A stretch of DNA of 64,000 nt, taken from NCBI GenBank assembly GCA_011192015.1, contig DUET01000064.1, forward strand, positions 9,355-73,354. The letters run 5' to 3'. The notes below the pieces were generated by a model. The model had not been told where the DNA came from. It worked only from the letters and a program-made list of their open reading frames with translations, and did no database searches. Shown here piece by piece: positions 1 through 64,000 of this stretch. Within the stretch, counting starts at the first letter, position 1; each line of letters opens with the position of its first letter. The position numbers and the translations under genes are program-made. Source of the stretch: Anaerolineae bacterium. GTDB taxonomy: Bacteria; Chloroflexota; Anaerolineae; Anaerolineales; E44-bin32.

Positions 1-158
1 CCGCGCCAGACTTGGCGAAAAGCATGCTGTGCTTACGCTGCGCACCACCACTCCGCTCCATGGTACACAGGTTGCCCTCAACACACAATCCCCCCATCAG
101 TCGCTAATTCCCTCCGATCATGATACCCTTCTCCATTCCCTTGCAAGGAGGATGCATC

Positions 159-977
159 TTGAGCAGCAAGCGGCTTTCACCCCTTCGCAAACTGACTCGC
201 ATCCTGGGGTGGACGCGCTCGAGCTATTTCCTGATGAGCACGTTCTTCGCCACCATCGTGCTGATCGGCATCGTATGGTGGCCGATGGTTGCCGACTACG
301 TGGATTGGTACGATCCAAACTACCCCATCCTGCTGCAGTTCGATTGGCTCTTGTTGGGCATCTTCGCCGCCATGTCGCTGCTGATCATGGCCGGCGCTGA
401 TCTCAAGGCCGACTTCTGGATCGTGCTCGTGGGGCTGGTGGGCGGATTGGTGATCGAGAGCTGGGGAACGCAGACCAATCTGTGGTTTTACTTCACAAGG
501 GAACGCCCGCCGCTTTGGATCATTCCCGCCTGGCCGATCGCCAGCCTGTCCATCGATCGCATGGTGCGCATGCTCGATGGCCTGATTGGAGATCGGACCT
601 GGTTGACGAAGTTCAACAAGCGCGCCTACTGGGTCGTCTTCCCGCTCTTCCTCGCCCTGATGCTGTACTTCGTCTGGCCTACACGGGATAAGTCCCTGAC
701 CGTGATGGCCCTGATCCTGTGCTTCTTCCTCATACTGACCCCCACCAACATTCGCATGGCGTTACTCAACTTCGCAGCCGGTTCAGGATTGGGCTACTTC
801 CTCGAACTCTGGGGGACGACGCGCCGCTGCTGGACCTACTACACCTACCAAACCCCGCCGCTATTCGCCGTGCTGGCGCATGGCATGGCGGCGGTAGCCT
901 TCTGGCGCGTGGCCGAACTGGTCACCGTCTTCCGACCTCACCTGAAGCGCCTCCTCCTGCGCCCTCAGACCGATTGA
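159..977 (+). CDS. Multi-pass membrane protein with internal duplication (DUF2878/CruF-like)
   Basis: Hydrophobic ORF with repeated E-x-WG...W-x-Y...PP motifs (ESWGTQTNLWFYF..RPP and ELWGTTRRCWTYY..TPP). Likely TTG start at 159 after AGGAGG. Confidence 0.6.
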   Translation: MSSKRLSPLRKLTRILGWTRSSYFLMSTFFATIVLIGIVWWPMVADYVDWYDPNYPILLQFDWLLLGIFAAMSLLIMAGADLKADFWIVLVGLVGGLVIESWGTQTNLWFYFTRERPPLWIIPAWPIASLSIDRMVRMLDGLIGDRTWLTKFNKRAYWVVFPLFLALMLYFVWPTRDKSLTVMALILCFFLILTPTNIRMALLNFAAGSGLGYFLELWGTTRRCWTYYTYQTPPLFAVLAHGMAAVAFWRVAELVTVFRPHLKRLLLRPQTD

Positions 978-1004
978 CCTTCCCCGTACAGCAATACAAC
1001 AAGA

Positions 1005-1028
1005 GCCCCCGGGGATCCCCAGGGGGTC
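1005..1028 (-). terminator. GC-rich hairpin between convergent genes
   Basis: CCCCCGGGGATCCCCAGGGGG inverted repeat, followed by a T-rich run on the minus strand. Confidence 0.5.
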
Positions 1029-1082
1029 ATTCGTTGCAATGCATGCTTCGAGTCATCAACATCCAAGTTTGGTGTTCAACTC

Positions 1083-1412
1083 CTACTTGGGCGGCAGCGA
1101 CCGCGCGAAAGCCACTCCCTGCTGGACCCACGCTTCCAGATCGGCATCCTGCTCGACACCTTCCGGAGCCACCATCACCCAACCTCTCATCGCTCTGCCT
1201 GTGATGTCGAACGGCAGCGTGTAGGGCTTGTTCATGGCAGCGTCGTGTCCCTCTTTACCGACGCGGACGATGAGCATGTCCTTGTGGACTCCACACGCCA
1301 TGTTCCCTTGAAGCATGAAGCCCACACCCCCGAACATCTTCTTCTCGACCAGCCCGGCTTCTTCGGAAAGCACTTCGTGCACTCTTTGCGCCAAGCCTTC
1401 ATCATAGGCCAT
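1083..1412 (-). CDS. TfoX/Sxy N-terminal domain protein
   Basis: EKKMFGGVGFM...LIVRVG...MRGWVMV signature; GGAGG RBS. Confidence 0.85.
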   Translation of the reverse strand: MAYDEGLAQRVHEVLSEEAGLVEKKMFGGVGFMLQGNMACGVHKDMLIVRVGKEGHDAAMNKPYTLPFDITGRAMRGWVMVAPEGVEQDADLEAWVQQGVAFARSLPPK

Positions 1413-1446
1413 GTTACCCCTCCACGATCCAACACTCGGTCACTAC

Positions 1447-2934
1447 TTACTCGTTAAGGATGACCATTCTCCAGATCGCATCCAGCGCTTGCAGGGTGAG
1501 TAAGTTGCGCACCGGAATCCCATAGCTCAGGTTCTCAGAGGTGAAGTTGGCATTGTCCTGATCCGGCGCCATCGCAGGGTGCACACCATCCGAGCCGATT
1601 CCCTGGTTGGGAAGATCCTGCAGCGCGGCCCAGTAGTCCATCAATGGAATGCCATATTCCTGGGCAAGGTCGATCAGAACGCCGTTGAATGCCAGCACGC
1701 GTGACTCCATTCCAGACCAATGCAGCGGCGGAATGGTGCTCACCAGCGGGATGATGCCCTCTGCCAAGCTGATCTCAATGATCTCGCGCATCGCGGATTC
1801 ATACATCTCGATGGGCATGCCCGGCAGATCGTTCGTGCCCAACATGATCACGGCCACCGACGGGTTCACGAGCCGGTACTCACAGGCCAGCGGTGTTTCG
1901 CCTGGCTCGCATTTGTCAGGATCGCTCATCCTCGCATCGAGGACATGCAAGCTCGACCAACCGACCTCGGCCGCCAGGCTTGCATTGGCAAAGGAGGTAT
2001 GCGTCCGCGCCCATCCGGGAAAATAGTAGTCGATGACGCCCTGCAGATAGGCATACTCGTGCAGTTCATAGCGGCGCGTGCCCAAGGGATATAGATAGCC
2101 CGGATTGACCGTGATGCTGTCGCCAACCTTGGAGAAGGCATTGTCGTCGTTCCCGAGACTCAGCCCGAGCTGGTATACCTCGCGCAGGCTTTCGGAAACT
2201 CCGGAGACGTAGGCGTAGCTGCTCGGCGGCGTGGGAACGGGAGTCGTCGTCCCATCTCCCGAGCCTGGATCTTCGTGGTCCGGGACGTCGATCTGGAAGA
2301 CGAGCGGGATCTCCGGCAGATCGATGTAGATGTCCAACCATTCGGCGCTGACCCATCCCCACTCCGTGAACGGTGTGCGCACTTCCATCCACTCGTTGTC
2401 GGAGGTGCGACCGGTGATCGTAAGCGGGGTCAGGGCGGCCAGGGTCCCGATCACGTCCGCGTCCAGATTCGGCGCTGTCCGCAATCTGAGACCTCCCCCA
2501 GCATAGATCACCTGCCCCGTGTAGGCCCATTCCGATTCCGGCAGGCTCTCGGCTGGAGAATCCCCCTCAGGAACCAGGATCACGTCTCCCGGTGCGATCA
2601 TGCCGCCTTGAGCCATGTCCGGATTGGCCTGCACGATACTTTCGACGCTCGTGTTGAAACGCCGGGCGATGTCCCACAGCGTGTCGCCGGATTGGACGGT
2701 GTAGGAGAGGGGAGGCGGTTCGGTCGGGGTTGGACTGGGTATGGGTGACGGCGTTCTGCTGGGAATCGTCGTGGGAGGTGCGGTTCCTTGGGGAACGGTC
2801 GTGCTTTCGTCCCCATCCGAGTGCATCAAGGAGGGGAAAAGGTCGCCTCGCAGCGAATACACCAAAACAAAGTTGGCGATGCATAACACGCCGATGGCGA
2901 TGATCATGCCCGTTTGCAGCTTGCGCCTTTGCAT
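1447..2934 (-). CDS. Membrane-anchored LysM + SH3 + SGNH/GDSL hydrolase
   Basis: N-terminal TM helix and Pro/Thr linker; LysM (YTVQSGDTLWDIARRF); SH3b (LRLRTAPN..GWVSAEWL); SGNH blocks GDSIT, GTND, DGVH. Confidence 0.8.
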   Translation of the reverse strand: MQRRKLQTGMIIAIGVLCIANFVLVYSLRGDLFPSLMHSDGDESTTVPQGTAPPTTIPSRTPSPIPSPTPTEPPPLSYTVQSGDTLWDIARRFNTSVESIVQANPDMAQGGMIAPGDVILVPEGDSPAESLPESEWAYTGQVIYAGGGLRLRTAPNLDADVIGTLAALTPLTITGRTSDNEWMEVRTPFTEWGWVSAEWLDIYIDLPEIPLVFQIDVPDHEDPGSGDGTTTPVPTPPSSYAYVSGVSESLREVYQLGLSLGNDDNAFSKVGDSITVNPGYLYPLGTRRYELHEYAYLQGVIDYYFPGWARTHTSFANASLAAEVGWSSLHVLDARMSDPDKCEPGETPLACEYRLVNPSVAVIMLGTNDLPGMPIEMYESAMREIIEISLAEGIIPLVSTIPPLHWSGMESRVLAFNGVLIDLAQEYGIPLMDYWAALQDLPNQGIGSDGVHPAMAPDQDNANFTSENLSYGIPVRNLLTLQALDAIWRMVILNE

Positions 2935-3019
2935 GCCCACGATCCTCAATCGTGCGGGATAAAAGCATCGCCAAGTGTACTACAGGCAGCTTAGCGACAA
3001 CACAAATAAGGATGTGAAT

Positions 3020-4132
3020 TCACGGACAAATCCGCTGTGCCTTGAAGAACCAGCCCGGGTGATGGCCCACGGGCGTGTCATGCAGGGTGAGTTCCCAGAC
3101 GATCTCCTTTTCGGGGGTTACTTCGAAGACCACCGCTTCGTCACGATCCTCGAGCACGCCCACGATCAGCGTGTTCCCGTTGGGCAGGCGATCGGCGTCG
3201 CGGCAGGTCCTGAAATCGTCACGATGATACTCCCAGATCGACTGGTCTGCGGCACGGTCGATCTCTACCACCTGATAGGGCGCTTCCCACTGCAGGCACA
3301 CCAGCACATGTCCATCCGGAAGCAGTTCCGGTTCATGAGGATCCAAACCTCGAGGGTCGTCAGTTTCGTAAAGGTCGGTCCAGTCGATCTGCCAGACCAC
3401 ATTGCCCTGCACATCCAATTCCACCGTGAGTCCGAAATTGCGCAGGCTGACCAGGGTATTGCCGTCGCGGATCCGGGTCACGCTATTGATGTGCGTCCAT
3501 CCCTGGCGATCGATCGAAACGTAGGGCGCCGAGTTGAAGTGGTCCTGCGCCCTCCACGACCAAACGAGATTCCCACTCGGATCGACCTGCTTCACCTGGA
3601 CGTCGTCCCGCTTGTCGCCGTTGCCGAAGACATACAGCGTGTCGCCGCTGGGCAGCCGATCGGCATCGTGCGATACCTGCGGATCGGTATGCGACCACAC
3701 GATCGTTCCCATGCGGTCGATCTCATACACGCCCGAGCTGGAAAGCGTGAAGAGGATGTTGCCGTTGTCCAGTAGCTCCGCATCCAATCCTACAGGTGCG
3801 CCATGGACCAGTTCTTGGGGAATGCTGTATTGCCACACGATCTCGCCCGCCATGTCCACTTCGAATAAGCGCATCCGCTTATCATCGTGGACATCCGAGA
3901 GCAGCGTGGTTCCATTGCATGCCAGGGCAGGATCGTAGACACGCACACAGGGTTCACCGGTGATGCAAACACGCTGCAAATTCGCCGTTGCCTGCGGAGG
4001 CGAGGATGAGGTGGATGGCATCGGAGTTCGTGTCGGAGGTCTTTCAAGCAGAGGGGTTGGTCCAGGACCACATCCCTCGAGGATGCCAACGCATACGATC
4101 ATGACGAACGGCAGCAATTTGGCTGGCGACAT
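3020..4132 (-). CDS. Aryl-sulfotransferase-like beta-propeller lipoprotein
   Basis: Lipobox LEGC; repeated G-x-IVW blades; HDAD, HINS and HEPE motifs. Confidence 0.7.
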   Translation of the reverse strand: MSPAKLLPFVMIVCVGILEGCGPGPTPLLERPPTRTPMPSTSSSPPQATANLQRVCITGEPCVRVYDPALACNGTTLLSDVHDDKRMRLFEVDMAGEIVWQYSIPQELVHGAPVGLDAELLDNGNILFTLSSSGVYEIDRMGTIVWSHTDPQVSHDADRLPSGDTLYVFGNGDKRDDVQVKQVDPSGNLVWSWRAQDHFNSAPYVSIDRQGWTHINSVTRIRDGNTLVSLRNFGLTVELDVQGNVVWQIDWTDLYETDDPRGLDPHEPELLPDGHVLVCLQWEAPYQVVEIDRAADQSIWEYHRDDFRTCRDADRLPNGNTLIVGVLEDRDEAVVFEVTPEKEIVWELTLHDTPVGHHPGWFFKAQRICP

Positions 4133-4182
4133 AGCGTCATCTCCATAGGATTCTCACACCTTGGTTGGGCATAGCTCTCTGC

Positions 4183-6408
4183 TTAACGCTGCGGAATCCC
4201 CCACAGCCAAACCTCACCATCCAATCCACCCAACGCCAATACGCGCCCATCCGGTGAGAAGGCCACACTGTAGATCGGGCTTATGTCCCCACCTACCCAA
4301 TGGTCATGAAGAGGGAACTCCACAGCTAATGGCTCCAATCGTTTGAGAAAGGCGCCATCGGGAACCGACCAGAGCGACAATCCGTCTGGATAACCGCTGC
4401 CCGCCAAGATGTCCCCCATGGAAGAGAAGGCAAGCGCAGCGGCTTGCTCCAGGCTGAACTGCTGCTCCATTCCTTGCGGTAGGGGTATCTGTCCCGGACC
4501 CGGAGGTGAGGAAAAGGCGGAAGTTGGAACCGGTTCGACCTCCGTTGGAGTCCCCCCCAACGTTGAGATCAAGGTGCCGTCTGTGGTCTGCCACAAACGG
4601 ACGGTTCCATGTTGATCCAAGGATGCCAGTGCCGTATCACCGGGCATGAACCGCATCCCTGTCAACCATTCCAACGCATCGATCTCGACCAGTTGCCGTG
4701 CGCTGCTCACGTCATAGATTCGGATCGTGGACGTGTTGTAATCCTCGCTGAAAAACGCTGCTACTTGCTCTCCATCGGAGGAGAACGCCAGCAGAGGCGA
4801 AACCTGTTGGCTGTTGAACATACGGATAGGAGTACCACCGGTCTCTACCTGCCAAAGCGCTGTGATGAAGGGTGTATCCGGAATCAGCACAACCCCGCCT
4901 GCGGCCACGTATTCCTGATTCGGCGATAGGGCAGGTCCCATGATGCCGGATTCCCCGCGCATTGTATGCAGCAGGGAACCATTCGACACGGACCAAGAAC
5001 GCACGCAGGCGTTGGCATGCAGGCTGTACACCTGCGAGCCATCCGGGGCGAAATCCACGGAAACTAAATGCTCGCCTATTGCACCCCATGTTCCACAATC
5101 GTCCTCGGTAGTGGGCGGGGGGAAGGCGTGGACAATGCTGCCATCTCGCAACCGCCAAAGCCAAACCGATCCTTCCGCAAAGCCCACGGCCATCAACTCC
5201 CCATCGGGGGAAAAGGCAATGCTGTGGGCCGCAGCACCATGCGCAGTCCAGACACGCTGCGTGATGGAGGCTAGATCCCAGATGACGATCGTGGTCTCGT
5301 GCCATGAACTCGCGGTGTTCACCACTGTCGCCAGGCTACACCCGTCCGGAGAGAAAGCCGCGTTGATTAAAGAATCTCCAAGCTGCTCGATCTCCCGGTA
5401 GATCTCGCCCGTAGACGGGTATGCAAAATTCAAGTAGACCCTTGCAGGCCACTCCGGAGAACCTACCAACAAGACCGAACCATCAGGAGAAAAGGCCAGA
5501 TCATCGTAGCAGTCTTCTATCGTGTAGCGCAGTTCCCCTGTTTGCGCGTCCCATGCTCGGGCATCCCCCCCGCAACTGGCGACCGTATTGCCATCAGGCG
5601 AGAACGCCACTCGCGACACCGCGTAATCATGCTCCTTGCTCCACAGAACCGCTCCATCATCCACCGCGTACAGCGCAACCTCTCCGCTTTCCGAGCCCAC
5701 CACGAGGGTCTCATCATCCGGTGAAAAGGACATGCTTTGAATGTCGCCGTGATCGCTCTCTCTCGACCACAGCAACTCGCCGGAGTTGACATCCCATGTA
5801 TGAATTCCTCCACCCCGGAAGCCTGCCGCCAGCAATAGCCCTTGGTTCGAAATGGCTACACTCTGGGTGGGGTAGGGAAAATCATCCCAGGCTGGCTCGA
5901 AGATTCTTCCGGATCCACCTCCCTCCATCGGAACAACTTGCACGGTGCCGTTCTCCATACCCAGAACGATGGACAACCCATCGGGAGCGAAGGCGGCACA
6001 ACGAATTTGCATGGAGGTGGGTTCGAAACTTTTAAGAGCCAAAGTTTCGGGATCATAGAAGTAAATCCCCATCGGGGAGATCACTGCCAGCCGGGAACCA
6101 TCCGGTGCATACAACACCTGCATCGCTGGGCCCTTGCTGAAAACTGCCAACTGCGTGATTTCATCCAGGTTCCCCACTTCGATGCTCCCGCCAATCGGCG
6201 GCACAGGGGTGCCGGAAAGAACAGGATAGGGAGGGATCGACGTAGGGGATGGCGTGAGTGAGATCGCGGCTGTCGGCAGGAGGGTTGGCGGATGAGTGGT
6301 ATCGGACGGCGTCACGACAGGCGCAGCCGAAGGTGGCCCACAGGATGTTAGCAGCATGGCCAGAAACCATCCTGCACCAGCGAGAATCGCTTTGCGGTTC
6401 TGCATCAT
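4183..6408 (-). CDS. WD40-repeat lipoprotein
   Basis: Lipobox LTSC; more than 10 'AFSPDG...W' repeats. Confidence 0.85.
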   Translation of the reverse strand: MMQNRKAILAGAGWFLAMLLTSCGPPSAAPVVTPSDTTHPPTLLPTAAISLTPSPTSIPPYPVLSGTPVPPIGGSIEVGNLDEITQLAVFSKGPAMQVLYAPDGSRLAVISPMGIYFYDPETLALKSFEPTSMQIRCAAFAPDGLSIVLGMENGTVQVVPMEGGGSGRIFEPAWDDFPYPTQSVAISNQGLLLAAGFRGGGIHTWDVNSGELLWSRESDHGDIQSMSFSPDDETLVVGSESGEVALYAVDDGAVLWSKEHDYAVSRVAFSPDGNTVASCGGDARAWDAQTGELRYTIEDCYDDLAFSPDGSVLLVGSPEWPARVYLNFAYPSTGEIYREIEQLGDSLINAAFSPDGCSLATVVNTASSWHETTIVIWDLASITQRVWTAHGAAAHSIAFSPDGELMAVGFAEGSVWLWRLRDGSIVHAFPPPTTEDDCGTWGAIGEHLVSVDFAPDGSQVYSLHANACVRSWSVSNGSLLHTMRGESGIMGPALSPNQEYVAAGGVVLIPDTPFITALWQVETGGTPIRMFNSQQVSPLLAFSSDGEQVAAFFSEDYNTSTIRIYDVSSARQLVEIDALEWLTGMRFMPGDTALASLDQHGTVRLWQTTDGTLISTLGGTPTEVEPVPTSAFSSPPGPGQIPLPQGMEQQFSLEQAAALAFSSMGDILAGSGYPDGLSLWSVPDGAFLKRLEPLAVEFPLHDHWVGGDISPIYSVAFSPDGRVLALGGLDGEVWLWGIPQR

Positions 6409-6667
6409 GATGCCCCTAATTCGCGGACTCGAACAGTGTACAACCGGATAAAAACTACTTCAAGGAACGTTTGTTGGCATGATCCTAAGAAACCATGGAA
6501 TGGAAAATACCCGCTCGATGGCTCAACAGTTTCTGGGGGAAAAGCTCGAATCACTAAACGTTGCAGCATGGTGGTTGATCAAATGGCGGAGACCATCCGG
6601 ATGAAGGAAGATATCTCGTCCTTGAGCATCGCCTCCGTATGGAGGATCGGGTGGTCCGCTGGGAGAA

Positions 6668-9367
6668 TTACCCCTCCCGCAATCTCGGATTGAGGATCCG
6701 ATCCAGGGCAAAGCCGATCATCGCGAAGGCAAATCCCGTCAGCAGCAGCAGGAAGATGGGGCCCAGCACGTAGTAGCGCGATCCCCAACTGGCACCGTAC
6801 TTCAATGCCTGGAAGATGACCTTGCCCCATGTCGGATACATGGATTTGATGTTGAACAAACCCAGTGTCGCCTCGAGAAAGACGAAGGCGGGGATCAAGG
6901 CCACGAGCTGCGGGATAAGCACGGGAACGATGCGTGGCATCATGTAGCGCAGGATGATGCCCCAATTGCTGACGCCGTAGGCCTGCGCGGCCTCGATGTA
7001 GGGTTCCTCTTTGATCTGCAGGAAGGCCGCGCGAAAGGCCTTCGTCGGACTGCTGAAGACGTTCAAGATGACGATGATCGCCAGGATGGTCCAGAGGCTG
7101 ACGTTGAAGATGGCATAGAACAACACCGCCAGCGCCAGGATGGGCAGGATCATGTTGGCCTCGGTGATGCGCTGGATGAGGGCATCCACCCAGCCCCCGA
7201 ACCAGACTCCCGCTGCGGCGATGACCATCGAGGCCGTGGTAGTCAGGAGTGCTCCGAAGAGCCCGATCGCCAGGGCGAATGGCATGCCCCACAGCAGCGG
7301 AATCACCAGATCGCGACGCATGTAATCAGTACCCGCGATTCCATAAACCTGACCCAGCATCACCAATTCGGCGTTGATATCCGAATCGTCTTCAAAGACT
7401 AGACCCTCGATCCGAAGTTGGTAGGTCCCTTGGACAGGCACCATCGACTCGCTGGTTGGATCGGTGAACAAAGCTGCCAGATCGGGATTCCCCAGTCCAA
7501 TTTGGTCAGAAACATAACTCGTGTCGCCCAAGAAGGGATTGGGTCTCGGCTGACCGGGTATGTAATCTGCGAGATCCACTCTCATTGTAGCCGGGAGGGA
7601 AAGCGCTTTGAGCTCGATCTCCCGCCCATCGGGCGTGATCCAGGTCATGAATGCGAAGGGGCGCTTGATGTTGTAGGTAGGGGTGAAATCGATGAGGAAT
7701 TCCTCGGGGAGAGCGCCGTAGGGATAATCGAAGGTAAACGCGATCGATACGCTTGAGGTCCCATTCGATCCCGGTTCGATGGTCTTGAGTACGCCCTCAT
7801 CTTGCGCCTTGAGAATCAGGGTCGACAGTAAATCGTCCTTCCGCAGCAAGTTGAGCCATCCTGGCTGCGCTAATTTCGGAACGGAGTACATGCCTCCCAA
7901 TCCCTCGGTGTACCAAAGCTCGCCCACCTCCAGATAGGGCAGCGCAACCACGGCGTAGATCGAACCAAAGATGAGGAGGGCAATGATGATCAGGCCCATC
8001 ACGGCCGAGGGATACCCCACCAGTTCCCGCAGAACACGCCTCAATGCCTCCCATTGAGTCTTTAACGATTCCCAACGCAAGGAGGAATCCTTCAGATTGC
8101 GCTCCACCTCGGAGTCTGTGAGCGCTTCCCGAGACTTCAGGATTGGCTTGGGCTGCTTCCTCCTCTTCCAGCGCTTTCTGAGGGCAGCAAGCCAGGATTC
8201 TTTTCGGACGGCTCGCAAGGCCTTGTCCTGGCTGCCCACCCGTACGCGCGGATCCACGATGGCATAAACCACATCCAAGAGAAGTACGGTGAAGCCCAGC
8301 AGATAGGCAAAGACGACCACGATGGCCAGCGTGATGATCATCTCTCCGGGGAACATACCTTCTCCCCAGAAATGGGGAAGGGATTGGATGTACAGGTTCC
8401 CGATTCCGGGCCAGTCGAAGATGATCTCCAGGGCTGTGGTCGTCTGCCAGAAGCTGACCAACGTGAGGGCGAAGCTCGTGATCACGTAGGGGAAGGAGGG
8501 GCGCAGGATGTATTTCCGATTGATAGCTTTCTTCGTCAGCCCTTTCGCCTGGGCTAATTCCACGTAGTCTTCCTTGGCGAAGATCAGAAAGAACGTTCGC
8601 CAGGTGTAGATCAATTGGAACAATAAACTGATCACGATGGCCGAAACCGGCAGGATCAAGTGCTTGGCTACAACCGCAATATAGCCGATGGTAGTTTCGG
8701 GGGGAAAGGTATCGAACATCCTGCCAAATGGAAGGAGCCGCAATTCCAAAGCGAATATAAAAATCAGCAGGATGCCGATGGCCCAACTGGGAACTGAGGA
8801 CAGCGGCGCCAGAAAGGAGAAAAATCGATCCAACCAATCGCCATGCTTTTGAGAAAGTGAAAGCGCCAGGGGGATGCCGATCAAGAAGATCAGCAGGTAA
8901 GCCGTGCCTACCAGGAGAAGGGTATGGCGAAGATGATAGAAGACGACAAATCCGGTTTCGTTCTTAACCCCACTGCTAACTTGCCCTCCGATGGGTGTGG
9001 ACATCGTGATGATCTGAAGTTCTCCCCAATCGAGGGTCAGGGCATTGTACGTCCAGCGGAGATGCCTTGGCATGAAGGGAAGATCCGCGCCCATGTCCTC
9101 GGTCATCTCCTGAGCTAAACGTTGATAGGCTTGCTTCTGTTCGTCGGTGTTGGGTCTGCCGTAGCGATAGGATTGCGAACGTGCTTGACGGTCGATCTTC
9201 TGCTGAACGTTCTGATCGATCTGGCCGGTTACATTCGTCAGCAGCACGGCAACGAAGACGCCCAAAATGATCGTGATCAGGATCGTCACGATTCTTCGGA
9301 GAAAATACCAGAAGATTCTCCAAGCTGATTGCAGGGTTGAGCGCAGGGATCGGTGGGGAACTTCCAT
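6668..9367 (-). CDS. Fused ABC peptide/nickel transporter permease (DppB+DppC)
   Basis: Two permease halves, each with an EAA-like loop (EDYVELAQAKGL; EPYIEAAQAYGV); GTDYMRRD motif of DppC. Confidence 0.85.
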   Translation of the reverse strand: MEVPHRSLRSTLQSAWRIFWYFLRRIVTILITIILGVFVAVLLTNVTGQIDQNVQQKIDRQARSQSYRYGRPNTDEQKQAYQRLAQEMTEDMGADLPFMPRHLRWTYNALTLDWGELQIITMSTPIGGQVSSGVKNETGFVVFYHLRHTLLLVGTAYLLIFLIGIPLALSLSQKHGDWLDRFFSFLAPLSSVPSWAIGILLIFIFALELRLLPFGRMFDTFPPETTIGYIAVVAKHLILPVSAIVISLLFQLIYTWRTFFLIFAKEDYVELAQAKGLTKKAINRKYILRPSFPYVITSFALTLVSFWQTTTALEIIFDWPGIGNLYIQSLPHFWGEGMFPGEMIITLAIVVVFAYLLGFTVLLLDVVYAIVDPRVRVGSQDKALRAVRKESWLAALRKRWKRRKQPKPILKSREALTDSEVERNLKDSSLRWESLKTQWEALRRVLRELVGYPSAVMGLIIIALLIFGSIYAVVALPYLEVGELWYTEGLGGMYSVPKLAQPGWLNLLRKDDLLSTLILKAQDEGVLKTIEPGSNGTSSVSIAFTFDYPYGALPEEFLIDFTPTYNIKRPFAFMTWITPDGREIELKALSLPATMRVDLADYIPGQPRPNPFLGDTSYVSDQIGLGNPDLAALFTDPTSESMVPVQGTYQLRIEGLVFEDDSDINAELVMLGQVYGIAGTDYMRRDLVIPLLWGMPFALAIGLFGALLTTTASMVIAAAGVWFGGWVDALIQRITEANMILPILALAVLFYAIFNVSLWTILAIIVILNVFSSPTKAFRAAFLQIKEEPYIEAAQAYGVSNWGIILRYMMPRIVPVLIPQLVALIPAFVFLEATLGLFNIKSMYPTWGKVIFQALKYGASWGSRYYVLGPIFLLLLTGFAFAMIGFALDRILNPRLREG

Positions 9368-9610
9368 GGGAATCCTTATCCTATAAGAACATTATGGAAA
9401 GTGACGATGTGGGTATTGCTAATACCACCCGAAACGTATCTCGGTTCGTATCCGAAGTCGCGATGCGAATGTGATCGGTCTCGTTACCGGTGATTCTGCC
9501 TCATTTAATGACGCCAGCCGCCTGTTCGTACTCTAGTATGACAGAGGTTTCCACGTCTGGAAACCTGTCTCGAGATATGACTCCATCCATGGAAAACACG
9601 CGTGCGAAAG

Positions 9611-9636
9611 GGAACAGACTCTCCCCAGAAAACGTC
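9611..9636 (+). promoter_or_regulatory. Putative ECF sigma promoter
   Basis: GGAAC-N17-CGTC upstream of the META lipoprotein RBS. Confidence 0.4.
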
Positions 9637-9672
9637 CTTTGCTTGAGATGACTAAGGAGAGAACCTAAACCT

Positions 9673-10128
9673 ATGCAAACCAAACACATTCTGCTTATAA
9701 GTTCATTTCTTCTACTTGCCGCGCTATCGAGCTGTACTGTGACCGAAAGTCCTACCGTTGAGGGTCCAACCGATCAGGTGGGCTCTGAGCTGATCCTGGA
9801 GGGTACGTCCTGGGACCTCTTCGCGGTCCGGAAGTCCACCATCATCGAAGGCACGCAATTCACGCTGGCCTTCGAGGGCGGACAGGTGAACGGGAACGCT
9901 GGATGCAACAGCTTCTTCGGAACCTATGCCATTGAGGGAGCCCAAATCGGCTTCTCCGGCATCGGGATGACGGAGATGGCCTGCCTGGAGCCCGAGGGCT
10001 TGATGGAGCAGGAGCAATACCTGTTGGAATTCCTCGGCGAAATCATGCGGTACGAGTTGGACGAGCGGCAGTTGATTCTCTTCCGTGCGGATAGGGAAGC
10101 GCTGGGCTTCAACGCTGCTTCAGAGTAA
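9673..10128 (+). CDS. META domain (HslJ-like) lipoprotein
   Basis: Lipobox LSSC; GNAGCNSFFGTY and MTEMAC motifs. Confidence 0.85.
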   Translation: MQTKHILLISSFLLLAALSSCTVTESPTVEGPTDQVGSELILEGTSWDLFAVRKSTIIEGTQFTLAFEGGQVNGNAGCNSFFGTYAIEGAQIGFSGIGMTEMACLEPEGLMEQEQYLLEFLGEIMRYELDERQLILFRADREALGFNAASE

Positions 10129-10310
10129 CTACAATTCCGGATACCCATATAGCCCCCTCAGCCCTGAGGCGCAAGCGGGGTTATACCATTCCGCGATCGG
10201 GAATGGATCTTGCCGGTCGGAAGTCTATGACAGTGGATGTCCGGTGCAGGGCTTTGCGCGCATCCCATTCGCTTCGGAAACGGATCGGCGCGCTCCGTTG
10301 ACCGCAGTCT

Positions 10311-10904
10311 TCAAAACGATCTGCCGAGGTCGTAGGCTGTGGCGAGGTTCTCGTCCCGGTAGGTGTCGTCATCAGGCATCATCCCTCCGAGGATTTCCAT
10401 CCTGGCTTCTCGAACGCCCACGCCGAGCAGCCGGTCCTGGAGCATGATCCGCTCCATGCTCTCGGCGATGCCGATCTCCTCGAGATGCTCCACGGTGTGA
10501 CCAGCAGGGCAGATGACGATCGCCTTCTGCAGGTCGATTTCCGTCTTGCGTTCCTCGTTGTCGTCGTAGAAATATGCATACCCGTACGTAAGCACCCGGT
10601 CGAACCAGCCCTTGAGGATGGCGGGGCAGTCGCTCCACCAAACCGGGTAGATGAAAGCCAGGGCATCCGCACGGTTGATCTTTTCCTGCTCGGCACGGAC
10701 ATCCTCGGGGACCGGCACCGTGGGATCGAGCCCGACCTCGCGCTGGTATTGACTCAAATCCATGTTGGGTTCGAAGCCCATCCGGTAGAGATCGCCGATC
10801 TCAAAGCTGTGGCCCGCCTCCCGCAGACCCTGTGTGAAGCGGTCCAGGACGGCTCGATTGAACGATTCCCGGCTGGGATGAGCGAAGAGAATGTATACAT
10901 GCAT
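10311..10904 (-). CDS. NAD(P)H dehydrogenase (quinone), flavodoxin-like fold
   Basis: AHPSRESFN, DLY, YPVWWSDCPAILKGWFDRV. Confidence 0.9.
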   Translation of the reverse strand: MHVYILFAHPSRESFNRAVLDRFTQGLREAGHSFEIGDLYRMGFEPNMDLSQYQREVGLDPTVPVPEDVRAEQEKINRADALAFIYPVWWSDCPAILKGWFDRVLTYGYAYFYDDNEERKTEIDLQKAIVICPAGHTVEHLEEIGIAESMERIMLQDRLLGVGVREARMEILGGMMPDDDTYRDENLATAYDLGRSF

Positions 10905-11439
10905 GGAAGTTTTCCTCGGGAGTGTTCGTGCGCAGTGTTCGCACTGGAAGGATGGTATTGTTAATAACGCCTCACAGGGATCGTGTCAAGCGGGAAACAC
11001 CGGAGATATCGAGCAGGAGGAAAGCGAGCACAGACTGCAGGTCGTATGGATTGTCGGAACCAGCGGAACTCCGGCATGACGGGACCGGTCCAAGGATTGT
11101 CCTGATTCCCAGGCAGGAGGCGCCGGGGGAGCGCTTGCCCCCTCTACATTTTGCCCGGAATCCTTGATTCTGGGGCATGAACCTCGAGCGCTCTGCAGTT
11201 GTATCTGTGATGAAGGTCCTATTCAGCCGGTGAGACGGAAATGGTTTAATGGATCGGGGTAGGCATTTTGTTTGGGCTCACGTTGGTAAAGACAAGCAAA
11301 CTGGGGTCCTTGGCCAGCCGATGGCGCTAGCATTTCTCAACACAACCCCTGGTAAAATCGGCCAATAGGGCTGTTTTTTGACTCTCGCAACCGAGAAACT
11401 TCGCTGCGCCTGAAGCCAACCATCGATTGCGATCCAAGC

Positions 11440-13155
11440 ATGGGCGCAATCGACCCGGAGCCTGGAACAGTGACGAACCCCGGAATGGGGAAGAAGATGG
11501 CCGGATCGCATCTGGGAACGCTCCCGAGGCGGTGGGGATTGGCGCTCTTCCTAGGCCTAATCCTGACGCTATCCACGAGCTTCACGCCTGCGCGCAGTGA
11601 AGGTCTGCCGCGTGCATTGGATCACGGCGTGAATCCGCAAACCAACACGCTGTTCCAAGCTCCACAAACTAACCTCCTGTTCGAAAGCATCTCCCTCTCC
11701 AGTCCAAACACCTACCCGCTGAGTCTTCAGAGTACCCAACCTGCGAACTTCATTCCCACGGCCACCACATTCCGACATCCCTTGGCCGGAGCCCGTTTGA
11801 CTCAGAAATATGGCGCCCATCCGACCTGGAGGCAGGGCGATTCGGTCTGCTTCCACGTACCCAACCGCCTGACCTTCCATGCGGGCGAAGACTGGGCTGC
11901 CGACTTGAACACGCCCGTCCGCGCCGTGGCCAACGGCGTCGTCTACCGCTACCAAGCCTGGTACATCACCTACCCCGGACGCGTGGTGGTAATCGAACAC
12001 AATCTCGGCAACGGTGAGAAGGTCTACTCAATGTACGGGCATCTGGGCGATGTGAACGTGCATGAGGGAGAGGTGGTTTACAAGGGTCAGATCATCGGCA
12101 CGCAATTCGACAATGGCTATGACACGCATCTGCATTGGGAGATGAGATTTTTCGGTGACGGATCGGACATCTGCGGTTTCTACGCCGGTCCCGGCTACAC
12201 CTACCCCTGGCATCCGGATTACTTCGGCTACACTCATCCCTCCGAATTCATCGCCGACTACACCGCCCCGACCCTGACCGGCGGCCGAATGCTGGGAAAT
12301 GACGGCTCCCTCCTGACCGAACCGCTGCCCCTGACAAACCGGAGCCTCGAGGTCGTCGAACCCGGCGAGACGCGCCAGGCGGAAGACTACTGGGGTACTC
12401 TGGGGATGGACGCCGCCGGATCCAGACCGGATGCCTGCGAGGCTTCACGCGACACCGTCTTCTTGGTCGGATGGGATCAAGGCGATGCCGCCGAATACCT
12501 GGTTGACTTCCCGGACACCAACGAGACCTACAACCTGCACATCTTCGGCCTGCCGGACGATCCCGGCCCCGTAGAGGTCGAGATCTACGTCGACGGCAGG
12601 CTGATGGGGGAGGTTCAGTGGACCGGTGATGATCCTCACTGCAGCGTGGAGGGGAACGGCGGCAGCTTCGAGATCACCGGTTTCCAGGGCGTGCATGCCT
12701 TGGGCTTCCTGTTCGCCAACGATGCCATAACCTGCGGCGCGACGTATGACGACTCCTGCGATCGCAATTTCTGGTTCGATTCCTTCCGATTGGAGCGCGT
12801 CGGCACTCCCGCTCCGGTTGCGGCTGAACAGCTATCGACTAATAAAATCCATGGCACGGTTCTGGACGAAGCGTGGAACCGTCTGGTGGACGTACAGGTT
12901 GCCCTATGGTGCCAAACCACCGGGCAGTATCTCACCACACGCACGGATGCCAACGGCATCTTCCAGTTCAACGACATCGATCCGCACTGGAATTATGATC
13001 TGGCTGTGAACGCCGAGATTCTGGGCGACAACGGATCAAACAGTTTTTGGGAACAGTTGGACAGCACCCTCCCCTCGACCGTGCTCTACAACATCGAACT
13101 CGTCGACAGCGGCGACGGATGGTTCACAATCGATATTCAGTTGCTTGAGAACTGA
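11440..13155 (+). CDS. Secreted M23 peptidase with C-terminal beta-sandwich (CBM-like and carboxypeptidase-regulatory-like) domains; start uncertain
   Basis: Signal peptide; HAGED, YGHL and HLHWE M23 motifs; C-terminal TRTDANGIFQF. Confidence 0.75.
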   Translation: MGAIDPEPGTVTNPGMGKKMAGSHLGTLPRRWGLALFLGLILTLSTSFTPARSEGLPRALDHGVNPQTNTLFQAPQTNLLFESISLSSPNTYPLSLQSTQPANFIPTATTFRHPLAGARLTQKYGAHPTWRQGDSVCFHVPNRLTFHAGEDWAADLNTPVRAVANGVVYRYQAWYITYPGRVVVIEHNLGNGEKVYSMYGHLGDVNVHEGEVVYKGQIIGTQFDNGYDTHLHWEMRFFGDGSDICGFYAGPGYTYPWHPDYFGYTHPSEFIADYTAPTLTGGRMLGNDGSLLTEPLPLTNRSLEVVEPGETRQAEDYWGTLGMDAAGSRPDACEASRDTVFLVGWDQGDAAEYLVDFPDTNETYNLHIFGLPDDPGPVEVEIYVDGRLMGEVQWTGDDPHCSVEGNGGSFEITGFQGVHALGFLFANDAITCGATYDDSCDRNFWFDSFRLERVGTPAPVAAEQLSTNKIHGTVLDEAWNRLVDVQVALWCQTTGQYLTTRTDANGIFQFNDIDPHWNYDLAVNAEILGDNGSNSFWEQLDSTLPSTVLYNIELVDSGDGWFTIDIQLLEN

Positions 13156-13372
13156 CATATCCTGCCCAAATCGCGACATTCCCCAAACACTCATGCCCTC
13201 AACACTGGTCAATCCGTCACGATCATCCCACTGAGATGATCTTGCGTCTGCCGCGCCCACACGCGATCGAAGAAGTGGAGATGGGATTTACTGGTGTCTG
13301 AAATTCCTGGGAGAAGGGATGAACCCCTGTGATTCTCGGCCCCACTCGTCGTGGTCTCTTGAACCTTTATTC

Positions 13373-13978
13373 CTAATTCGCCTTTCGATCCCCGCGCACG
13401 AGGTAGATTGCCGGCAGGCTGAGGAGCGTCACAGCGCCCTTGAGCAGCACGTTGGCCCAGAAGATCGACCACACCACGCCGGCTTCGAACACGCCCCCGA
13501 AGGCCGCCCAGACGAAGATCAGACTGTCGAGCGGCACGCTGACGGCATTGCTCGTGAGCACGCGCATCCATTGGAAGCGGCGTGTGATGCGCGTCACCCA
13601 GAGCTGGTAGATCTCGGTGTCGATCAACTCGGAGACCAATTCAGCCACGATGGAGGCGATCACGATGCGCCACACCGGCGCCAGTACGGCGTCCCAGTCT
13701 GGCTGCGGTCCGGCTGCAGGGTCGTAGGGCATGCGGCTCACCACCCAGAAGAGACCCGCCATGGCCAGGTTGATCACGCCGGCGGCAACAATGAGCACGC
13801 GCGCGCCGCGCCTTCCAGCGACCTTGTGGACCAGGTCTCGCAGCGTGAAGGTCAGCGGGTAGATCAGCGTGCCGGCGTCCATCGAGAAGCCCAACAGGGG
13901 CACGATCTTCAGGCTGGTGATGTCGGCGAGCATCTGCGCGGCGATGTAGGCTGCGGAAACCAGGATCGTGGGGATCAT
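13373..13978 (-). CDS. yhhQ: Queuosine precursor transporter (VUT/YhhQ family)
   Basis: AGTLIYPLTFTLRDLV, RIVIASIVA, SNAVSVPLDSLIF. Confidence 0.85.
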   Translation of the reverse strand: MIPTILVSAAYIAAQMLADITSLKIVPLLGFSMDAGTLIYPLTFTLRDLVHKVAGRRGARVLIVAAGVINLAMAGLFWVVSRMPYDPAAGPQPDWDAVLAPVWRIVIASIVAELVSELIDTEIYQLWVTRITRRFQWMRVLTSNAVSVPLDSLIFVWAAFGGVFEAGVVWSIFWANVLLKGAVTLLSLPAIYLVRGDRKAN

Positions 13979-14028
13979 CGGAAAATTGCGCCTTTCTATC
14001 TTCTAAGTTCCAGGATCCGTAGATGGGA

Positions 14029-15114
14029 TCAAGAGTCCTTTTGAAGCATACTCCCTCCGGCCGCCAAGGCCAAGGAAATCTGGCGATCGATCTTGCCCAT
14101 GGGGTAATCGCCCAGGTGGGATATCTCCACCCAGCGGATCTCGGTGTGATCCAGCGCCTGAGGCTCGCCCTGCAACAAGCGGCATGTGAAGGCATGCACG
14201 GTGATGCGGAAATTCGTGTGGGCATGATCGTAGACGCCGATCTTCTCCGTCGGCTCAATCTGCACGCCCAACTCCTCCACCCATTCCCTGCGCAGGCAAG
14301 CTTCCAGGCTCTCCCCGGGTTCCAATCTTCCGCCCGGGAACTGCCACAGCCCTGCCAGGACTCCGCCCTCCGGCCTGCGTCCGATGAGCACCTTGCCGTC
14401 CCGGTGAAGGACTCCCACCGCCGCCGTCAGATGGGGAAGCGGCTTGCGAGACGCCCGCACCGGACGCTGCTCCTGAACCCCATGCTGGTTGGCGAGGCAG
14501 GCCGCTTCCAATGGGCACTCGGAACAGCGCGGCGCCCGCGGTCTGCATAGCTGCGAGCTGAGATCCATCAAGGCCTGGTTGAAGATCCCGGCCTGGCGCT
14601 CCGGCAGCGCAGCCATCCCGGCCTCTCGGATTCGCCTTTCGCCTTCCGAAGACTTGGCATCGATCTCCAGATCGATCAGCCTTGCGAGCACGCGCCGCAG
14701 GTTGCCGTCCAGCGCCAGCACATCGTGGTCGTAGGCGATGGCGGCGACGGCAGCTGCCGTGTAGCGCCCGATGCCGGGAAGCTTCTCCAAATCCTTCAAG
14801 TCGGAGGGTAGTAGCCCCCCATGGTCTTCGACTACACGCTGCGCGGCCTGGTGAAGATGGTGCGCCCGGCGATAATAACCAAGGCCCTCCCAATGCGCCA
14901 GCACCTGCTCCCTCGGCGCGTCCGCCAGCGCTTCGATCGTCGGAAAACTCGCCATCCAGCGTTCGTAGTAGGGGATCACGGTCTCGACGCGCGTCTGCTG
15001 CAGCATCACTTCCGCGATCCAGATGGCATACGGATCGCGCGTTTTCCGCCATGGGAGATCACGCGCATGCTCCTCGTACCAGACCAGTAACTTCTGCGTC
15101 CACTCAGCAGGCAT
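14029..15114 (-). CDS. mutY: A/G-specific adenine glycosylase with C-terminal Nudix domain
   Basis: RDLPWR, EVMLQQT, WEGLGYY; HhH LPGIGRYTA; DGN; Fe-S motif CRPRAPRCSECPLEAAC. Confidence 0.95.
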   Translation of the reverse strand: MPAEWTQKLLVWYEEHARDLPWRKTRDPYAIWIAEVMLQQTRVETVIPYYERWMASFPTIEALADAPREQVLAHWEGLGYYRRAHHLHQAAQRVVEDHGGLLPSDLKDLEKLPGIGRYTAAAVAAIAYDHDVLALDGNLRRVLARLIDLEIDAKSSEGERRIREAGMAALPERQAGIFNQALMDLSSQLCRPRAPRCSECPLEAACLANQHGVQEQRPVRASRKPLPHLTAAVGVLHRDGKVLIGRRPEGGVLAGLWQFPGGRLEPGESLEACLRREWVEELGVQIEPTEKIGVYDHAHTNFRITVHAFTCRLLQGEPQALDHTEIRWVEISHLGDYPMGKIDRQISLALAAGGSMLQKDS

Positions 15115-15325
15115 GAGGGCATTGTACCCGCATTCGCAGCCCCTTCCACGCCTGGGAAACGTTTTGCAGCGAATGACCTGTACCTACGTCACGGGCTGAT
15201 CTCATGCGCCAATGGAGTAGGATTCAAACGTGATTCTGATGCTCCGTTGGGATACTGCATGCATGCCGGATGATATAATGCCGGCTGACAGCGTTTCCGA
15301 GCGGAACGCTTCAAGGAAGGTTATC

Positions 15326-17809
<2,484 letters not shown>

Positions 17810-17830
17810 CCGAACCTCAATAGGAAACCC

Positions 17831-17864
17831 AAACCGCTCCGACGACGTCGGAGCGGTTTTCTTT
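17831..17864 (+). terminator. Intrinsic terminator (possibly bidirectional)
   Basis: AAACCGCTCCGAC-GAC-GTCGGAGCGGTTT followed by TCTTT. Confidence 0.85.
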
Positions 17865-17882
17865 GGCGTGGATAAGCATCCA

Positions 17883-19619
17883 TCAGCCCACCTTCACAGC
17901 TTCCTTCGTCTCCACAGCATGAGCTATCAAATCGCTGGCGCTCTCGAGATTTGCCGGGCTGACACCTCCCAGCATCAACGCCAGTTCAGCGACGCGCTTG
18001 TCTCCGGATAATGGAATCGCCTGAGCCAGCGAACGCCCTGCTTCGACGTGCTTCTCAACTTTGAAGTGTTGATCGCCAAAGGCTGCAAGTTGGGGTAGAT
18101 GCGTGACGCACAATACCTGATGGCTTGCCGCCAGTCCCCAGAGCTTTTGCCCGACGATGGCCCCCACTCTTCCACCGATCCCCTGGTCAATCTCGTCGAA
18201 GATCAATGTCGGCGTGCGATCCTGCTGGGCAAGCACGCTCTTCAAGCCCAACATCATGCGTGAAGTTTCGCCGCCGGAAGCGATCTTCACCAACGGTTTG
18301 AGCCCCTCTCCAGGATTGGGGGCTATCAGAAACTCCAATTGATCCAAGCCGGTTGGACCGAAGGAGTAGCGCTCTTCTCCCACTGGCGCGCCGGCTGGAT
18401 CCGGTTCCCAGCGGAAATCGGTGTTGAAGCGAGCCCCGGCCATCTGCAGATCCTTCAGTTCCATTTCAATGGCTTCCGCCAACTGGTCGCCTGCGCCTCT
18501 GCGCATCTGCGAGAGCTGCTCGCCGAGATCTCCCAGTTGCTCCAACAGCCCGGCCTCCCGTTGCGCTAATTCCTGGATACGCTCCTCGGCATGGATGATG
18601 GTTTCAAGTTCCTTCCTGGCCTGGTCGGCCTGCTCCAGCACCGCATGTATCCCCTCGCCATACTTCCGCTCCAGGGAACGGATCAATCCCAGCCGCTCTT
18701 CGACCTGATCCAACCTGGCGGGATTGAATTCGACCTCCTCCCGGTACAACCGCAGTCGTTTGGAGAGATCTTGGAGTTGCTCGAGCAGCGCCTGCGCCTC
18801 CAGGTTCAAGGGCTCCATGCTGGCATCGACCTTGGCCAATCTTTCGAGGCTGGCCACGCTCTCACCAAGCAGATCGGAGGCCGATCTCTCTCCGTGGTGT
18901 CCGACCACCAGGGCTTCGATCCCGGCCTCCGCAAGCGTCGCCAACTGCTCGGCGTTCGCCAAGCGTGTACGCTCTTCGACCAGCTCCTTATCTTCCCCGG
19001 GACGCAGTGCAACTGCTTCGATTTCCTGAATCTGGAACTCCAGCAGCTCCGCCTTCCGGGCAGCGTCACGTTCTCGCTGCCGCAGTTCTGCGAGTTCAAC
19101 CTGCACGTGCCCAAGATCTCGATACAGCCCAGCGAAATCATCCCTTAGTTTCTCAGCCCGCGCGTAGCGATCCAGAAGGTTGATGTGTTCCCGGACCCTG
19201 AGCAGACTCAGATGCTCGGATTGGCCGTGCACATCGACCAAGAGCTCCCCGATCGTCCTCATGGTGCTCAAATTGACGGTACGCCCATTCACACGGCAGA
19301 TGTTGCGTCCCTCAAGACGAATTTCCCGGCCCAGGGATAAAACCTCTGGCTCGTCGAGCAGCCCTTCCTGCTCCAGAAATGGATTCAACGCATGCTGGAC
19401 ATAGGCGTTCATCTGGAAGGTCCCTTCGATGATCGCCGCCTTGGCATCCGTGCGCACCATAGCGCTCTCGGCTCTGCCTCCGAGCAGCAGTTCCACGGCG
19501 TCTATGATGATCGACTTGCCGGCCCCGGTTTCACCCGTGAAGACCACAAAGCCCGGCTCCAAGAAGAGCTCGAGCTCATGGATGATGGCAAAATCCCGGA
19601 TCCGTAACTCTCTCAACAT
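17883..19619 (-). CDS. recN: DNA repair protein RecN
   Basis: TGETGAGKS, HGQ, ASGGE, FDEID, THLPQLAA. Confidence 0.97.
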   Translation of the reverse strand: MLRELRIRDFAIIHELELFLEPGFVVFTGETGAGKSIIIDAVELLLGGRAESAMVRTDAKAAIIEGTFQMNAYVQHALNPFLEQEGLLDEPEVLSLGREIRLEGRNICRVNGRTVNLSTMRTIGELLVDVHGQSEHLSLLRVREHINLLDRYARAEKLRDDFAGLYRDLGHVQVELAELRQRERDAARKAELLEFQIQEIEAVALRPGEDKELVEERTRLANAEQLATLAEAGIEALVVGHHGERSASDLLGESVASLERLAKVDASMEPLNLEAQALLEQLQDLSKRLRLYREEVEFNPARLDQVEERLGLIRSLERKYGEGIHAVLEQADQARKELETIIHAEERIQELAQREAGLLEQLGDLGEQLSQMRRGAGDQLAEAIEMELKDLQMAGARFNTDFRWEPDPAGAPVGEERYSFGPTGLDQLEFLIAPNPGEGLKPLVKIASGGETSRMMLGLKSVLAQQDRTPTLIFDEIDQGIGGRVGAIVGQKLWGLAASHQVLCVTHLPQLAAFGDQHFKVEKHVEAGRSLAQAIPLSGDKRVAELALMLGGVSPANLESASDLIAHAVETKEAVKVG

Positions 19620-19629
19620 GACTTCGAAC

Positions 19630-20178
19630 CTACGTCCTTATTGCCCTCAAACGCATGTACAGGATCGTGATGACCAGGGCTCCATGCCCCAGCGGCCACA
19701 GAATCGAAACCAAATTCCTACCTACCCAAGCCAGGTTCAGACTTCCCTGTGTCAGCAGTGCCGCCAACAACGGCCCGAAAGCATATCCGATGTAGATCAA
19801 CACGCCCAGAGCGCCTCCGATTGCGGCGGTCAGGGGCAAATTGCGGCTTCGCCTGCGGCGAACCGCGGTGCGAATGCCTTCCGCCAAGCCGCCTCCCATC
19901 ACGGGGGCGAGGAAGAAGCCCCAGAAGCCGAGGAAGCCCAGCAGGAAGGTCCCCAAGCCCACGCCTACCAATCCCAGAACGGCGGCGATGGCGTAATCGA
20001 ACCCAATTGCTGTCTCGAATACCTGCTGCTGCCCTCGAACGCAGGCCGGGCAGCGATATCCCACAGGTGTCTGAATGGCACAGCTCGTACAGATCGGCTG
20101 CCCGCATCGATTACAACGCAAGGTGGTCTCGCGATCGGGATGATTGATGCACGTGAGAATCTGCTCGGACACGATCAT
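19630..20178 (-). CDS. B-box-type zinc finger membrane protein
   Basis: CINHPDRETTLRCNRCGQPICTSC..GYRCPAC followed by about 4 TM helices. Confidence 0.75.
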   Translation of the reverse strand: MIVSEQILTCINHPDRETTLRCNRCGQPICTSCAIQTPVGYRCPACVRGQQQVFETAIGFDYAIAAVLGLVGVGLGTFLLGFLGFWGFFLAPVMGGGLAEGIRTAVRRRRSRNLPLTAAIGGALGVLIYIGYAFGPLLAALLTQGSLNLAWVGRNLVSILWPLGHGALVITILYMRLRAIRT

Positions 20179-21038
20179 CCTTTCGCCGATGGATTCTGGT
20201 TCATGCGGGAAGTCAGATTTTGATAGAAATAACTCGGATCGCGCAGGCGTGCGAACAACGTGCTGTGCTCGCTGGCGCGCACGACCACGTGATCCTCATC
20301 CTGGAGTGGTACCGGAGCCTGCCCATCTGCGCTGAGGATGGCCTGATGATCGGTTCGAATGGTGATGCGCACCCAAGAACCCTCATGGAGCACAACCGCC
20401 CGATCGACCGAGAGATGCGGAGCTACGGGAACGATGAGGATGTTGCGCAGTTCCGGAGGCAGAATGGGGCCGCCGGCAGCCAGCGCATAGGCCGTCGATC
20501 CCGTTGGGGTCGCTGTGATCAACCCGTCGGCAACATAAGTCGTCAGATGCCGGCCGTCGACCTCCGCCAGCAAGCGCACGGGGCGCACGATCTCCCCACG
20601 TCCCACGAAGCATTCATTCAGGACCACCCACGTGCCCAAGATCTTGCCGTTCCGCTCCTGTTCGGCCTTGAGCATCATGCGTTCTTCGAGCCAATACTCC
20701 CCCTTCAAGACGCGCTCCATGACCTGCTGCCAATCCCCCCGTTCAACCTCGACAAGAAATCCAAATCGTCCCAGATTGATTCCCAAGATGGGAACCTGCT
20801 GCGGTGCGCAGATGTGGCCGGCGCGCAACATCGTGCCATCCCCACCCACGGCGATGAAGAACTCGAACGCTCCCGAGCGCACTTGCTCACATAACTCCTG
20901 GTCGATGAGGGTGCCATGGGCAACCTCGATCTTGCGCTCGCGCAGATAAGCCGCAATCTCGGATGCCAATGCAGGCGCTTCCTTCATCCGATGATGGGCA
21001 ACGACGGCAATGCTCCGGGGAGGATTATGATGGCTCAT
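20175..21038 (-). CDS. nadK: NAD(+) kinase
   Basis: GGDGT, GINLGRFGFL, LNE, DGLITATPTGSTAYALAAGGP. Confidence 0.95.
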   Translation of the reverse strand: MSHHNPPRSIAVVAHHRMKEAPALASEIAAYLRERKIEVAHGTLIDQELCEQVRSGAFEFFIAVGGDGTMLRAGHICAPQQVPILGINLGRFGFLVEVERGDWQQVMERVLKGEYWLEERMMLKAEQERNGKILGTWVVLNECFVGRGEIVRPVRLLAEVDGRHLTTYVADGLITATPTGSTAYALAAGGPILPPELRNILIVPVAPHLSVDRAVVLHEGSWVRITIRTDHQAILSADGQAPVPLQDEDHVVVRASEHSTLFARLRDPSYFYQNLTSRMNQNPSAKG

Positions 21039-21117
21039 GGGAAGTATTATAGCGGAGACGGATCAAAAGGACTTCGTTCACAGCATCCACTGGTCAAAAT
21101 CCACACGCTATCGACAG

Positions 21118-21753
21118 TCAGGATCGGTTTAACTTCTTTTCAACAGCAAGCATCGCCGATCTGAGCTCACGCCTCTGGAAGCTGGTCGTCAGATCACCCC
21201 GCGTGCGCTCGGTTACACCACGCACCATGTCGTTGAGACGACGCAGATTGCCCGTGATCGCATCCGGGAAATCGATCGTCACGAGCAATCCATAAATATC
21301 GTCCATGATGGAAAGCAATCTCTCGGCTTCCTCGATTTCGTCATGTCGCAGCAGATCCAAGCTTCGACGACGCAGCTCACCGACAGTCTCCGCCAATCCT
21401 CCCAAGTAGGCCACGTATTCCACGCCTAACGCATCCGGATCAGGCAGCGGCTCCCCGCAGACGAGAGCGAAGGTAATGCAGGCTTCAGCGTATTCCTTGA
21501 ACGCGTCGCGCGTGTATCCGGCATGGTAAAGGTCGGGATATGCAGAGAGATCTTGTTGCAGCGTCTTCACCAGTTCATTGGCGGATTGGATGTGTTCCTC
21601 TGCGACCTTCCGGTCGTTGCGATGGACCGCTCGTATGGCCATGGAACAATGCCGGATCAAGGTTCGAGAATGCTTCAGCGCACCGTCCCGCGCGGCGTTC
21701 TTCTCCTCCAGGTGCTTGCGTATCTGTTCTCCGATTGCATCCAGTTTATCCAT
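21118..21753 (-). CDS. Translin/TRAX-family protein
   Basis: All-helical 211 aa with KEYAEA and YLGGLAETVGELRR motifs (cf. TRAX QEYVEA / YLLGxADxxGELMR) and LRRxxD. Confidence 0.8.
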   Translation of the reverse strand: MDKLDAIGEQIRKHLEEKNAARDGALKHSRTLIRHCSMAIRAVHRNDRKVAEEHIQSANELVKTLQQDLSAYPDLYHAGYTRDAFKEYAEACITFALVCGEPLPDPDALGVEYVAYLGGLAETVGELRRRSLDLLRHDEIEEAERLLSIMDDIYGLLVTIDFPDAITGNLRRLNDMVRGVTERTRGDLTTSFQRRELRSAMLAVEKKLNRS

Positions 21754-21758
21754 CTCCG

Positions 21759-22097
21759 CTACTCGCTATCCGGGGATTCGGGCGAGGGGGGACGGAAGAG
21801 TTGGTCTGCGAGGCTTGGCCCGGGTCCGGAAATATCGATCTCACCATACTGCGTCTCGAAACGCCCCATATGCTCCTGAATCGCTCGCAGCAACAATTTC
21901 GCGTTGCGAGGCGTCATGATCACCCGCGCCTGCACTTTCGCCTCCGGGATCTGCGGCATGACCTGAGCCAGGTCGATCACGATCTCCGAGGGGGAGTTCG
22001 TAATCATGGCAAAATTGCTGTAGATGGGTTCGAGATCCTTCGGAAGGTGCACCCGCACGCGAGCCGCGGTTTTAGGTTTCTTGGGTTGATCTGCCAT
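21759..22097 (-). CDS. DUF3467 domain protein
   Basis: YSNFAMITNSPSEIVIDL...RVIMTPRNAK...FETQYGEI. Confidence 0.85.
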   Translation of the reverse strand: MADQPKKPKTAARVRVHLPKDLEPIYSNFAMITNSPSEIVIDLAQVMPQIPEAKVQARVIMTPRNAKLLLRAIQEHMGRFETQYGEIDISGPGPSLADQLFRPPSPESPDSE

Positions 22098-22119
22098 GGA
22101 ACACTCCACATAGGATCAT

Positions 22120-22150
22120 GCCCTCAGCCGGCATGCTGTCGGCTGAGGGC
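22120..22150 (-). other. Strong hairpin after ssb without a U-tract
   Basis: GCCCTCAGCCG...CGGCTGAGGGC. Confidence 0.6.
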
Positions 22151-22166
22151 AATCGTATGGAATGGA

Positions 22167-22577
22167 TCAGAAGGGGATGTCGTCCTCAGATTCAGGCGCG
22201 CTTGGACCGCCTTCAAAGTCGACATCAGCATCATCGCGCCCGCCGAGGAAACGCACCGTCTGAGCATTGACCTCAAACGAGGCTCCGGGTGTGCCGTCCT
22301 GGCGCGTCCAAATTCTGGGGTTGCCGTTCTCATCTCCGATCAGGCGCCCTTCGACCAGCACCTGCCGTCCTTTGCGCAGGTATTGATGGCAGCTCTCTGC
22401 CTGTCGGCCCCAAACGGAGACCCGGAACCACACTGTCTCCTTGACTTGCTCGCCACTGCTGTCTGTATACGTGCGATTGGTGGCCACAGACAGATTCGTA
22501 ACGGCTTGTCCGCTCGGCGTGTAGCGCATTTCGGGATCACGCCCGAGGTTGCCAGCAAGAACGATTCTCTGATACAT
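22167..22577 (-). CDS. ssb: Single-stranded DNA-binding protein
   Basis: LAGNLGRDPEMRYTPSG; C-terminal DDIPF. Confidence 0.97.
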   Translation of the reverse strand: MYQRIVLAGNLGRDPEMRYTPSGQAVTNLSVATNRTYTDSSGEQVKETVWFRVSVWGRQAESCHQYLRKGRQVLVEGRLIGDENGNPRIWTRQDGTPGASFEVNAQTVRFLGGRDDADVDFEGGPSAPESEDDIPF

Positions 22578-22656
22578 GGGGAATATCCTTTCCGATGGGG
22601 GCAATCTATCGTTCTGACCCGGGTGGTCAGTGCAGTGTACAGTTGCCCAACGGTCT

Positions 22657-22691
22657 AGAACAATTGTACTACTAAACGCGCTCCATGTCAA
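22657..22691 (-). promoter_or_regulatory. Sigma70 promoter of ssb with overlapping LexA-type box
   Basis: Minus-strand TTGACA-N17-TACAAT; AGAAC-AATT-GTACT at 22657-22670 overlaps the -10. Confidence 0.65.
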
Positions 22692-22791
22692 GATTCTTCC
22701 TTCCTGGGACAGATTTGACGGCCTTCCTTCCCCCGGGTAGACTGACATCCGTTACAAGCTCCATCACATCCTTTCTTGGAAGCCAAGGATC

Positions 22792-23718
22792 ATGCCCCTC
22801 CGCCGTAAATTGATTTGGATCGCGATCCTCTTGGGGGCTGCACTGGCCATCTGGCTACTCAACGTGAGCAGACCCGGCAGGAATGTGCGCGGTTGTCCGC
22901 AAGGTTGCGCGACAGATGCCCGGCGGCTCGACGGCCCCCTGCGCGTGGCCTCGTTGAACATGCTCCATGGTCATCCGGATTTCGAACATCTTGAATCGCG
23001 AATGGATCTTATCGCCGATGAGATCCTTGCCCTAGACGCCGACATCGTCTTACTGCAGGAGGTCCCGTGGACGGTTACACTGGGAGATGTTGCCGAGTAC
23101 ATCGCTCAGCGCTGCGGCATGAACCACGTCTATCTTCGCTCCAACGGCAACCGCTGGGCGATCTTCTTCGAGGAGGGCTCCGCCATCCTCAGCCGCTATG
23201 CGCTGAAGAATCCCTCCTTTACAGAGCTTCGCCCTCGAGCAGCGTTCTTCGAGCACCGCATCGCGCTGCATGCCACAGCGATCACTCCTTGGGGCGACGT
23301 CGATGTCTTCGTCACCCATCTCACGGACGGTGAAGACGAGATCAATCAAGCCCAGGCCGAAGCCCTGCAGGCATTCGTGCAGGCAACCGGCCGCGCTCCA
23401 GCCATCGTGGGGGGCGACTTCAACGCCAGGGAGGATGAAGCGCATATGCTCGCGCTGGCCACGGTTTGGACGGATGCCTACCGCTCCGTGCATGCAACCG
23501 ACCTGGGATGGACTTGCTGCATCGATGAACTGACCACAGACCCTTCCGAGCCCCTGGAAAAACGCATTGACTACATCTTCATGGTGCCGCGCACAGGAGC
23601 AACGATGCGTATTCAAAGCGCGGAGATCGTCTTCGATCGGCCATCGCCCACCGACACGGGTTGGCTCTGGTCCTCCGATCATCTTGGGCTCATGCTCGAG
23701 ATCAAGATGGCTCCCTGA
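22792..23718 (+). CDS. Endonuclease/exonuclease/phosphatase family protein, membrane-anchored
   Basis: SLN, LQEV, THL, GGDFN, IDYIF, SDH motifs. Confidence 0.9.
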   Translation: MPLRRKLIWIAILLGAALAIWLLNVSRPGRNVRGCPQGCATDARRLDGPLRVASLNMLHGHPDFEHLESRMDLIADEILALDADIVLLQEVPWTVTLGDVAEYIAQRCGMNHVYLRSNGNRWAIFFEEGSAILSRYALKNPSFTELRPRAAFFEHRIALHATAITPWGDVDVFVTHLTDGEDEINQAQAEALQAFVQATGRAPAIVGGDFNAREDEAHMLALATVWTDAYRSVHATDLGWTCCIDELTTDPSEPLEKRIDYIFMVPRTGATMRIQSAEIVFDRPSPTDTGWLWSSDHLGLMLEIKMAP

Positions 23719-23861
23719 CTTCCCGAATCCATCATGATCAGAGTCTCTTCTTCCGGTGTTTAATAAATCGGGGGAACTCCTCAACGCCTCTACCCACGGC
23801 TGAGAAGGAATGTGGAAAAGCCTGACGAGTGCGGATCGTATCATCCACACTCGCCTCTTTG

Positions 23862-23935
23862 TGCCCCAGGTGCGAATCGAACGCACAGCCTAGGCTTTAG
23901 GAGAGCCTCGCTCTGTCCAATTGAGCTACTGGGGC
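23862..23935 (-). tRNA. tRNA-Arg (anticodon CCT), CCA not encoded
   Basis: Reverse complement GCCCCAG TAGCTCAATTGGACAGAGC G AGGCT-CTCCTAA-AGCCT ... GTGCG-TTCGATT-CGCAC CTGGGGC A; TATAAT upstream. Confidence 0.95.
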
Positions 23936-23991
23936 TCTAGAAAATTATAACGCCTTTCCACCACCAGTTCGCTGCAGGGATACGCCTCCCG

Positions 23992-25062
23992 TCAATCTCT
24001 GCACTCGATGGCGTACACCACGAACTGCCCGCTCTTTCCCGGCAGGCGGATCGGATCCAGCTTCTCTGCCTGCACGCCCTCGATCTGATCGTATGTGGCT
24101 TCGCTCAACAGGATCTGCCATGCGGCGGCGGCCTCTTGAAGCCGCTTGGCCACGTTGGGCACATCGCCCACAACCGTGTAATCCATCATCTGCTCGGATC
24201 CGACGTTCCCCACCACAGCCTCGCCCGAATGCAAGCCAACGCCAAGCGCCAGCGAGGAGAGTTCATCACCAGCCTCTGCGCATACCGTGCGAAAGACACG
24301 CTGCATCTCCCGTGCTGTGTCCACGGCGCGTTGGGCATCATCCTCTCCCGGAACAGGAGCGCCGTAGAAGGCCATCAAACCATCGCCCAAATACTTGTCG
24401 AAGGTGCCCTTGTGGCGGAAGACCACCTGGCTCAACTCGGTGAAGATTCGATTCAAGGTGCCGATCACCTGTGGACCGGCGTGTCCTTCCGCATAATGCG
24501 TGAAGCCGCGAATATCGGCGAAGAGCACCGTAACCGGGCGGATCTCTCCTCCGAGTTTCAGGTAGCGCTCCGGATCGGTGAGGATCACCTCGGTCAGATC
24601 CTCTGCCATGTAACGATTGAGCGTCTGCTGCAGCAGCCGATTGCGCTTCTCGATTTCATCATGCAGATTCTTGAGGCGCAACAGCGAGCGCACGCGCGTG
24701 AGCAGGATGATCGATCTGAAGGGCTTGGTGATGAAGTCGTCGGCGCCGGCTTCGATGGCCCTGAGTTCGTCGTCTTCGCTGTCCAAGGCCGTAACAATGA
24801 TCACCGGTACGAAGCGCGTGTCCGGAGCCTGCTTCATCGCCCGGCAGAGCTCCAACCCATCCATGCCCGGCATCTGCAGGTCCACGAGGGCCAGATCGGG
24901 AGGCTGACCGCGGATGGCTTCGAGTGCAGCTTCGCCGCTGGAAGCAGCGACCACCTCACAACCAGAGGTGGTCAGGTATTCCGCATGGAGATCGCGACTC
25001 AGCCAGTCGTCGTCAACGATCAATATGCGCGGTGAGCGATTGAATTCAGCCTGGAGATCCAT
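23992..25062 (-). CDS. Response regulator receiver + class III adenylate cyclase
   Basis: REC (VDDD, DLQMP, KP); cyclase FADIRGFT, DKYLGDG, YTVVGDVPNVAKRL. Confidence 0.9.
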   Translation of the reverse strand: MDLQAEFNRSPRILIVDDDWLSRDLHAEYLTTSGCEVVAASSGEAALEAIRGQPPDLALVDLQMPGMDGLELCRAMKQAPDTRFVPVIIVTALDSEDDELRAIEAGADDFITKPFRSIILLTRVRSLLRLKNLHDEIEKRNRLLQQTLNRYMAEDLTEVILTDPERYLKLGGEIRPVTVLFADIRGFTHYAEGHAGPQVIGTLNRIFTELSQVVFRHKGTFDKYLGDGLMAFYGAPVPGEDDAQRAVDTAREMQRVFRTVCAEAGDELSSLALGVGLHSGEAVVGNVGSEQMMDYTVVGDVPNVAKRLQEAAAAWQILLSEATYDQIEGVQAEKLDPIRLPGKSGQFVVYAIECRD

Positions 25063-25104
25063 GAGACCTCTAACGCTGGTTGGTTATCCTGCTTCGAACA
25101 CCGC

Positions 25105-25806
25105 TCAGTCGATCCTGCCTTTGGCGACCGCCATCTTCAATTCGCCGATGGCCTTGGTGATCTCGATTTCGCGCGGGCATGCCTCCGTACAATTGAAGAT
25201 GTCGTGGCAGCGCCACACACCCATGCGTTCATTGAGGACTACCAGCCGCTCAGCGGCGGCTCGATCGCGGCTGTCGAAGATGAATCGATGGGCCTGCACA
25301 AACGCTGCCGGGCCGATATACTCACCGCTGGCCCAGAAGGAGGGACAGGAGGTCGTACAGGCGGCGCACAGAATACACTTCGTGGTATCGTCGAAGCGTT
25401 CCCGTTCCACGATGCTCTGCAGGCGCTCGCGCTGCGGAGGCGGATCGTCGTTCACGAAATAGGGCATCACGCTGCGATAATGCTCGAAGAAGGGCTCCAT
25501 GTCCACGATAAGGTCTTTGACCACCGGCATGCCCAGCAGCGGCTCGATCTTGATCTTCCTGCCCACGTCCTTGACCAGGACCTTGCAGGCCAGGCGGTTG
25601 ACGCCATTGATGCGCATGGCGTCCGACCCGCAGATCCCGTGAGCGCAGGAGCGGCGGTAGGCGAGTGTGCCATCCTGATACCACTTCACCTGGTTGAGCA
25701 GATCCAGCACTTGGTCGTTGGGTTGACCCTCGACGACATAATTCTCGAAGTGAGGGCGTTTATCCTTCTCAGGATCATAGCGTAAGATGCGAAGTTTGAC
25801 CTTCAT
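25105..25806 (-). CDS. sdhB: Succinate dehydrogenase iron-sulfur subunit
   Basis: SCAHGICGSD, CILCAACTTSCP, CHDIFNCTEACP. Confidence 0.95.
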   Translation of the reverse strand: MKVKLRILRYDPEKDKRPHFENYVVEGQPNDQVLDLLNQVKWYQDGTLAYRRSCAHGICGSDAMRINGVNRLACKVLVKDVGRKIKIEPLLGMPVVKDLIVDMEPFFEHYRSVMPYFVNDDPPPQRERLQSIVERERFDDTTKCILCAACTTSCPSFWASGEYIGPAAFVQAHRFIFDSRDRAAAERLVVLNERMGVWRCHDIFNCTEACPREIEITKAIGELKMAVAKGRID

Positions 25807-25816
25807 GCCGCCTCTC

Positions 25817-27604
25817 CTAATACACACGCGCTTTGGGCTGGAACTTGGTGATCGTCACCGGTTTGTAGCGCAGCTCGACCTCGTCCTTCTTGAGAAAGGC
25901 CAGCGTATGTTTGAGCCATTTCTTGTCGTCGCGCTTGGGGTAGTCCTCACGGGCATGAGCGCCGCGTGATTCGGTGCGCTCCAGCGCCGACACGGCGGTG
26001 ACTTCGGCGATATCCAACAAGCAGCCCACTTCCCAGGCCTCGAGGATGTCCGTGTTGTACAGGTATCCCTGATCATCCACGCGGACTTCCTGGAAGCGTT
26101 CCTTCAACTCGCGGACCTTGTCCACTGCTTCGCGCATACCATCCTGCGTGCGGAAGACGCCGACATGATCGAACATCACCTTCTGCATCTCTTGGCGGAG
26201 ATCGGCGGCCTTTTCCTTGCCGCTGCCGTTGCGCAGGGCATCGAGTTGTTGGCGGGTGAAATCCACTGGGTCATCAGGCAGAGCGACGAAACCGTTCTGG
26301 TTGGCGAATTCAGCCGCCCGGACACCCGATTCCTTGCCGAAGACGATGAGATCGAGCAGCGAATTCGTTCCCAGACGATTGGCACCATGCACCGACACAC
26401 AGGCACATTCTCCTGCAGCATACAACCCCGGCATGACCGTGTTCTTCTCGTCGATGAGCACGCGCCCGTGCACGTCGGTGGGAATGCCGCCCATGGCGTA
26501 ATGCGCCGTGGGTTGAACCGGCATGGGTTGCGTCACCGGATCGACATCCATGTACGTGCGGCAGAAATCAATGATGTCCGGCAGCTTGGCCATGACATCG
26601 GCGGCTGAAAGCCTATAGGGCGATCCGTCGGGGAATGTACGGCCATCCTTCTGCGCGTACTTGTTCACGGTGTCTGGGCGAACGTCGAGGTTCAGATAGC
26701 GCTTTCCATCGATGCCGCGACCGTCGCGCATTTCCAAATACATGGCGCGACTGACGACATCACGCGAGGCCAAATCCTTGGCCGTGGGGGCATAGGTCTC
26801 CATGAAGCGCGCGTTCTCGCTGTTGAGCAGCACGCCGCCCTCGCCACGCACACCCTCCGTGATGAGGATCCCCAGCTTGTAGATTCCGGTGGGGTGGAAT
26901 TGATAGAACTCCATGTCTTCCGCAGGGATGCCGCGCCGCAAGGTGATGCCCACACCGTCGCCGGTGTAGGAGTGGGCATTGGAGGTAATCTCCCAAACCC
27001 GTCCCCATCCGCCGATGGCGATGATCACGGACTTGGCATGGAAGGTATGCAGTTCGCCCGTGGCCAATTCGTAAGCCACAACCCCGCAGCACACCCCATC
27101 CGTGATCAGCAGGTCCAGTACCTGGAACTCATCGAAGAAGGTGATGTTGTTCTTGATGCACTGCTGGTAGAGCGTCTGCAGGATCATGTGCCCCGTGCGG
27201 TCGGCGGCATAGCAGGCGCGGCGCACATTCTTGCCCGTCTCGTTGTTGGTATGTCCGCCGAACGGTCGTTGTGCGATGCGTCCTTCGGGTGTGCGGTTGA
27301 ACGGCAGTCCCATGTGTTCGAGTTCATACACTACGGGAACGGCTTGTTCGCACATGAATTCGATCGTGTCCTGGTCACCGAGGTAGTCGCTGCCCTTGAC
27401 CGTGTCGAAGGTATGCCATTCGGGGCGATCCTCTTCCTCACTGCCCAAGGCAGCGCCGACGCCTCCCTGCGCGGTTCCGGTATGCGATCGTACGGGATAG
27501 AGCTTGCTGAGCACGGCGGTTCTGGCGCCTCGAGACGCATAGAGAGCGGCCATCAATCCTGCCCCGCCAGCGCCGACAATGATGACTTCGTATTGATGTT
27601 GCAT
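25817..27604 (-). CDS. sdhA: Succinate dehydrogenase flavoprotein subunit
   Basis: GAGGAG, RSHTGTAQGG, QFHPT, HYAMGG, HGANRLGTNSL, ESRGAH. Confidence 0.97.
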   Translation of the reverse strand: MQHQYEVIIVGAGGAGLMAALYASRGARTAVLSKLYPVRSHTGTAQGGVGAALGSEEEDRPEWHTFDTVKGSDYLGDQDTIEFMCEQAVPVVYELEHMGLPFNRTPEGRIAQRPFGGHTNNETGKNVRRACYAADRTGHMILQTLYQQCIKNNITFFDEFQVLDLLITDGVCCGVVAYELATGELHTFHAKSVIIAIGGWGRVWEITSNAHSYTGDGVGITLRRGIPAEDMEFYQFHPTGIYKLGILITEGVRGEGGVLLNSENARFMETYAPTAKDLASRDVVSRAMYLEMRDGRGIDGKRYLNLDVRPDTVNKYAQKDGRTFPDGSPYRLSAADVMAKLPDIIDFCRTYMDVDPVTQPMPVQPTAHYAMGGIPTDVHGRVLIDEKNTVMPGLYAAGECACVSVHGANRLGTNSLLDLIVFGKESGVRAAEFANQNGFVALPDDPVDFTRQQLDALRNGSGKEKAADLRQEMQKVMFDHVGVFRTQDGMREAVDKVRELKERFQEVRVDDQGYLYNTDILEAWEVGCLLDIAEVTAVSALERTESRGAHAREDYPKRDDKKWLKHTLAFLKKDEVELRYKPVTITKFQPKARVY

Positions 27605-27636
27605 CCGTGATACCCTCCAGAGGGTCTATGCCCGGC

Positions 27637-28059
27637 TCAGGAATACAGGATGACGTAGACCGCAAAGATCATGCAGGCCAACCAAAGCATGAAGAGCAGA
27701 ACACGCAACATGGCTACGAGCAGCGGTCTGCTGATGTAATCCTCGAGCACCATGCGCACGCCGTTGATGCCATGTCCGGCTGCCAGAAAGATCATCAGCA
27801 CGCTGAAGATTTGCCAGAAGGCATTCGACCATCCCACACTGACGTCGGGGATGTCACTGTTGACCACATGGTTGGGATTGGGGAAGAAGACCCATCGTGT
27901 CATGGTTGGGAGATCCAGCAGGGTCCTGCCCCCCAGCGAAAAGGCGACGCCCATGCTGATGGCTGCAAACAGCAGAAGCAGCAATCCTGAGAATCGCGTG
28001 AAGAGCCATAGGACATACTCGATGAATCCTGATGAACGGATCGGGCGAGAGGTTCGCAT
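27637..28059 (-). CDS. sdhD: Succinate dehydrogenase membrane anchor
   Basis: WLFTRFSG, HGINGVRMVLEDY; position in operon. Confidence 0.8.
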   Translation of the reverse strand: MRTSRPIRSSGFIEYVLWLFTRFSGLLLLLFAAISMGVAFSLGGRTLLDLPTMTRWVFFPNPNHVVNSDIPDVSVGWSNAFWQIFSVLMIFLAAGHGINGVRMVLEDYISRPLLVAMLRVLLFMLWLACMIFAVYVILYS

Positions 28060-28080
28060 GCGGTTTCTCCTTCGCCTCTG

Positions 28081-28470
28081 CTAACTGCTTGAAAGCGAGG
28101 TTTGGATCAGGAAATAGGAGGGAAAACCGAAACTGACGACGAAGATGGCCCATTGCAGCCAAAGCAATTCGCGCTGGAACCGCATCAGCTTGGGAAAAAG
28201 GTCCATCAAGGTCAGACGCGTGCCGTTGAGGGCATGGTACAGCACACTGAAATAGACGAAGAGTTGGAACTGCCAAGATTCGTAGATCGTGTTCAGCGCA
28301 AAGGAAAGGTCATCGCCGAACTGCTGGCCGAAGAAGCCCGCCACAACGTGTATGCCCACAAAAGCTACGATGCCCAACCCTGTGATGCGATGCAGGATGA
28401 AGTTGAGCATGCCTTGCTTGCCACGGTAGCGCAGCCCTGCCAGAAAACTTACGCGTCGACTTAGCGCCAT
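28081..28470 (-). CDS. sdhC: Succinate dehydrogenase cytochrome b subunit
   Basis: LHRITG, HALNGTRLTLMD; position in operon. Confidence 0.85.
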   Translation of the reverse strand: MALSRRVSFLAGLRYRGKQGMLNFILHRITGLGIVAFVGIHVVAGFFGQQFGDDLSFALNTIYESWQFQLFVYFSVLYHALNGTRLTLMDLFPKLMRFQRELLWLQWAIFVVSFGFPSYFLIQTSLSSS

Positions 28471-28726
28471 GGTGCCTCCTAGTGGAAACACGGGAAGAGA
28501 ATTTCTTCTGGTTGGGGTTGTCCTCGATTATACAGGTAACTCCCTCCACACCAGCAGCGACGCTTATCAGTTATTCTGCAGCCAACCATCATGAAATCGC
28601 TCATGAAAGCGTGGTGAAGAAGCTCACTATCCGGTCCCTTTAAGGCAATGTAGAATGGCAGGGATTGGGACAGCCATTCACTCTGTCTACACGACAGCAT
28701 AACGAGAACCGCACCTGGAGGTGCGT

Positions 28727-29221
28727 ATGCCCGAGATCGAGCATGGGGGAGGGATCAGCCGGCGAAGCTTCGTGACAGGCGTGGTCGCATTCCTCGGAAG
28801 TGTGATCGCCTCCGTGATCGGAATCCCCGCCATCGGCTATTTAATCGCCCCCGGTTTGAAGAAGCACACCAGCGATGAGTGGGTCCCCATCGGGAAACTG
28901 GAAGACATTCCCATGGATATCCCAATTCTCTCGACCTTCACGCGAACTTCTCAAATTGGTTGGGAACGCAGCGCTACCAGCTTCGGCGTCTACGTGGTCC
29001 GTAAATCCGCCGACGAATTCGATGTCTTCTCGAATATCTGCACCCATCTGAGCTGCCGGGTATCCTGGAAGGACGATCAGGAGGCCTTCGTGTGTCCCTG
29101 CCACAATGGCATCTTTGGCAAGGACGGCTCGATCATCTCCGGGCCACAGCCCCGCCCACTCGATCGCTTTGAATACAAGGTCGAAGACGGAACCCTGCTG
29201 GTCCATTTGGTGGAGGGCTGA
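28727..29221 (+). CDS. qcrA: Rieske iron-sulfur subunit of a menaquinol:cytochrome c oxidoreductase
   Basis: Tat motif SRRSF; CTHLSC and CPCH boxes. Confidence 0.9.
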   Translation: MPEIEHGGGISRRSFVTGVVAFLGSVIASVIGIPAIGYLIAPGLKKHTSDEWVPIGKLEDIPMDIPILSTFTRTSQIGWERSATSFGVYVVRKSADEFDVFSNICTHLSCRVSWKDDQEAFVCPCHNGIFGKDGSIISGPQPRPLDRFEYKVEDGTLLVHLVEG

Positions 29222-29222
29222 T

Positions 29223-29882
29223 ATGGCAGCGAAATGGATCTCCTGGCTGGACGAGCGTCTTGGCCTTACAACGATCTATCGCACAATCCTGGACCGCAAG
29301 GTTCCAAAGGTCAACTGGTTCTTCACCCTCGGCAGCGCCACGCTCTTCCTGGGCGTCTTGCAAGGTTTGACCGGCATCTTCCTCACCGTCTACTACGTGC
29401 CCCATCCGGAACAGGCCTACGACAGCATCAACTACATCATGACCGAGGTTTCCTTCGGCTGGTTGATTCGAGGCATTCACCACTGGGGCGCCAGTCTGCT
29501 GGTGATCACCGTCTTCCTGCACATGCTGCGAACCTTCTTCTACGGCGCCTATAAATACCCTCGCGAGATCACCTGGGTCACGGGCGTGTTTTTGCTCCTG
29601 CTCACGCTGGGGATGGGCTTCACGGGTTATCTTCTGCCCTGGAACCAGCGTGCCTTCTGGGCCACTACGGTGGCTACATCGATCACAGAGACGGTCCCGT
29701 TCATAGGCCCCTTCATCAACACAGCCCTGCGCGGAGGAACGGAACTGAGCACCTTAACGCTGGTGCGCTTCTTCAGCGCGCACATTTGGATCCTGCCCGC
29801 GCTGGTCGTCGCCATCGTAGGCATCCACCTCTACCTCGTGGTCCGCATCGGCATCAGCCACGTGCCAGCCAAGGACGAATAG
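29223..29882 (+). CDS. qcrB: Cytochrome b6-like N-terminal subunit (split cytochrome b)
   Basis: GWLIRGIHHWGAS, HMLRTF, GFTGYLLPWNQ, HIWILP...HL. Confidence 0.9.
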   Translation: MAAKWISWLDERLGLTTIYRTILDRKVPKVNWFFTLGSATLFLGVLQGLTGIFLTVYYVPHPEQAYDSINYIMTEVSFGWLIRGIHHWGASLLVITVFLHMLRTFFYGAYKYPREITWVTGVFLLLLTLGMGFTGYLLPWNQRAFWATTVATSITETVPFIGPFINTALRGGTELSTLTLVRFFSAHIWILPALVVAIVGIHLYLVVRIGISHVPAKDE

Positions 29883-29892
29883 GAGCGCCGCC

Positions 29893-31050
29893 GTGGATCA
29901 AGCAGAGAAGAAACGCTACGAGGAACGTTATCAAGCCGAGAAGCAGCGCGGGGAGAAGTTCTTCCCGGACATCATCTACAAGGACTTGGTGGTGTCGTTT
30001 GCGCTGTTTCTCGTGTTGATTTTGCTGGCCACGTTCGTGGGCGTCTCCAGCGAACCCCCAGCCGATCCCAGCGATACATCCTACATCCCACGACCGGAAT
30101 GGTATTTCCTGTTCCTGTTTGAGCTCCTGAAGTACTTCCCGGGGCAGCTGGAATGGGTGGGTACGACGGTCGTGCCTGTGATTGCTATTTTAGCCTTGCT
30201 GCTGCTGCCCTTCTACGATCGCGGCCCTCTGCGCCACTGGCGCAAACGTCCCATCGCCATCTCGGTCATGTCGCTGGCCGTGGCGGGGATCGTGGCACTC
30301 ACGATCATGGCCTCCATAACCACACCACCACAGGAAGAATTCAGCGTTGTGGCTTCGGTCACCGACGAGATCGTTATCGGCCAGGATCTGTACGGCCTAC
30401 ACTGCGTCGAGTGCCACGGCTCTGAAGGCGAGGGCGGCGAGATCGTCTCTGTCGAGGGACTCGAGGGCGTGGTCGTGGATCCGCTCAACGCTCCCGACTT
30501 CATGTACACCCGCACGGACGACACGATCTTCAACGTGATCGATTACGGCCAGCAGGATTTGGGCATGCAGCCCTTCGGGAAAGCCTATGGTGGGGAACTG
30601 CAGCGCTCGGACATTGGCGCCATCGTGACCTTCATGCGCTATACCTGGGATGACCGGGTGGAGATTCCGCAGGAAGCCGCTGCCGCCGGAGCGGTTCCCA
30701 CCCTGGGTCCGGATGACATACCATCCTATTCCCTGCACGTGGAACCCATCATTCGTCGCACCTGCGTTTCTTGCCATCGCCCCAATCGTGAAAACAACGA
30801 ATACCTGATGCAAACCTACGATGAGGTGATGAACTCCGGCATCAACGCACCCAATGTCATTCCCGGCGATCTGAACAGCAACGTGATCCGCATGATCCTG
30901 CGCGAGGAGATCGAAGCCGGTGGCCCCATGCCGCCGACGCGAGCACTCAAAGCAGAATGGGTGGAGATTTGGATACGCTGGGTGGAGGGTGGAGCTCCTG
31001 AGTTCCCCCTCGAATCGACGGATACACCAGAACCCACTCCCGCCCCCTGA
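29893..31050 (+). CDS. qcrC: Subunit IV fused to two c-type cytochrome domains
   Basis: PRPEWYFLF motif; CVECH and CVSCH. Confidence 0.85.
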   Translation: MDQAEKKRYEERYQAEKQRGEKFFPDIIYKDLVVSFALFLVLILLATFVGVSSEPPADPSDTSYIPRPEWYFLFLFELLKYFPGQLEWVGTTVVPVIAILALLLLPFYDRGPLRHWRKRPIAISVMSLAVAGIVALTIMASITTPPQEEFSVVASVTDEIVIGQDLYGLHCVECHGSEGEGGEIVSVEGLEGVVVDPLNAPDFMYTRTDDTIFNVIDYGQQDLGMQPFGKAYGGELQRSDIGAIVTFMRYTWDDRVEIPQEAAAAGAVPTLGPDDIPSYSLHVEPIIRRTCVSCHRPNRENNEYLMQTYDEVMNSGINAPNVIPGDLNSNVIRMILREEIEAGGPMPPTRALKAEWVEIWIRWVEGGAPEFPLESTDTPEPTPAP

Positions 31051-31063
31051 TCGAGAAGCATCA

Positions 31064-31100
31064 CCAGGGAAGCTGACGGATCCAGCGTCAGCTTTCTTGG
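31064..31100 (+). terminator. Intrinsic terminator
   Basis: CCAGGGAAGCTGACG...CGTCAGCTTTCTTGG. Confidence 0.7.
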
Positions 31101-31305
31101 ATTCTCTGGATGGCGACAAAGACGCGCGCGCTGGTCGAGCGTGAGCCGCAATCGGCGACGGAACACTCAGATCGAGGGACGAGCCTCTGCCGGTCTCGAG
31201 CGTGCCGCGACAGCGACCCGACGCAGGCAGTTTCATGTTCCAAGGGATTGACCCAGGAGAGAGAATCAGTGCAAGGCGAACTGCACTTGTGGGATAAGAT
31301 CCGAA

Positions 31306-31923
31306 TCACCCGATGGGTAGAAGAGCCAACAACGCGCGCAAGGCGATGGCAATGTTCAAGCCGAGAATGTAGAGTTCACATCCCTCCGGAACAGCCAGAG
31401 TAGCGACGGGAGCCTCTTTCGCCTCCCATTCGGAGAACCAGATCACCGCCAAGCTGGTGAAGAGGATCGCTCCGGCTACGACCCAAAGGATCCGCAGCCA
31501 GAGCGCAGGATCCCAGATGAGGATCAAGAGCCAGCCGGCGAGATAAAACCATGTAAGCAGATATAAAGCCCTCAAGCCGCGGGCGATTCTCCCTCGTAGA
31601 GATGTTCCGAGCAGGAGCGCTAGAATCAGCAGTGCGCAGGTCATGCTCAACACAGCCCCCCAGGCTCTTCCCTCATCCGTGAACGCCACGCCCGTCAACA
31701 CGCCTGCCACCAGCGATAAGGCCAGCAGTAAAACCAGATTCCAGTTGCGGGTCTTTCGGAACGTGAGCAGCCCCACGAAGAGCAGCGCACCGACCAAGAG
31801 CAGCGGCAATTGCCATGGCTTGGTCACGTAGACAGCCAGCAGCATGTTCCCCAAGACTGTGGCTCCCAGAGCCAGACCAAAGACGGGTAGAACCTGCAAC
31901 GCGAACGTGAGTAAGGGAATCAT
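31306..31923 (-). CDS. Polytopic membrane protein, weakly Bax-inhibitor-1/YccA-like
   Basis: About 7 TM helices; C-terminal ELYILGLNIAIAL resembles the LYLDxxNLF motif. Confidence 0.5.
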   Translation of the reverse strand: MIPLLTFALQVLPVFGLALGATVLGNMLLAVYVTKPWQLPLLLVGALLFVGLLTFRKTRNWNLVLLLALSLVAGVLTGVAFTDEGRAWGAVLSMTCALLILALLLGTSLRGRIARGLRALYLLTWFYLAGWLLILIWDPALWLRILWVVAGAILFTSLAVIWFSEWEAKEAPVATLAVPEGCELYILGLNIAIALRALLALLPIG

Positions 31924-31933
31924 TTTGACCTCG

Positions 31934-32497
31934 CTATCGCTGCCTTAGCTCCGAAACGGCTTCGGATGAAACTTCCACGAACTCGCGACCCAGGAGCCCC
32001 GCAAGCAGGAACCGGGTGCTGCGTCTAGCCGACATGCTCAGGCGCAGGATGGTGATATGGGTATTGTAAGGATCATAGCCGCTCTGTGGATAGATGACCT
32101 CGATCTCCAGGATCTCTGCTGCAGCATCGTCGATGCCGTTGCGCCTGGCAAACGCCAAGGCCTCCGATTGTACCGAGGCACACATAGAGGCGCTTACGAG
32201 CGTTGCCCGATCGTCGTCCGTGAGCCAGGCGACAACATCTGCAGGAGAGGGCGTGGGAGTTGAAAAAGGAGAGTCCAGTACCGGCGTCTGCGCGATCGCG
32301 GTCTGACGGGCAACCGCCAATGTGACCATATGTTCAGCGACCAGGCTCATGCCTGCATCAGCTCCGGATTGCAGGCCGCGCTCCATCTGCGCCCTCTCGG
32401 TGTACAGCCGACCACCATCCACGGCCACTGCCAGGAAGAGCAGCACGACCGGGATCAGGATGGCGATCACGACGACAATCTGCCCCCTGCGATCCAT
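31934..32497 (-). CDS. tadG: TadG-like pilus assembly protein
   Basis: RRGQ prepilin-like start, LAVAVDGGRLY, QSGADAG. Confidence 0.75.
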   Translation of the reverse strand: MDRRGQIVVVIAILIPVVLLFLAVAVDGGRLYTERAQMERGLQSGADAGMSLVAEHMVTLAVARQTAIAQTPVLDSPFSTPTPSPADVVAWLTDDDRATLVSASMCASVQSEALAFARRNGIDDAAAEILEIEVIYPQSGYDPYNTHITILRLSMSARRSTRFLLAGLLGREFVEVSSEAVSELRQR

Positions 32498-32723
32498 GAT
32501 CCCTATCCTACCTCGATTGCCCTCAGTTCTCCAACACAAATCGAATGAAACCGCACGCGTTGGAAGCTTCGAGCATCCCACTCGAAGCCTGGCAAGCATG
32601 CGTTGGATACATAAATGGGAGGAAATCGATCGACGCGCACTTCCTTGCGCAATCAGCTTCTTGCAGCCCGAGGCGAGGTATGCTTCTCCGGATTACGTAC
32701 GCGCAGCGATCAGCCCCACAATG

Positions 32724-33557
32724 CTATAAGGATCCTGGCTTCCTCTTCAGCAGGCGTGGTCCCAGGAGATCCATAAGCCAGCCGAAACCCGCCTCGACCC
32801 AAGGCACAACCCCCAAGTACCAGGGAACATACACCACGCGGCGCGGTCTCTTCAGCAGCCCCCAGATACGATCGGCCACAAGCTGCGCCGAAATACCCAG
32901 ACTCTCTGCGGGGATCGACCTCCCGCCGTTGCGTCGCTTGGCGCTCTTGAAGAAACCGGTCGACACCGGACCCGGACGTATGATGCTCGCGAAAACCTTG
33001 CTCCCTCGCAGCTCCCTGTGGAGGGCCGTCGTGAAAGCATCCAGGAAGGATTTCGTGGCGCTGTAGAGCGCCACGCCCTGGCTGGGTATGCCGCCGGCGA
33101 TGGAACCGACGTTGATGATGTGCCCTGAATTCCGTGCCCGCATTTGAGGGAGGATCAGCGAGCTGAGATGCGCCACCGCCAGGGTGTTGACCTGGATCAT
33201 CTCGAGCGCCATCGACCACGGCATGTCGGCATAATACCCATACCAACCGATGCCTGCGTTATTGACCAGAATGTCTACCGGCCGTTTCTGTTTTGTGATC
33301 GTCTCGAAGACGCGCAGGCGCTCTTCCTCTCGAGATACATCCGCACAGAGGATTTCGGCATCGCCTCCGGATCGGTTGATCTCATCCGCCAGCTTGGCGA
33401 GCAGTTCCCCGCGCCGCGCCACCAGCATCAAGCTCAATCCCTGGGCTCCCAACTTGCGCGCCGTTGCCGCGCCGATGCCGCTGGACGCGCCGGTAACCAC
33501 GGCGAGTTTCTGCTTCCACGCATGTTGGGTTTTCCCGTTGTTCGTATCCTTCTTCAT
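32724..33557 (-). CDS. Classical SDR oxidoreductase
   Basis: TGASSGIG, NNAG, YSATK. Confidence 0.92.
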   Translation of the reverse strand: MKKDTNNGKTQHAWKQKLAVVTGASSGIGAATARKLGAQGLSLMLVARRGELLAKLADEINRSGGDAEILCADVSREEERLRVFETITKQKRPVDILVNNAGIGWYGYYADMPWSMALEMIQVNTLAVAHLSSLILPQMRARNSGHIINVGSIAGGIPSQGVALYSATKSFLDAFTTALHRELRGSKVFASIIRPGPVSTGFFKSAKRRNGGRSIPAESLGISAQLVADRIWGLLKRPRRVVYVPWYLGVVPWVEAGFGWLMDLLGPRLLKRKPGSL

Positions 33558-33689
33558 ACCGACTTCCTTCATACCAGCTCATCTCGAAACGAATTCTTGA
33601 GTCACGATCCCTTAGAGGTCAGGAGCCCTGCGATCGACGCCTTGCCGATCGGGCGCAATCTGCCTCGCGGGTCATGACCAGGAGGTTTT

Positions 33690-34694
33690 TCAGCGGGAGC
33701 GATTTTTCCGCATCAAACCGACGCCGTACTTCAACATCCAGCGAACGGTGTCCGTAATCGACACACGCAGCGAGCGGGGAGCATAGCCCAGCTCACGCGC
33801 GGCTTTGGCATGACTGATGTAGGAATTGCTGGATACCGTTTCGAGGGCATATTGGGTGAAGCGCGGTCGAATCTTCAGCATTCGATAGAGCGGTGTGGCC
33901 AGCGAGGCGCCGAATTTCGCAAGCTGCATGGGCAACGTAATTTGGAGCGCATTCAGGTTGACGACTTCCCGAACCGTGGCCATCAACTTGGGTATGGTGA
34001 TGCGCTCTCCGGATAGAATGTAATGCTCTCCCGTTCGCCCTCGCTCACAAGCCTGAATCAACCCACGTGCGACATCGCGCACATCGACGAAATCGTAGGC
34101 GCCATCCACACTGAATTGAACCTTCGCCTTGACGCTGTCCAGGATCAAGCGCCCCATCTCGGAAAGACGGTAATCGAAGGGCCCGATGACGCCTGTGGGA
34201 CAAACCACGACCGCATCCAATCCTTGCTTCACAGCTTCCAATACCATCAAGCTGGCCATGGCCTTGGAGGTGTCGTAGGCGCTGTTCAAGCCGCTTGTAT
34301 CGAAGGGTATGCTCTCATCGATAGTGAACTGCTCAGGGACGCGCTGGATGGCGTGGATCGAACTGGTGTAGATCAATCGCCGCACACCGGCATCCATCGC
34401 CGACCTGATGACATTCTCGGTTCCCTGCACATTGACGCGTTCCACCAGCGGATCCGCTCCAGGCATGATGCTGATCAATCCCGCCAGGTGGTAGACGATA
34501 TCCACACCTTGCATGGCGGCGTGCATCGCCACTTCGTCCAGTACGTTCCCTTCCATGATCTCAACTTCAAGATCCTGTAAAGGGCTGGGATCCTCACCAG
34601 GCAGCAGCAAGGCGCGAACGCGAGCGCCTCGTAAATAGAGTTCTCGTACCAACACATTACCGATGTGCCCTGTGGCACCCGTTACCAAGATCAT
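33690..34694 (-). CDS. Extended SDR (NAD-dependent epimerase / 3-beta-HSD / HpnA-like)
   Basis: ILVTGATGHIG, YTSS, YDTSK, FVDVRDVARG; ATGA overlap with the TetR gene. Confidence 0.9.
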   Translation of the reverse strand: MILVTGATGHIGNVLVRELYLRGARVRALLLPGEDPSPLQDLEVEIMEGNVLDEVAMHAAMQGVDIVYHLAGLISIMPGADPLVERVNVQGTENVIRSAMDAGVRRLIYTSSIHAIQRVPEQFTIDESIPFDTSGLNSAYDTSKAMASLMVLEAVKQGLDAVVVCPTGVIGPFDYRLSEMGRLILDSVKAKVQFSVDGAYDFVDVRDVARGLIQACERGRTGEHYILSGERITIPKLMATVREVVNLNALQITLPMQLAKFGASLATPLYRMLKIRPRFTQYALETVSSNSYISHAKAARELGYAPRSLRVSITDTVRWMLKYGVGLMRKNRSR

Positions 34695-35287
34695 TCCTCT
34701 CTCCTTGCCAAACCATCGAGTAAAAGGTGCATGCTTTGTGTGGCCACCTCTCCCCAATTCTCCCCTTGAGGATCGAGCACGTACTGCAGCAACATGCCGA
34801 TCGCCAGGGACACAATCATCAGCGCCGCCAGATGTGGGTTTACGTCCTTGAGGCTGCCTTCCGCAATGCCTTCCTTGATCAGCAGCTTGAAATACTTCTG
34901 GTAGCGATGGTAGGGAGCAATGGTCGCCTGCCAGATCTCAGGGTCCAGGCGCGCCTGCGACCAGAATTCGAGAAACATGGGCAGTCCCCCATCCGCCTCC
35001 TGGAAGATCCCCTTCGTGGTGTTCGCCATATGGATCATGGCTTGTGGGATGTCGGCCTTCTCCCACCGCGATTGATCCAGCGTGTTGTCGATTCGGTCCA
35101 GCCAGTTATCCAATAATTCCAGGAAGAGCATTTGCTTGGTGGGGAAATGGTGGTAGAAGGCTCCCTTGCTCAAGCCAGCCGCATCGCAGATCTCGGACAC
35201 CGACGTAGCCTCGTAGCCATGCTGCGCGAAGAGTGTTTGGGCCGTATCCACAATCTGCTTCCGTGTCTCCTCGCTACGCTGCTGCAT
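34691..35287 (-). CDS. TetR/AcrR family regulator
   Basis: TSVSEICDAAGLSKGAFYHHFPTK. Confidence 0.95.
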   Translation of the reverse strand: MQQRSEETRKQIVDTAQTLFAQHGYEATSVSEICDAAGLSKGAFYHHFPTKQMLFLELLDNWLDRIDNTLDQSRWEKADIPQAMIHMANTTKGIFQEADGGLPMFLEFWSQARLDPEIWQATIAPYHRYQKYFKLLIKEGIAEGSLKDVNPHLAALMIVSLAIGMLLQYVLDPQGENWGEVATQSMHLLLDGLARREE

Positions 35288-35338
35288 TGCATTCTCCTTG
35301 AGGGCTGCGTGGACTACGACCCATCCACATCAAAACAT

Positions 35339-35352
35339 ACCGACTGGTCGGT
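35339..35352. promoter_or_regulatory. Putative TetR operator
   Basis: Palindrome ACCGAC-TG-GTCGGT about 50 bp upstream of the TetR start. Confidence 0.6.
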
Positions 35353-35423
35353 TTGATTCTACCTCAAATCAGAAGATCGTCAAGAAGTACGTTGGTCGTA
35401 GAGCGTGGTTTTCTTCTTCGGGT

Positions 35424-35915
35424 TCAAGGAGGATTCTGATATTCCATGCGGCTCGTGGCCTGCGAGCGCAGCTTCAGCATCGTCGGGAAGGGAAGACTCA
35501 ATCGTAATTCGTACTCCACCCTCACGGTCAGGGGCTTGCCTCTCGGTTCAGGCCACGGCAGGTTGCGCGGAGCCTGGTTCTCCTGCGGTTCGATCTCGAT
35601 ACTGGCCTGTGAGGCATCCAGGGGCCTCAATGCCGCGTTCACAGCGCCGTAGATCTGCGCATCGCTCTCACCGGCATCTCGATCCAGCGTTGCGCCGGCG
35701 CGCGCCCCCTCCCATGCGGCTTGTGTGATCACAATCTGCGTATTGACCACAACGCCAAGATTGATCAACCCCAGGATCAGCAGCAGAAGAATCGGCAGGA
35801 CAATGGCAAACTCCACCACGCCCTGTCCTCCTCCCGATCGTCTCCGGCTTCGGAATGCCGCAGGCGTAGCGGGAGAATTGAACGAGGTCTTCGGCATGTG
35901 CCTCATCATCCACAC
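35424..35915 (-). CDS. tadE: TadE-like pseudopilin
   Basis: GQGVVEFAIVLPILLLL...AAWEGARAG. Confidence 0.9.
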   Translation of the reverse strand: MWMMRHMPKTSFNSPATPAAFRSRRRSGGGQGVVEFAIVLPILLLLILGLINLGVVVNTQIVITQAAWEGARAGATLDRDAGESDAQIYGAVNAALRPLDASQASIEIEPQENQAPRNLPWPEPRGKPLTVRVEYELRLSLPFPTMLKLRSQATSRMEYQNPP

Positions 35916-35919
35916 TCAC

Positions 35920-36783
35920 TCATTGACCCAGAAAGAGGTGCAGCAGAGGCGGGGCCAGATAGATGATCAGCAGAGATGGCAGGAAGAAGAACACCAATGG
36001 GAAGACGATCAAGATCGGGAGGCGGCGACTGGCCTCATGGGCACGGCGCTTGCGGCGTGTCCGCAGGAGATCGGTTTGAACCCGCAGGGTTTTCGCCAGT
36101 GAAGTTCCCAGACGATCGGCCTGCTTCACGGCAGCTGTGAAGGCGCGCAGGTCGTGAGAGTAGATGTTTTCGGTCAATGCATCCAGGGCTTCGCTTCTCA
36201 CATGGCCGCGATCGAGTCGACTTACAAGCCTGCGCAGTTCGTCGCCAAGCAGACCGGAAAAATCGACCGCTGTGCGGCGTAAGGCGATCTCAAACCCAAG
36301 CCCTGCTTCCAAACCCAGTGCCAGCCGATCGAGGAAATCAGGAAGGGAGATATCACTCTCCTGCTGCCTGCGTTCGATCCTCCTGCGCAGAAACACTCCC
36401 GACCACAGAACACTCGATGCAACTGCCAGCGCTGCCAGGAACTGCCCCATCAAATCCCCATGCCGCCAGATGGCCATCGCGCAACCACCGATCACACCGA
36501 CCCAGAGAACCAGCCAGCGCAGGGCTGCGAATTCCTTCGCATGCAAATCGAGACCGGCGTGTTTCAGTTTCTGCTCCATCTGCGGATCTCCCCAGCGACG
36601 TCGAACCGGCTCTGGAACCGGAACCATTCGCAGCACTACCGCTAACCTTGCCAATTCGAACTTCGGTCGGCGGCGGCTGGCCGCAGCAGACTGCTTCCAC
36701 GCCAGAAATTCGACCAGCGCAATCCCCAGAACTGCACCGGAGAGGGATGCCAGGAGAGTGATCGTGATGGTTGTGGCATTCAT
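35920..36783 (-). CDS. tadC: Tad inner membrane protein TadC (T2SSF)
   Basis: LPDFLDRLALGLEAGL, QADRLGTSLAKTLR, PLVFFFLP. Confidence 0.88.
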   Translation of the reverse strand: MNATTITITLLASLSGAVLGIALVEFLAWKQSAAASRRRPKFELARLAVVLRMVPVPEPVRRRWGDPQMEQKLKHAGLDLHAKEFAALRWLVLWVGVIGGCAMAIWRHGDLMGQFLAALAVASSVLWSGVFLRRRIERRQQESDISLPDFLDRLALGLEAGLGFEIALRRTAVDFSGLLGDELRRLVSRLDRGHVRSEALDALTENIYSHDLRAFTAAVKQADRLGTSLAKTLRVQTDLLRTRRKRRAHEASRRLPILIVFPLVFFFLPSLLIIYLAPPLLHLFLGQ

Positions 36784-36791
36784 TCCGACCT

Positions 36792-37892
36792 CTAATAGCG
36801 TACACGCACCAGGCGGGAGATGATCCACCAGCCGATGAAGAGCAACAGCAAGGCGATCACCAGCAGCACCTGCCCCTCGATGGTTTCGAAGAGCACGTCG
36901 ATGTAGGCAGGATTGAAGAGCAGCAGTATGGTCGCCGAGACCGGGACCAAGGCTGCGATCACGATCCCCGAGAAGCGCCCCTGAGTCGTAACCGTCCGCA
37001 CCTCTCGTTCCAATTCGACGCGTTCGCGCAGCAAGTCTGCAGTTTCCTCCAGCATGCGCACGAGGTCGCCGCCGAAACGCCGCTGCAGCACGATGCCTTC
37101 GATGACCAGGGCAAGTGATTCCTCAGGTTGTTCGTCAAGCAAGCTGCGCAAGGCCTCCTCGACCGGAATGCCCAACGTCATGCGCCTTGAAAGTTTGCCC
37201 ATCACATACCGGATTGGATCGGGAAGCTCCTGACGGGAAAAATCGACCGCCTGCGGCAGGGAGAGACCTGCAGCAAGTCCTGCAGCCAGCGAATCTAGAG
37301 CCTGCGGTAGCTGATCGCCAAAACGCCGGCGCTGGTTCGAGGCACGGCTGGCGACAAGCGCTCTGGGCAGAAAGGGAAGCCCCACGGCCATGGTCAAACC
37401 AACGATCGTGCCGGCCACACGGTGGCCGAAGACCCATCCAGCCGCCGCGGTCAACGCCAGGAAAAGAAAGTAGCGCGAGGGTTTCTCACCGAGCCCGGTG
37501 TCCTTCCAATCCTCGGCCAATCGGCTCCCCGCTCTTGTACGCAGAAGTGGGGAGCACACCCACTCGAGGGGATCCGGCAGCTGCTGCATCCACTGACTCA
37601 ACCTGCTTGGACGCGAAAGTCTATCCAATCCCGTACTGCGCTCGGCTTTCCTCAGCCAGCCGCGACGGCGCGCCTCGGATTCTCCCCACAGTACGCATGC
37701 CAACGTTGCGCTCACGATCACCAACGCCGCGAAGATCGAGGGCAGGAGAGACTCCTGCTCGTGAATCAGGGTCCACAGAGTATGGCGAAACGACCAGCCC
37801 AGGATGGTTACAAGCGCCATCACCAACGCACCCGGGAGTGCATACGGTCCTTTCAAGCGAACCGCCGGCGGATCCCGTCTCCGCATATTCAT
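36792..37892 (-). CDS. tadB: Tad inner membrane protein TadB
   Basis: QLPQALDSLAAGLAAGLSL, QRRFGGDL, TTQGRFSG. Confidence 0.88.
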   Translation of the reverse strand: MNMRRRDPPAVRLKGPYALPGALVMALVTILGWSFRHTLWTLIHEQESLLPSIFAALVIVSATLACVLWGESEARRRGWLRKAERSTGLDRLSRPSRLSQWMQQLPDPLEWVCSPLLRTRAGSRLAEDWKDTGLGEKPSRYFLFLALTAAAGWVFGHRVAGTIVGLTMAVGLPFLPRALVASRASNQRRRFGDQLPQALDSLAAGLAAGLSLPQAVDFSRQELPDPIRYVMGKLSRRMTLGIPVEEALRSLLDEQPEESLALVIEGIVLQRRFGGDLVRMLEETADLLRERVELEREVRTVTTQGRFSGIVIAALVPVSATILLLFNPAYIDVLFETIEGQVLLVIALLLLFIGWWIISRLVRVRY

Positions 37893-37971
37893 CTTTCCCC
37901 TTCAGTTTTTCAAAAGCGCCCGACACTGGCCTCAGGAATTTCCCTGATCCAAAACTCATGCGTCAGCGGGT

Positions 37972-39186
37972 TCATGATTTCTTCTTGGTGGCGAGTTTCA
38001 CGGCCTGGTGTTTTCCCTTCCGCACGTTGTAGAAGAAGCGAGGGATCAGATCGACTTGTTCCAAATTGCTGCGATCCACGGACATGATCGCCGTGATCAC
38101 GCGCCTTCCATCCGGCAGACGGTCTTGTTGGACCACGATCTCGATCGCACCGGCGATCATGCGCCGGATGGCGCTGACGGGCATGTCGAAACCGGCCATG
38201 AGAACCATGGATTCGAGGCGAATCAAGGCGTCATCGGGCGAATTTGCGTGCAGCGTGGTCATCGAACCGCGATGCCCCGTGTTCATGGCTTGTAGCATGT
38301 CGAAGGCTTCACCCCCGCGCACTTCGCCCACGATGATGCGATCCGGTCGCATGCGCAGGGCATTGCGCACCAACGTGCGAATAGGGATCTCTCCTTCCCC
38401 CTCGATGTTCGGCGGGCGTGATTCGAGCGAAACCAGATGGGGATGATCGAGTTGCAGTTCGGCGGAGTCCTCGATGGTGATGATGCGCTCGCCGGATTGA
38501 ATGCAGAATCCCAGAGCGTTCAAGGTCGAGGTCTTGCCGGAGCCGGTTCCCCCGGAGATGATCATGCTCATCCTGTTGTGGACGCATTTCGTGAGGAAAT
38601 CCGCCATCTGCACATCGATTGTCCCTAATGAGACAAGACGCTCCAGTGTGAAGGGCTGCCGCGAAAACTTGCGGATCGTCAGCACGGGGCCTTCGATGGC
38701 CAGAGGCGGAATGATGGCGTTCACGCGCGACCCGTCCGGTAGCCGGGCATCCACGAGGGGGGAGCTCTCATCGATGCGCCGCCCGATCGGCGCCACGATG
38801 CGATCGATGACATGGCGCAGGTGGGTTTCGTCCCGAAATCGTACATCCACCTGCTCGATGCGCCCATCGCGTTCGATGAAAACGTTCTCCGGATCGTTGA
38901 CCATGATCTCGCTGATCGTGGGATCTTCGAGCAGCAATTCCAGCGGTCCAAAACCCACGATGCGATCCACGATCGCGCGTGTCAACAGTGCGCGCTGTTC
39001 AAGGCTCAGGATCTGAGGTTGGGATTCGACCACGCGCTCGACCCGCCGCATGAGGAATTCCCTGCTGGGCGGAAGCTGAAGATTTCCACCTTCGGCCTCC
39101 TTCTCTAGGGCGGAGGAAATGCGCTGATGGATCTCATCCTCCAGCGCCTGCAGTTCCTGCCGGCTCTCCACGGGCCCTTCACTCAA
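37972..39186 (-). CDS. cpaF: Tad pilus ATPase CpaF/TadA
   Basis: [35 protein letters not shown]. Confidence 0.95.
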
Positions 39187-39968
39187 CCCTGTTCCTCCTG
39201 GTTATTGGCCCTTCCCGACTCTTTCTCCTCAACCGCAATGCCCATGGCCGCCCTGCTTCCCACTCCTGTGTCCATCAATCTGGCGGCAAGATGCCCCACA
39301 GCCTGTCCATAGGAGCTATCAGGATCACCGACACAGGGCCTTCCGAAATGGACCTGCCGAGCTACGGCGGGGGCATCCAACGGCAGGACGGCGGTGAGCG
39401 GCAGTCCGATGGAAGCCGCCACGGATGCGGGATGTGCGGGATGATCCCTGGTGATTTGATTGAGCACCAAGGCGGTCTTTGGAACGAGATCGTCTGGCAG
39501 CGTGTCCACGATTCGGTTTGCGGAACGCAGCGCGGGAGGATCGAGCGTGCTCACGATCAACAAGACATCGATGAGGGGGATCACCGACTGCGCCACATGG
39601 ATCTGCGCATGGGGAAGGTCCAGCAGGAGCCAGGAGAAACGCCCCGCCAGGTCCTTCCAAAGGTTCACCATGATGTCAAGCTTCGGCTGGCGCTCCTCTC
39701 GATCCGGAGCCGCCAGAAACCAGAGACCGCTCTCATGATGTGCAAGGGTCAGTTCCAGGTGATGCTGGGTGATCTCCCCTGCCACCGGCAGCAGATCCTG
39801 CCACGATTTCTCGACCGTCAAATCCAGCAGCAGATCATCATAGCCAAGCCGCGCATGGAGGTCGATCAGCAGACAGGGCTCCCTGGCCGCCAGCGCGATG
39901 CCGAGATTGGTGGCCAGCAAAGAAGCTCCACTCCCACCTTTTACGCCGCGGATGCCCACTACGGCCAT
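39183..39968 (-). CDS. cpaE: CpaE/TadZ MinD-like ATPase
   Basis: Degenerate deviant Walker A KGGSGAS; position in operon. Confidence 0.85.
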   Translation of the reverse strand: MAVVGIRGVKGGSGASLLATNLGIALAAREPCLLIDLHARLGYDDLLLDLTVEKSWQDLLPVAGEITQHHLELTLAHHESGLWFLAAPDREERQPKLDIMVNLWKDLAGRFSWLLLDLPHAQIHVAQSVIPLIDVLLIVSTLDPPALRSANRIVDTLPDDLVPKTALVLNQITRDHPAHPASVAASIGLPLTAVLPLDAPAVARQVHFGRPCVGDPDSSYGQAVGHLAARLMDTGVGSRAAMGIAVEEKESGRANNQEEQG

Positions 39969-39971
39969 GCG

Positions 39972-40643
39972 CTATCGCCCTTGGGGTCTCAAGAGAGGCA
40001 GCAAGGCAAAACCGTTGCTCCTGGCATACAACACCGCCTTGGCTTCTTCCATTGTCACGGCCAGGGTCAGCCGGTCGGGATTCTCACCCGCACCGGGGAT
40101 TTGCAGGACTTCGATGCCACTGACGATCAAGGCTGCATCTTCGAGGGGACTGCCGGCCTGATAGGCCAGGAGCTCGATCCGATCTCCCGCTGCCAATTCC
40201 GGCATGGGACTGACCAGCCACCCCGCGGGTAAAGTCATCGCCCAGCGGCCATCCGGAAGACGGGAAGACAGCCCTTCGCCAGGTCCACCGCTCACCTTCC
40301 CTTCCAGGATGACCTCGCCTGCCGCGATAGGGACCAGTGCGACGCGACCTGCAGCCTGGGATACGGATGTCAGATACCCGGAGGGAAGCACGGCCTCGGG
40401 TACATCCCGGACTTCCAGCATGTCCTCACTGAGCTGTGTGCCCGGACGGATGTCCCGGCTGGCAACCAGAGCCCCGCCGGTGGGTACGGCAGCCGCGCGA
40501 ACCTCCTGCAGGTAGTTGTAGGTCAGCAAACCTGCGATCGCAGCGAGCAGGACAGACGCCAAGACATAGAAGGGGGCTCTGCGCCGCGCGCTGCTGTGCC
40601 AGCTTGGTGTGGTTTGAGAAGCCGTGGGATTGTTCTGCGCCAT
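39972..40643 (-). CDS. cpaB: Flp pilus assembly protein CpaB (SAF domain)
   Basis: TM helix + LVASRDIRPGTQL SAF motif; GDRIELL; TLAVT. Confidence 0.85.
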   Translation of the reverse strand: MAQNNPTASQTTPSWHSSARRRAPFYVLASVLLAAIAGLLTYNYLQEVRAAAVPTGGALVASRDIRPGTQLSEDMLEVRDVPEAVLPSGYLTSVSQAAGRVALVPIAAGEVILEGKVSGGPGEGLSSRLPDGRWAMTLPAGWLVSPMPELAAGDRIELLAYQAGSPLEDAALIVSGIEVLQIPGAGENPDRLTLAVTMEEAKAVLYARSNGFALLPLLRPQGR

Positions 40644-40747
40644 GCACTCCCCCTTTCTGATTCTGCACTCTGATTTGGTATGGTGGTTATTAGATGTCGT
40701 CGCCCCCCTAACATTGTAGAACATGGGACTGGTTCAAGGCAACAACA

Positions 40748-42229
40748 TCAAAGTTGAGCCCTCAGCACGTCCAGGATCCTCACCATCGCTAAGGTGTCCA
40801 GCTTGCAGTACTCCCAGAGATCGTCGCGCTGCACAGCATATGCTTCCGGATCCGCCTGTTCTGAGTGTTCCAGGTACACCGCCATCGCCTCGGTCCCGTT
40901 CTGGATCCCGAGCGCGCCGTACGACAGGTCGGGCGCAAGCGCCGGCAGGACTGCTTTGAGCGACGTGGACCCACCCATGGCCGGCAAGTAGAACCACTGC
41001 TTTCCGAACGGATCGCGCAGGTCGACCAGGCGCTCGATGCGCTGATCCATGGCGGTCCTGTACGCAGGGAACTGATCGCCGAGAGCGTTCAACACGCCTT
41101 TCTCAAAGCTCTTGTAGTAAACGACGATGCTCCCAGCGCCCTCTGTGGCGGGAAGCAGGGAATCCAGGAACGCCTGCCGGGGATCTTCGCCGGGTTCGGC
41201 AAGGAATCCCGAATGCACAACCTCCCCTCCCGGCTCGCGCTGGATGTGCAGGGAGTACTGAAAGGGCACATGGTTGTAGGGGCGAAGTCCATCCCAGGGT
41301 GGTATGGGCAATGCGAAGGTTTCAAAGTCGAGATAGGAAAGAGGATAGGCAAGCGATTCGATAAACGCCTGAATTCTCTCACGCTCGATGATCGTTTCCC
41401 CCGCTTTGTGGGCACGGATATGAAAGAGAGAGCGTTTGCCCACCGGGAAACCATCGGGGATCTCTTCAATCCGGGTGATCCCCTCCTCGTAAAGTTCGAA
41501 GGCCTTCTTCCCGATGTAGTAAACGTCGAAGACCGAAGGGGTGGGAAGATGCTGCCAGCAGTGCTCTCTGAAGTCGCAGACTCTGGGATCGTTACAGTGT
41601 GTTCCGATTTCACGTTGGGGAACTTCATCGAGCTCGAACAACCGCCGGGATTCCTCGACGCTGCGCTCGACCTCTCCCTCCAGCTCGAGGACTTCCTTCA
41701 ACAGAGAGACCTCGGTGAAGAGTGCATCGAAATCGAGTTCACCCTCCCGGGCATAATCGCTGTTCACGTGCAGCAGGCTGGCATCTTCCAGCCTGAGCCC
41801 GGCGCCGCGCAGCACAAAAGCTTGCACGGCGACATCCCACAGGTGTTCATCTTCCATCCTGGTGGTGCTCTTGACCTCGATCAGGCGCCAGCCTGATTGC
41901 CCTCGGACAAGGATGTCAACCAGAATAAACACACCGCCACTTTGAAAGGCGGCCTCGTAGATCACATCCACTCCGCCCTCGATCAGGTCCCGGGTGCGTT
42001 GCAAAGATGCCTGGATTTGACCGGGAATGCGGCCGACCTTGCCACCGGGATAACGCCGCCGCGCCACCTGGCCGACTTCCTGTCCCTGGCGCATGCGCAT
42101 GCGCGCGTCGGCATCCAGCGGATCACGCAGTTCGCCACGCAGCGCATCGAGCATCAAGGATTTACCGCACCGCAGACCCCGCAGGAAGGTCGATTTCGTC
42201 AGGATGTGTGTATCGTGTGAGGGTCCCAT
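40748..42229 (-). CDS. DUF2779 protein: Cas4/RecB-like PD-(D/E)xK nuclease + DEDD exonuclease-like domain
   Basis: N-terminal Cys, DIL..IEVK, HCNDPRVCDFREHC; C-terminal YLDFET, PFQYS, FEK, SLK, YCKLD. Confidence 0.8.
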   Translation of the reverse strand: MGPSHDTHILTKSTFLRGLRCGKSLMLDALRGELRDPLDADARMRMRQGQEVGQVARRRYPGGKVGRIPGQIQASLQRTRDLIEGGVDVIYEAAFQSGGVFILVDILVRGQSGWRLIEVKSTTRMEDEHLWDVAVQAFVLRGAGLRLEDASLLHVNSDYAREGELDFDALFTEVSLLKEVLELEGEVERSVEESRRLFELDEVPQREIGTHCNDPRVCDFREHCWQHLPTPSVFDVYYIGKKAFELYEEGITRIEEIPDGFPVGKRSLFHIRAHKAGETIIERERIQAFIESLAYPLSYLDFETFALPIPPWDGLRPYNHVPFQYSLHIQREPGGEVVHSGFLAEPGEDPRQAFLDSLLPATEGAGSIVVYYKSFEKGVLNALGDQFPAYRTAMDQRIERLVDLRDPFGKQWFYLPAMGGSTSLKAVLPALAPDLSYGALGIQNGTEAMAVYLEHSEQADPEAYAVQRDDLWEYCKLDTLAMVRILDVLRAQL

Positions 42230-42428
42230 GGTTGAATCTTCAAAACGCTGGGCTGCAAGCCGGACATCGGCAACATACAAGCAGCCATGAATGTCAATCG
42301 TCATGGAATGTCTCAGGCGAAACGGTCCGGCTGAGGAAATTCCACTCCGATTATCGCACACATCTTGCTGAGCCGCTGTGCACCATTTGCAACTCAACCA
42401 CTGTCGTTTCGTTCTGTTGCGTTGATAC

Positions 42429-43673
42429 TCAAAGAGGTGATGGGCGTCTGTTTTCAAGACCAATGAGCGGTCGCAGTCTCAAAAGAAAGTTGGTTTGATC
42501 TCCTTCGCGACTGACAAGGATTTCGACTTCCCGCCCATCTTGTCTGAGCATGCTTCGAATCTGCATCAGTTGGAGGTCGGATGCGCTCTGCCCATCGATC
42601 TGGAGAATTTCATCGCCCACTCGCAAACCGGCTTCCTCGGCGGGGGAGGTTTCGTAGACATGATCGACAATCACCCTCTCGAAATTCTCGTCCATGATGA
42701 GTTCCAGCCCTGAGCAGTTGAACTCGAACGCTTCCTGGTATAGCTGATTCGGTTCAAGGAAGATCGTTTCCTGTTGGACGTCAATGAATAGATTGAAACG
42801 CTTGAGGATGTTGTTTCCTAGAATTCCCATAATCCCCGGCCATGAAAGCGCGCCTGACTCTGCAAAGGCAATTTTGGCGGGCATATCGACGAATTCATAG
42901 GGACCAACGGTAAAGCTGGAGAGCATCGTCGTGACAACTTGGTAACTGTCTGCGCTCAGACCCGCAATGACTTCCCGAGCATAACTACTTCCGATTTCCG
43001 AAAGCAGATCCTTTTCCCTCGCAAACGGAGTGTTGAAAAAGATGCTGCCTGTAGAGCCACTATCCACGATGACCCTTCCGGTGAAAACGGCACCGCTCTC
43101 GAAACCAACCGCCGCATGGATAAGGAGTGTCGTTCCCGACACTTCCAAGTCATATGCCTGCGCAGCGAGGTTGTAGTCGTATCGTCTTGTGTCATAGACC
43201 TCGATCTGCATCCTGTCGTAGTTCAACCGCACGGCATACTGCGACAGGATTGCCCACCCTATGGCTCCTTCGATTCTTACACCGAATCGTCGGTCGATGT
43301 GATCCAACCCGGCGATTCCCAAGGCGATATCCGAAAGCGTCAAATCACCTATGGTCAGCGTATGCTTCTCCGACAGAACGACAGGAGCGTCCCCGGCGGC
43401 GCCCTGCCTCGACACCGTCTCATCGCCGGTTATATCCAATCTCTCAGCAGTCCTGGCGCTGAGGATAGTTCCACCCGCTCCCGTATCGAAGATGAAATCC
43501 AGTGCGTCCGATCCGTCGATCGTCAATTCCACCATGATCGCCGAACCATACAACTCGAAGGGAATTACCGCAACAAGACCACCAACCATCGTGCTGCCGT
43601 TCAGCTCAATAGCTGTGCAGGATGCGCTGAACAGCAACATCAAGATCAACGCGACTGCCATTCTTTCTCTCAT
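42429..43673 (-). CDS. Retropepsin-like aspartyl protease (two lobes) + PDZ, lipoprotein
   Basis: FIFDTGAG and IVDSGST; GILG; PDZ SPAEEAGLRVGDEIL; lipobox SASC. Confidence 0.88.
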   Translation of the reverse strand: MRERMAVALILMLLFSASCTAIELNGSTMVGGLVAVIPFELYGSAIMVELTIDGSDALDFIFDTGAGGTILSARTAERLDITGDETVSRQGAAGDAPVVLSEKHTLTIGDLTLSDIALGIAGLDHIDRRFGVRIEGAIGWAILSQYAVRLNYDRMQIEVYDTRRYDYNLAAQAYDLEVSGTTLLIHAAVGFESGAVFTGRVIVDSGSTGSIFFNTPFAREKDLLSEIGSSYAREVIAGLSADSYQVVTTMLSSFTVGPYEFVDMPAKIAFAESGALSWPGIMGILGNNILKRFNLFIDVQQETIFLEPNQLYQEAFEFNCSGLELIMDENFERVIVDHVYETSPAEEAGLRVGDEILQIDGQSASDLQLMQIRSMLRQDGREVEILVSREGDQTNFLLRLRPLIGLENRRPSPL

Positions 43674-43692
43674 ATGCCCTCCATAAGGAATC

Positions 43693-43717
43693 TACGTTTG
43701 AATCGATGGAAGGTTGC
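43693..43717 (-). promoter_or_regulatory. Putative ECF sigma promoter
   Basis: Minus-strand GCAAC-N16-CGTA just upstream of the protease GGAGG RBS. Confidence 0.45.
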
Positions 43718-43952
43718 GATCCAGGACACTCCAGTCCTGATCATTCCAGCAGTGGAAGACATTTTCCGGGACACCTTCGATGCTGGATCCTCTCCGTCGT
43801 ATGTTCGTGCAATCCATGACGGAACCTCGAGGGCGGCGGAGCAGCGGGAGCATGGCAAGTTCAAGGGATTCCAGAAAGAAAAAAGCTGTCCCTGATAGAC
43901 AGCCCGCATACTCTTCGCCGATAGTGGAAGTGGTTGACCCTTGCGTCGTTGC

Positions 43953-44402
43953 TCACTCCTCCGTTTCGGGACTGCGGGGATGAGGCCAGTAGAGGATCAA
44001 ACCCACGACACTGACCACGATCCCAAAGGCGAGCCCGATGACCTGGATCCTCCCGAAGGATAGATTCGGGAAGTGCTGCGTGCCTATCCCCATGTAATCC
44101 GCCAGCGAGGCAACCAAGGAAAACACATAGCCGGTGGCGATCAAACGCACGCCGATCTCTGCGCGCAGACTGGTCGGACGCCCATTGCGAATGATGCGAA
44201 CCGCCGCATAACCTCCGATGAGCATGGCAGCCAATCCCGCCAGCCATGTGCTCATCTGCACGAAGCCCACATGGGGAGTGAGGTTCATGCCGATCAGATC
44301 GGGCTCCACTCCGATGACGAAGGCGCCGAGGCCTGCCAAGCCCAGGAGCGCAAATCGCTGGACCCATTTGATCTGATTCTTCCTGAGATTACCAAGAGGC
44401 AT
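43953..44402 (-). CDS. Hypothetical 4-TM membrane protein
   Basis: Two similar halves (D-x-I/M-G...G..Q); translationally close to the upstream gene. Confidence 0.7.
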   Translation of the reverse strand: MPLGNLRKNQIKWVQRFALLGLAGLGAFVIGVEPDLIGMNLTPHVGFVQMSTWLAGLAAMLIGGYAAVRIIRNGRPTSLRAEIGVRLIATGYVFSLVASLADYMGIGTQHFPNLSFGRIQVIGLAFGIVVSVVGLILYWPHPRSPETEE

Positions 44403-44405
44403 CGA

Positions 44406-45491
44406 TCAACTCTCCGGGAGGATTTTCCTGAGAAGCCGCAGCCAATTTCCCCCGAGTACTGCCTCCGCGTCTTCCTGGCTGAAGCCTCTTCTGCGCAGTG
44501 CAGGTCCAATAAACCGCAGGTCCGCCACGCTGTCAAGGTCTTGAGGCACGAGCTCCAATCCGTACCCCCCGTCCAGGTCCGATCCGATTCCCACATGCTC
44601 GGCGCTACCGACCAGCTGGCAAACGTGGTCGATGTGCATGACAACATCATCGAGGGTCACCGCGGCGCGCCCATCGGAAACTCGCCAACCATCCTTGAGG
44701 AACCGATTGCCGATCACGATGCCCATCACGCCTCCACGCTCGGCCAGCCCCATGATGGCTTCGTCGGTGAGGTGCCGATCGAGGAACGTGCTGTTGGGCA
44801 ACAGGGTTCTCGGATTGCTGTGGGAAGCGATGATGGTCCCGGGATAGCGCTCCAAACTTTGGAGCACGGCCTCCTCCGCCAGATGGCTGATATCGAGGGT
44901 CATGCCCAAATCCGCCATGGCTTCGAGCAGATCCCATCCTTCGGAAGTGTAAGGGCCTGGCTCTCGAGTGCCTCCCGCATAGCGCGTCGCCATCCAGGCC
45001 GGCCCAACGATGCGCACACCGCGCTCATACCACATGGGAAGTTCGGATGGATTGCGAACCCCATCCGCTCCTTCCATGAGGATCACCATCCCGAGCTGGG
45101 GCCGCACCGGTTTTTCCTCCCAGCGGGAGACAACGTCCTGCAGATCGGCATGGGTCAGGAGCATGCGGAATTTGTCGGGATGGTTCTCCAGCAAGCGGTG
45201 ATAGGCGTCCAGATTCTGGGCATACAGGCGATGCGCCTGCTCGGCGTCCTTGTAGCGGCGCTTTTCCCAGGGCCGCAGCTGCTTTCGCACGGGCGTGGCG
45301 AACAGGGTTGCGAACACCACGCCCACACGGCCTCGAACCCACGCATCCCAAGCCAGCATGGCGGTTCCATTGCGCTCGGGGATGTCGGTATCGCGTTCGC
45401 GCTCCCGGATTTCTGCAAGCGGGAGCGAATAGTCCCGATCGAAGCTCAACATGTTCCAGGCGATATCTTCGTGCCCATCCACAATCAGCAT
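44406..45491 (-). CDS. Membrane dipeptidase (M19)
   Basis: DGHED, MEGAD, DISH, ASHSN, VGIGSDLDG. Confidence 0.92.
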   Translation of the reverse strand: MLIVDGHEDIAWNMLSFDRDYSLPLAEIRERERDTDIPERNGTAMLAWDAWVRGRVGVVFATLFATPVRKQLRPWEKRRYKDAEQAHRLYAQNLDAYHRLLENHPDKFRMLLTHADLQDVVSRWEEKPVRPQLGMVILMEGADGVRNPSELPMWYERGVRIVGPAWMATRYAGGTREPGPYTSEGWDLLEAMADLGMTLDISHLAEEAVLQSLERYPGTIIASHSNPRTLLPNSTFLDRHLTDEAIMGLAERGGVMGIVIGNRFLKDGWRVSDGRAAVTLDDVVMHIDHVCQLVGSAEHVGIGSDLDGGYGLELVPQDLDSVADLRFIGPALRRRGFSQEDAEAVLGGNWLRLLRKILPES

Positions 45492-46495
45492 CAGGCTTCC
45501 TTCATTTCTGCCGCCAATTGGCGCCAAAAATCATCTCGATCTCCAGGGATGAAGGGGAGATAGAGTGTCAGGCGATCTGCAAGCCCCTGGTAGCGCTCCT
45601 TCAAAGCACCCGCCAGCTCTTCGGCCGGCGCTACGACAGCGAAGGTCTCCAGCATGTCGTCAGTGATCAGGTTGTGCATTTCCATCCACCCGCCGCGCTT
45701 GGAGAGCTCAAGAAGTTGATCGGCCGTCTCCCCCCAGCCGTGATGGGCCATCACCGGCCGGTAGGTGGGTGTGGATGCATAGAAGCCGATCTGCGCACGG
45801 ATGAAATCCCGTTCCCCGGGCTCGGTGACCACGAAGACCGGCGCGGCGATGCTCAAGGCATCCATGCTGCGACCGCTGCGCTCGGCACCCTCGGCAATGG
45901 CGGGCCGAATCACTTCAGCAAGGTACTGCGGCGAGTGGTAGGGATGGACATGGAAGCCATCCGCGATCTCACCCGCCAGGCGGCACAGCCCCGTGTTCAC
46001 GCCGGCGAGGTAGATGGGGATGTCGGGATGCTTGATCGGCCCGGGATTGAAGAAGGGCGACATCAGCGTGAGCTTGTAATGATCGGAGCGATAGTTCAGA
46101 CGTTCCCCGTTCTGCCAGCAATGCCACAAAGCACGCACTGCGCCGATGAGCTCCCGGAACCTACCCACCGGAGATTCCGGCCACGGCATGCCGAAACGCC
46201 GCTCGATATGCGCCCGCACCTGCGTTCCCAATCCAAGGATCAACCGACCGGATGATGCCTCAGCCAGGTCCCAACTGGAGTAAGCGATCGTGGTGGGGCT
46301 GCGTCCAAAGGCGACGGCTATGGCCGTGCCGAATCGGATGTGCGAGGTGTGCTCAGCAACCAGCGCCAGGGGAAGGAACGGGTCATGCTGCGTCTCGCTC
46401 GCCCAAAGTGCATCAAAGCCGATGTCCTCGGCCAGCTCAGCGATGGCGGGGACGGGTCCTAAAGGTGTGGGTGGTAGGTTGGCATCCAGCTTCAT
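45491..46495 (-). CDS. F420-dependent LLM-class oxidoreductase (TIGR03617-like)
   Basis: ETQHDPFL, LGLGTQVRAHIERRF, FYASTPTYR. Confidence 0.88.
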   Translation of the reverse strand: MKLDANLPPTPLGPVPAIAELAEDIGFDALWASETQHDPFLPLALVAEHTSHIRFGTAIAVAFGRSPTTIAYSSWDLAEASSGRLILGLGTQVRAHIERRFGMPWPESPVGRFRELIGAVRALWHCWQNGERLNYRSDHYKLTLMSPFFNPGPIKHPDIPIYLAGVNTGLCRLAGEIADGFHVHPYHSPQYLAEVIRPAIAEGAERSGRSMDALSIAAPVFVVTEPGERDFIRAQIGFYASTPTYRPVMAHHGWGETADQLLELSKRGGWMEMHNLITDDMLETFAVVAPAEELAGALKERYQGLADRLTLYLPFIPGDRDDFWRQLAAEMKEA

Positions 46496-46589
46496 GGTCT
46501 CTTCCTATCCGGTTCCATTCCAGCCCGGCTGTCGCGCGGCGTGCTTCGCAAACATGCAAACCGGGGAAACTTGCCTGCGCTAAGAAGGC

Positions 46590-47009
46590 TCAGTCGAGCC
46601 CTTCGAAATCAGCGATCACTTCCCGCCAGGATGGAGGCACGCTGATGGACTCCTCATTCTGATAATCGTAGGCCACGATCACGCTCGAGGCCTCAGCGAA
46701 CTCCGTGCCGTCGTCGATCTCTCGAATCGAGTAGGCCATTTCGATGCTCTTGTTGCCCAAGCGTGTGGTCCGAACACCGACATGGATACGCTGTCCATAG
46801 GCGATGGGTCTTTTATAGGTGCAGCCCGTCTGCACGAGGATGATGCCGATGCTTTCGAAGTTTCTGCCATCCCACAATCCCAAATGCTGCAGGTATATGG
46901 CGCGCGCATTCTCCAGAAAGCTGAAGATCGTGGCATTGTTGACATGGCGTTGGGCGTCGATGTCCGCATAGCGAATTTCGATCGGCTGGTAGAAGCGGTA
47001 ATCATTCAC
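46590..47009 (-). CDS. Acyl-CoA thioesterase (4HBT family)
   Basis: RYADIDAQRHVNNA...ENAR. Confidence 0.9.
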   Translation of the reverse strand: MNDYRFYQPIEIRYADIDAQRHVNNATIFSFLENARAIYLQHLGLWDGRNFESIGIILVQTGCTYKRPIAYGQRIHVGVRTTRLGNKSIEMAYSIREIDDGTEFAEASSVIVAYDYQNEESISVPPSWREVIADFEGLD

Positions 47010-47195
47010 ACGAAACCTCGTTGAAACAGTTTGTAGCCAGGATCTTGGCCGGTCCCGGCGATCCAATGCGAGGAAAATCGCACGGCCATTATACGCCCTC
47101 TCCGGAACCAGGATCCGAAAAACAGACATTGGTTGCCGGATCAGAGAGCGATCGCTACGCCTGGTGATAAATCCCCGATCGCGGACCGCCGGTCC

Positions 47196-47822
47196 TCAGC
47201 GCCAGGTGACATCCCCACACAGATCCGCCGGATGCTCTGCGTTCCGAAAGGCTTCAAAGGCCGCGCGTTCGTCCCCCACAGTCGTGGAGCCGCCATGCCC
47301 TGGATGCAGGACCGTTTCGTCCGGCCACGTGAAGACGGTCCGAGCAAGCGAGCCGAGGGAAGCGATCAGATCCTGGTAGCTGGCGGTGTGACCGGGCCCG
47401 CTGGGAAAGATGGCGTCGCCCACTACGGCACGCGGCGGGGAGCGTGAATCCATCAGCCGGAAGGCGACACTGCCTGGCGTATGCCCTGGGATGTGAACAA
47501 CTTGCAAGCCATCCTCACCGACGGCAAGAACATCACCATCCTCAAGGAAATCATCCGACTTCAACTCGAAGCGCTGGGCATCAGCCGCATGCAAACTGAT
47601 GGGCGCATGCAGCGCATCGCTGACGGCCACCAGCGCGCCGACGTGGTCGGGGTGTCCATGCGTGAGCAAGATACGTGTGATCTTCGTGGGTGCGATCCAA
47701 TCCAAGATTCTCTCTGCTTCATCACCGGGATCGATGAGTATGCCCGTGCTTGTCTCAGGATGCAGAACGAGATAGCAGTTCATCTCATAAGGTCCAACCG
47801 TCAGCTTCCGAAGCTCGAGCAT
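47196..47822 (-). CDS. MBL-fold hydrolase (glyoxalase II-like)
   Basis: THGHPDHVG, PGHTPGS, GD, PGHG. Confidence 0.92.
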   Translation of the reverse strand: MLELRKLTVGPYEMNCYLVLHPETSTGILIDPGDEAERILDWIAPTKITRILLTHGHPDHVGALVAVSDALHAPISLHAADAQRFELKSDDFLEDGDVLAVGEDGLQVVHIPGHTPGSVAFRLMDSRSPPRAVVGDAIFPSGPGHTASYQDLIASLGSLARTVFTWPDETVLHPGHGGSTTVGDERAAFEAFRNAEHPADLCGDVTWR

Positions 47823-48003
47823 GGATACCTCCAAAGGTTGAGGCTCGATCGCGTTTGCAGGATAACCGGTCTTCGGATTCGAGGCAACCACGGCTCGATG
47901 CCATGTTCATGACACGCCGATGCGAAGATTAACAGCCGACCGCTTCGGTATTTCAACGCCGATAAGATAACTTACCGGAGAAGGATTCGAAGCGGTCAGC
48001 GTC

Positions 48004-48225
48004 CTACTTGGAAAGAGCGTAGTATGGTTTGATCTCGCGTTCCTTGGATTGTGTTCCTTTCTGGAAGCCTTTGGCCATCCAATTACCTGCTGCTAAACAC
48101 CAGCATACTGCGGGGATCATTCGATCGAGAACACAACCGGCTTCTGCAACATTCGCTATTCCAACGAGTGCATTGATGATGATAACCATCAAGACCATTA
48201 GAAAGCGCATTCCCGGCATTTCCAT
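48004..48225 (-). CDS. Possible small membrane protein
   Basis: Hydrophobic N-terminus; GAGGT upstream of the second ATG; lies between the anti-sigma gene and a terminator-like hairpin. Confidence 0.3.
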   Translation of the reverse strand: MEMPGMRFLMVLMVIIINALVGIANVAEAGCVLDRMIPAVCWCLAAGNWMAKGFQKGTQSKEREIKPYYALSK

Positions 48226-48291
48226 ACCTCACATGCTATTGGGTTCAAAGTGAACACATAAGGTATTCCTCATGCCAATCGTCTCCACGAA

Positions 48292-48609
48292 TTATGGGCC
48301 ATTATTCACGACTAGCATGAGAATGGTTCCGCCTACCAGAGCCGCAACCACAAAACCCACCAGCACGGTCAGAAATACGGTACGCCAGAATACGACCTTC
48401 TTTGCATTTTCGAGGGCTTCCATTTCGTCCTCCTTCGTCAGGGGTGTGGGCACACCAGCAGGCAGCTCTATCGTTGCCTGCTTGGCAAACGCAGCCATCT
48501 CCTCGTCTGTTTGTAGGTATTGTTCAATGAACTCGCGTGTCTCTTGGCTGACTTCATCAGCGAGATACAACGGGAGCAGGTCGGCAATGACACTTCGTGG
48601 TAGATCCAT
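48292..48609 (-). CDS. Anti-sigma factor (degenerate zf-HC2-like + TM)
   Basis: DLLPLYLADEVSQET...IEQYL; C-terminal TM; overlaps the sigma stop codon. Confidence 0.8.
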   Translation of the reverse strand: MDLPRSVIADLLPLYLADEVSQETREFIEQYLQTDEEMAAFAKQATIELPAGVPTPLTKEDEMEALENAKKVVFWRTVFLTVLVGFVVAALVGGTILMLVVNNGP

Positions 48610-49094
48610 TATCTCGTCTCCTCCCGATAGCGATCTTGAATGAGGCGCTTACGAACACGATGAACCTTGACCTTGGCAGCGCTTAGCGAGATCTTCAGCG
48701 CGCGTGCGATTTCGGCATATGGAAGCTCAAGCTCCACTCTCATCAAAAACGCTGCTCTGTCCAGCTCGGGCAATGTTTGTAATATGCGATGGACCATGTT
48801 GATTTCGAAGCGCTGCTCCGTGACCATGGCTGGTCCTGGGTTGGTATCCGCATGCTGTTCGTCGAGGGATGTGACCTGTTTCTGCTTTCTCCTTCGTCGT
48901 AGGAAGGTATTCCGCGCGATGGCAAACAGGTATGCCTTGAGCGTCTCGGTGCGAATTGTGTTCCTGCGGGTCCAGGCCCGGACGAACGTCTCGGAGGTGA
49001 TATCTTCAGCTTCGCTGTGATCACCCGCAAGCCAATAGGTAAAGCGATAGACGTCATTGACGTTCGTCTCGTAGAGTTCTTCGAAGGTAAGCAT
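48609..49094 (-). CDS. ECF RNA polymerase sigma factor
   Basis: AEDITSETF, YLFAIARN; region 4 YAEIARAL..VKVKVHR. Confidence 0.92.
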   Translation of the reverse strand: MLTFEELYETNVNDVYRFTYWLAGDHSEAEDITSETFVRAWTRRNTIRTETLKAYLFAIARNTFLRRRRKQKQVTSLDEQHADTNPGPAMVTEQRFEINMVHRILQTLPELDRAAFLMRVELELPYAEIARALKISLSAAKVKVHRVRKRLIQDRYREETR

Positions 49095-49193
49095 TGCCTC
49101 CCTCTACCCAGAATATCCATGAAAAGCTGGAAAGTTACAACAAGACATCCGATGATGAATGCGTGATCCATCAGATGTGGACCCAATTAAATT

Positions 49194-49230
49194 AAAACGA
49201 GCCAGCCTGCTAGAGGCTGGCTCTCGTTTT
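49194..49230. terminator. Intrinsic terminator
   Basis: AAAACGAGCCAGCCT-GCTAG-AGGCTGGCTC..GTTTT. Confidence 0.8.
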
Positions 49231-49251
49231 ACCCTGCTGGAGGGCAAGGGA

Positions 49252-50265
49252 TCATCTCTTCTGTAGAGGTATCGTTATCGGAAATGCGCCTCCCCCGAAA
49301 GCATCTCGAAGCATGCGATATCCCATCACCAGTGTCTCGATGCTTGTGACGATCACCGCCACTCCAAAAGCCAATCGAAATGCATGCATGCCGATGACCT
49401 GGAAGCCACCATCGATGTTCTCAGGTAGTATTTTGAAAGTGGCGATCCAACCTCCGCCTCCGTGATCCGCCAACCAGGCCGTGTGTCCTTGGATCAGCAG
49501 GATCAGGATCGTGATACTCAGGAGGTTCATGGCGATCTTCGCAAGACGTGTGGGCAGGGTCCATCGCCCTTGCCATAGCAGGTAGATATCCAAACCGATG
49601 CTGGCTACGATGGCTATGCTGATCCATACGATGTACTGGGTGATGATCGGATTGGCAAAGAATTCGCCGCCGGGAAACGTCACGAAACCGATCCACTGCG
49701 GGAAGAAAACCAAGACGACAAGGATGAGAGTGCTCATGACAATGCCGAATATTCGTTCACCTCGCTTAACTCTTTCGACCTCGTCGACCTTGGGAAGCTT
49801 TTTCGGATCCCAGACTTTCTCTTCGACGTCGGGTCGCACCTCGAAGCGCTGCAGTATGGCGAACACAACGACCACACTCCCAATCGCAGAGGGGATGGCG
49901 GTCAGCAATCCGTCAAGCGCATGTAGAGGAGCAATCGGATCTTGCGCGATGATGGCAGCGACAGTCCAGGCGAGGATTTGCGCACCCAAGACTGCAGCTA
50001 AAACGATCCCCATCACCAGTCGGAAAAGCGGATAGAGCGCAGGACCGATCAGGTACTGCCCTTCGGGATGGTAGGATGCCGCTACAGCCCGGGGCGAGCC
50101 ATGCTCCTTCAGCAAGGTAATGATTTCAGCTTCGGTTGGGTCAGGGCCGGCGCGATCTTCCAGCGCGTCGATCAGCAGCGAACGCAACTCAGCCTGGATA
50201 TCGGCGCGATTAGTTCGCGGCAGGTGGCGACCGACCTCGTGCACATAGCGATCAATGAGACTCAT
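49252..50265 (-). CDS. HAAS-domain membrane protein
   Basis: LIDRYVHEVGRHLP...DIQAELRSLLIDALE...HGSPRAVAASY...YLIGP, followed by TM helices. Confidence 0.85.
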   Translation of the reverse strand: MSLIDRYVHEVGRHLPRTNRADIQAELRSLLIDALEDRAGPDPTEAEIITLLKEHGSPRAVAASYHPEGQYLIGPALYPLFRLVMGIVLAAVLGAQILAWTVAAIIAQDPIAPLHALDGLLTAIPSAIGSVVVVFAILQRFEVRPDVEEKVWDPKKLPKVDEVERVKRGERIFGIVMSTLILVVLVFFPQWIGFVTFPGGEFFANPIITQYIVWISIAIVASIGLDIYLLWQGRWTLPTRLAKIAMNLLSITILILLIQGHTAWLADHGGGGWIATFKILPENIDGGFQVIGMHAFRLAFGVAVIVTSIETLVMGYRMLRDAFGGGAFPITIPLQKR

Positions 50266-50284
50266 TCTGTTTACCTCCATTATT

Positions 50285-50629
50285 TCATCCATCCAGCAGG
50301 CTTTCCATCATGGTTGTCAGGTCGCGCCATTCCGTCTTCAAAAGATCCAACAGGCGCGCTCCCTCAGAGCTGATCTCATAGTAGCGGCGCGGGCGCGAGC
50401 CCTCGACGCTCCATTCACTCTGCAGAAGACCCTGCGATTCCAGCCTTCGGAGGAGGGGATAAAGTGTACCCTGATCGATCTCCAATCCGCGCTCAGACAA
50501 ATCCCCCATGAGCGCGTAGCCGTATTTGTTCTGCGTGAGCTGGCTCAGCACGGCCAGGACCAGCACGCCTCGGCGGAGTTCTTGGGTCAATTTCGTGTGG
50601 ACTTCAGTCAATTCCTTGTTATCCATCAT
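50285..50629 (-). CDS. PadR family regulator
   Basis: LRRGVL, YGY, GTLYPLLRRLE, RRYYEIS. Confidence 0.93.
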   Translation of the reverse strand: MMDNKELTEVHTKLTQELRRGVLVLAVLSQLTQNKYGYALMGDLSERGLEIDQGTLYPLLRRLESQGLLQSEWSVEGSRPRRYYEISSEGARLLDLLKTEWRDLTTMMESLLDG

Positions 50630-50636
50630 GCTGCGC

Positions 50637-50666
50637 ATTATACTGTATATAACACACTATTGTCAA
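50637..50666 (-). promoter_or_regulatory. Consensus sigma70 promoter with internal operator; leaderless padR
   Basis: TTGACA-N18-TATAAT-N7-ATG; imperfect inverted repeat ATACTGT...ACACTAT in the spacer. Confidence 0.75.
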
Positions 50667-51152
50667 TACCCAATTATAGACAGATTCATATTATTACAGC
50701 TATTCAAAATTACATGAAGAAATGTACTGAATCCTATCGCAAGCTGCGCCGATTGGGTTGATGATCAGAGATGGAAACGATGCATAGATGCTGGTCCCTG
50801 CTTCCAATCGGCAATTGTCAATTCCTGTTTATTCATAGCAATCGGAATCGGCGGGTCCGAGATGGAACATGGGCTTTGAAATGCTTTTGCACGGTAGAAA
50901 GGATAATCAAACCAATTAAGTCCAAAAAACCATGAAAAGAACCAAAATCAGGGGACTGTACAAAGGAAAAAAGTGATGATATGATGGCCGCAGTGGTTGC
51001 GCGTGAGTTCTGTCTGCAAGTCGTACGACCAACGCCTGGGCTACGACAGCCAGGCTGTTGAGGTTATCCGCTCCCGCGGATGAACACGACCGCCGACGAA
51101 CGAAACAAGCACCTTCGACTCTCTATTGGATTTGCCGAAAGGAGACACGAGG

Positions 51153-51362
51153 ATGACCGAACGTTTGATCGGCACGGTCAAATGGTTCAACAGCGGGAAG
51201 GGATACGGATTCATCCAGCGCGAAGAGGGTGATGACGTCTTTGTCCACTACACCGCGATCCAGGCTGAGGGTTTCCGCACACTCGAAGAAGGACAGCGCG
51301 TGGAATTCTCGGTCGAACAAGGACCCAAAGGTCCGCAGGCAGCCAACGTCGTGATCGTGTAA
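51153..51362 (+). CDS. cspA: Cold-shock protein
   Basis: GTVKWFN, KGYGFI, DVFVHY. Confidence 0.95.
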
Positions 51363-51380
51363 GTTGTGCTTTGCCACTAG

Positions 51381-51415
51381 AAGACCCCGCCTCTTGAGGC
51401 GGGGTCTTTGGTTTT
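51381..51415 (+). terminator. Intrinsic terminator
   Basis: AAGACCCCGCCTC-TT-GAGGCGGGGTCTT followed by TGGTTTT. Confidence 0.88.
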
Positions 51416-51481
51416 CCTCAGTGGCTCACAGTTCAATGCATTGAACTGTGAGCATCGATCCCATCCAGGATAGTTTGGTTT

Positions 51482-52438
51482 CTAGGTTGAAAGCTCGCGG
51501 TGCAGCACGCTCAAAGCCCGTACCTGCTGCTCGGCATGATACGAAGAACGCACCAGTGGGCCGCTTTCAACCCAACGGAAACCGATCCCGGTGCCATACT
51601 CCCGCAGATCATCGAACGTTTCCGGAGGATAGTAGCGCTCGATAGGAAGATGCGCTTTCGACGGCTGCAGGTATTGGCCGATGGTGAGGATGTCCACACC
51701 CCAATCGCGCAGATCGCGCATCCCATCCTTGACCTCTTCGATCGTCTCTCCTAAACCAAGCATGATGCCCGATTTGGTGAGCACTTCGGGATCGAGCTGC
51801 TTGGCATTCCGGAGCGTCGCCTGCGCCCACGCATAGCGATCCTGCGGTTGCACCTTCCGAAACAATCGAGGTACGGTCTCCACGTTGTGATTGAGGATTT
51901 CAGGGCGCGCATCCATGACGATCTTGAGCGCCTGCTTCGAGCCCTTGAAATCCGGAATCAACACTTCGACCGAACATCCCGGTTGCAGCTCGCGGATGCG
52001 GCGAATGACCATGGCGAAAATCGGCGCCCCGCCATCGGGTCGCTCATCGCGATTCACGCTGGTGATCACGGCATGTCGCAGCCCCATGGATTGCACAGCA
52101 CGCGCCACACGTTCTGGTTCGAGCCAGTCCAACGGCTTGGGGCGACCTGTGGTGACATCACAGAAGCGGCACGATCGCGTGCAGATCTCCCCCATCATCA
52201 AGAATGTTGCGGTTCCATTCCCCCAGCACTCGCCCATGTTCGGGCAGTGGGCTTCCTCACAAACGGTGTGAAGCGCCTTGCTGCGCATCAGCATTTGAAG
52301 CTGTTTATAGGTCTCGCCTGAAGGGGCGCGAACCTTGATCCACGGTGGACGTCGCCGAGGTTTATTCTCTGTAGGGGTCAAGGGTTTATCGCCTTGAGGC
52401 TTCCACTCGCTATCTGTCATCGCATTTCCGGGAATCAT
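51482..52438 (-). CDS. lipA: Lipoyl synthase (start may be 52420)
   Basis: [26 protein letters not shown]. Confidence 0.95.
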
Positions 52439-52539
52439 TCTACCTCGCTTTCGCAGATGCTGGACAAAGCTTGAATGCATGGTGAAGATGAAGTAATGTG
52501 TAAGTATCCAGCAACTGGCGAGGGGAAGGGTGTGCTCTC

Positions 52540-53394
52540 ATGGCAAATGAAATGAGAATTGATGCACTGCTGCCTGCCGAGATGGCGACGCGAGCGGAAT
52601 ACCTGGGTGTTCGCAAGGTGGAGGCTCCGGCGCTCACGACCTTCATACTCGGCATCCTGGCTGGAGCCTTCATCGGCTTGGGCGCCATCTTCTCCACAAC
52701 GGTTGCTGCTGGTACTGCGGGAGTTATGCCATACGGTGTAGCCAAGGTTTTATCCGGATCCGTATTCTGCCTTGGTCTTGTGTTGGTCATCGTCGGTGGC
52801 GCCGAGCTCTTTACCGGCAACAATCTGATCGTCCTGGCCTGGGCCAGCCGGAAAGTCTCTACGCTTGCCCTGTTGCGAAACTGGGCCATCGTCTACGCAG
52901 GGAATCTAATCGGCTCCATCGGCATGGCGGTTCTTCTCTTCCTCAGCAAGCAATACACCTACGGGGACGGTCAGGTGGGGCTCGTCGCCCTTCAGATTGC
53001 TTCCAGCAAGGTCGGTTTGGCGCCCGTCGCGGCGATCTCACTGGGGGTTCTCTGCAACATACTGGTCTGCCTTGCAGTGTGGTTGACCTACAGCGCCCGC
53101 AGCACCCTGGATAAGATCGCCTCGATCCTCTTCCCGATCACCGCATTCGTCGCTGCTGGATTCGAGCACTGCGTCGCCAACATGTACTTCGGATCGATCG
53201 GCCTACTGATCAAGCATTTCGATCCGCACTTCGTGACTGAAGCAGGAGTGGACCTGTCCACACTCACAGAAGGCTCCTTCATCCTCCAGAATCTGCTGCC
53301 GGTCACACTTGGCAACATCATCGGCGGATCCGTTTTCGTTGCTGCCATCTATTGGGTTGTCTATCTGCGCAACGGCAGGAAGCAAACCCAGTGA
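52540..53394 (+). CDS. focA: Formate/nitrite transporter
   Basis: AGAFI, GAELFTGN, CNILVC, GFEHCVANM, VTLGNIIGG. Confidence 0.92.
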   Translation: MANEMRIDALLPAEMATRAEYLGVRKVEAPALTTFILGILAGAFIGLGAIFSTTVAAGTAGVMPYGVAKVLSGSVFCLGLVLVIVGGAELFTGNNLIVLAWASRKVSTLALLRNWAIVYAGNLIGSIGMAVLLFLSKQYTYGDGQVGLVALQIASSKVGLAPVAAISLGVLCNILVCLAVWLTYSARSTLDKIASILFPITAFVAAGFEHCVANMYFGSIGLLIKHFDPHFVTEAGVDLSTLTEGSFILQNLLPVTLGNIIGGSVFVAAIYWVVYLRNGRKQTQ

Positions 53395-53407
53395 GGGGAA
53401 CTTGGAG

Positions 53408-53638
53408 ATGAAAGCCTACATCTTGATCGTCGTCCACACCGGGGAGATCCATAAGGTTGTCCATCAATTGAAACGCGTGGAAGGGGTGGTAGAAACGAGC
53501 ATGACCTTCGGTCCCTACGATGCCATCGCAGTCGTGGAAGCCGAGGACATCCAGGGCATCGGAGATATCTTGGCCTCGAAGATCCAACCCATTCCGGGTG
53601 TCCGAGAAACGCTCACCTGCCTGGCTGTTGAGGGATAG
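53408..53638 (+). CDS. Stand-alone Lrp/AsnC ligand-binding domain
   Basis: AYILI...GPYDAIAVVE...IPGVRETLT; no HTH. Confidence 0.88.
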   Translation: MKAYILIVVHTGEIHKVVHQLKRVEGVVETSMTFGPYDAIAVVEAEDIQGIGDILASKIQPIPGVRETLTCLAVEG

Positions 53639-53788
53639 CCAACCCGGATCTTCCTCCCGTTAACCAGCCAAAGCTCTTGCCGCCAACCTGGGACATTTCC
53701 TCGGCGGAAGATTATACTTATGCCCTGTGTCTGCCTGAGTTGATGGCGGTTTGATTTCCTGCCTCGCACAATTTCAGATGACTGCGAT

Positions 53789-54760
53789 TTGATGATGAAA
53801 CCTGATCCTCCATCAACAACCTCCCGAGCATCATCGCCCCCGCGTGACCGGCATCCGAGCCTCGATTCGCATTGGTTCGGAGCCGTGCTTTGCGCCATTT
53901 CTGCAGCCGGTTTCGCCAGCCTTACGATCCTCAGCAAGTCCGCCATGGCCATGGGGCTCAGTCTGGTGAAGATCCTCATCATTCGTTTTGCATTGGCCGC
54001 GATTCTGCTGTGGATCTACATTGCCGCGCGCCGTGGCAGGGCGGTTTTCCCGGGCTGGAAAATAACCTTGACCCTCCTCGCTCTCGGCACCTTTGGATAC
54101 GCGCTTCAATCATCCCTGTTCTTTACAGGATTGCAGCGCATCTCTGCCTCGCTGACTTCCTTGATCCTGTATGCCTACCCCGTATTTGTGGCACTGCTCG
54201 ATTGGATTTTCAACCGCAAGGTCCCCACATGGCGATCGTGGATCGCCATGGTTGTCGCCTTTGCAGGCGTACTGCTGACTGTCGGGCCTGAGGAGTTATT
54301 TTCCGGCGAGATTGGAAACGACATCGTCGGTGCCGGAGCTGTCCTTCTGGGTTCGGCATTCTACGCCGCCTACCTCGTCGCCGTGGCGCGTGTGTCTCCA
54401 CGTGCGGGGACCTTGGTCAGCACCGCATGGGTATGCGCGGGTGCTTGCATCGGCTTCATGCTTGTGGGTGATTTCCTACCTGCTCTGCAGGGATCCTTCA
54501 ACATGCAATCCGTTGGATTTGCTACGGCCATGGCCGTGATTGGAACGATCATTCCCCTGGGCGCCATCATTGCCGGCATGGAGCGCGTGGGTCCTCTGGT
54601 GGGCTCTCTGATCGCCACACTGGAGCCTGTCTTCACTGTGCTGCTGGCCATGCTGCTTCTGGGGGAACGTCTCAATCTCTTGCAAGCTGCCGGAGGGGGA
54701 TTGGTGCTGCTTGCAGTGATCCTGCTCAATCTACCGATGCGGAAATCGTACAGCAATTAA
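53789..54760 (+). CDS. DMT/EamA family transporter
   Basis: 10 TM helices; LILYAYPVFV, LEPVFTVLLAMLLLGE. Confidence 0.9.
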   Translation: MMMKPDPPSTTSRASSPPRDRHPSLDSHWFGAVLCAISAAGFASLTILSKSAMAMGLSLVKILIIRFALAAILLWIYIAARRGRAVFPGWKITLTLLALGTFGYALQSSLFFTGLQRISASLTSLILYAYPVFVALLDWIFNRKVPTWRSWIAMVVAFAGVLLTVGPEELFSGEIGNDIVGAGAVLLGSAFYAAYLVAVARVSPRAGTLVSTAWVCAGACIGFMLVGDFLPALQGSFNMQSVGFATAMAVIGTIIPLGAIIAGMERVGPLVGSLIATLEPVFTVLLAMLLLGERLNLLQAAGGGLVLLAVILLNLPMRKSYSN

Positions 54761-55266
54761 TCGATGGATTTCCTTGGTGAAACCGCTGGGGGTTCCTCGA
54801 TACCCTCGCCTCGGTAGTCACCAAAGCGCCCCCAAGACTCCACTCGATTGCGTTTGCGCTGCTTGGCATGGAAATGAACCATCACTTGGGAATCTTCCAA
54901 TTCGGGATGATTCTCAAGCAGCGCGCGGTCACCATAGTGGAAGGCTTCGATCACCATGGGCAGATGCCGTCGGAAGATTGCCTCCCGCCACGAAGCGCCT
55001 CCCAGAATCCAGCCCCCGCTTACATGACAGTGGACGTGTAATATGGGTTCATCCTCCATCTGCCATTCGGCAATCACTTCATCCCGCATGAAGCGGGTAT
55101 ACCAGCCGGAGATCTGCTGCTGGTCGACGGCTTCGCCTATTGTGAGAAAGAGATCTCCCGTGGTATCAGAATGTGTGAGGGTGTAGGCGCGAGGAACAAT
55201 GGGCCCTTCGGGAAGGACCCCGTCAGCAAGTTTCACATGCAGTTTGTTCGGATTCAATTCCGACAT
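54757..55266 (-). CDS. Staygreen (SGR) family protein / Mg-dechelatase homologue
   Basis: PRAYTLTHSDTTGDLFLTIG, RDEVIAEW, LHVHCHVSG, YGD, VHFH. Confidence 0.93.
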   Translation of the reverse strand: MSELNPNKLHVKLADGVLPEGPIVPRAYTLTHSDTTGDLFLTIGEAVDQQQISGWYTRFMRDEVIAEWQMEDEPILHVHCHVSGGWILGGASWREAIFRRHLPMVIEAFHYGDRALLENHPELEDSQVMVHFHAKQRKRNRVESWGRFGDYRGEGIEEPPAVSPRKSID

Positions 55267-55318
55267 CATCAACTCCCAACCCCCACATCGAACCGCGCGT
55301 TCACACTTCCACTGCGGA

Positions 55319-55756
55319 TCATTCCAGATGCCGCCGGGTTTGCCAAGCACGATAGGCAAACAAGATCGGCAGCGTGATCCACATCATCACCCCTACCAAC
55401 ACCCACCATGGATGCGCCCTGAGCTGCGCCTCGATCTCGTCCACCACGTCGATTTTTCCGGAATCCGTGGGCTCGAATCGATGCTCATGAATCCATCGTT
55501 GGAAGGGGCCGCGTTCTTGCTCATCCACGAAACCTTGATTGCCGCGGATCTGGCTGTGCCTCGCAATCCAACGAACCGGAACGGGGCCGAACCAGAGCGT
55601 GAAATCCACGCTGGTCCCTTCGGCGATCGGTTCCACATGATGGAATTGGACGAGGATGGGCAGCGGCGTGATGGTCCTCAACACGCGTGGATCTGCATGA
55701 AATGCGGCCACCGCGGCCTGTGAGGCGCGCACAGAGAAACGATGGCGAAAATGCAT
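55319..55756 (-). CDS. SRPBCC family protein
   Basis: FHADP..LRTITP, FVDEQERGPFQRWIHEHRF. Confidence 0.85.
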   Translation of the reverse strand: MHFRHRFSVRASQAAVAAFHADPRVLRTITPLPILVQFHHVEPIAEGTSVDFTLWFGPVPVRWIARHSQIRGNQGFVDEQERGPFQRWIHEHRFEPTDSGKIDVVDEIEAQLRAHPWWVLVGVMMWITLPILFAYRAWQTRRHLE

Positions 55757-55820
55757 GCTCCCTCCGATACGCTCTTCAACCAGATTTGCATGCTTCAGCT
55801 TTTCACGGCAAACTCAAGAT

Positions 55821-56162
55821 TCAAGCGCTCCGAACACGCGCCCGATCGCCAAACCAGAAGCGCTGCCAATCCCCACCGCTCTTGATCAGCGCCACCAGCG
55901 TATACAGGCTGGCCGTGAAGAAGCCCAGGACCATGATGAAGACCACCCACAGCAGCGCTCGGCCCAAAGACGCCTCTCGAAAGATGACCCAGCCTGAGAA
56001 GAGCAGGAAGCCGGCATACAAGTCCACCAGGGAGAGCACGCCCCAAGGCATGCTCACGATCAGGCTGCCTTCGCTGGTGAAATCTCCTGCCAGGAAGGCG
56101 TAGAGCAATCCCCCGGTCATGGCCAACAGACAGAAAACGGCAAGTGCATAAGCAAGCTTCAT
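55821..56162 (-). CDS. DUF1475-like membrane protein
   Basis: PWGVLSLVDLYAGF...WVIFRE. Confidence 0.75.
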   Translation of the reverse strand: MKLAYALAVFCLLAMTGGLLYAFLAGDFTSEGSLIVSMPWGVLSLVDLYAGFLLFSGWVIFREASLGRALLWVVFIMVLGFFTASLYTLVALIKSGGDWQRFWFGDRARVRSA

Positions 56163-56593
56163 CGTCTTTTCCTCTCTCCCTTCCCGAAATACGAATGGAT
56201 ATCCAGTAATTCCTCAGGTCGCACACCATCGAAGAATACCGGTGGTGTATCCCTCATATTTCACAAGGCCCTCACACCATGCAAGATGATGAACCGCCAT
56301 GGATGAGAATGGTACTAAGGTCCTGCGTATACAGTGTAACAAATCGGATTGATTAACGATTACCCATTGCAGGTTGGAAGATCCCTTTCCAGGAAAGGTT
56401 CTTCTAATCTCGATCGGCGCATCGCAATCCTTACCGCACAATGAGAAAACGTTGATGCCGAAGCGGTTTGAGTTGTGTAACATCGAAGCTCACTCTCTCA
56501 AGGATGCGCCGGGGGGCACGGCGATTGTGAGAAATTTAAAAGGTCCCTCAACCGATTGATTTTCTCGCTTCTTCAATCTCGCTCGTCGTGTTA

Positions 56594-56626
56594 GCAAAAG
56601 AGGCCGTGTGGGAGCGGCCTCTTTGC
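56594..56626 (-). terminator. Intrinsic terminator downstream of the helicase
   Basis: GCAAAAGAGGCCG-N8-CGGCCTCTTTGC. Confidence 0.7.
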
Positions 56627-56722
56627 GCGATTCCTGCTCCTGAACTGCACCATGAAGCGCTCCCACTCCGGCAAACGCATGCAGCAAGCCCACATCTTGT
56701 ATCGCCCTGCGAAATCCTGGCA

Positions 56723-59275
56723 TCAAGATGCGTCATCGCTCCGCTGCAGGAGTCTTTCCGCCAATTGCGTGGTGAGCGTCTTGATCTCCAGCCCTCCTGG
56801 TCCAACCGGTCCAACACAAACCGGGCATCCATCCTGGCATCCGCATCCGCGCACCAACTCCAATGCACCTGCGATGAGGTCGGTATGCAGTTCGTAGATG
56901 CGTTCCGACAGCCCTAGTCCTTCCGGCACACGATCGTAGATCGTGATCGTCGGTCCCTGGGTTCTCGGTGAGCGGATTTCCACGTGAGTTCCCAGATCGC
57001 GAGGATCACACATCAAGAACAGCGGCGCAACGTTGCTCAGGGCGTAGGCCAGCCCAGCCAGCGCGCTGCGCGCTCCACGCGCCGCTTCAGCTCGATGATG
57101 GCAAGTCGGACACAGGGTGATCAAGTTATCCAGATCGTTGGCCGAGCGGTCGTTGCGATTCTCCCCCGGCAGGTAGCCGAACTCGCGAAACGGCCGCAGA
57201 TGATGCACATCGTGGGACCGTCCTTCACGCGGCAAAGCACCACATTGCCGACAGACCTGTCCGTCACGATCCAGGGCCTGCCTTCGTGCTCGTTCCCAGC
57301 TGGGGCCGTAATCCACCGGAGCGTGCAGAACACCCTCCGCCTCAAGCTGTTCCACCATCTCCGGTTCGATCCAAAGCCAATAGGCGCTCGTCTCGAATGC
57401 CCGCGGAGGAAGATCGATCGGCCCGTAGCCCAATGTTTCATGCGTGTAGCGTTTGACCTTACGAAAGGATGTGGCCTGTGCGGTGATGCGCGCCCAGCCA
57501 TGCGCCCTGCGTGCGGGCTGGTTTTCATCGGCATCCGCCACTTCGAGGATTTCAAGGTCCGTATTCTCCGAAGCGTCGGTATAGTAATCGACATGCGCCG
57601 CCACAACTTCAGCCAAGGCGTTCTCCCAATCCAAGCGCTCTACGAGGAAGGTGCGTCCCTCGTGTGTATACACTGCACCCTCATGCAGCAGTATACTTGC
57701 TGCGGTTCGATCCACCTCGCCGATCACATTCGGACGCCCTTCTCCAACATCCTGAATTACGACGGTGTCGTTGCCTCCGGATCGCAAGGACACTCCCTCC
57801 GCTGGATAGAAATCAACCAACCAGCGGTACGTGCCGTTCGAGCGATGCAGTTCACCCTCCTCGACCAGAAAATCGAGCAGCTCCGCCGTTTGATCAAAGG
57901 AGCCAAAATGCTCATCCGGCCGGAATGGAAGCTCAAACACCGCACAGCGCAAATGACGAAGCAGGATGGAGAGGTTGTCGGGATTGATGAGCCCCATTTC
58001 TGTGGGCCGCTCGAAGAGAAAGCGCGGATGCGTGATGACAAATTGATCCAGCGGCGCTCCCGAGGCTGCCAACACAACCAATGAAACCTCATTCCGTCTC
58101 CCCGCACGACCGGCTTGCTGCCACAAGCTGGCGATCGTTCCGGGATACCCGGCGATGACGGCAGCCCCCAATTGGCCGATGTCGACGCCCAACTCGAGCG
58201 CATTCGTGGCCACCACGCCTTTCACCGAGCCGTCACGCAAGCCCCGCTCGATCTCCCGGCGTTCCAGAGGCAGGTAGCCGCCTCGATAGCCCCGCACTTC
58301 GGTCGGATCTCCCCCCATCCGCTCGAAGGCATCGCGCACATACCCGAGCAGGACCTCGGTGGTCAAGCGAGCCCGTGCGAAGACCACCGTCTGCACCCTG
58401 CTCGTCAATAAGCGCTCTGCGATGGACGTGGTCTCCAAGGTGTAGGCTCGTCGGATGCCCAGGTTGGGCTCGATCACCGGTGGATTGTAGAGCACGACAT
58501 GCTTCTCCGCTCGCGGCGACCCGTCCAAATCCGCAGAGATCAGAGACACAGGAGCCTCGATCAGTTTCTCGCCTAATTCCTTGGGATTGGCGATTGTGGC
58601 CGAAGTGAGGATGAATTGAGGATCCGACCCGTAGAAACGGCACAGGCGTTTCAAGCGACGAATCAAGTTGGCCACGTTGGAACCGAAAACGCCACGATAC
58701 ACATGCAGCTCGTCGAGCACCACCCACCGCAGGTTCTGCAGCAGCGTCGCCCAGCGTGGATGATGGGGGAGGATTCCCGCATGCAACATGTCGGGGTTGC
58801 TGATCAGCAGTCGTGCTTCGCCGCGAATCCGCCTTCGTCTGGCCTGCGGCGTATCGCCGTCATAGGTTCGAACGGGGACCTGCTCGACAGCCCTCAATTC
58901 ACGCAGGAGAGCGCTCAACGCAGCGGCTTGATCCTGTGAAAGCGCCTTCGTAGGGAAGAGATAGAGAGCCCGCGCCTCCGGATCGTTGAGCAGCATATGG
59001 AGCACCGGCAGGTTGTAACACAGCGTCTTGCCGGAAGCGGTTCGCGTGACCACCACCACATTCTCGCCATCCAGCGCGGCTCGAATGGCGGCCGCTTGAT
59101 GCTTGTAAAGTGCTGAGATCCCCTGGTTGGCGAGCGCCGCCGTCAATCGTCTGTCCAATTCGGGGGGAACCTCCCCGTAGAACGCGGGTTGTGGAGCCAG
59201 GCGCTCCCAGGCGGTCACGTTGCGCATGAAGTCTGGATCGTTTCGCAAACCATCGAATGCATCTAGAATCGACAT
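56723..59275 (-). CDS. MrfA/Hrq1/SftH-like SF2 helicase with DUF1998 and inserted HNH nuclease domain
   Basis: TASGKT, DELH, SATI, ALELGVDIG, QAGRAGR; C-terminal CGCQDGCPVC; internal CRQC...HH...N...CPTCH. Confidence 0.9.
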   Translation of the reverse strand: MSILDAFDGLRNDPDFMRNVTAWERLAPQPAFYGEVPPELDRRLTAALANQGISALYKHQAAAIRAALDGENVVVVTRTASGKTLCYNLPVLHMLLNDPEARALYLFPTKALSQDQAAALSALLRELRAVEQVPVRTYDGDTPQARRRRIRGEARLLISNPDMLHAGILPHHPRWATLLQNLRWVVLDELHVYRGVFGSNVANLIRRLKRLCRFYGSDPQFILTSATIANPKELGEKLIEAPVSLISADLDGSPRAEKHVVLYNPPVIEPNLGIRRAYTLETTSIAERLLTSRVQTVVFARARLTTEVLLGYVRDAFERMGGDPTEVRGYRGGYLPLERREIERGLRDGSVKGVVATNALELGVDIGQLGAAVIAGYPGTIASLWQQAGRAGRRNEVSLVVLAASGAPLDQFVITHPRFLFERPTEMGLINPDNLSILLRHLRCAVFELPFRPDEHFGSFDQTAELLDFLVEEGELHRSNGTYRWLVDFYPAEGVSLRSGGNDTVVIQDVGEGRPNVIGEVDRTAASILLHEGAVYTHEGRTFLVERLDWENALAEVVAAHVDYYTDASENTDLEILEVADADENQPARRAHGWARITAQATSFRKVKRYTHETLGYGPIDLPPRAFETSAYWLWIEPEMVEQLEAEGVLHAPVDYGPSWERARRQALDRDGQVCRQCGALPREGRSHDVHHLRPFREFGYLPGENRNDRSANDLDNLITLCPTCHHRAEAARGARSALAGLAYALSNVAPLFLMCDPRDLGTHVEIRSPRTQGPTITIYDRVPEGLGLSERIYELHTDLIAGALELVRGCGCQDGCPVCVGPVGPGGLEIKTLTTQLAERLLQRSDDAS

Positions 59276-59336
59276 GACGCTGGCATTATACTTGTGGACG
59301 ATCAAACTCAATGCCTGAATGTTGGAGCATATGGAG

Positions 59337-60134
59337 ATGCCCGAGCTTCCCGAGATCCACCTCTTCGCCAAGGACATGCACCAGGAATTGGTTGGCAAGA
59401 CCTTCGACGCTGTCGAGATCGTGCAACCCAAGTCCCTGAATCTTCCCCCAGAGGATTTTCGAGGCCGCCTGATCGGAACCTCCATCCAGGCCGTTTCCTA
59501 CCACGGCAAGTGGATCCAGCTTGAACTCTCCAAGGGGTGGTTGTTGATCAATCTCGGCATGGGCGGTGAGATCTTGCTGATCACAGATGAAAACTACCCG
59601 GAAAAGGTCCGCCTCGCATTCCGCTTCACGGACGGAAGCAGTCTCGCCGTGAATTTCTGGTGGTTCGGTTATGCCCACTGGGCTGATACGCTGGCAGACC
59701 ATGCCATGACTGCCAAGCTGGGACCCAATGCCATCGACTTGAGTCTGGAAGCGTTTCGCTCGTTGCTCCAGGGCCGACGCGGGGCCATCAAGCCTTTTCT
59801 CCTAAACCAGGCTCGTATCGCTGGAATTGGGAACGTGACCGTGCAGGATCCACTCTTCCGAGCGCGCATCCATCCCATGCGCAAGATCTCCGATCTCAGC
59901 GACGATGAGGTCGAGGCGCTTTATGGAGAGATCCAGCACACGCTGCGGGAAGCCATCGAGCACGGCGGCAGCAAGTGGGAGCGCAACCTCTATGGCCGGC
60001 ATGGGAGCTGGGGCAAGGACTTCTTTTCCGTGGCCTACAGACTTGACGAACCCTGCCCGGTCTGCGGCAAAACCATCGAAAAGATCAAAACCGGAAGCAC
60101 CAGCAGCTACATCTGTGCACATTGTCAGCTGTAG
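59337..60134 (+). CDS. Fpg/Nei family DNA glycosylase (atypical)
   Basis: N-terminal PELPE, GK; H2TH LLNQARIAGIGN; zinc finger CPVC...CAHCQ. Confidence 0.88.
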   Translation: MPELPEIHLFAKDMHQELVGKTFDAVEIVQPKSLNLPPEDFRGRLIGTSIQAVSYHGKWIQLELSKGWLLINLGMGGEILLITDENYPEKVRLAFRFTDGSSLAVNFWWFGYAHWADTLADHAMTAKLGPNAIDLSLEAFRSLLQGRRGAIKPFLLNQARIAGIGNVTVQDPLFRARIHPMRKISDLSDDEVEALYGEIQHTLREAIEHGGSKWERNLYGRHGSWGKDFFSVAYRLDEPCPVCGKTIEKIKTGSTSSYICAHCQL

Positions 60135-60157
60135 TCCTGGTACGTAAGCGAGGACGC

Positions 60158-61417
60158 ATGACGAAACCGTATCCACCACCCGGATTTGTCCCGGCTGAAT
60201 CTTCCGTGGAGGGCATCCAGGTGTTCAAGCCTGCACCGGAGCAGGAAGATGCCCAACCAGTCGTGACCTTCAAGTGCCCCCAATGCGGCGCCACCACGGC
60301 TTACAGCGTTGCCGAAGGCGGTCTGACCTGCACCCACTGCGGTTATTACGAACCCCCCGAGAAGCCCATCGTCGGCAAGGGAGCGGAGGAATTCGAGTTC
60401 AAGGTCGAAACCCTCGAGCGTGCTGCCCACGGTTGGGGCCAGGAGCGCAGGGATCTCATCTGCGAAAATTGCGGCGCCATCACTTCCCTGCCGGAAGGCG
60501 CTCTGGCCTCCACCTGCCCCTTCTGCGGTTCCAACCAGGTCATCCAACGCCCCGCCAATCAGGACGCCCTACGCCCGCGCTTTCTGATTCCCTTCAAGGT
60601 GGAGATGACCGCCTGTCGGAAAGCGATACGCGATTGGTTGGGCAGCAGCTGGATGACGCCCGGTGCTCTGCGGAAACTCGCCGACGTGCATCGCTTGACC
60701 TCCATCTATCTCCCCTTCTGGACCTTCGACGCCGTAACCCACGCCGATTGGAGAGCCGAAGTCGGGCACACCAAGACCGAACGCTACCGCTCTGGAGGGG
60801 AATGGAAGACGCGCACCGTGACTGTTTGGCGCTGGGAATCCGGGCACGTCGACTTGCCGTTCGACGACATCCTCATCGACGGAACCACCCGCGTCAGCAA
60901 CCTGCTTCTGAATCGAATCAAAGATTTCGACCTCAAGCAGCTTGCTTCCTTCGAGCCAAAGTATCTGGCCGGTTTCCATGCGATGTCCTACGACGTAGAG
61001 TTGGAGCCGGCATGGGACATTGCCAGAGGGATCATGAGGGAGCGCACGCGCGCCGCCTGCCGATCGCAAGCCAGCACATCCAAGATCCGCAACTTCAGCA
61101 TGGGCCTGGATTTCTCCGACGAAACCTGGCGCTACATCCTGGTCCCCACCTACCTGGCGCCCTATACCTACGGGAACCAAACCTTCCAGGTCATTGTCAA
61201 CGCGCAGACCGGCGCTATCGCAGGCCAGCGCCCGGCGGATTGGGGCAAGATTATCGCCGTGCTTGGAGCCGGGTTGGTGCCGGGAGCCCTGACGGCGCTG
61301 CTCGGTGTGATCCTCGGCAGTTCGATTGCCACTCTGGTGGGTGTAGGATTTTTCGGCATCGCCGCGGTTATCAGCATCGTGATCATCGTCATGGCGTCGA
61401 GGTTGGATGATGTCTGA
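60158..61417 (+). CDS. Zinc-ribbon membrane protein (YdjG-like)
   Basis: CPQC, CTHC, CENC, CPFC; YLPFW; NAQTG; two C-terminal TM helices. Confidence 0.7.
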   Translation: MTKPYPPPGFVPAESSVEGIQVFKPAPEQEDAQPVVTFKCPQCGATTAYSVAEGGLTCTHCGYYEPPEKPIVGKGAEEFEFKVETLERAAHGWGQERRDLICENCGAITSLPEGALASTCPFCGSNQVIQRPANQDALRPRFLIPFKVEMTACRKAIRDWLGSSWMTPGALRKLADVHRLTSIYLPFWTFDAVTHADWRAEVGHTKTERYRSGGEWKTRTVTVWRWESGHVDLPFDDILIDGTTRVSNLLLNRIKDFDLKQLASFEPKYLAGFHAMSYDVELEPAWDIARGIMRERTRAACRSQASTSKIRNFSMGLDFSDETWRYILVPTYLAPYTYGNQTFQVIVNAQTGAIAGQRPADWGKIIAVLGAGLVPGALTALLGVILGSSIATLVGVGFFGIAAVISIVIIVMASRLDDV

Positions 61418-62567
61418 TCAAGAAAAGGCACAGGCTTCTGAACAAGCTCGGAACGACGACCTTCGAAGTTCGTCCACCAATCCGGCGTCAGCCTGGGGAA
61501 CGGAACTGATCGCTGCCACCTGCGAGCACTGCGATTGGGGATTCCTCCTGCCGTCAGAAGCTTCGGACACAGTCTGCCCTCATTGTTTCCAAGGGAAGTT
61601 GAGCGCCATCGGTGAGGCTTTTGAAGGGCTTCCCTACATCTACCCACCCGAGTTGATCGTGCCTTTCTCGGCTTCTTCCGATGGGATCGCAGGCACTCTG
61701 CGTAATTTCTCGCGCTCGATCCCCTTTGCGCCGAAAGATCTGCGTGCGGAGAATCTCCAAGCAAGGCTGCAGCGCATCTTCATCCCCATGTGGCTGGTGG
61801 ATGTGGATGTTCGCGCTTCCTGGCAATCCGAGGTCGGTTTCGACTACGACGTCGTCAGCTTCCGCGATGAATTCGCCGATCGACAAGGTGGATGGAGTGA
61901 ACAGCGTGTCACGGAGACGCGCATCCGCTGGGAGCCGCGTGTGGGAAAGCTGGCGCGCACCTACCCCAACACACCCGCTCCGGCTCTGGAAAAACATGCG
62001 CAGCTTGTGGGTAAGTTGGGTGCGCATGCCCTGGATTCCGCGCAGAGCTATCACGCCTCCTCCATTCAAGACGCGTATGCGCGCTTGCCCAATCGAGCGC
62101 CCGAAGATGCCTGGTCGGATGCGATGCTGGTGCTGCGCTCCCTGGCGGCCGAAGAGTGCCGACAGGCCGCGGAAGCCAAACATCAGCGTGATTTCCGCTG
62201 GAGCCCCGAATACTCGAACCAACACTGGACGCAGGTGCTCCTGCCGATCTATACCACCCATTACTTCGACGATGAGAAACAGCCGCAGCCGGTGCTCATC
62301 CACGGCCAGACAGGGAAGATACAAGGTGCAAGGCGCGCCTCGATCCAACGCGCCCGAAACGCATCCCTGCTGATGTTCGGCTTGGCCTCCATCCTGGGAT
62401 TCCCTAGCCTGCTCGCCAGTGTGCTGCCGATCCTTCCGAACGAATTCCGCGCACTCGCCGGCTGCCCCTTGGCCCTCTCCCTCCTGCTGGGCATCCTATC
62501 CATCATCCCCATCGCCGTGGCCTGGCAGTTCAATCGCCGGCGAAGGATCGAAAACCAGCGCCTTTGA
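61407..62567 (+). CDS. Paralogous zinc-ribbon membrane protein
   Basis: CEHC, CPHC; FIPMW; HGQTG; two C-terminal TM helices; overlaps the upstream gene. Confidence 0.7.
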   Translation: MMSDQEKAQASEQARNDDLRSSSTNPASAWGTELIAATCEHCDWGFLLPSEASDTVCPHCFQGKLSAIGEAFEGLPYIYPPELIVPFSASSDGIAGTLRNFSRSIPFAPKDLRAENLQARLQRIFIPMWLVDVDVRASWQSEVGFDYDVVSFRDEFADRQGGWSEQRVTETRIRWEPRVGKLARTYPNTPAPALEKHAQLVGKLGAHALDSAQSYHASSIQDAYARLPNRAPEDAWSDAMLVLRSLAAEECRQAAEAKHQRDFRWSPEYSNQHWTQVLLPIYTTHYFDDEKQPQPVLIHGQTGKIQGARRASIQRARNASLLMFGLASILGFPSLLASVLPILPNEFRALAGCPLALSLLLGILSIIPIAVAWQFNRRRRIENQRL

Positions 62568-62765
62568 GTTTGCGCTAAACTCGATACCAGGGGGCGACCA
62601 TGGGTGCATGCTCATTCGCTTGGATTCCACCCGGCTGCTCTCGGAGGTGAACTGCTCCTAAGTCGATCCATGGATGGCAGACATGCCTCCTGGAGTTGGG
62701 GACCCGTGCCATGCGTGCTACACTGCGCACAATAGATTCTTCATCTTGATAGAGGTTGCAGCAGC

Positions 62766-63926
62766 ATGCCCGAAAACCTCCGATCCCTCTTTCTGCTCGA
62801 TCCTGAAGCGATCTATCTCAACCACGGATCGTACGGAGCATGTCCGAGACCCGTCTTCGAGACCTACCAGCAATGGCAGCGGGAGTTGGAACGCCAACCC
62901 CTGGAGTTCCTGGACAGGCGCATCACGCATCTCATGGTCGAGGCCCGCATCGCTCTCGCCGAGATGCTCAACTGCGCCGCCGACGAGATCGTCTACTTCC
63001 CCAACCCGACCACGGCGATCAACATGGTGGCGCGCAGTTTGCGCCTGGGGTCAGGCGACGAGATTCTGAGCACGGACCACGAATACGGCGCCATGGACCG
63101 CACCTGGCGTTTCATCTGCGCCAAGACCGGAGCGCGCTACGTGCATCATCCCATCCCTCTTCCTGTGGAGACCCCCGAGGCCTTCATCGAGACCCTCTGG
63201 CAGGGCTTCAACGCGCGCACCAAGGTCGTCTTCATCAGCCACATCACCAGTCCGACCGCCCTCACCTTTCCCGTGCAGGAGATCTGCCGACGAGCGCGTG
63301 AGGCCGGCGTGCTCAATATCGTGGATGGTGCCCACACGCCGGGCCATATTCCCCTGGATCTGACCGCGCTCGGCGCCGATATCTACACCGGTGCCTGCCA
63401 CAAATGGCTCTGCGCTCCAAAGGGAACCGCCTTCCTCTACACACGCCGCGAGATGCAGCATCTGCTCGAACCCCTGGTGGTCAGTTGGGGATGGGAAGCC
63501 AATGAACCGAGTGCTTCGCAATACATCGACCATCACGAGTGGCAGGGCACGCGCGATCCTTCGGCATTCCTGACCGTGCCGGCGGCGATCGCGTTTCAGC
63601 ATCAGCATGATTGGGACCTTGTGCGTCAGCGCTGCCATCAACTTGCCTGTCAGACCCGCGAACGCATCCAGGCGCTCACCGACCTGCCGCCCATTTGCCC
63701 CGAGGATGATGGCTGGTTCAACCAGATGTTCGCCGCCCGCCTGCCCGAGGTGGATCCCGACGCACTCCAACAGCGGCTGCTGGAGGAATTTCACATCGAA
63801 GTGATCGTGCGGTTTTGGAATGACCAACCCCTGATCCGAGTATGCTTCCAGGGTTACAACGACACCTCAGACGCCGAGGCCCTCATCGATGCTCTTAGGA
63901 TCTTGCTTCCCCAGATGAGCCTGTGA
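62766..63926 (+). CDS. Class V PLP enzyme (isopenicillin N epimerase / cysteine desulfhydrase-like)
   Basis: LNHGSYGACP, SHITSPT, VDGAH, ACHKWL, GTRD. Confidence 0.9.
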   Translation: MPENLRSLFLLDPEAIYLNHGSYGACPRPVFETYQQWQRELERQPLEFLDRRITHLMVEARIALAEMLNCAADEIVYFPNPTTAINMVARSLRLGSGDEILSTDHEYGAMDRTWRFICAKTGARYVHHPIPLPVETPEAFIETLWQGFNARTKVVFISHITSPTALTFPVQEICRRAREAGVLNIVDGAHTPGHIPLDLTALGADIYTGACHKWLCAPKGTAFLYTRREMQHLLEPLVVSWGWEANEPSASQYIDHHEWQGTRDPSAFLTVPAAIAFQHQHDWDLVRQRCHQLACQTRERIQALTDLPPICPEDDGWFNQMFAARLPEVDPDALQQRLLEEFHIEVIVRFWNDQPLIRVCFQGYNDTSDAEALIDALRILLPQMSL

Positions 63927-64000
63927 TGGGAGGAAAGGGAGTCGTGCGCTGATGCTGCCACAGCCCGGGATCTCAGGACAAGAACGCGAATCTACCGATC

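Follow-up and report, generated by a model that had tools for sequence, protein, structure and literature searches.

In eukaryotes, TRAX and C3PO are known to act in RNA interference and in the processing of tRNA, and two crystal structures come from archaea. Translin was initially connected with DNA breakpoints in eukaryotes. SOS control of ssb is established in Escherichia coli, where the gene lies in the divergent uvrA-ssb region and is governed by a LexA operator in its promoter. E. coli has a box of the form CTGT-N8-ACAG and only one SSB, and behind its ssb there is neither a nuclease gene nor a DUF3467 gene. In eukaryotic C3PO the catalytic residues reside on the TRAX subunit, and NeC3PO from Nanoarchaeum equitans forms a homo-octamer with in vitro cleavage activity on ssRNA, ssDNA, dsRNA and dsDNA, as stated in the sections of PMC5100593 used here. 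For Chloroflexi, these sections (Zhang 2016) also cite a report by Gupta, Kale and Kumar 2012 (J Mol Evol 75:155) of just one gene from the translin superfamily. A preliminary description of the DNA analyzed here knew of no characterized bacterial example. This seems true for biochemistry, and our literature search found no tested bacterial TRAX member, but the family's occurrence in Chloroflexi was already published in 2012. The searches likewise found no paper linking translin/TRAX with bacterial LexA or an ssb operon. On translin plus LexA they returned fly genetics and unrelated work only, PRK14562 returned nothing, and for DUF3467 there was nothing on an ssb-DUF3467-TRAX system.

The window, a 64,000-nucleotide stretch of an Anaerolineae contig, carries ssb (22167..22577), a DUF3467 gene (21759..22097) and a TRAX homologue (21118..21753) as co-directional genes on the minus strand. 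They are followed on the same strand by nadK (NAD kinase, 20175..21038), a gene for a B-box zinc-finger membrane protein (19630..20178; PF00643, 7e-06) and recN (17883..19619). Gaps of 69 nt between ssb and DUF3467 and 5 nt between DUF3467 and TRAX are succeeded by 79 nt up to nadK, a 4-nt overlap of the B-box gene with the end of nadK and 10 nt up to recN. A terminator-like site lies past recN at 17813-17801, and the terminator scan found no canonical terminator on the minus strand from the ssb promoter until past recN. The co-directionality, the 5-nt gap, a hairpin without U-tract behind ssb and the adjacency of nadK and recN, both downstream of TRAX, had all been pointed out beforehand and are all present.

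The order ssb-DUF3467-TRAX occurs in 15/30 TRAX loci, 24/80 DUF3467 loci and 3/36 further loci. Many genera retain it, and a Cas4-like nuclease and recN often come next. In many relatives this Cas4-like PD-(D/E)XK nuclease is inserted 3' of TRAX, and the position of the B-box gene is kept as well. The same gene arrangement together with a related box is found on L083, a contig labelled Anaerolinea thermophila.

The 211-residue TRAX homologue matches AfTRAX from Archaeoglobus fulgidus over residues 9-190 (phmmer E 7.6e-24, 87.8 bits) and NEQ131 of N. equitans with E 6.4e-12. Against NCBIfam PRK14562.1-5 it reaches E 1.4e-78 and 263 bits, under the equivalog cut-off of 291. The Translin HMM search proposed in the preliminary description gave a divided answer: the match to Pfam PF01997 is partial (residues 105-155; 16 bits, E 0.012) and under the cut-off of 25.9, but homology to the solved TRAX proteins is unambiguous. 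Because these solved archaeal relatives match strongly, we read the weak score as the limit of the Pfam model's reach. The AlphaFold2 model is all helical (pLDDT 94.8, pTM 0.87), and Foldseek superimposes it on 3zc1_C with TM 0.84/0.93 and an rmsd of 1.4 Å, on 5jrc_A with 0.80/0.90 and on human C3PO 3pja_L with 0.75/0.71. Homology and predicted fold together make the assignment to the TRAX/C3PO family firm.

The gene at the head of the operon encodes a 136-residue SSB with an OB fold (PF00436, 1.3e-30; TIGR00621, 4.9e-34) and a C-terminal partner-binding tip, ...EDDIPF. The tail reads ...SEDDIPF, and all 48 orthologues examined end in [IL]PF. The genome has a second SSB paralogue, which is tail-less and located in rpsF-ssb-rpsR. 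Upstream of the operon ssb lies the sole promoter-like site that the minus strand shows from 17500 to 23000, consisting of the -35 hexamer TTGACA (22686..22691) and, after N17, the -10 hexamer TACAAT (22663..22668), with 11/12 matches. TTGACA or a near match recurs at equal spacing in most of 31 anchored orthologous promoters. The 16-bp near-palindrome TAGAACAATTGTACTA (22656..22671) places a GAAC-N4-GTAC core over the -10, which is overlapped by AGAACAATTGTACT (22657-22670), so the promoter with its palindrome is present as previously described. This placement over the -10 of the only promoter-like site is suited to promoter block. A LexA box of the GAAC-N4-GTTC type has been described (PMC3323433).

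Between ssb and DUF3467, the minus strand carries a G+C-rich hairpin with an 11-bp stem and a 9-nt loop (22120..22150). With its flanks it folds at -37.6 kcal/mol (z -6.4), and none of 200 shuffles was as good. A hairpin of -12 kcal/mol or stronger stands at the equivalent place in 40/48 sequences. Its tail, AUGAUCCUAUGUGG, has no U-tract, with 3 T in the 8 nt past the extended stem, and at least 5 T in the next 8 nt were found in 3 of the 40 orthologous hairpins. The terminator scan made no call at 22120-22150. Based on the U-poor tail, the rarity of U-rich counterparts among the orthologues and the negative scan, the hairpin was rejected as a canonical intrinsic terminator. In some bacteria G+C hairpins without U-tracts can terminate, and this one may cause pausing or partial termination, or shield a 3' end. 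An extended fold that pairs the DUF3467 Shine-Dalgarno with bases just past the ssb stop was set aside, being absent in relatives. DUF3467 starts about 22 nt past the hairpin with no promoter-like site between, and there is none inside ssb either; mRNA of DUF3467-TRAX must therefore pass the hairpin from upstream. Co-transcription by read-through is what this arrangement predicts.

The DUF3467 protein (112 aa; PF11950, 1.8e-20, 73.2 bits against a cut-off of 25) starts at an ATG at 22097 with GGAG-N6 ahead. Three strands and one long helix make up its model (pLDDT 81). VIA-align matched it to COMM (COMMD; Z 6.1), Borrelia Pur-alpha (5.0), MoSub1 (4.8) and PC4 (4.7), all over about 57-62 residues and all under the background of about Z 8. 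Foldseek against the PDB gave no match at E 0.001 or better, and the ESM Atlas returned just unnamed clusters at scores of up to 0.76 besides the protein's own family. With Foldseek empty, VIA-align at Z 6.1 or less and the Atlas clusters unnamed, a firm fold assignment was rejected. The likeness to PC4/Sub1, Pur-alpha and COMM, namely 3-4 antiparallel strands followed by a long helix, comes with no sequence similarity and serves as a lead only. Among 80 DUF3467 loci, 32 are with ssb, 28 with TRAX and 44 alone, and in at least six near-complete genomes of the class that carry TRAX, no DUF3467 match was obtained. DUF3467 accompanies ssb as often as it does TRAX, is widespread without TRAX, and TRAX is widespread without it. 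The proposal that DUF3467 is a partner in one damage-inducible module is weakened by these counts and by the distribution of the LexA-type box, and any role we ascribe to it in the operon is conjectural.

How closely TRAX itself belongs to the damage response is questioned by its distribution. The gene is present in 221/401 sampled Chloroflexota genomes, but only Anaerolineae and their close kin show it linked to ssb. A phylum-wide repair context was sought among the Chloroflexota neighborhoods and not found. The neighbors are mostly unrelated to repair and vary by lineage; elsewhere in the phylum they include ThiD2/TenI, H+-pyrophosphatase, UbiA, alcohol dehydrogenase, DUF5343 and an AlaX-like protein. 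Neighbors of repair type are, in Chloroflexaceae, NurA 3' of TRAX and, in L025, a nearby ATP-dependent DNA ligase. RNA-related ones are the AlaX-like protein (L127), a pseudouridine synthase (L143) and rpoC (L027, L028). The portion of PMC5424206 used here links the homologue in archaea to SepRS, a connection indicative of work on tRNA or RNA. The LexA-type box, moreover, goes with ssb and not with TRAX: it is kept in 7/8 ssb-DUF3467 loci that have no TRAX, with half-sites retained and differing spacers, and it stands upstream of just 1 of the 43 control TRAX genes located elsewhere. With no common repair context and so few boxes, the SOS link may belong to ssb, and TRAX may be a passenger.

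On such an account TRAX would be a constitutive housekeeping enzyme of RNA processing or clearing that came to lie behind ssb by chance in Anaerolineae and would have no special SOS role. LexA would control ssb only, the strong hairpin found 3' of ssb in most relatives would end most damage-induced transcripts, and the enzyme would act on leaders or fragments of tRNA or rRNA, in line with proposals for C3PO in fungi and archaea. This is a possible explanation and the best of the alternatives, though we consider it somewhat unlikely. It has to contend with the roughly 22 nt behind the hairpin, which leave no room for a promoter of its own, with the scarcity of U-rich tails and with the wide retention of the three-gene order, often accompanied by the Cas4-like nuclease and recN. 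A DNA-damage role for TRAX is hinted at by lineage-specific context only, and we see here a known protein family in a new operon context that is probably SOS-controlled.

A second alternative concerns the palindrome, which might be conserved as part of the promoter and start region or be bound by another regulator, for instance in SSB autoregulation with a structured leader. Because of its overlap with the -10, the box owes some of its conservation to the promoter. One half-site is GAAC and the other GTAC, a one-base departure from GTTC, and the count in the window is not significant by itself (2 AGAACNNNNGTNCT matches against 0.27 expected, with 7/100 shuffles reaching 2). The weight of the box comes from conservation and position, not from this count. 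A further kind of control is indicated by the ssb leader, which is both conserved and structured. Taking transcription to start as predicted from the -10, the 5' UTR spans about 79 nt (22578..22656, minus strand). Its outer stem pairs CCGTTGGG (22646-22653) with CCCATCGG (22592-22599), just 5' of the Shine-Dalgarno, and encloses the inner hairpin GACCACCCGGGTC. Among 25 sequences, 5 of its 7 pairs have compensatory changes. Rfam gave no family match in 20900-23000 at E up to 1.

Against this explanation stand several observations. Across 31 distinct anchored promoters, the -35/-10 spacer varies but the box hardly changes, and conservation reaches through GTTCTA, past the -10 hexamer. Perfect GAAC-N4-GTTC boxes stand at equal distance in ssb-DUF3467 loci that are more remote, where the spacers are unrelated. 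The genome's own SOS promoters carry the same type of motif. The lexA promoter (on C51) reads TTGACT-taGAACggatGTTCcgc-TAGAAT-gaGAACaagcGTGC, with two boxes around the -10, and the recA promoter (on C96) reads TTGACA-ca-TAGAACACTTGTGCTA-TACT, with one box between -35 and -10. Box 2 of lexA and the recA box vary at the corresponding half-site position (GTGC). The 16-mer form TAGAAC-N4-GNNCTA has three sites in the 2.95-Mb genome, at ssb, at recA and upstream of rpoC. Conservation of the box had been named beforehand as a check, and it holds up: a LexA-type box lies upstream of the operon ssb in 38/48 related loci, at about -91 to -124, and is missing by the pattern used in the other 10. These data support the palindrome as a GAAC-N4-GTTC-type LexA motif conserved at orthologous ssb genes, and we consider it very unlikely that it is something other than a LexA site. 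From these sequence patterns, LexA is predicted to bind the ssb promoter and DNA damage to induce it, and the ssb operon with its TRAX gene is probably SOS-controlled. A separate box for nadK-recN was sought in the 79-nt TRAX-nadK gap of the window, where no LexA-type box is present; among 31 relatives, the loose box pattern occurs in this gap in 6 and a stricter form in 2 (L026, L044).

The acidic site of the TRAX homologue consists of E87, E90, E122 and E126. The motifs KEYAE and LAETVGE are present and align to the catalytic E, E, D and E of AfTRAX and NeTrax; E87, E90, E122, E126 and R129 correspond to NeTrax E82, E85, D117, E121 and R124. All five are invariant in 31/31 Chloroflexota sequences, with E replacing the usual D, at 43-68% overall identity to the window's protein. 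The claim of a translin/TRAX homologue with acidic residues at the catalytic positions is thereby borne out, and the invariance of the acidic site and R129 is the pattern expected of a working active site. That the D-to-E change at the second metal site abolishes catalysis and leaves a translin-like oligomeric shell binding ssDNA or RNA is highly improbable, for although E replaces the M2-coordinating aspartate (D117 in NeC3PO, D114 in AfC3PO) and D117N strongly weakens NeC3PO in the account drawn on from PMC5100593, glutamate retains the carboxylate and the four acidic positions and R129 never vary in the sequences compared. Both the nuclease activity of the bacterial protein and its substrate are predictions.

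Overall, we favor, with a probability of about 0.5, an Anaerolineae-type operon that is headed by an IPF-tipped SSB paralogue, controlled by LexA and equipped with a C3PO-type nuclease. LexA bound to TAGAACAATTGTACTA over the -10 would occlude the sigma-70-type promoter, and DNA damage would lift the block through RecA-stimulated self-cleavage of LexA. The resulting transcript would comprise the structured leader, ssb and the conserved G+C hairpin without U-tract, which could act as a partial stop or 3'-end stabilizer and keep SSB output above that of the distal genes. DUF3467 and TRAX, 5 nt apart, are probably translationally coupled. TRAX most likely works as a C3PO-type endonuclease that is homo-oligomeric and depends on divalent cations. 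Its predicted substrates are single strands exposed in repair, either ssDNA or RNA, for example what remains of hybrids or primers. Transcription may run on into nadK, the B-box gene and recN, all of which are without a LexA-type box of their own.

A more ambitious version takes ssb-to-recN as one LexA-controlled repair operon. Here a homo-oligomeric C3PO of E-E-E-E type would be recruited to SSB-coated single strands, through the IPF tip of SSB or through DUF3467 as a small PC4/Pur-alpha-like nucleic-acid adaptor, and would trim ssDNA or clear hybrid RNA in recombinational repair. We regard this version as clearly unlikely. If it is true, bacterial TRAX would gain its first demonstrated role in DNA damage, which would also be its first demonstrated cellular role. 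If induction and nuclease activity prove true, an ancient nuclease family would be tied to DNA repair; if they fail, the locus is an unremarkable representative of a family that was already known from Chloroflexi. The overall reading of the preliminary description, a damage-inducible module for processing ssDNA or RNA, keeps its TRAX homology, acidic site, LexA-type box and nadK-recN neighborhood, but the DUF3467 partnership and the linkage of TRAX to the box are weakened by the counts elsewhere in the phylum. The locus offers a testable handle on prokaryotic TRAX, with a conserved operon and a conserved LexA-type operator in a group that has cultured strains.

A comparison with known systems places the protein closest to AfTRAX/AfC3PO of A. 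fulgidus (PDB 3ZC0, 3ZC1), its nearest solved relative at 34% identity. Both are single-gene TRAX-like proteins with E..E and (D/E)xxxE motifs. AfC3PO differs in having D114 where the window's protein and all 31 Chloroflexota sequences have E; it is archaeal and without ssb or LexA context. NeC3PO (NEQ131; PDB 5JR9, 5JRC, 5JRE) is 22% identical with TM 0.80/0.90, and differs by the D at its M2 site and by its genomic setting. Eukaryotic C3PO, composed of translin and TRAX (PDB 3PJA, 3AXJ, 3QB5), shares the all-helical fold (TM 0.75-0.78) at 14-17% identity. It uses two subunit types and serves RNA interference and tRNA processing, whereas here one gene is found in a bacterial ssb operon. With the Chloroflexi TRAX of Gupta, Kale and Kumar 2012, as far as the citing source describes it, the protein has family and phylum in common. 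Compared with E. coli ssb, the operon has a box of the GAAC-N4-GTTC type, and the genome adds a second, tail-less SSB in rpsF-ssb-rpsR.

The genes of the locus lie co-directionally on the minus strand: ssb (22167-22577; 136 aa, Pfam SSB 1.3e-30), a DUF3467 gene (21759-22097; 112 aa, GGAG-N6 before the ATG, Pfam DUF3467 1.8e-20), an ORF encoding a 211-aa translin-like protein (21118-21753), hereafter TRAX, nadK (20175-21038, Pfam NAD kinase), a gene for a 182-aa B-box zinc-finger membrane protein (19630-20178, Pfam B-box) and recN (17883-19619, Pfam RecN/SMC). The successive intergenic gaps are 69, 5, 79, -4 and 10 nt, confirming the layout of the preliminary description, with 5 nt between DUF3467 and TRAX and nadK and recN downstream. 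The B-box gene is wedged between nadK (4-nt overlap) and recN (10-nt gap), a position kept in most relatives. Scanning the minus strand from 17500 to 23000, we found TTGACA-N17-TACAAT at 22691-22663 (11/12) as the sole sigma-70-like site, and no canonical terminator was called before one after recN. Divergent from the operon, on the plus strand, is an endonuclease/exonuclease/phosphatase-family gene (22792-23718) whose product has a hydrophobic N-terminus; a tblastn search of the first 30 related loci detected no counterpart beside ssb.

The 211-aa protein is a genuine TRAX-type member, as first proposed, although the Pfam Translin model gave only a partial, sub-threshold match (16 bits, E 0.012, cut-off 25.9). 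The family is settled by phmmer matches to solved structures, namely Archaeoglobus fulgidus TRAX (AfTRAX, 3ZC0/3ZC1; 7.6e-24) and Nanoarchaeum equitans C3PO (NEQ131, 5JR9; 6.4e-12), by the NCBIfam PRK14562 models (1.4e-78) and by the fold. Modelled with AlphaFold2 from 21 Chloroflexota sequences (pLDDT 94.8), the protein superimposes on AfC3PO with TM 0.84/0.93 and rmsd 1.4 Å, on NeC3PO with TM 0.80/0.90 and on human C3PO with ~0.75. The PRK14562 models, the best NCBIfam matches, are named 'haloacid dehalogenase superfamily protein', a misnomer that is misleading for annotation because the fold and the solved relatives of the matching protein are TRAX/C3PO. Residues E87, E90, E122 and E126 align with the metal-binding E82, E85, D117 and E121 of NeTrax, and R129 aligns with its substrate-binding R124 (PMC5100593). 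The third metal-binding position is E122 in the window and D114 in AfC3PO. In 31/31 Chloroflexota sequences E occupies each of the four acidic positions and R that of R129; the E-for-D change is therefore a fixed clade trait and not decay. The acidic residues first noticed at the TRAX catalytic positions are thus in place, and the protein is probably an active nuclease, as predicted from its sequence.

The LexA-type box at 22656-22671 (plus-strand reading TAGAACAATTGTACTA) overlaps the -10 of the ssb promoter. Within the window the box is not significant on its own, as there are two matches to AGAACNNNNGTNCT against 0.27 expected and two were reached by 7/100 shuffles. Its weight comes instead from the genome's own SOS genes, which share the motif type, from conservation and from a control. 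The promoter of the genome's lexA (contig C51) reads TTGACT-taGAACggatGTTCcgc-TAGAAT-gaGAACaagcGTGC and that of its recA (contig C96) TTGACA-ca-TAGAACACTTGTGCTA-TACT, and of the 16-mer form TAGAAC-N4-GNNCTA the 2.95 Mb genome has just three copies, one each at ssb and recA and one 5' of rpoC. Counted as GAAC-N4-GT[ATG]C or its complement at most 300 nt upstream of ssb, the box is present in 38/48 related loci (13/15, 0/1, 18/24 and 7/8 by group). Across 31 distinct box-anchored promoters hardly any variation is seen in the box or its TA/CTA flanks, whereas the -35/-10 spacer varies freely. More distant ssb-DUF3467 loci retain the half-sites with the central four bases and flanks changed (e.g. 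ACGAACTCTTGTTCTG and AAGAACTTAAGTTCTA), a pattern that points to a binding site and not to mere inheritance. As a control, the same box pattern was found upstream of 1/43 TRAX genes outside the ssb operon; the box tracks ssb rather than TRAX. In Bacillus and Gram-positive bacteria LexA binds GAAC-N4-GTTC (PMC3323433). The operator type had been correctly recognized, and we consider it likely that the predicted operator at ssb is a working one.

LexA-type boxes also occur elsewhere in the genome. A LuxR/GerE-type gene of 139 aa has a perfect AGAACAATTGTTCT between its -35 and -10, and a DUF6504 gene is preceded by two boxes; a further box lies inside the listed mraZ ORF, 5' of the MraZ-domain match and upstream of mraW, and one, TAGAACATGTGTGCTA, ~60 nt upstream of rpoC. 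The uvrA gene has a two-mismatch version, TAGATCATTTGTGCTA. These other sites include C89:5243 (locus L032), C95:43512 and 43541 (L033), C24:4940 (L031) and C107:13863 (L126).

The boxed ssb is one of two paralogues in the genome, 41% identical. The second SSB (131 aa) is encoded in a canonical rpsF-ssb-rpsR operon (contig C40; L124:1122-2234) and ends ...EENTNSY, without the C-terminal IPF tip, whereas the window SSB ends ...SEDDIPF and an [IL]PF end is found in 48/48 orthologues of the operon copy. Bacterial SSBs contact their partner proteins by way of this tip. The Bacillus SsbA/SsbB pattern is the opposite of that seen here, where the LexA-boxed copy has the tip and the rpsF-ssb-rpsR copy lacks it. 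The ssb 5' UTR also carries a conserved leader of two helices (22578-22656, minus strand). Its outer stem, ending just 5' of the Shine-Dalgarno sequence, shows compensatory changes at 5/7 pairs in 25 sequences; the inner G+C hairpin that it encloses also covaries, as judged by eye. The leader matched no Rfam family and may serve in autoregulation or stabilisation.

The ssb-DUF3467 gap contains a G+C hairpin with an 11-bp stem (22120-22150, minus strand; -37.6 kcal/mol with flanks, z -6.4). A hairpin of -12 kcal/mol or lower occurs at this position in 40/48 sequences (the window plus 47 loci), with differing stem sequences, and is followed by at least 5 T in the next 8 nt in only 3 of the 40. 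It is conserved, yet without the U-tract of a canonical terminator. Since only ~22 nt separate hairpin and DUF3467 start codon in the window, and a promoter scan of the minus strand gave no promoter-like site inside ssb, the DUF3467/TRAX mRNA must cross it. The hairpin may act as a partial stop or 3'-end protector that would set SSB above the distal genes. Within 22098-22166 of the window the hairpin continues into a lower stem, in which the DUF3467 Shine-Dalgarno GGAG is paired to the stretch immediately past the ssb stop; this would couple DUF3467 translation to that of ssb; this pairing was not seen in close relatives. The DUF3467-TRAX distance, 5 nt in the window and 2-14 nt in 13/15 relatives, is compatible with coupled translation. 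Further downstream, recN is an SOS gene in many bacteria. The 79-nt TRAX-nadK gap of the window contains no LexA-type box, so recN may rely on transcripts that start at the ssb promoter and read through, or it may escape LexA control altogether. Among 31 relatives this gap has a loose box pattern in 6 and a stricter form in 2 (L026, L044).

Gene neighbourhoods were compared across relatives. Among 30 TRAX loci located by protein search, 15 carry ssb-DUF3467-TRAX, in most cases with nadK, the B-box gene and recN behind; one has ssb and TRAX but no DUF3467 match, one is too short to judge and 13, from Herpetosiphon, Chloroflexaceae and Dehalococcoidia, have other settings. In 36 further loci, mostly one per family from a 401-genome survey, the three genes occur together in 3 only and DUF3467-TRAX in 1. 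Neighbours outside the ssb operon include ThiD2/TenI and H+-pyrophosphatase (L140, L145, L152, L154, L017), UbiA (L132, L139, L153, L157), alcohol dehydrogenases, DUF5343, an AlaX-like protein and others. Repair-related neighbours nevertheless recur: directly 3' of TRAX in many Anaerolineae is a Cas4-like PD-(D/E)XK nuclease (PF01930 5.5e-10), Chloroflexaceae have rpoC, then TRAX directly, then a NurA-domain gene (L027:22-2895, L028:27-5747), and an ATP-dependent DNA ligase lies near TRAX in L025. Only this lineage-specific context hints at a repair role for TRAX. The main rival reading, in which TRAX acts as a housekeeping RNA nuclease and rides as a mere passenger behind an SOS-controlled ssb, suits a box that follows ssb; we regard it as less likely than the reading of the locus given below. 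Many relatives have an ~80-aa ORF of no family and the Cas4-like nuclease between TRAX and nadK (L045:3481-4239, L010:4691-5285, others); the window has neither, just the 79-nt gap.

An alignment search gave 80 DUF3467 loci, of which 24 have ssb-DUF3467-TRAX, 8 ssb-DUF3467 without TRAX, 4 DUF3467-TRAX without an ssb match and 44 neither, these linkage counts being lower bounds as some flanks are short. DUF3467 is far from TRAX in Herpetosiphon, occurs without a TRAX match in Thermus and Bacteroides control genomes, and is present in 31/61 genomes of the class; no DUF3467 match was found in six TRAX-bearing genomes (G121, G031, G314, G094, G338, G210; 97-100% complete). DUF3467 is therefore not an obligate TRAX partner, and the single module of the preliminary description overreached. 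In Bacteroidota it directly follows rpoC (L103, L115) or topA (L116), or follows a HAD hydrolase gene (L089, L101); in two different phyla a small gene is thus repeatedly found next to RNA polymerase, TRAX in Chloroflexaceae and DUF3467 in Bacteroidota. Its model (pLDDT 81) shows three strands followed by a long helix and then a poorly modelled C-terminal stretch (pLDDT 42-60) containing a conserved LADQLF motif. The model gave weak fold matches, all below the tool background of ~8 (COMM domain Z 6.1, Pur-alpha 5.0, Sub1/PC4 4.7-4.8). DUF3467 is a small protein whose gene tends to lie beside those of nucleic-acid enzymes.

Overall, we read the locus, with a probability of roughly 0.5, as a LexA-repressed Anaerolineae ssb operon with a probably active C3PO-type nuclease as its distal, lower-expressed gene. 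Protein family, acidic site and operator type thus stand from the initial interpretation; the DUF3467-partnered module and the claimed novelty go too far. Among the papers searched, we found none that characterises a bacterial TRAX or ties it to LexA or ssb. The Discussion of Zhang et al. 2016, citing Gupta, Kale and Kumar 2012, states that the bacterial phylum Chloroflexi has a single translin-superfamily gene (PMC5100593), and we found TRAX in 221/401 sampled Chloroflexota genomes (219/399 leaving out two unpublished genomes, G227 and G145); the protein itself is thus no novelty. In the window's own order it is present in 24/24 genomes sampled from one family and 9/9 from another, and the NCBIfam model matches 3/14 control genomes, all archaeal. 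The locus makes the role of prokaryotic TRAX directly testable; the family is known, and its regulatory and operon context here is new.
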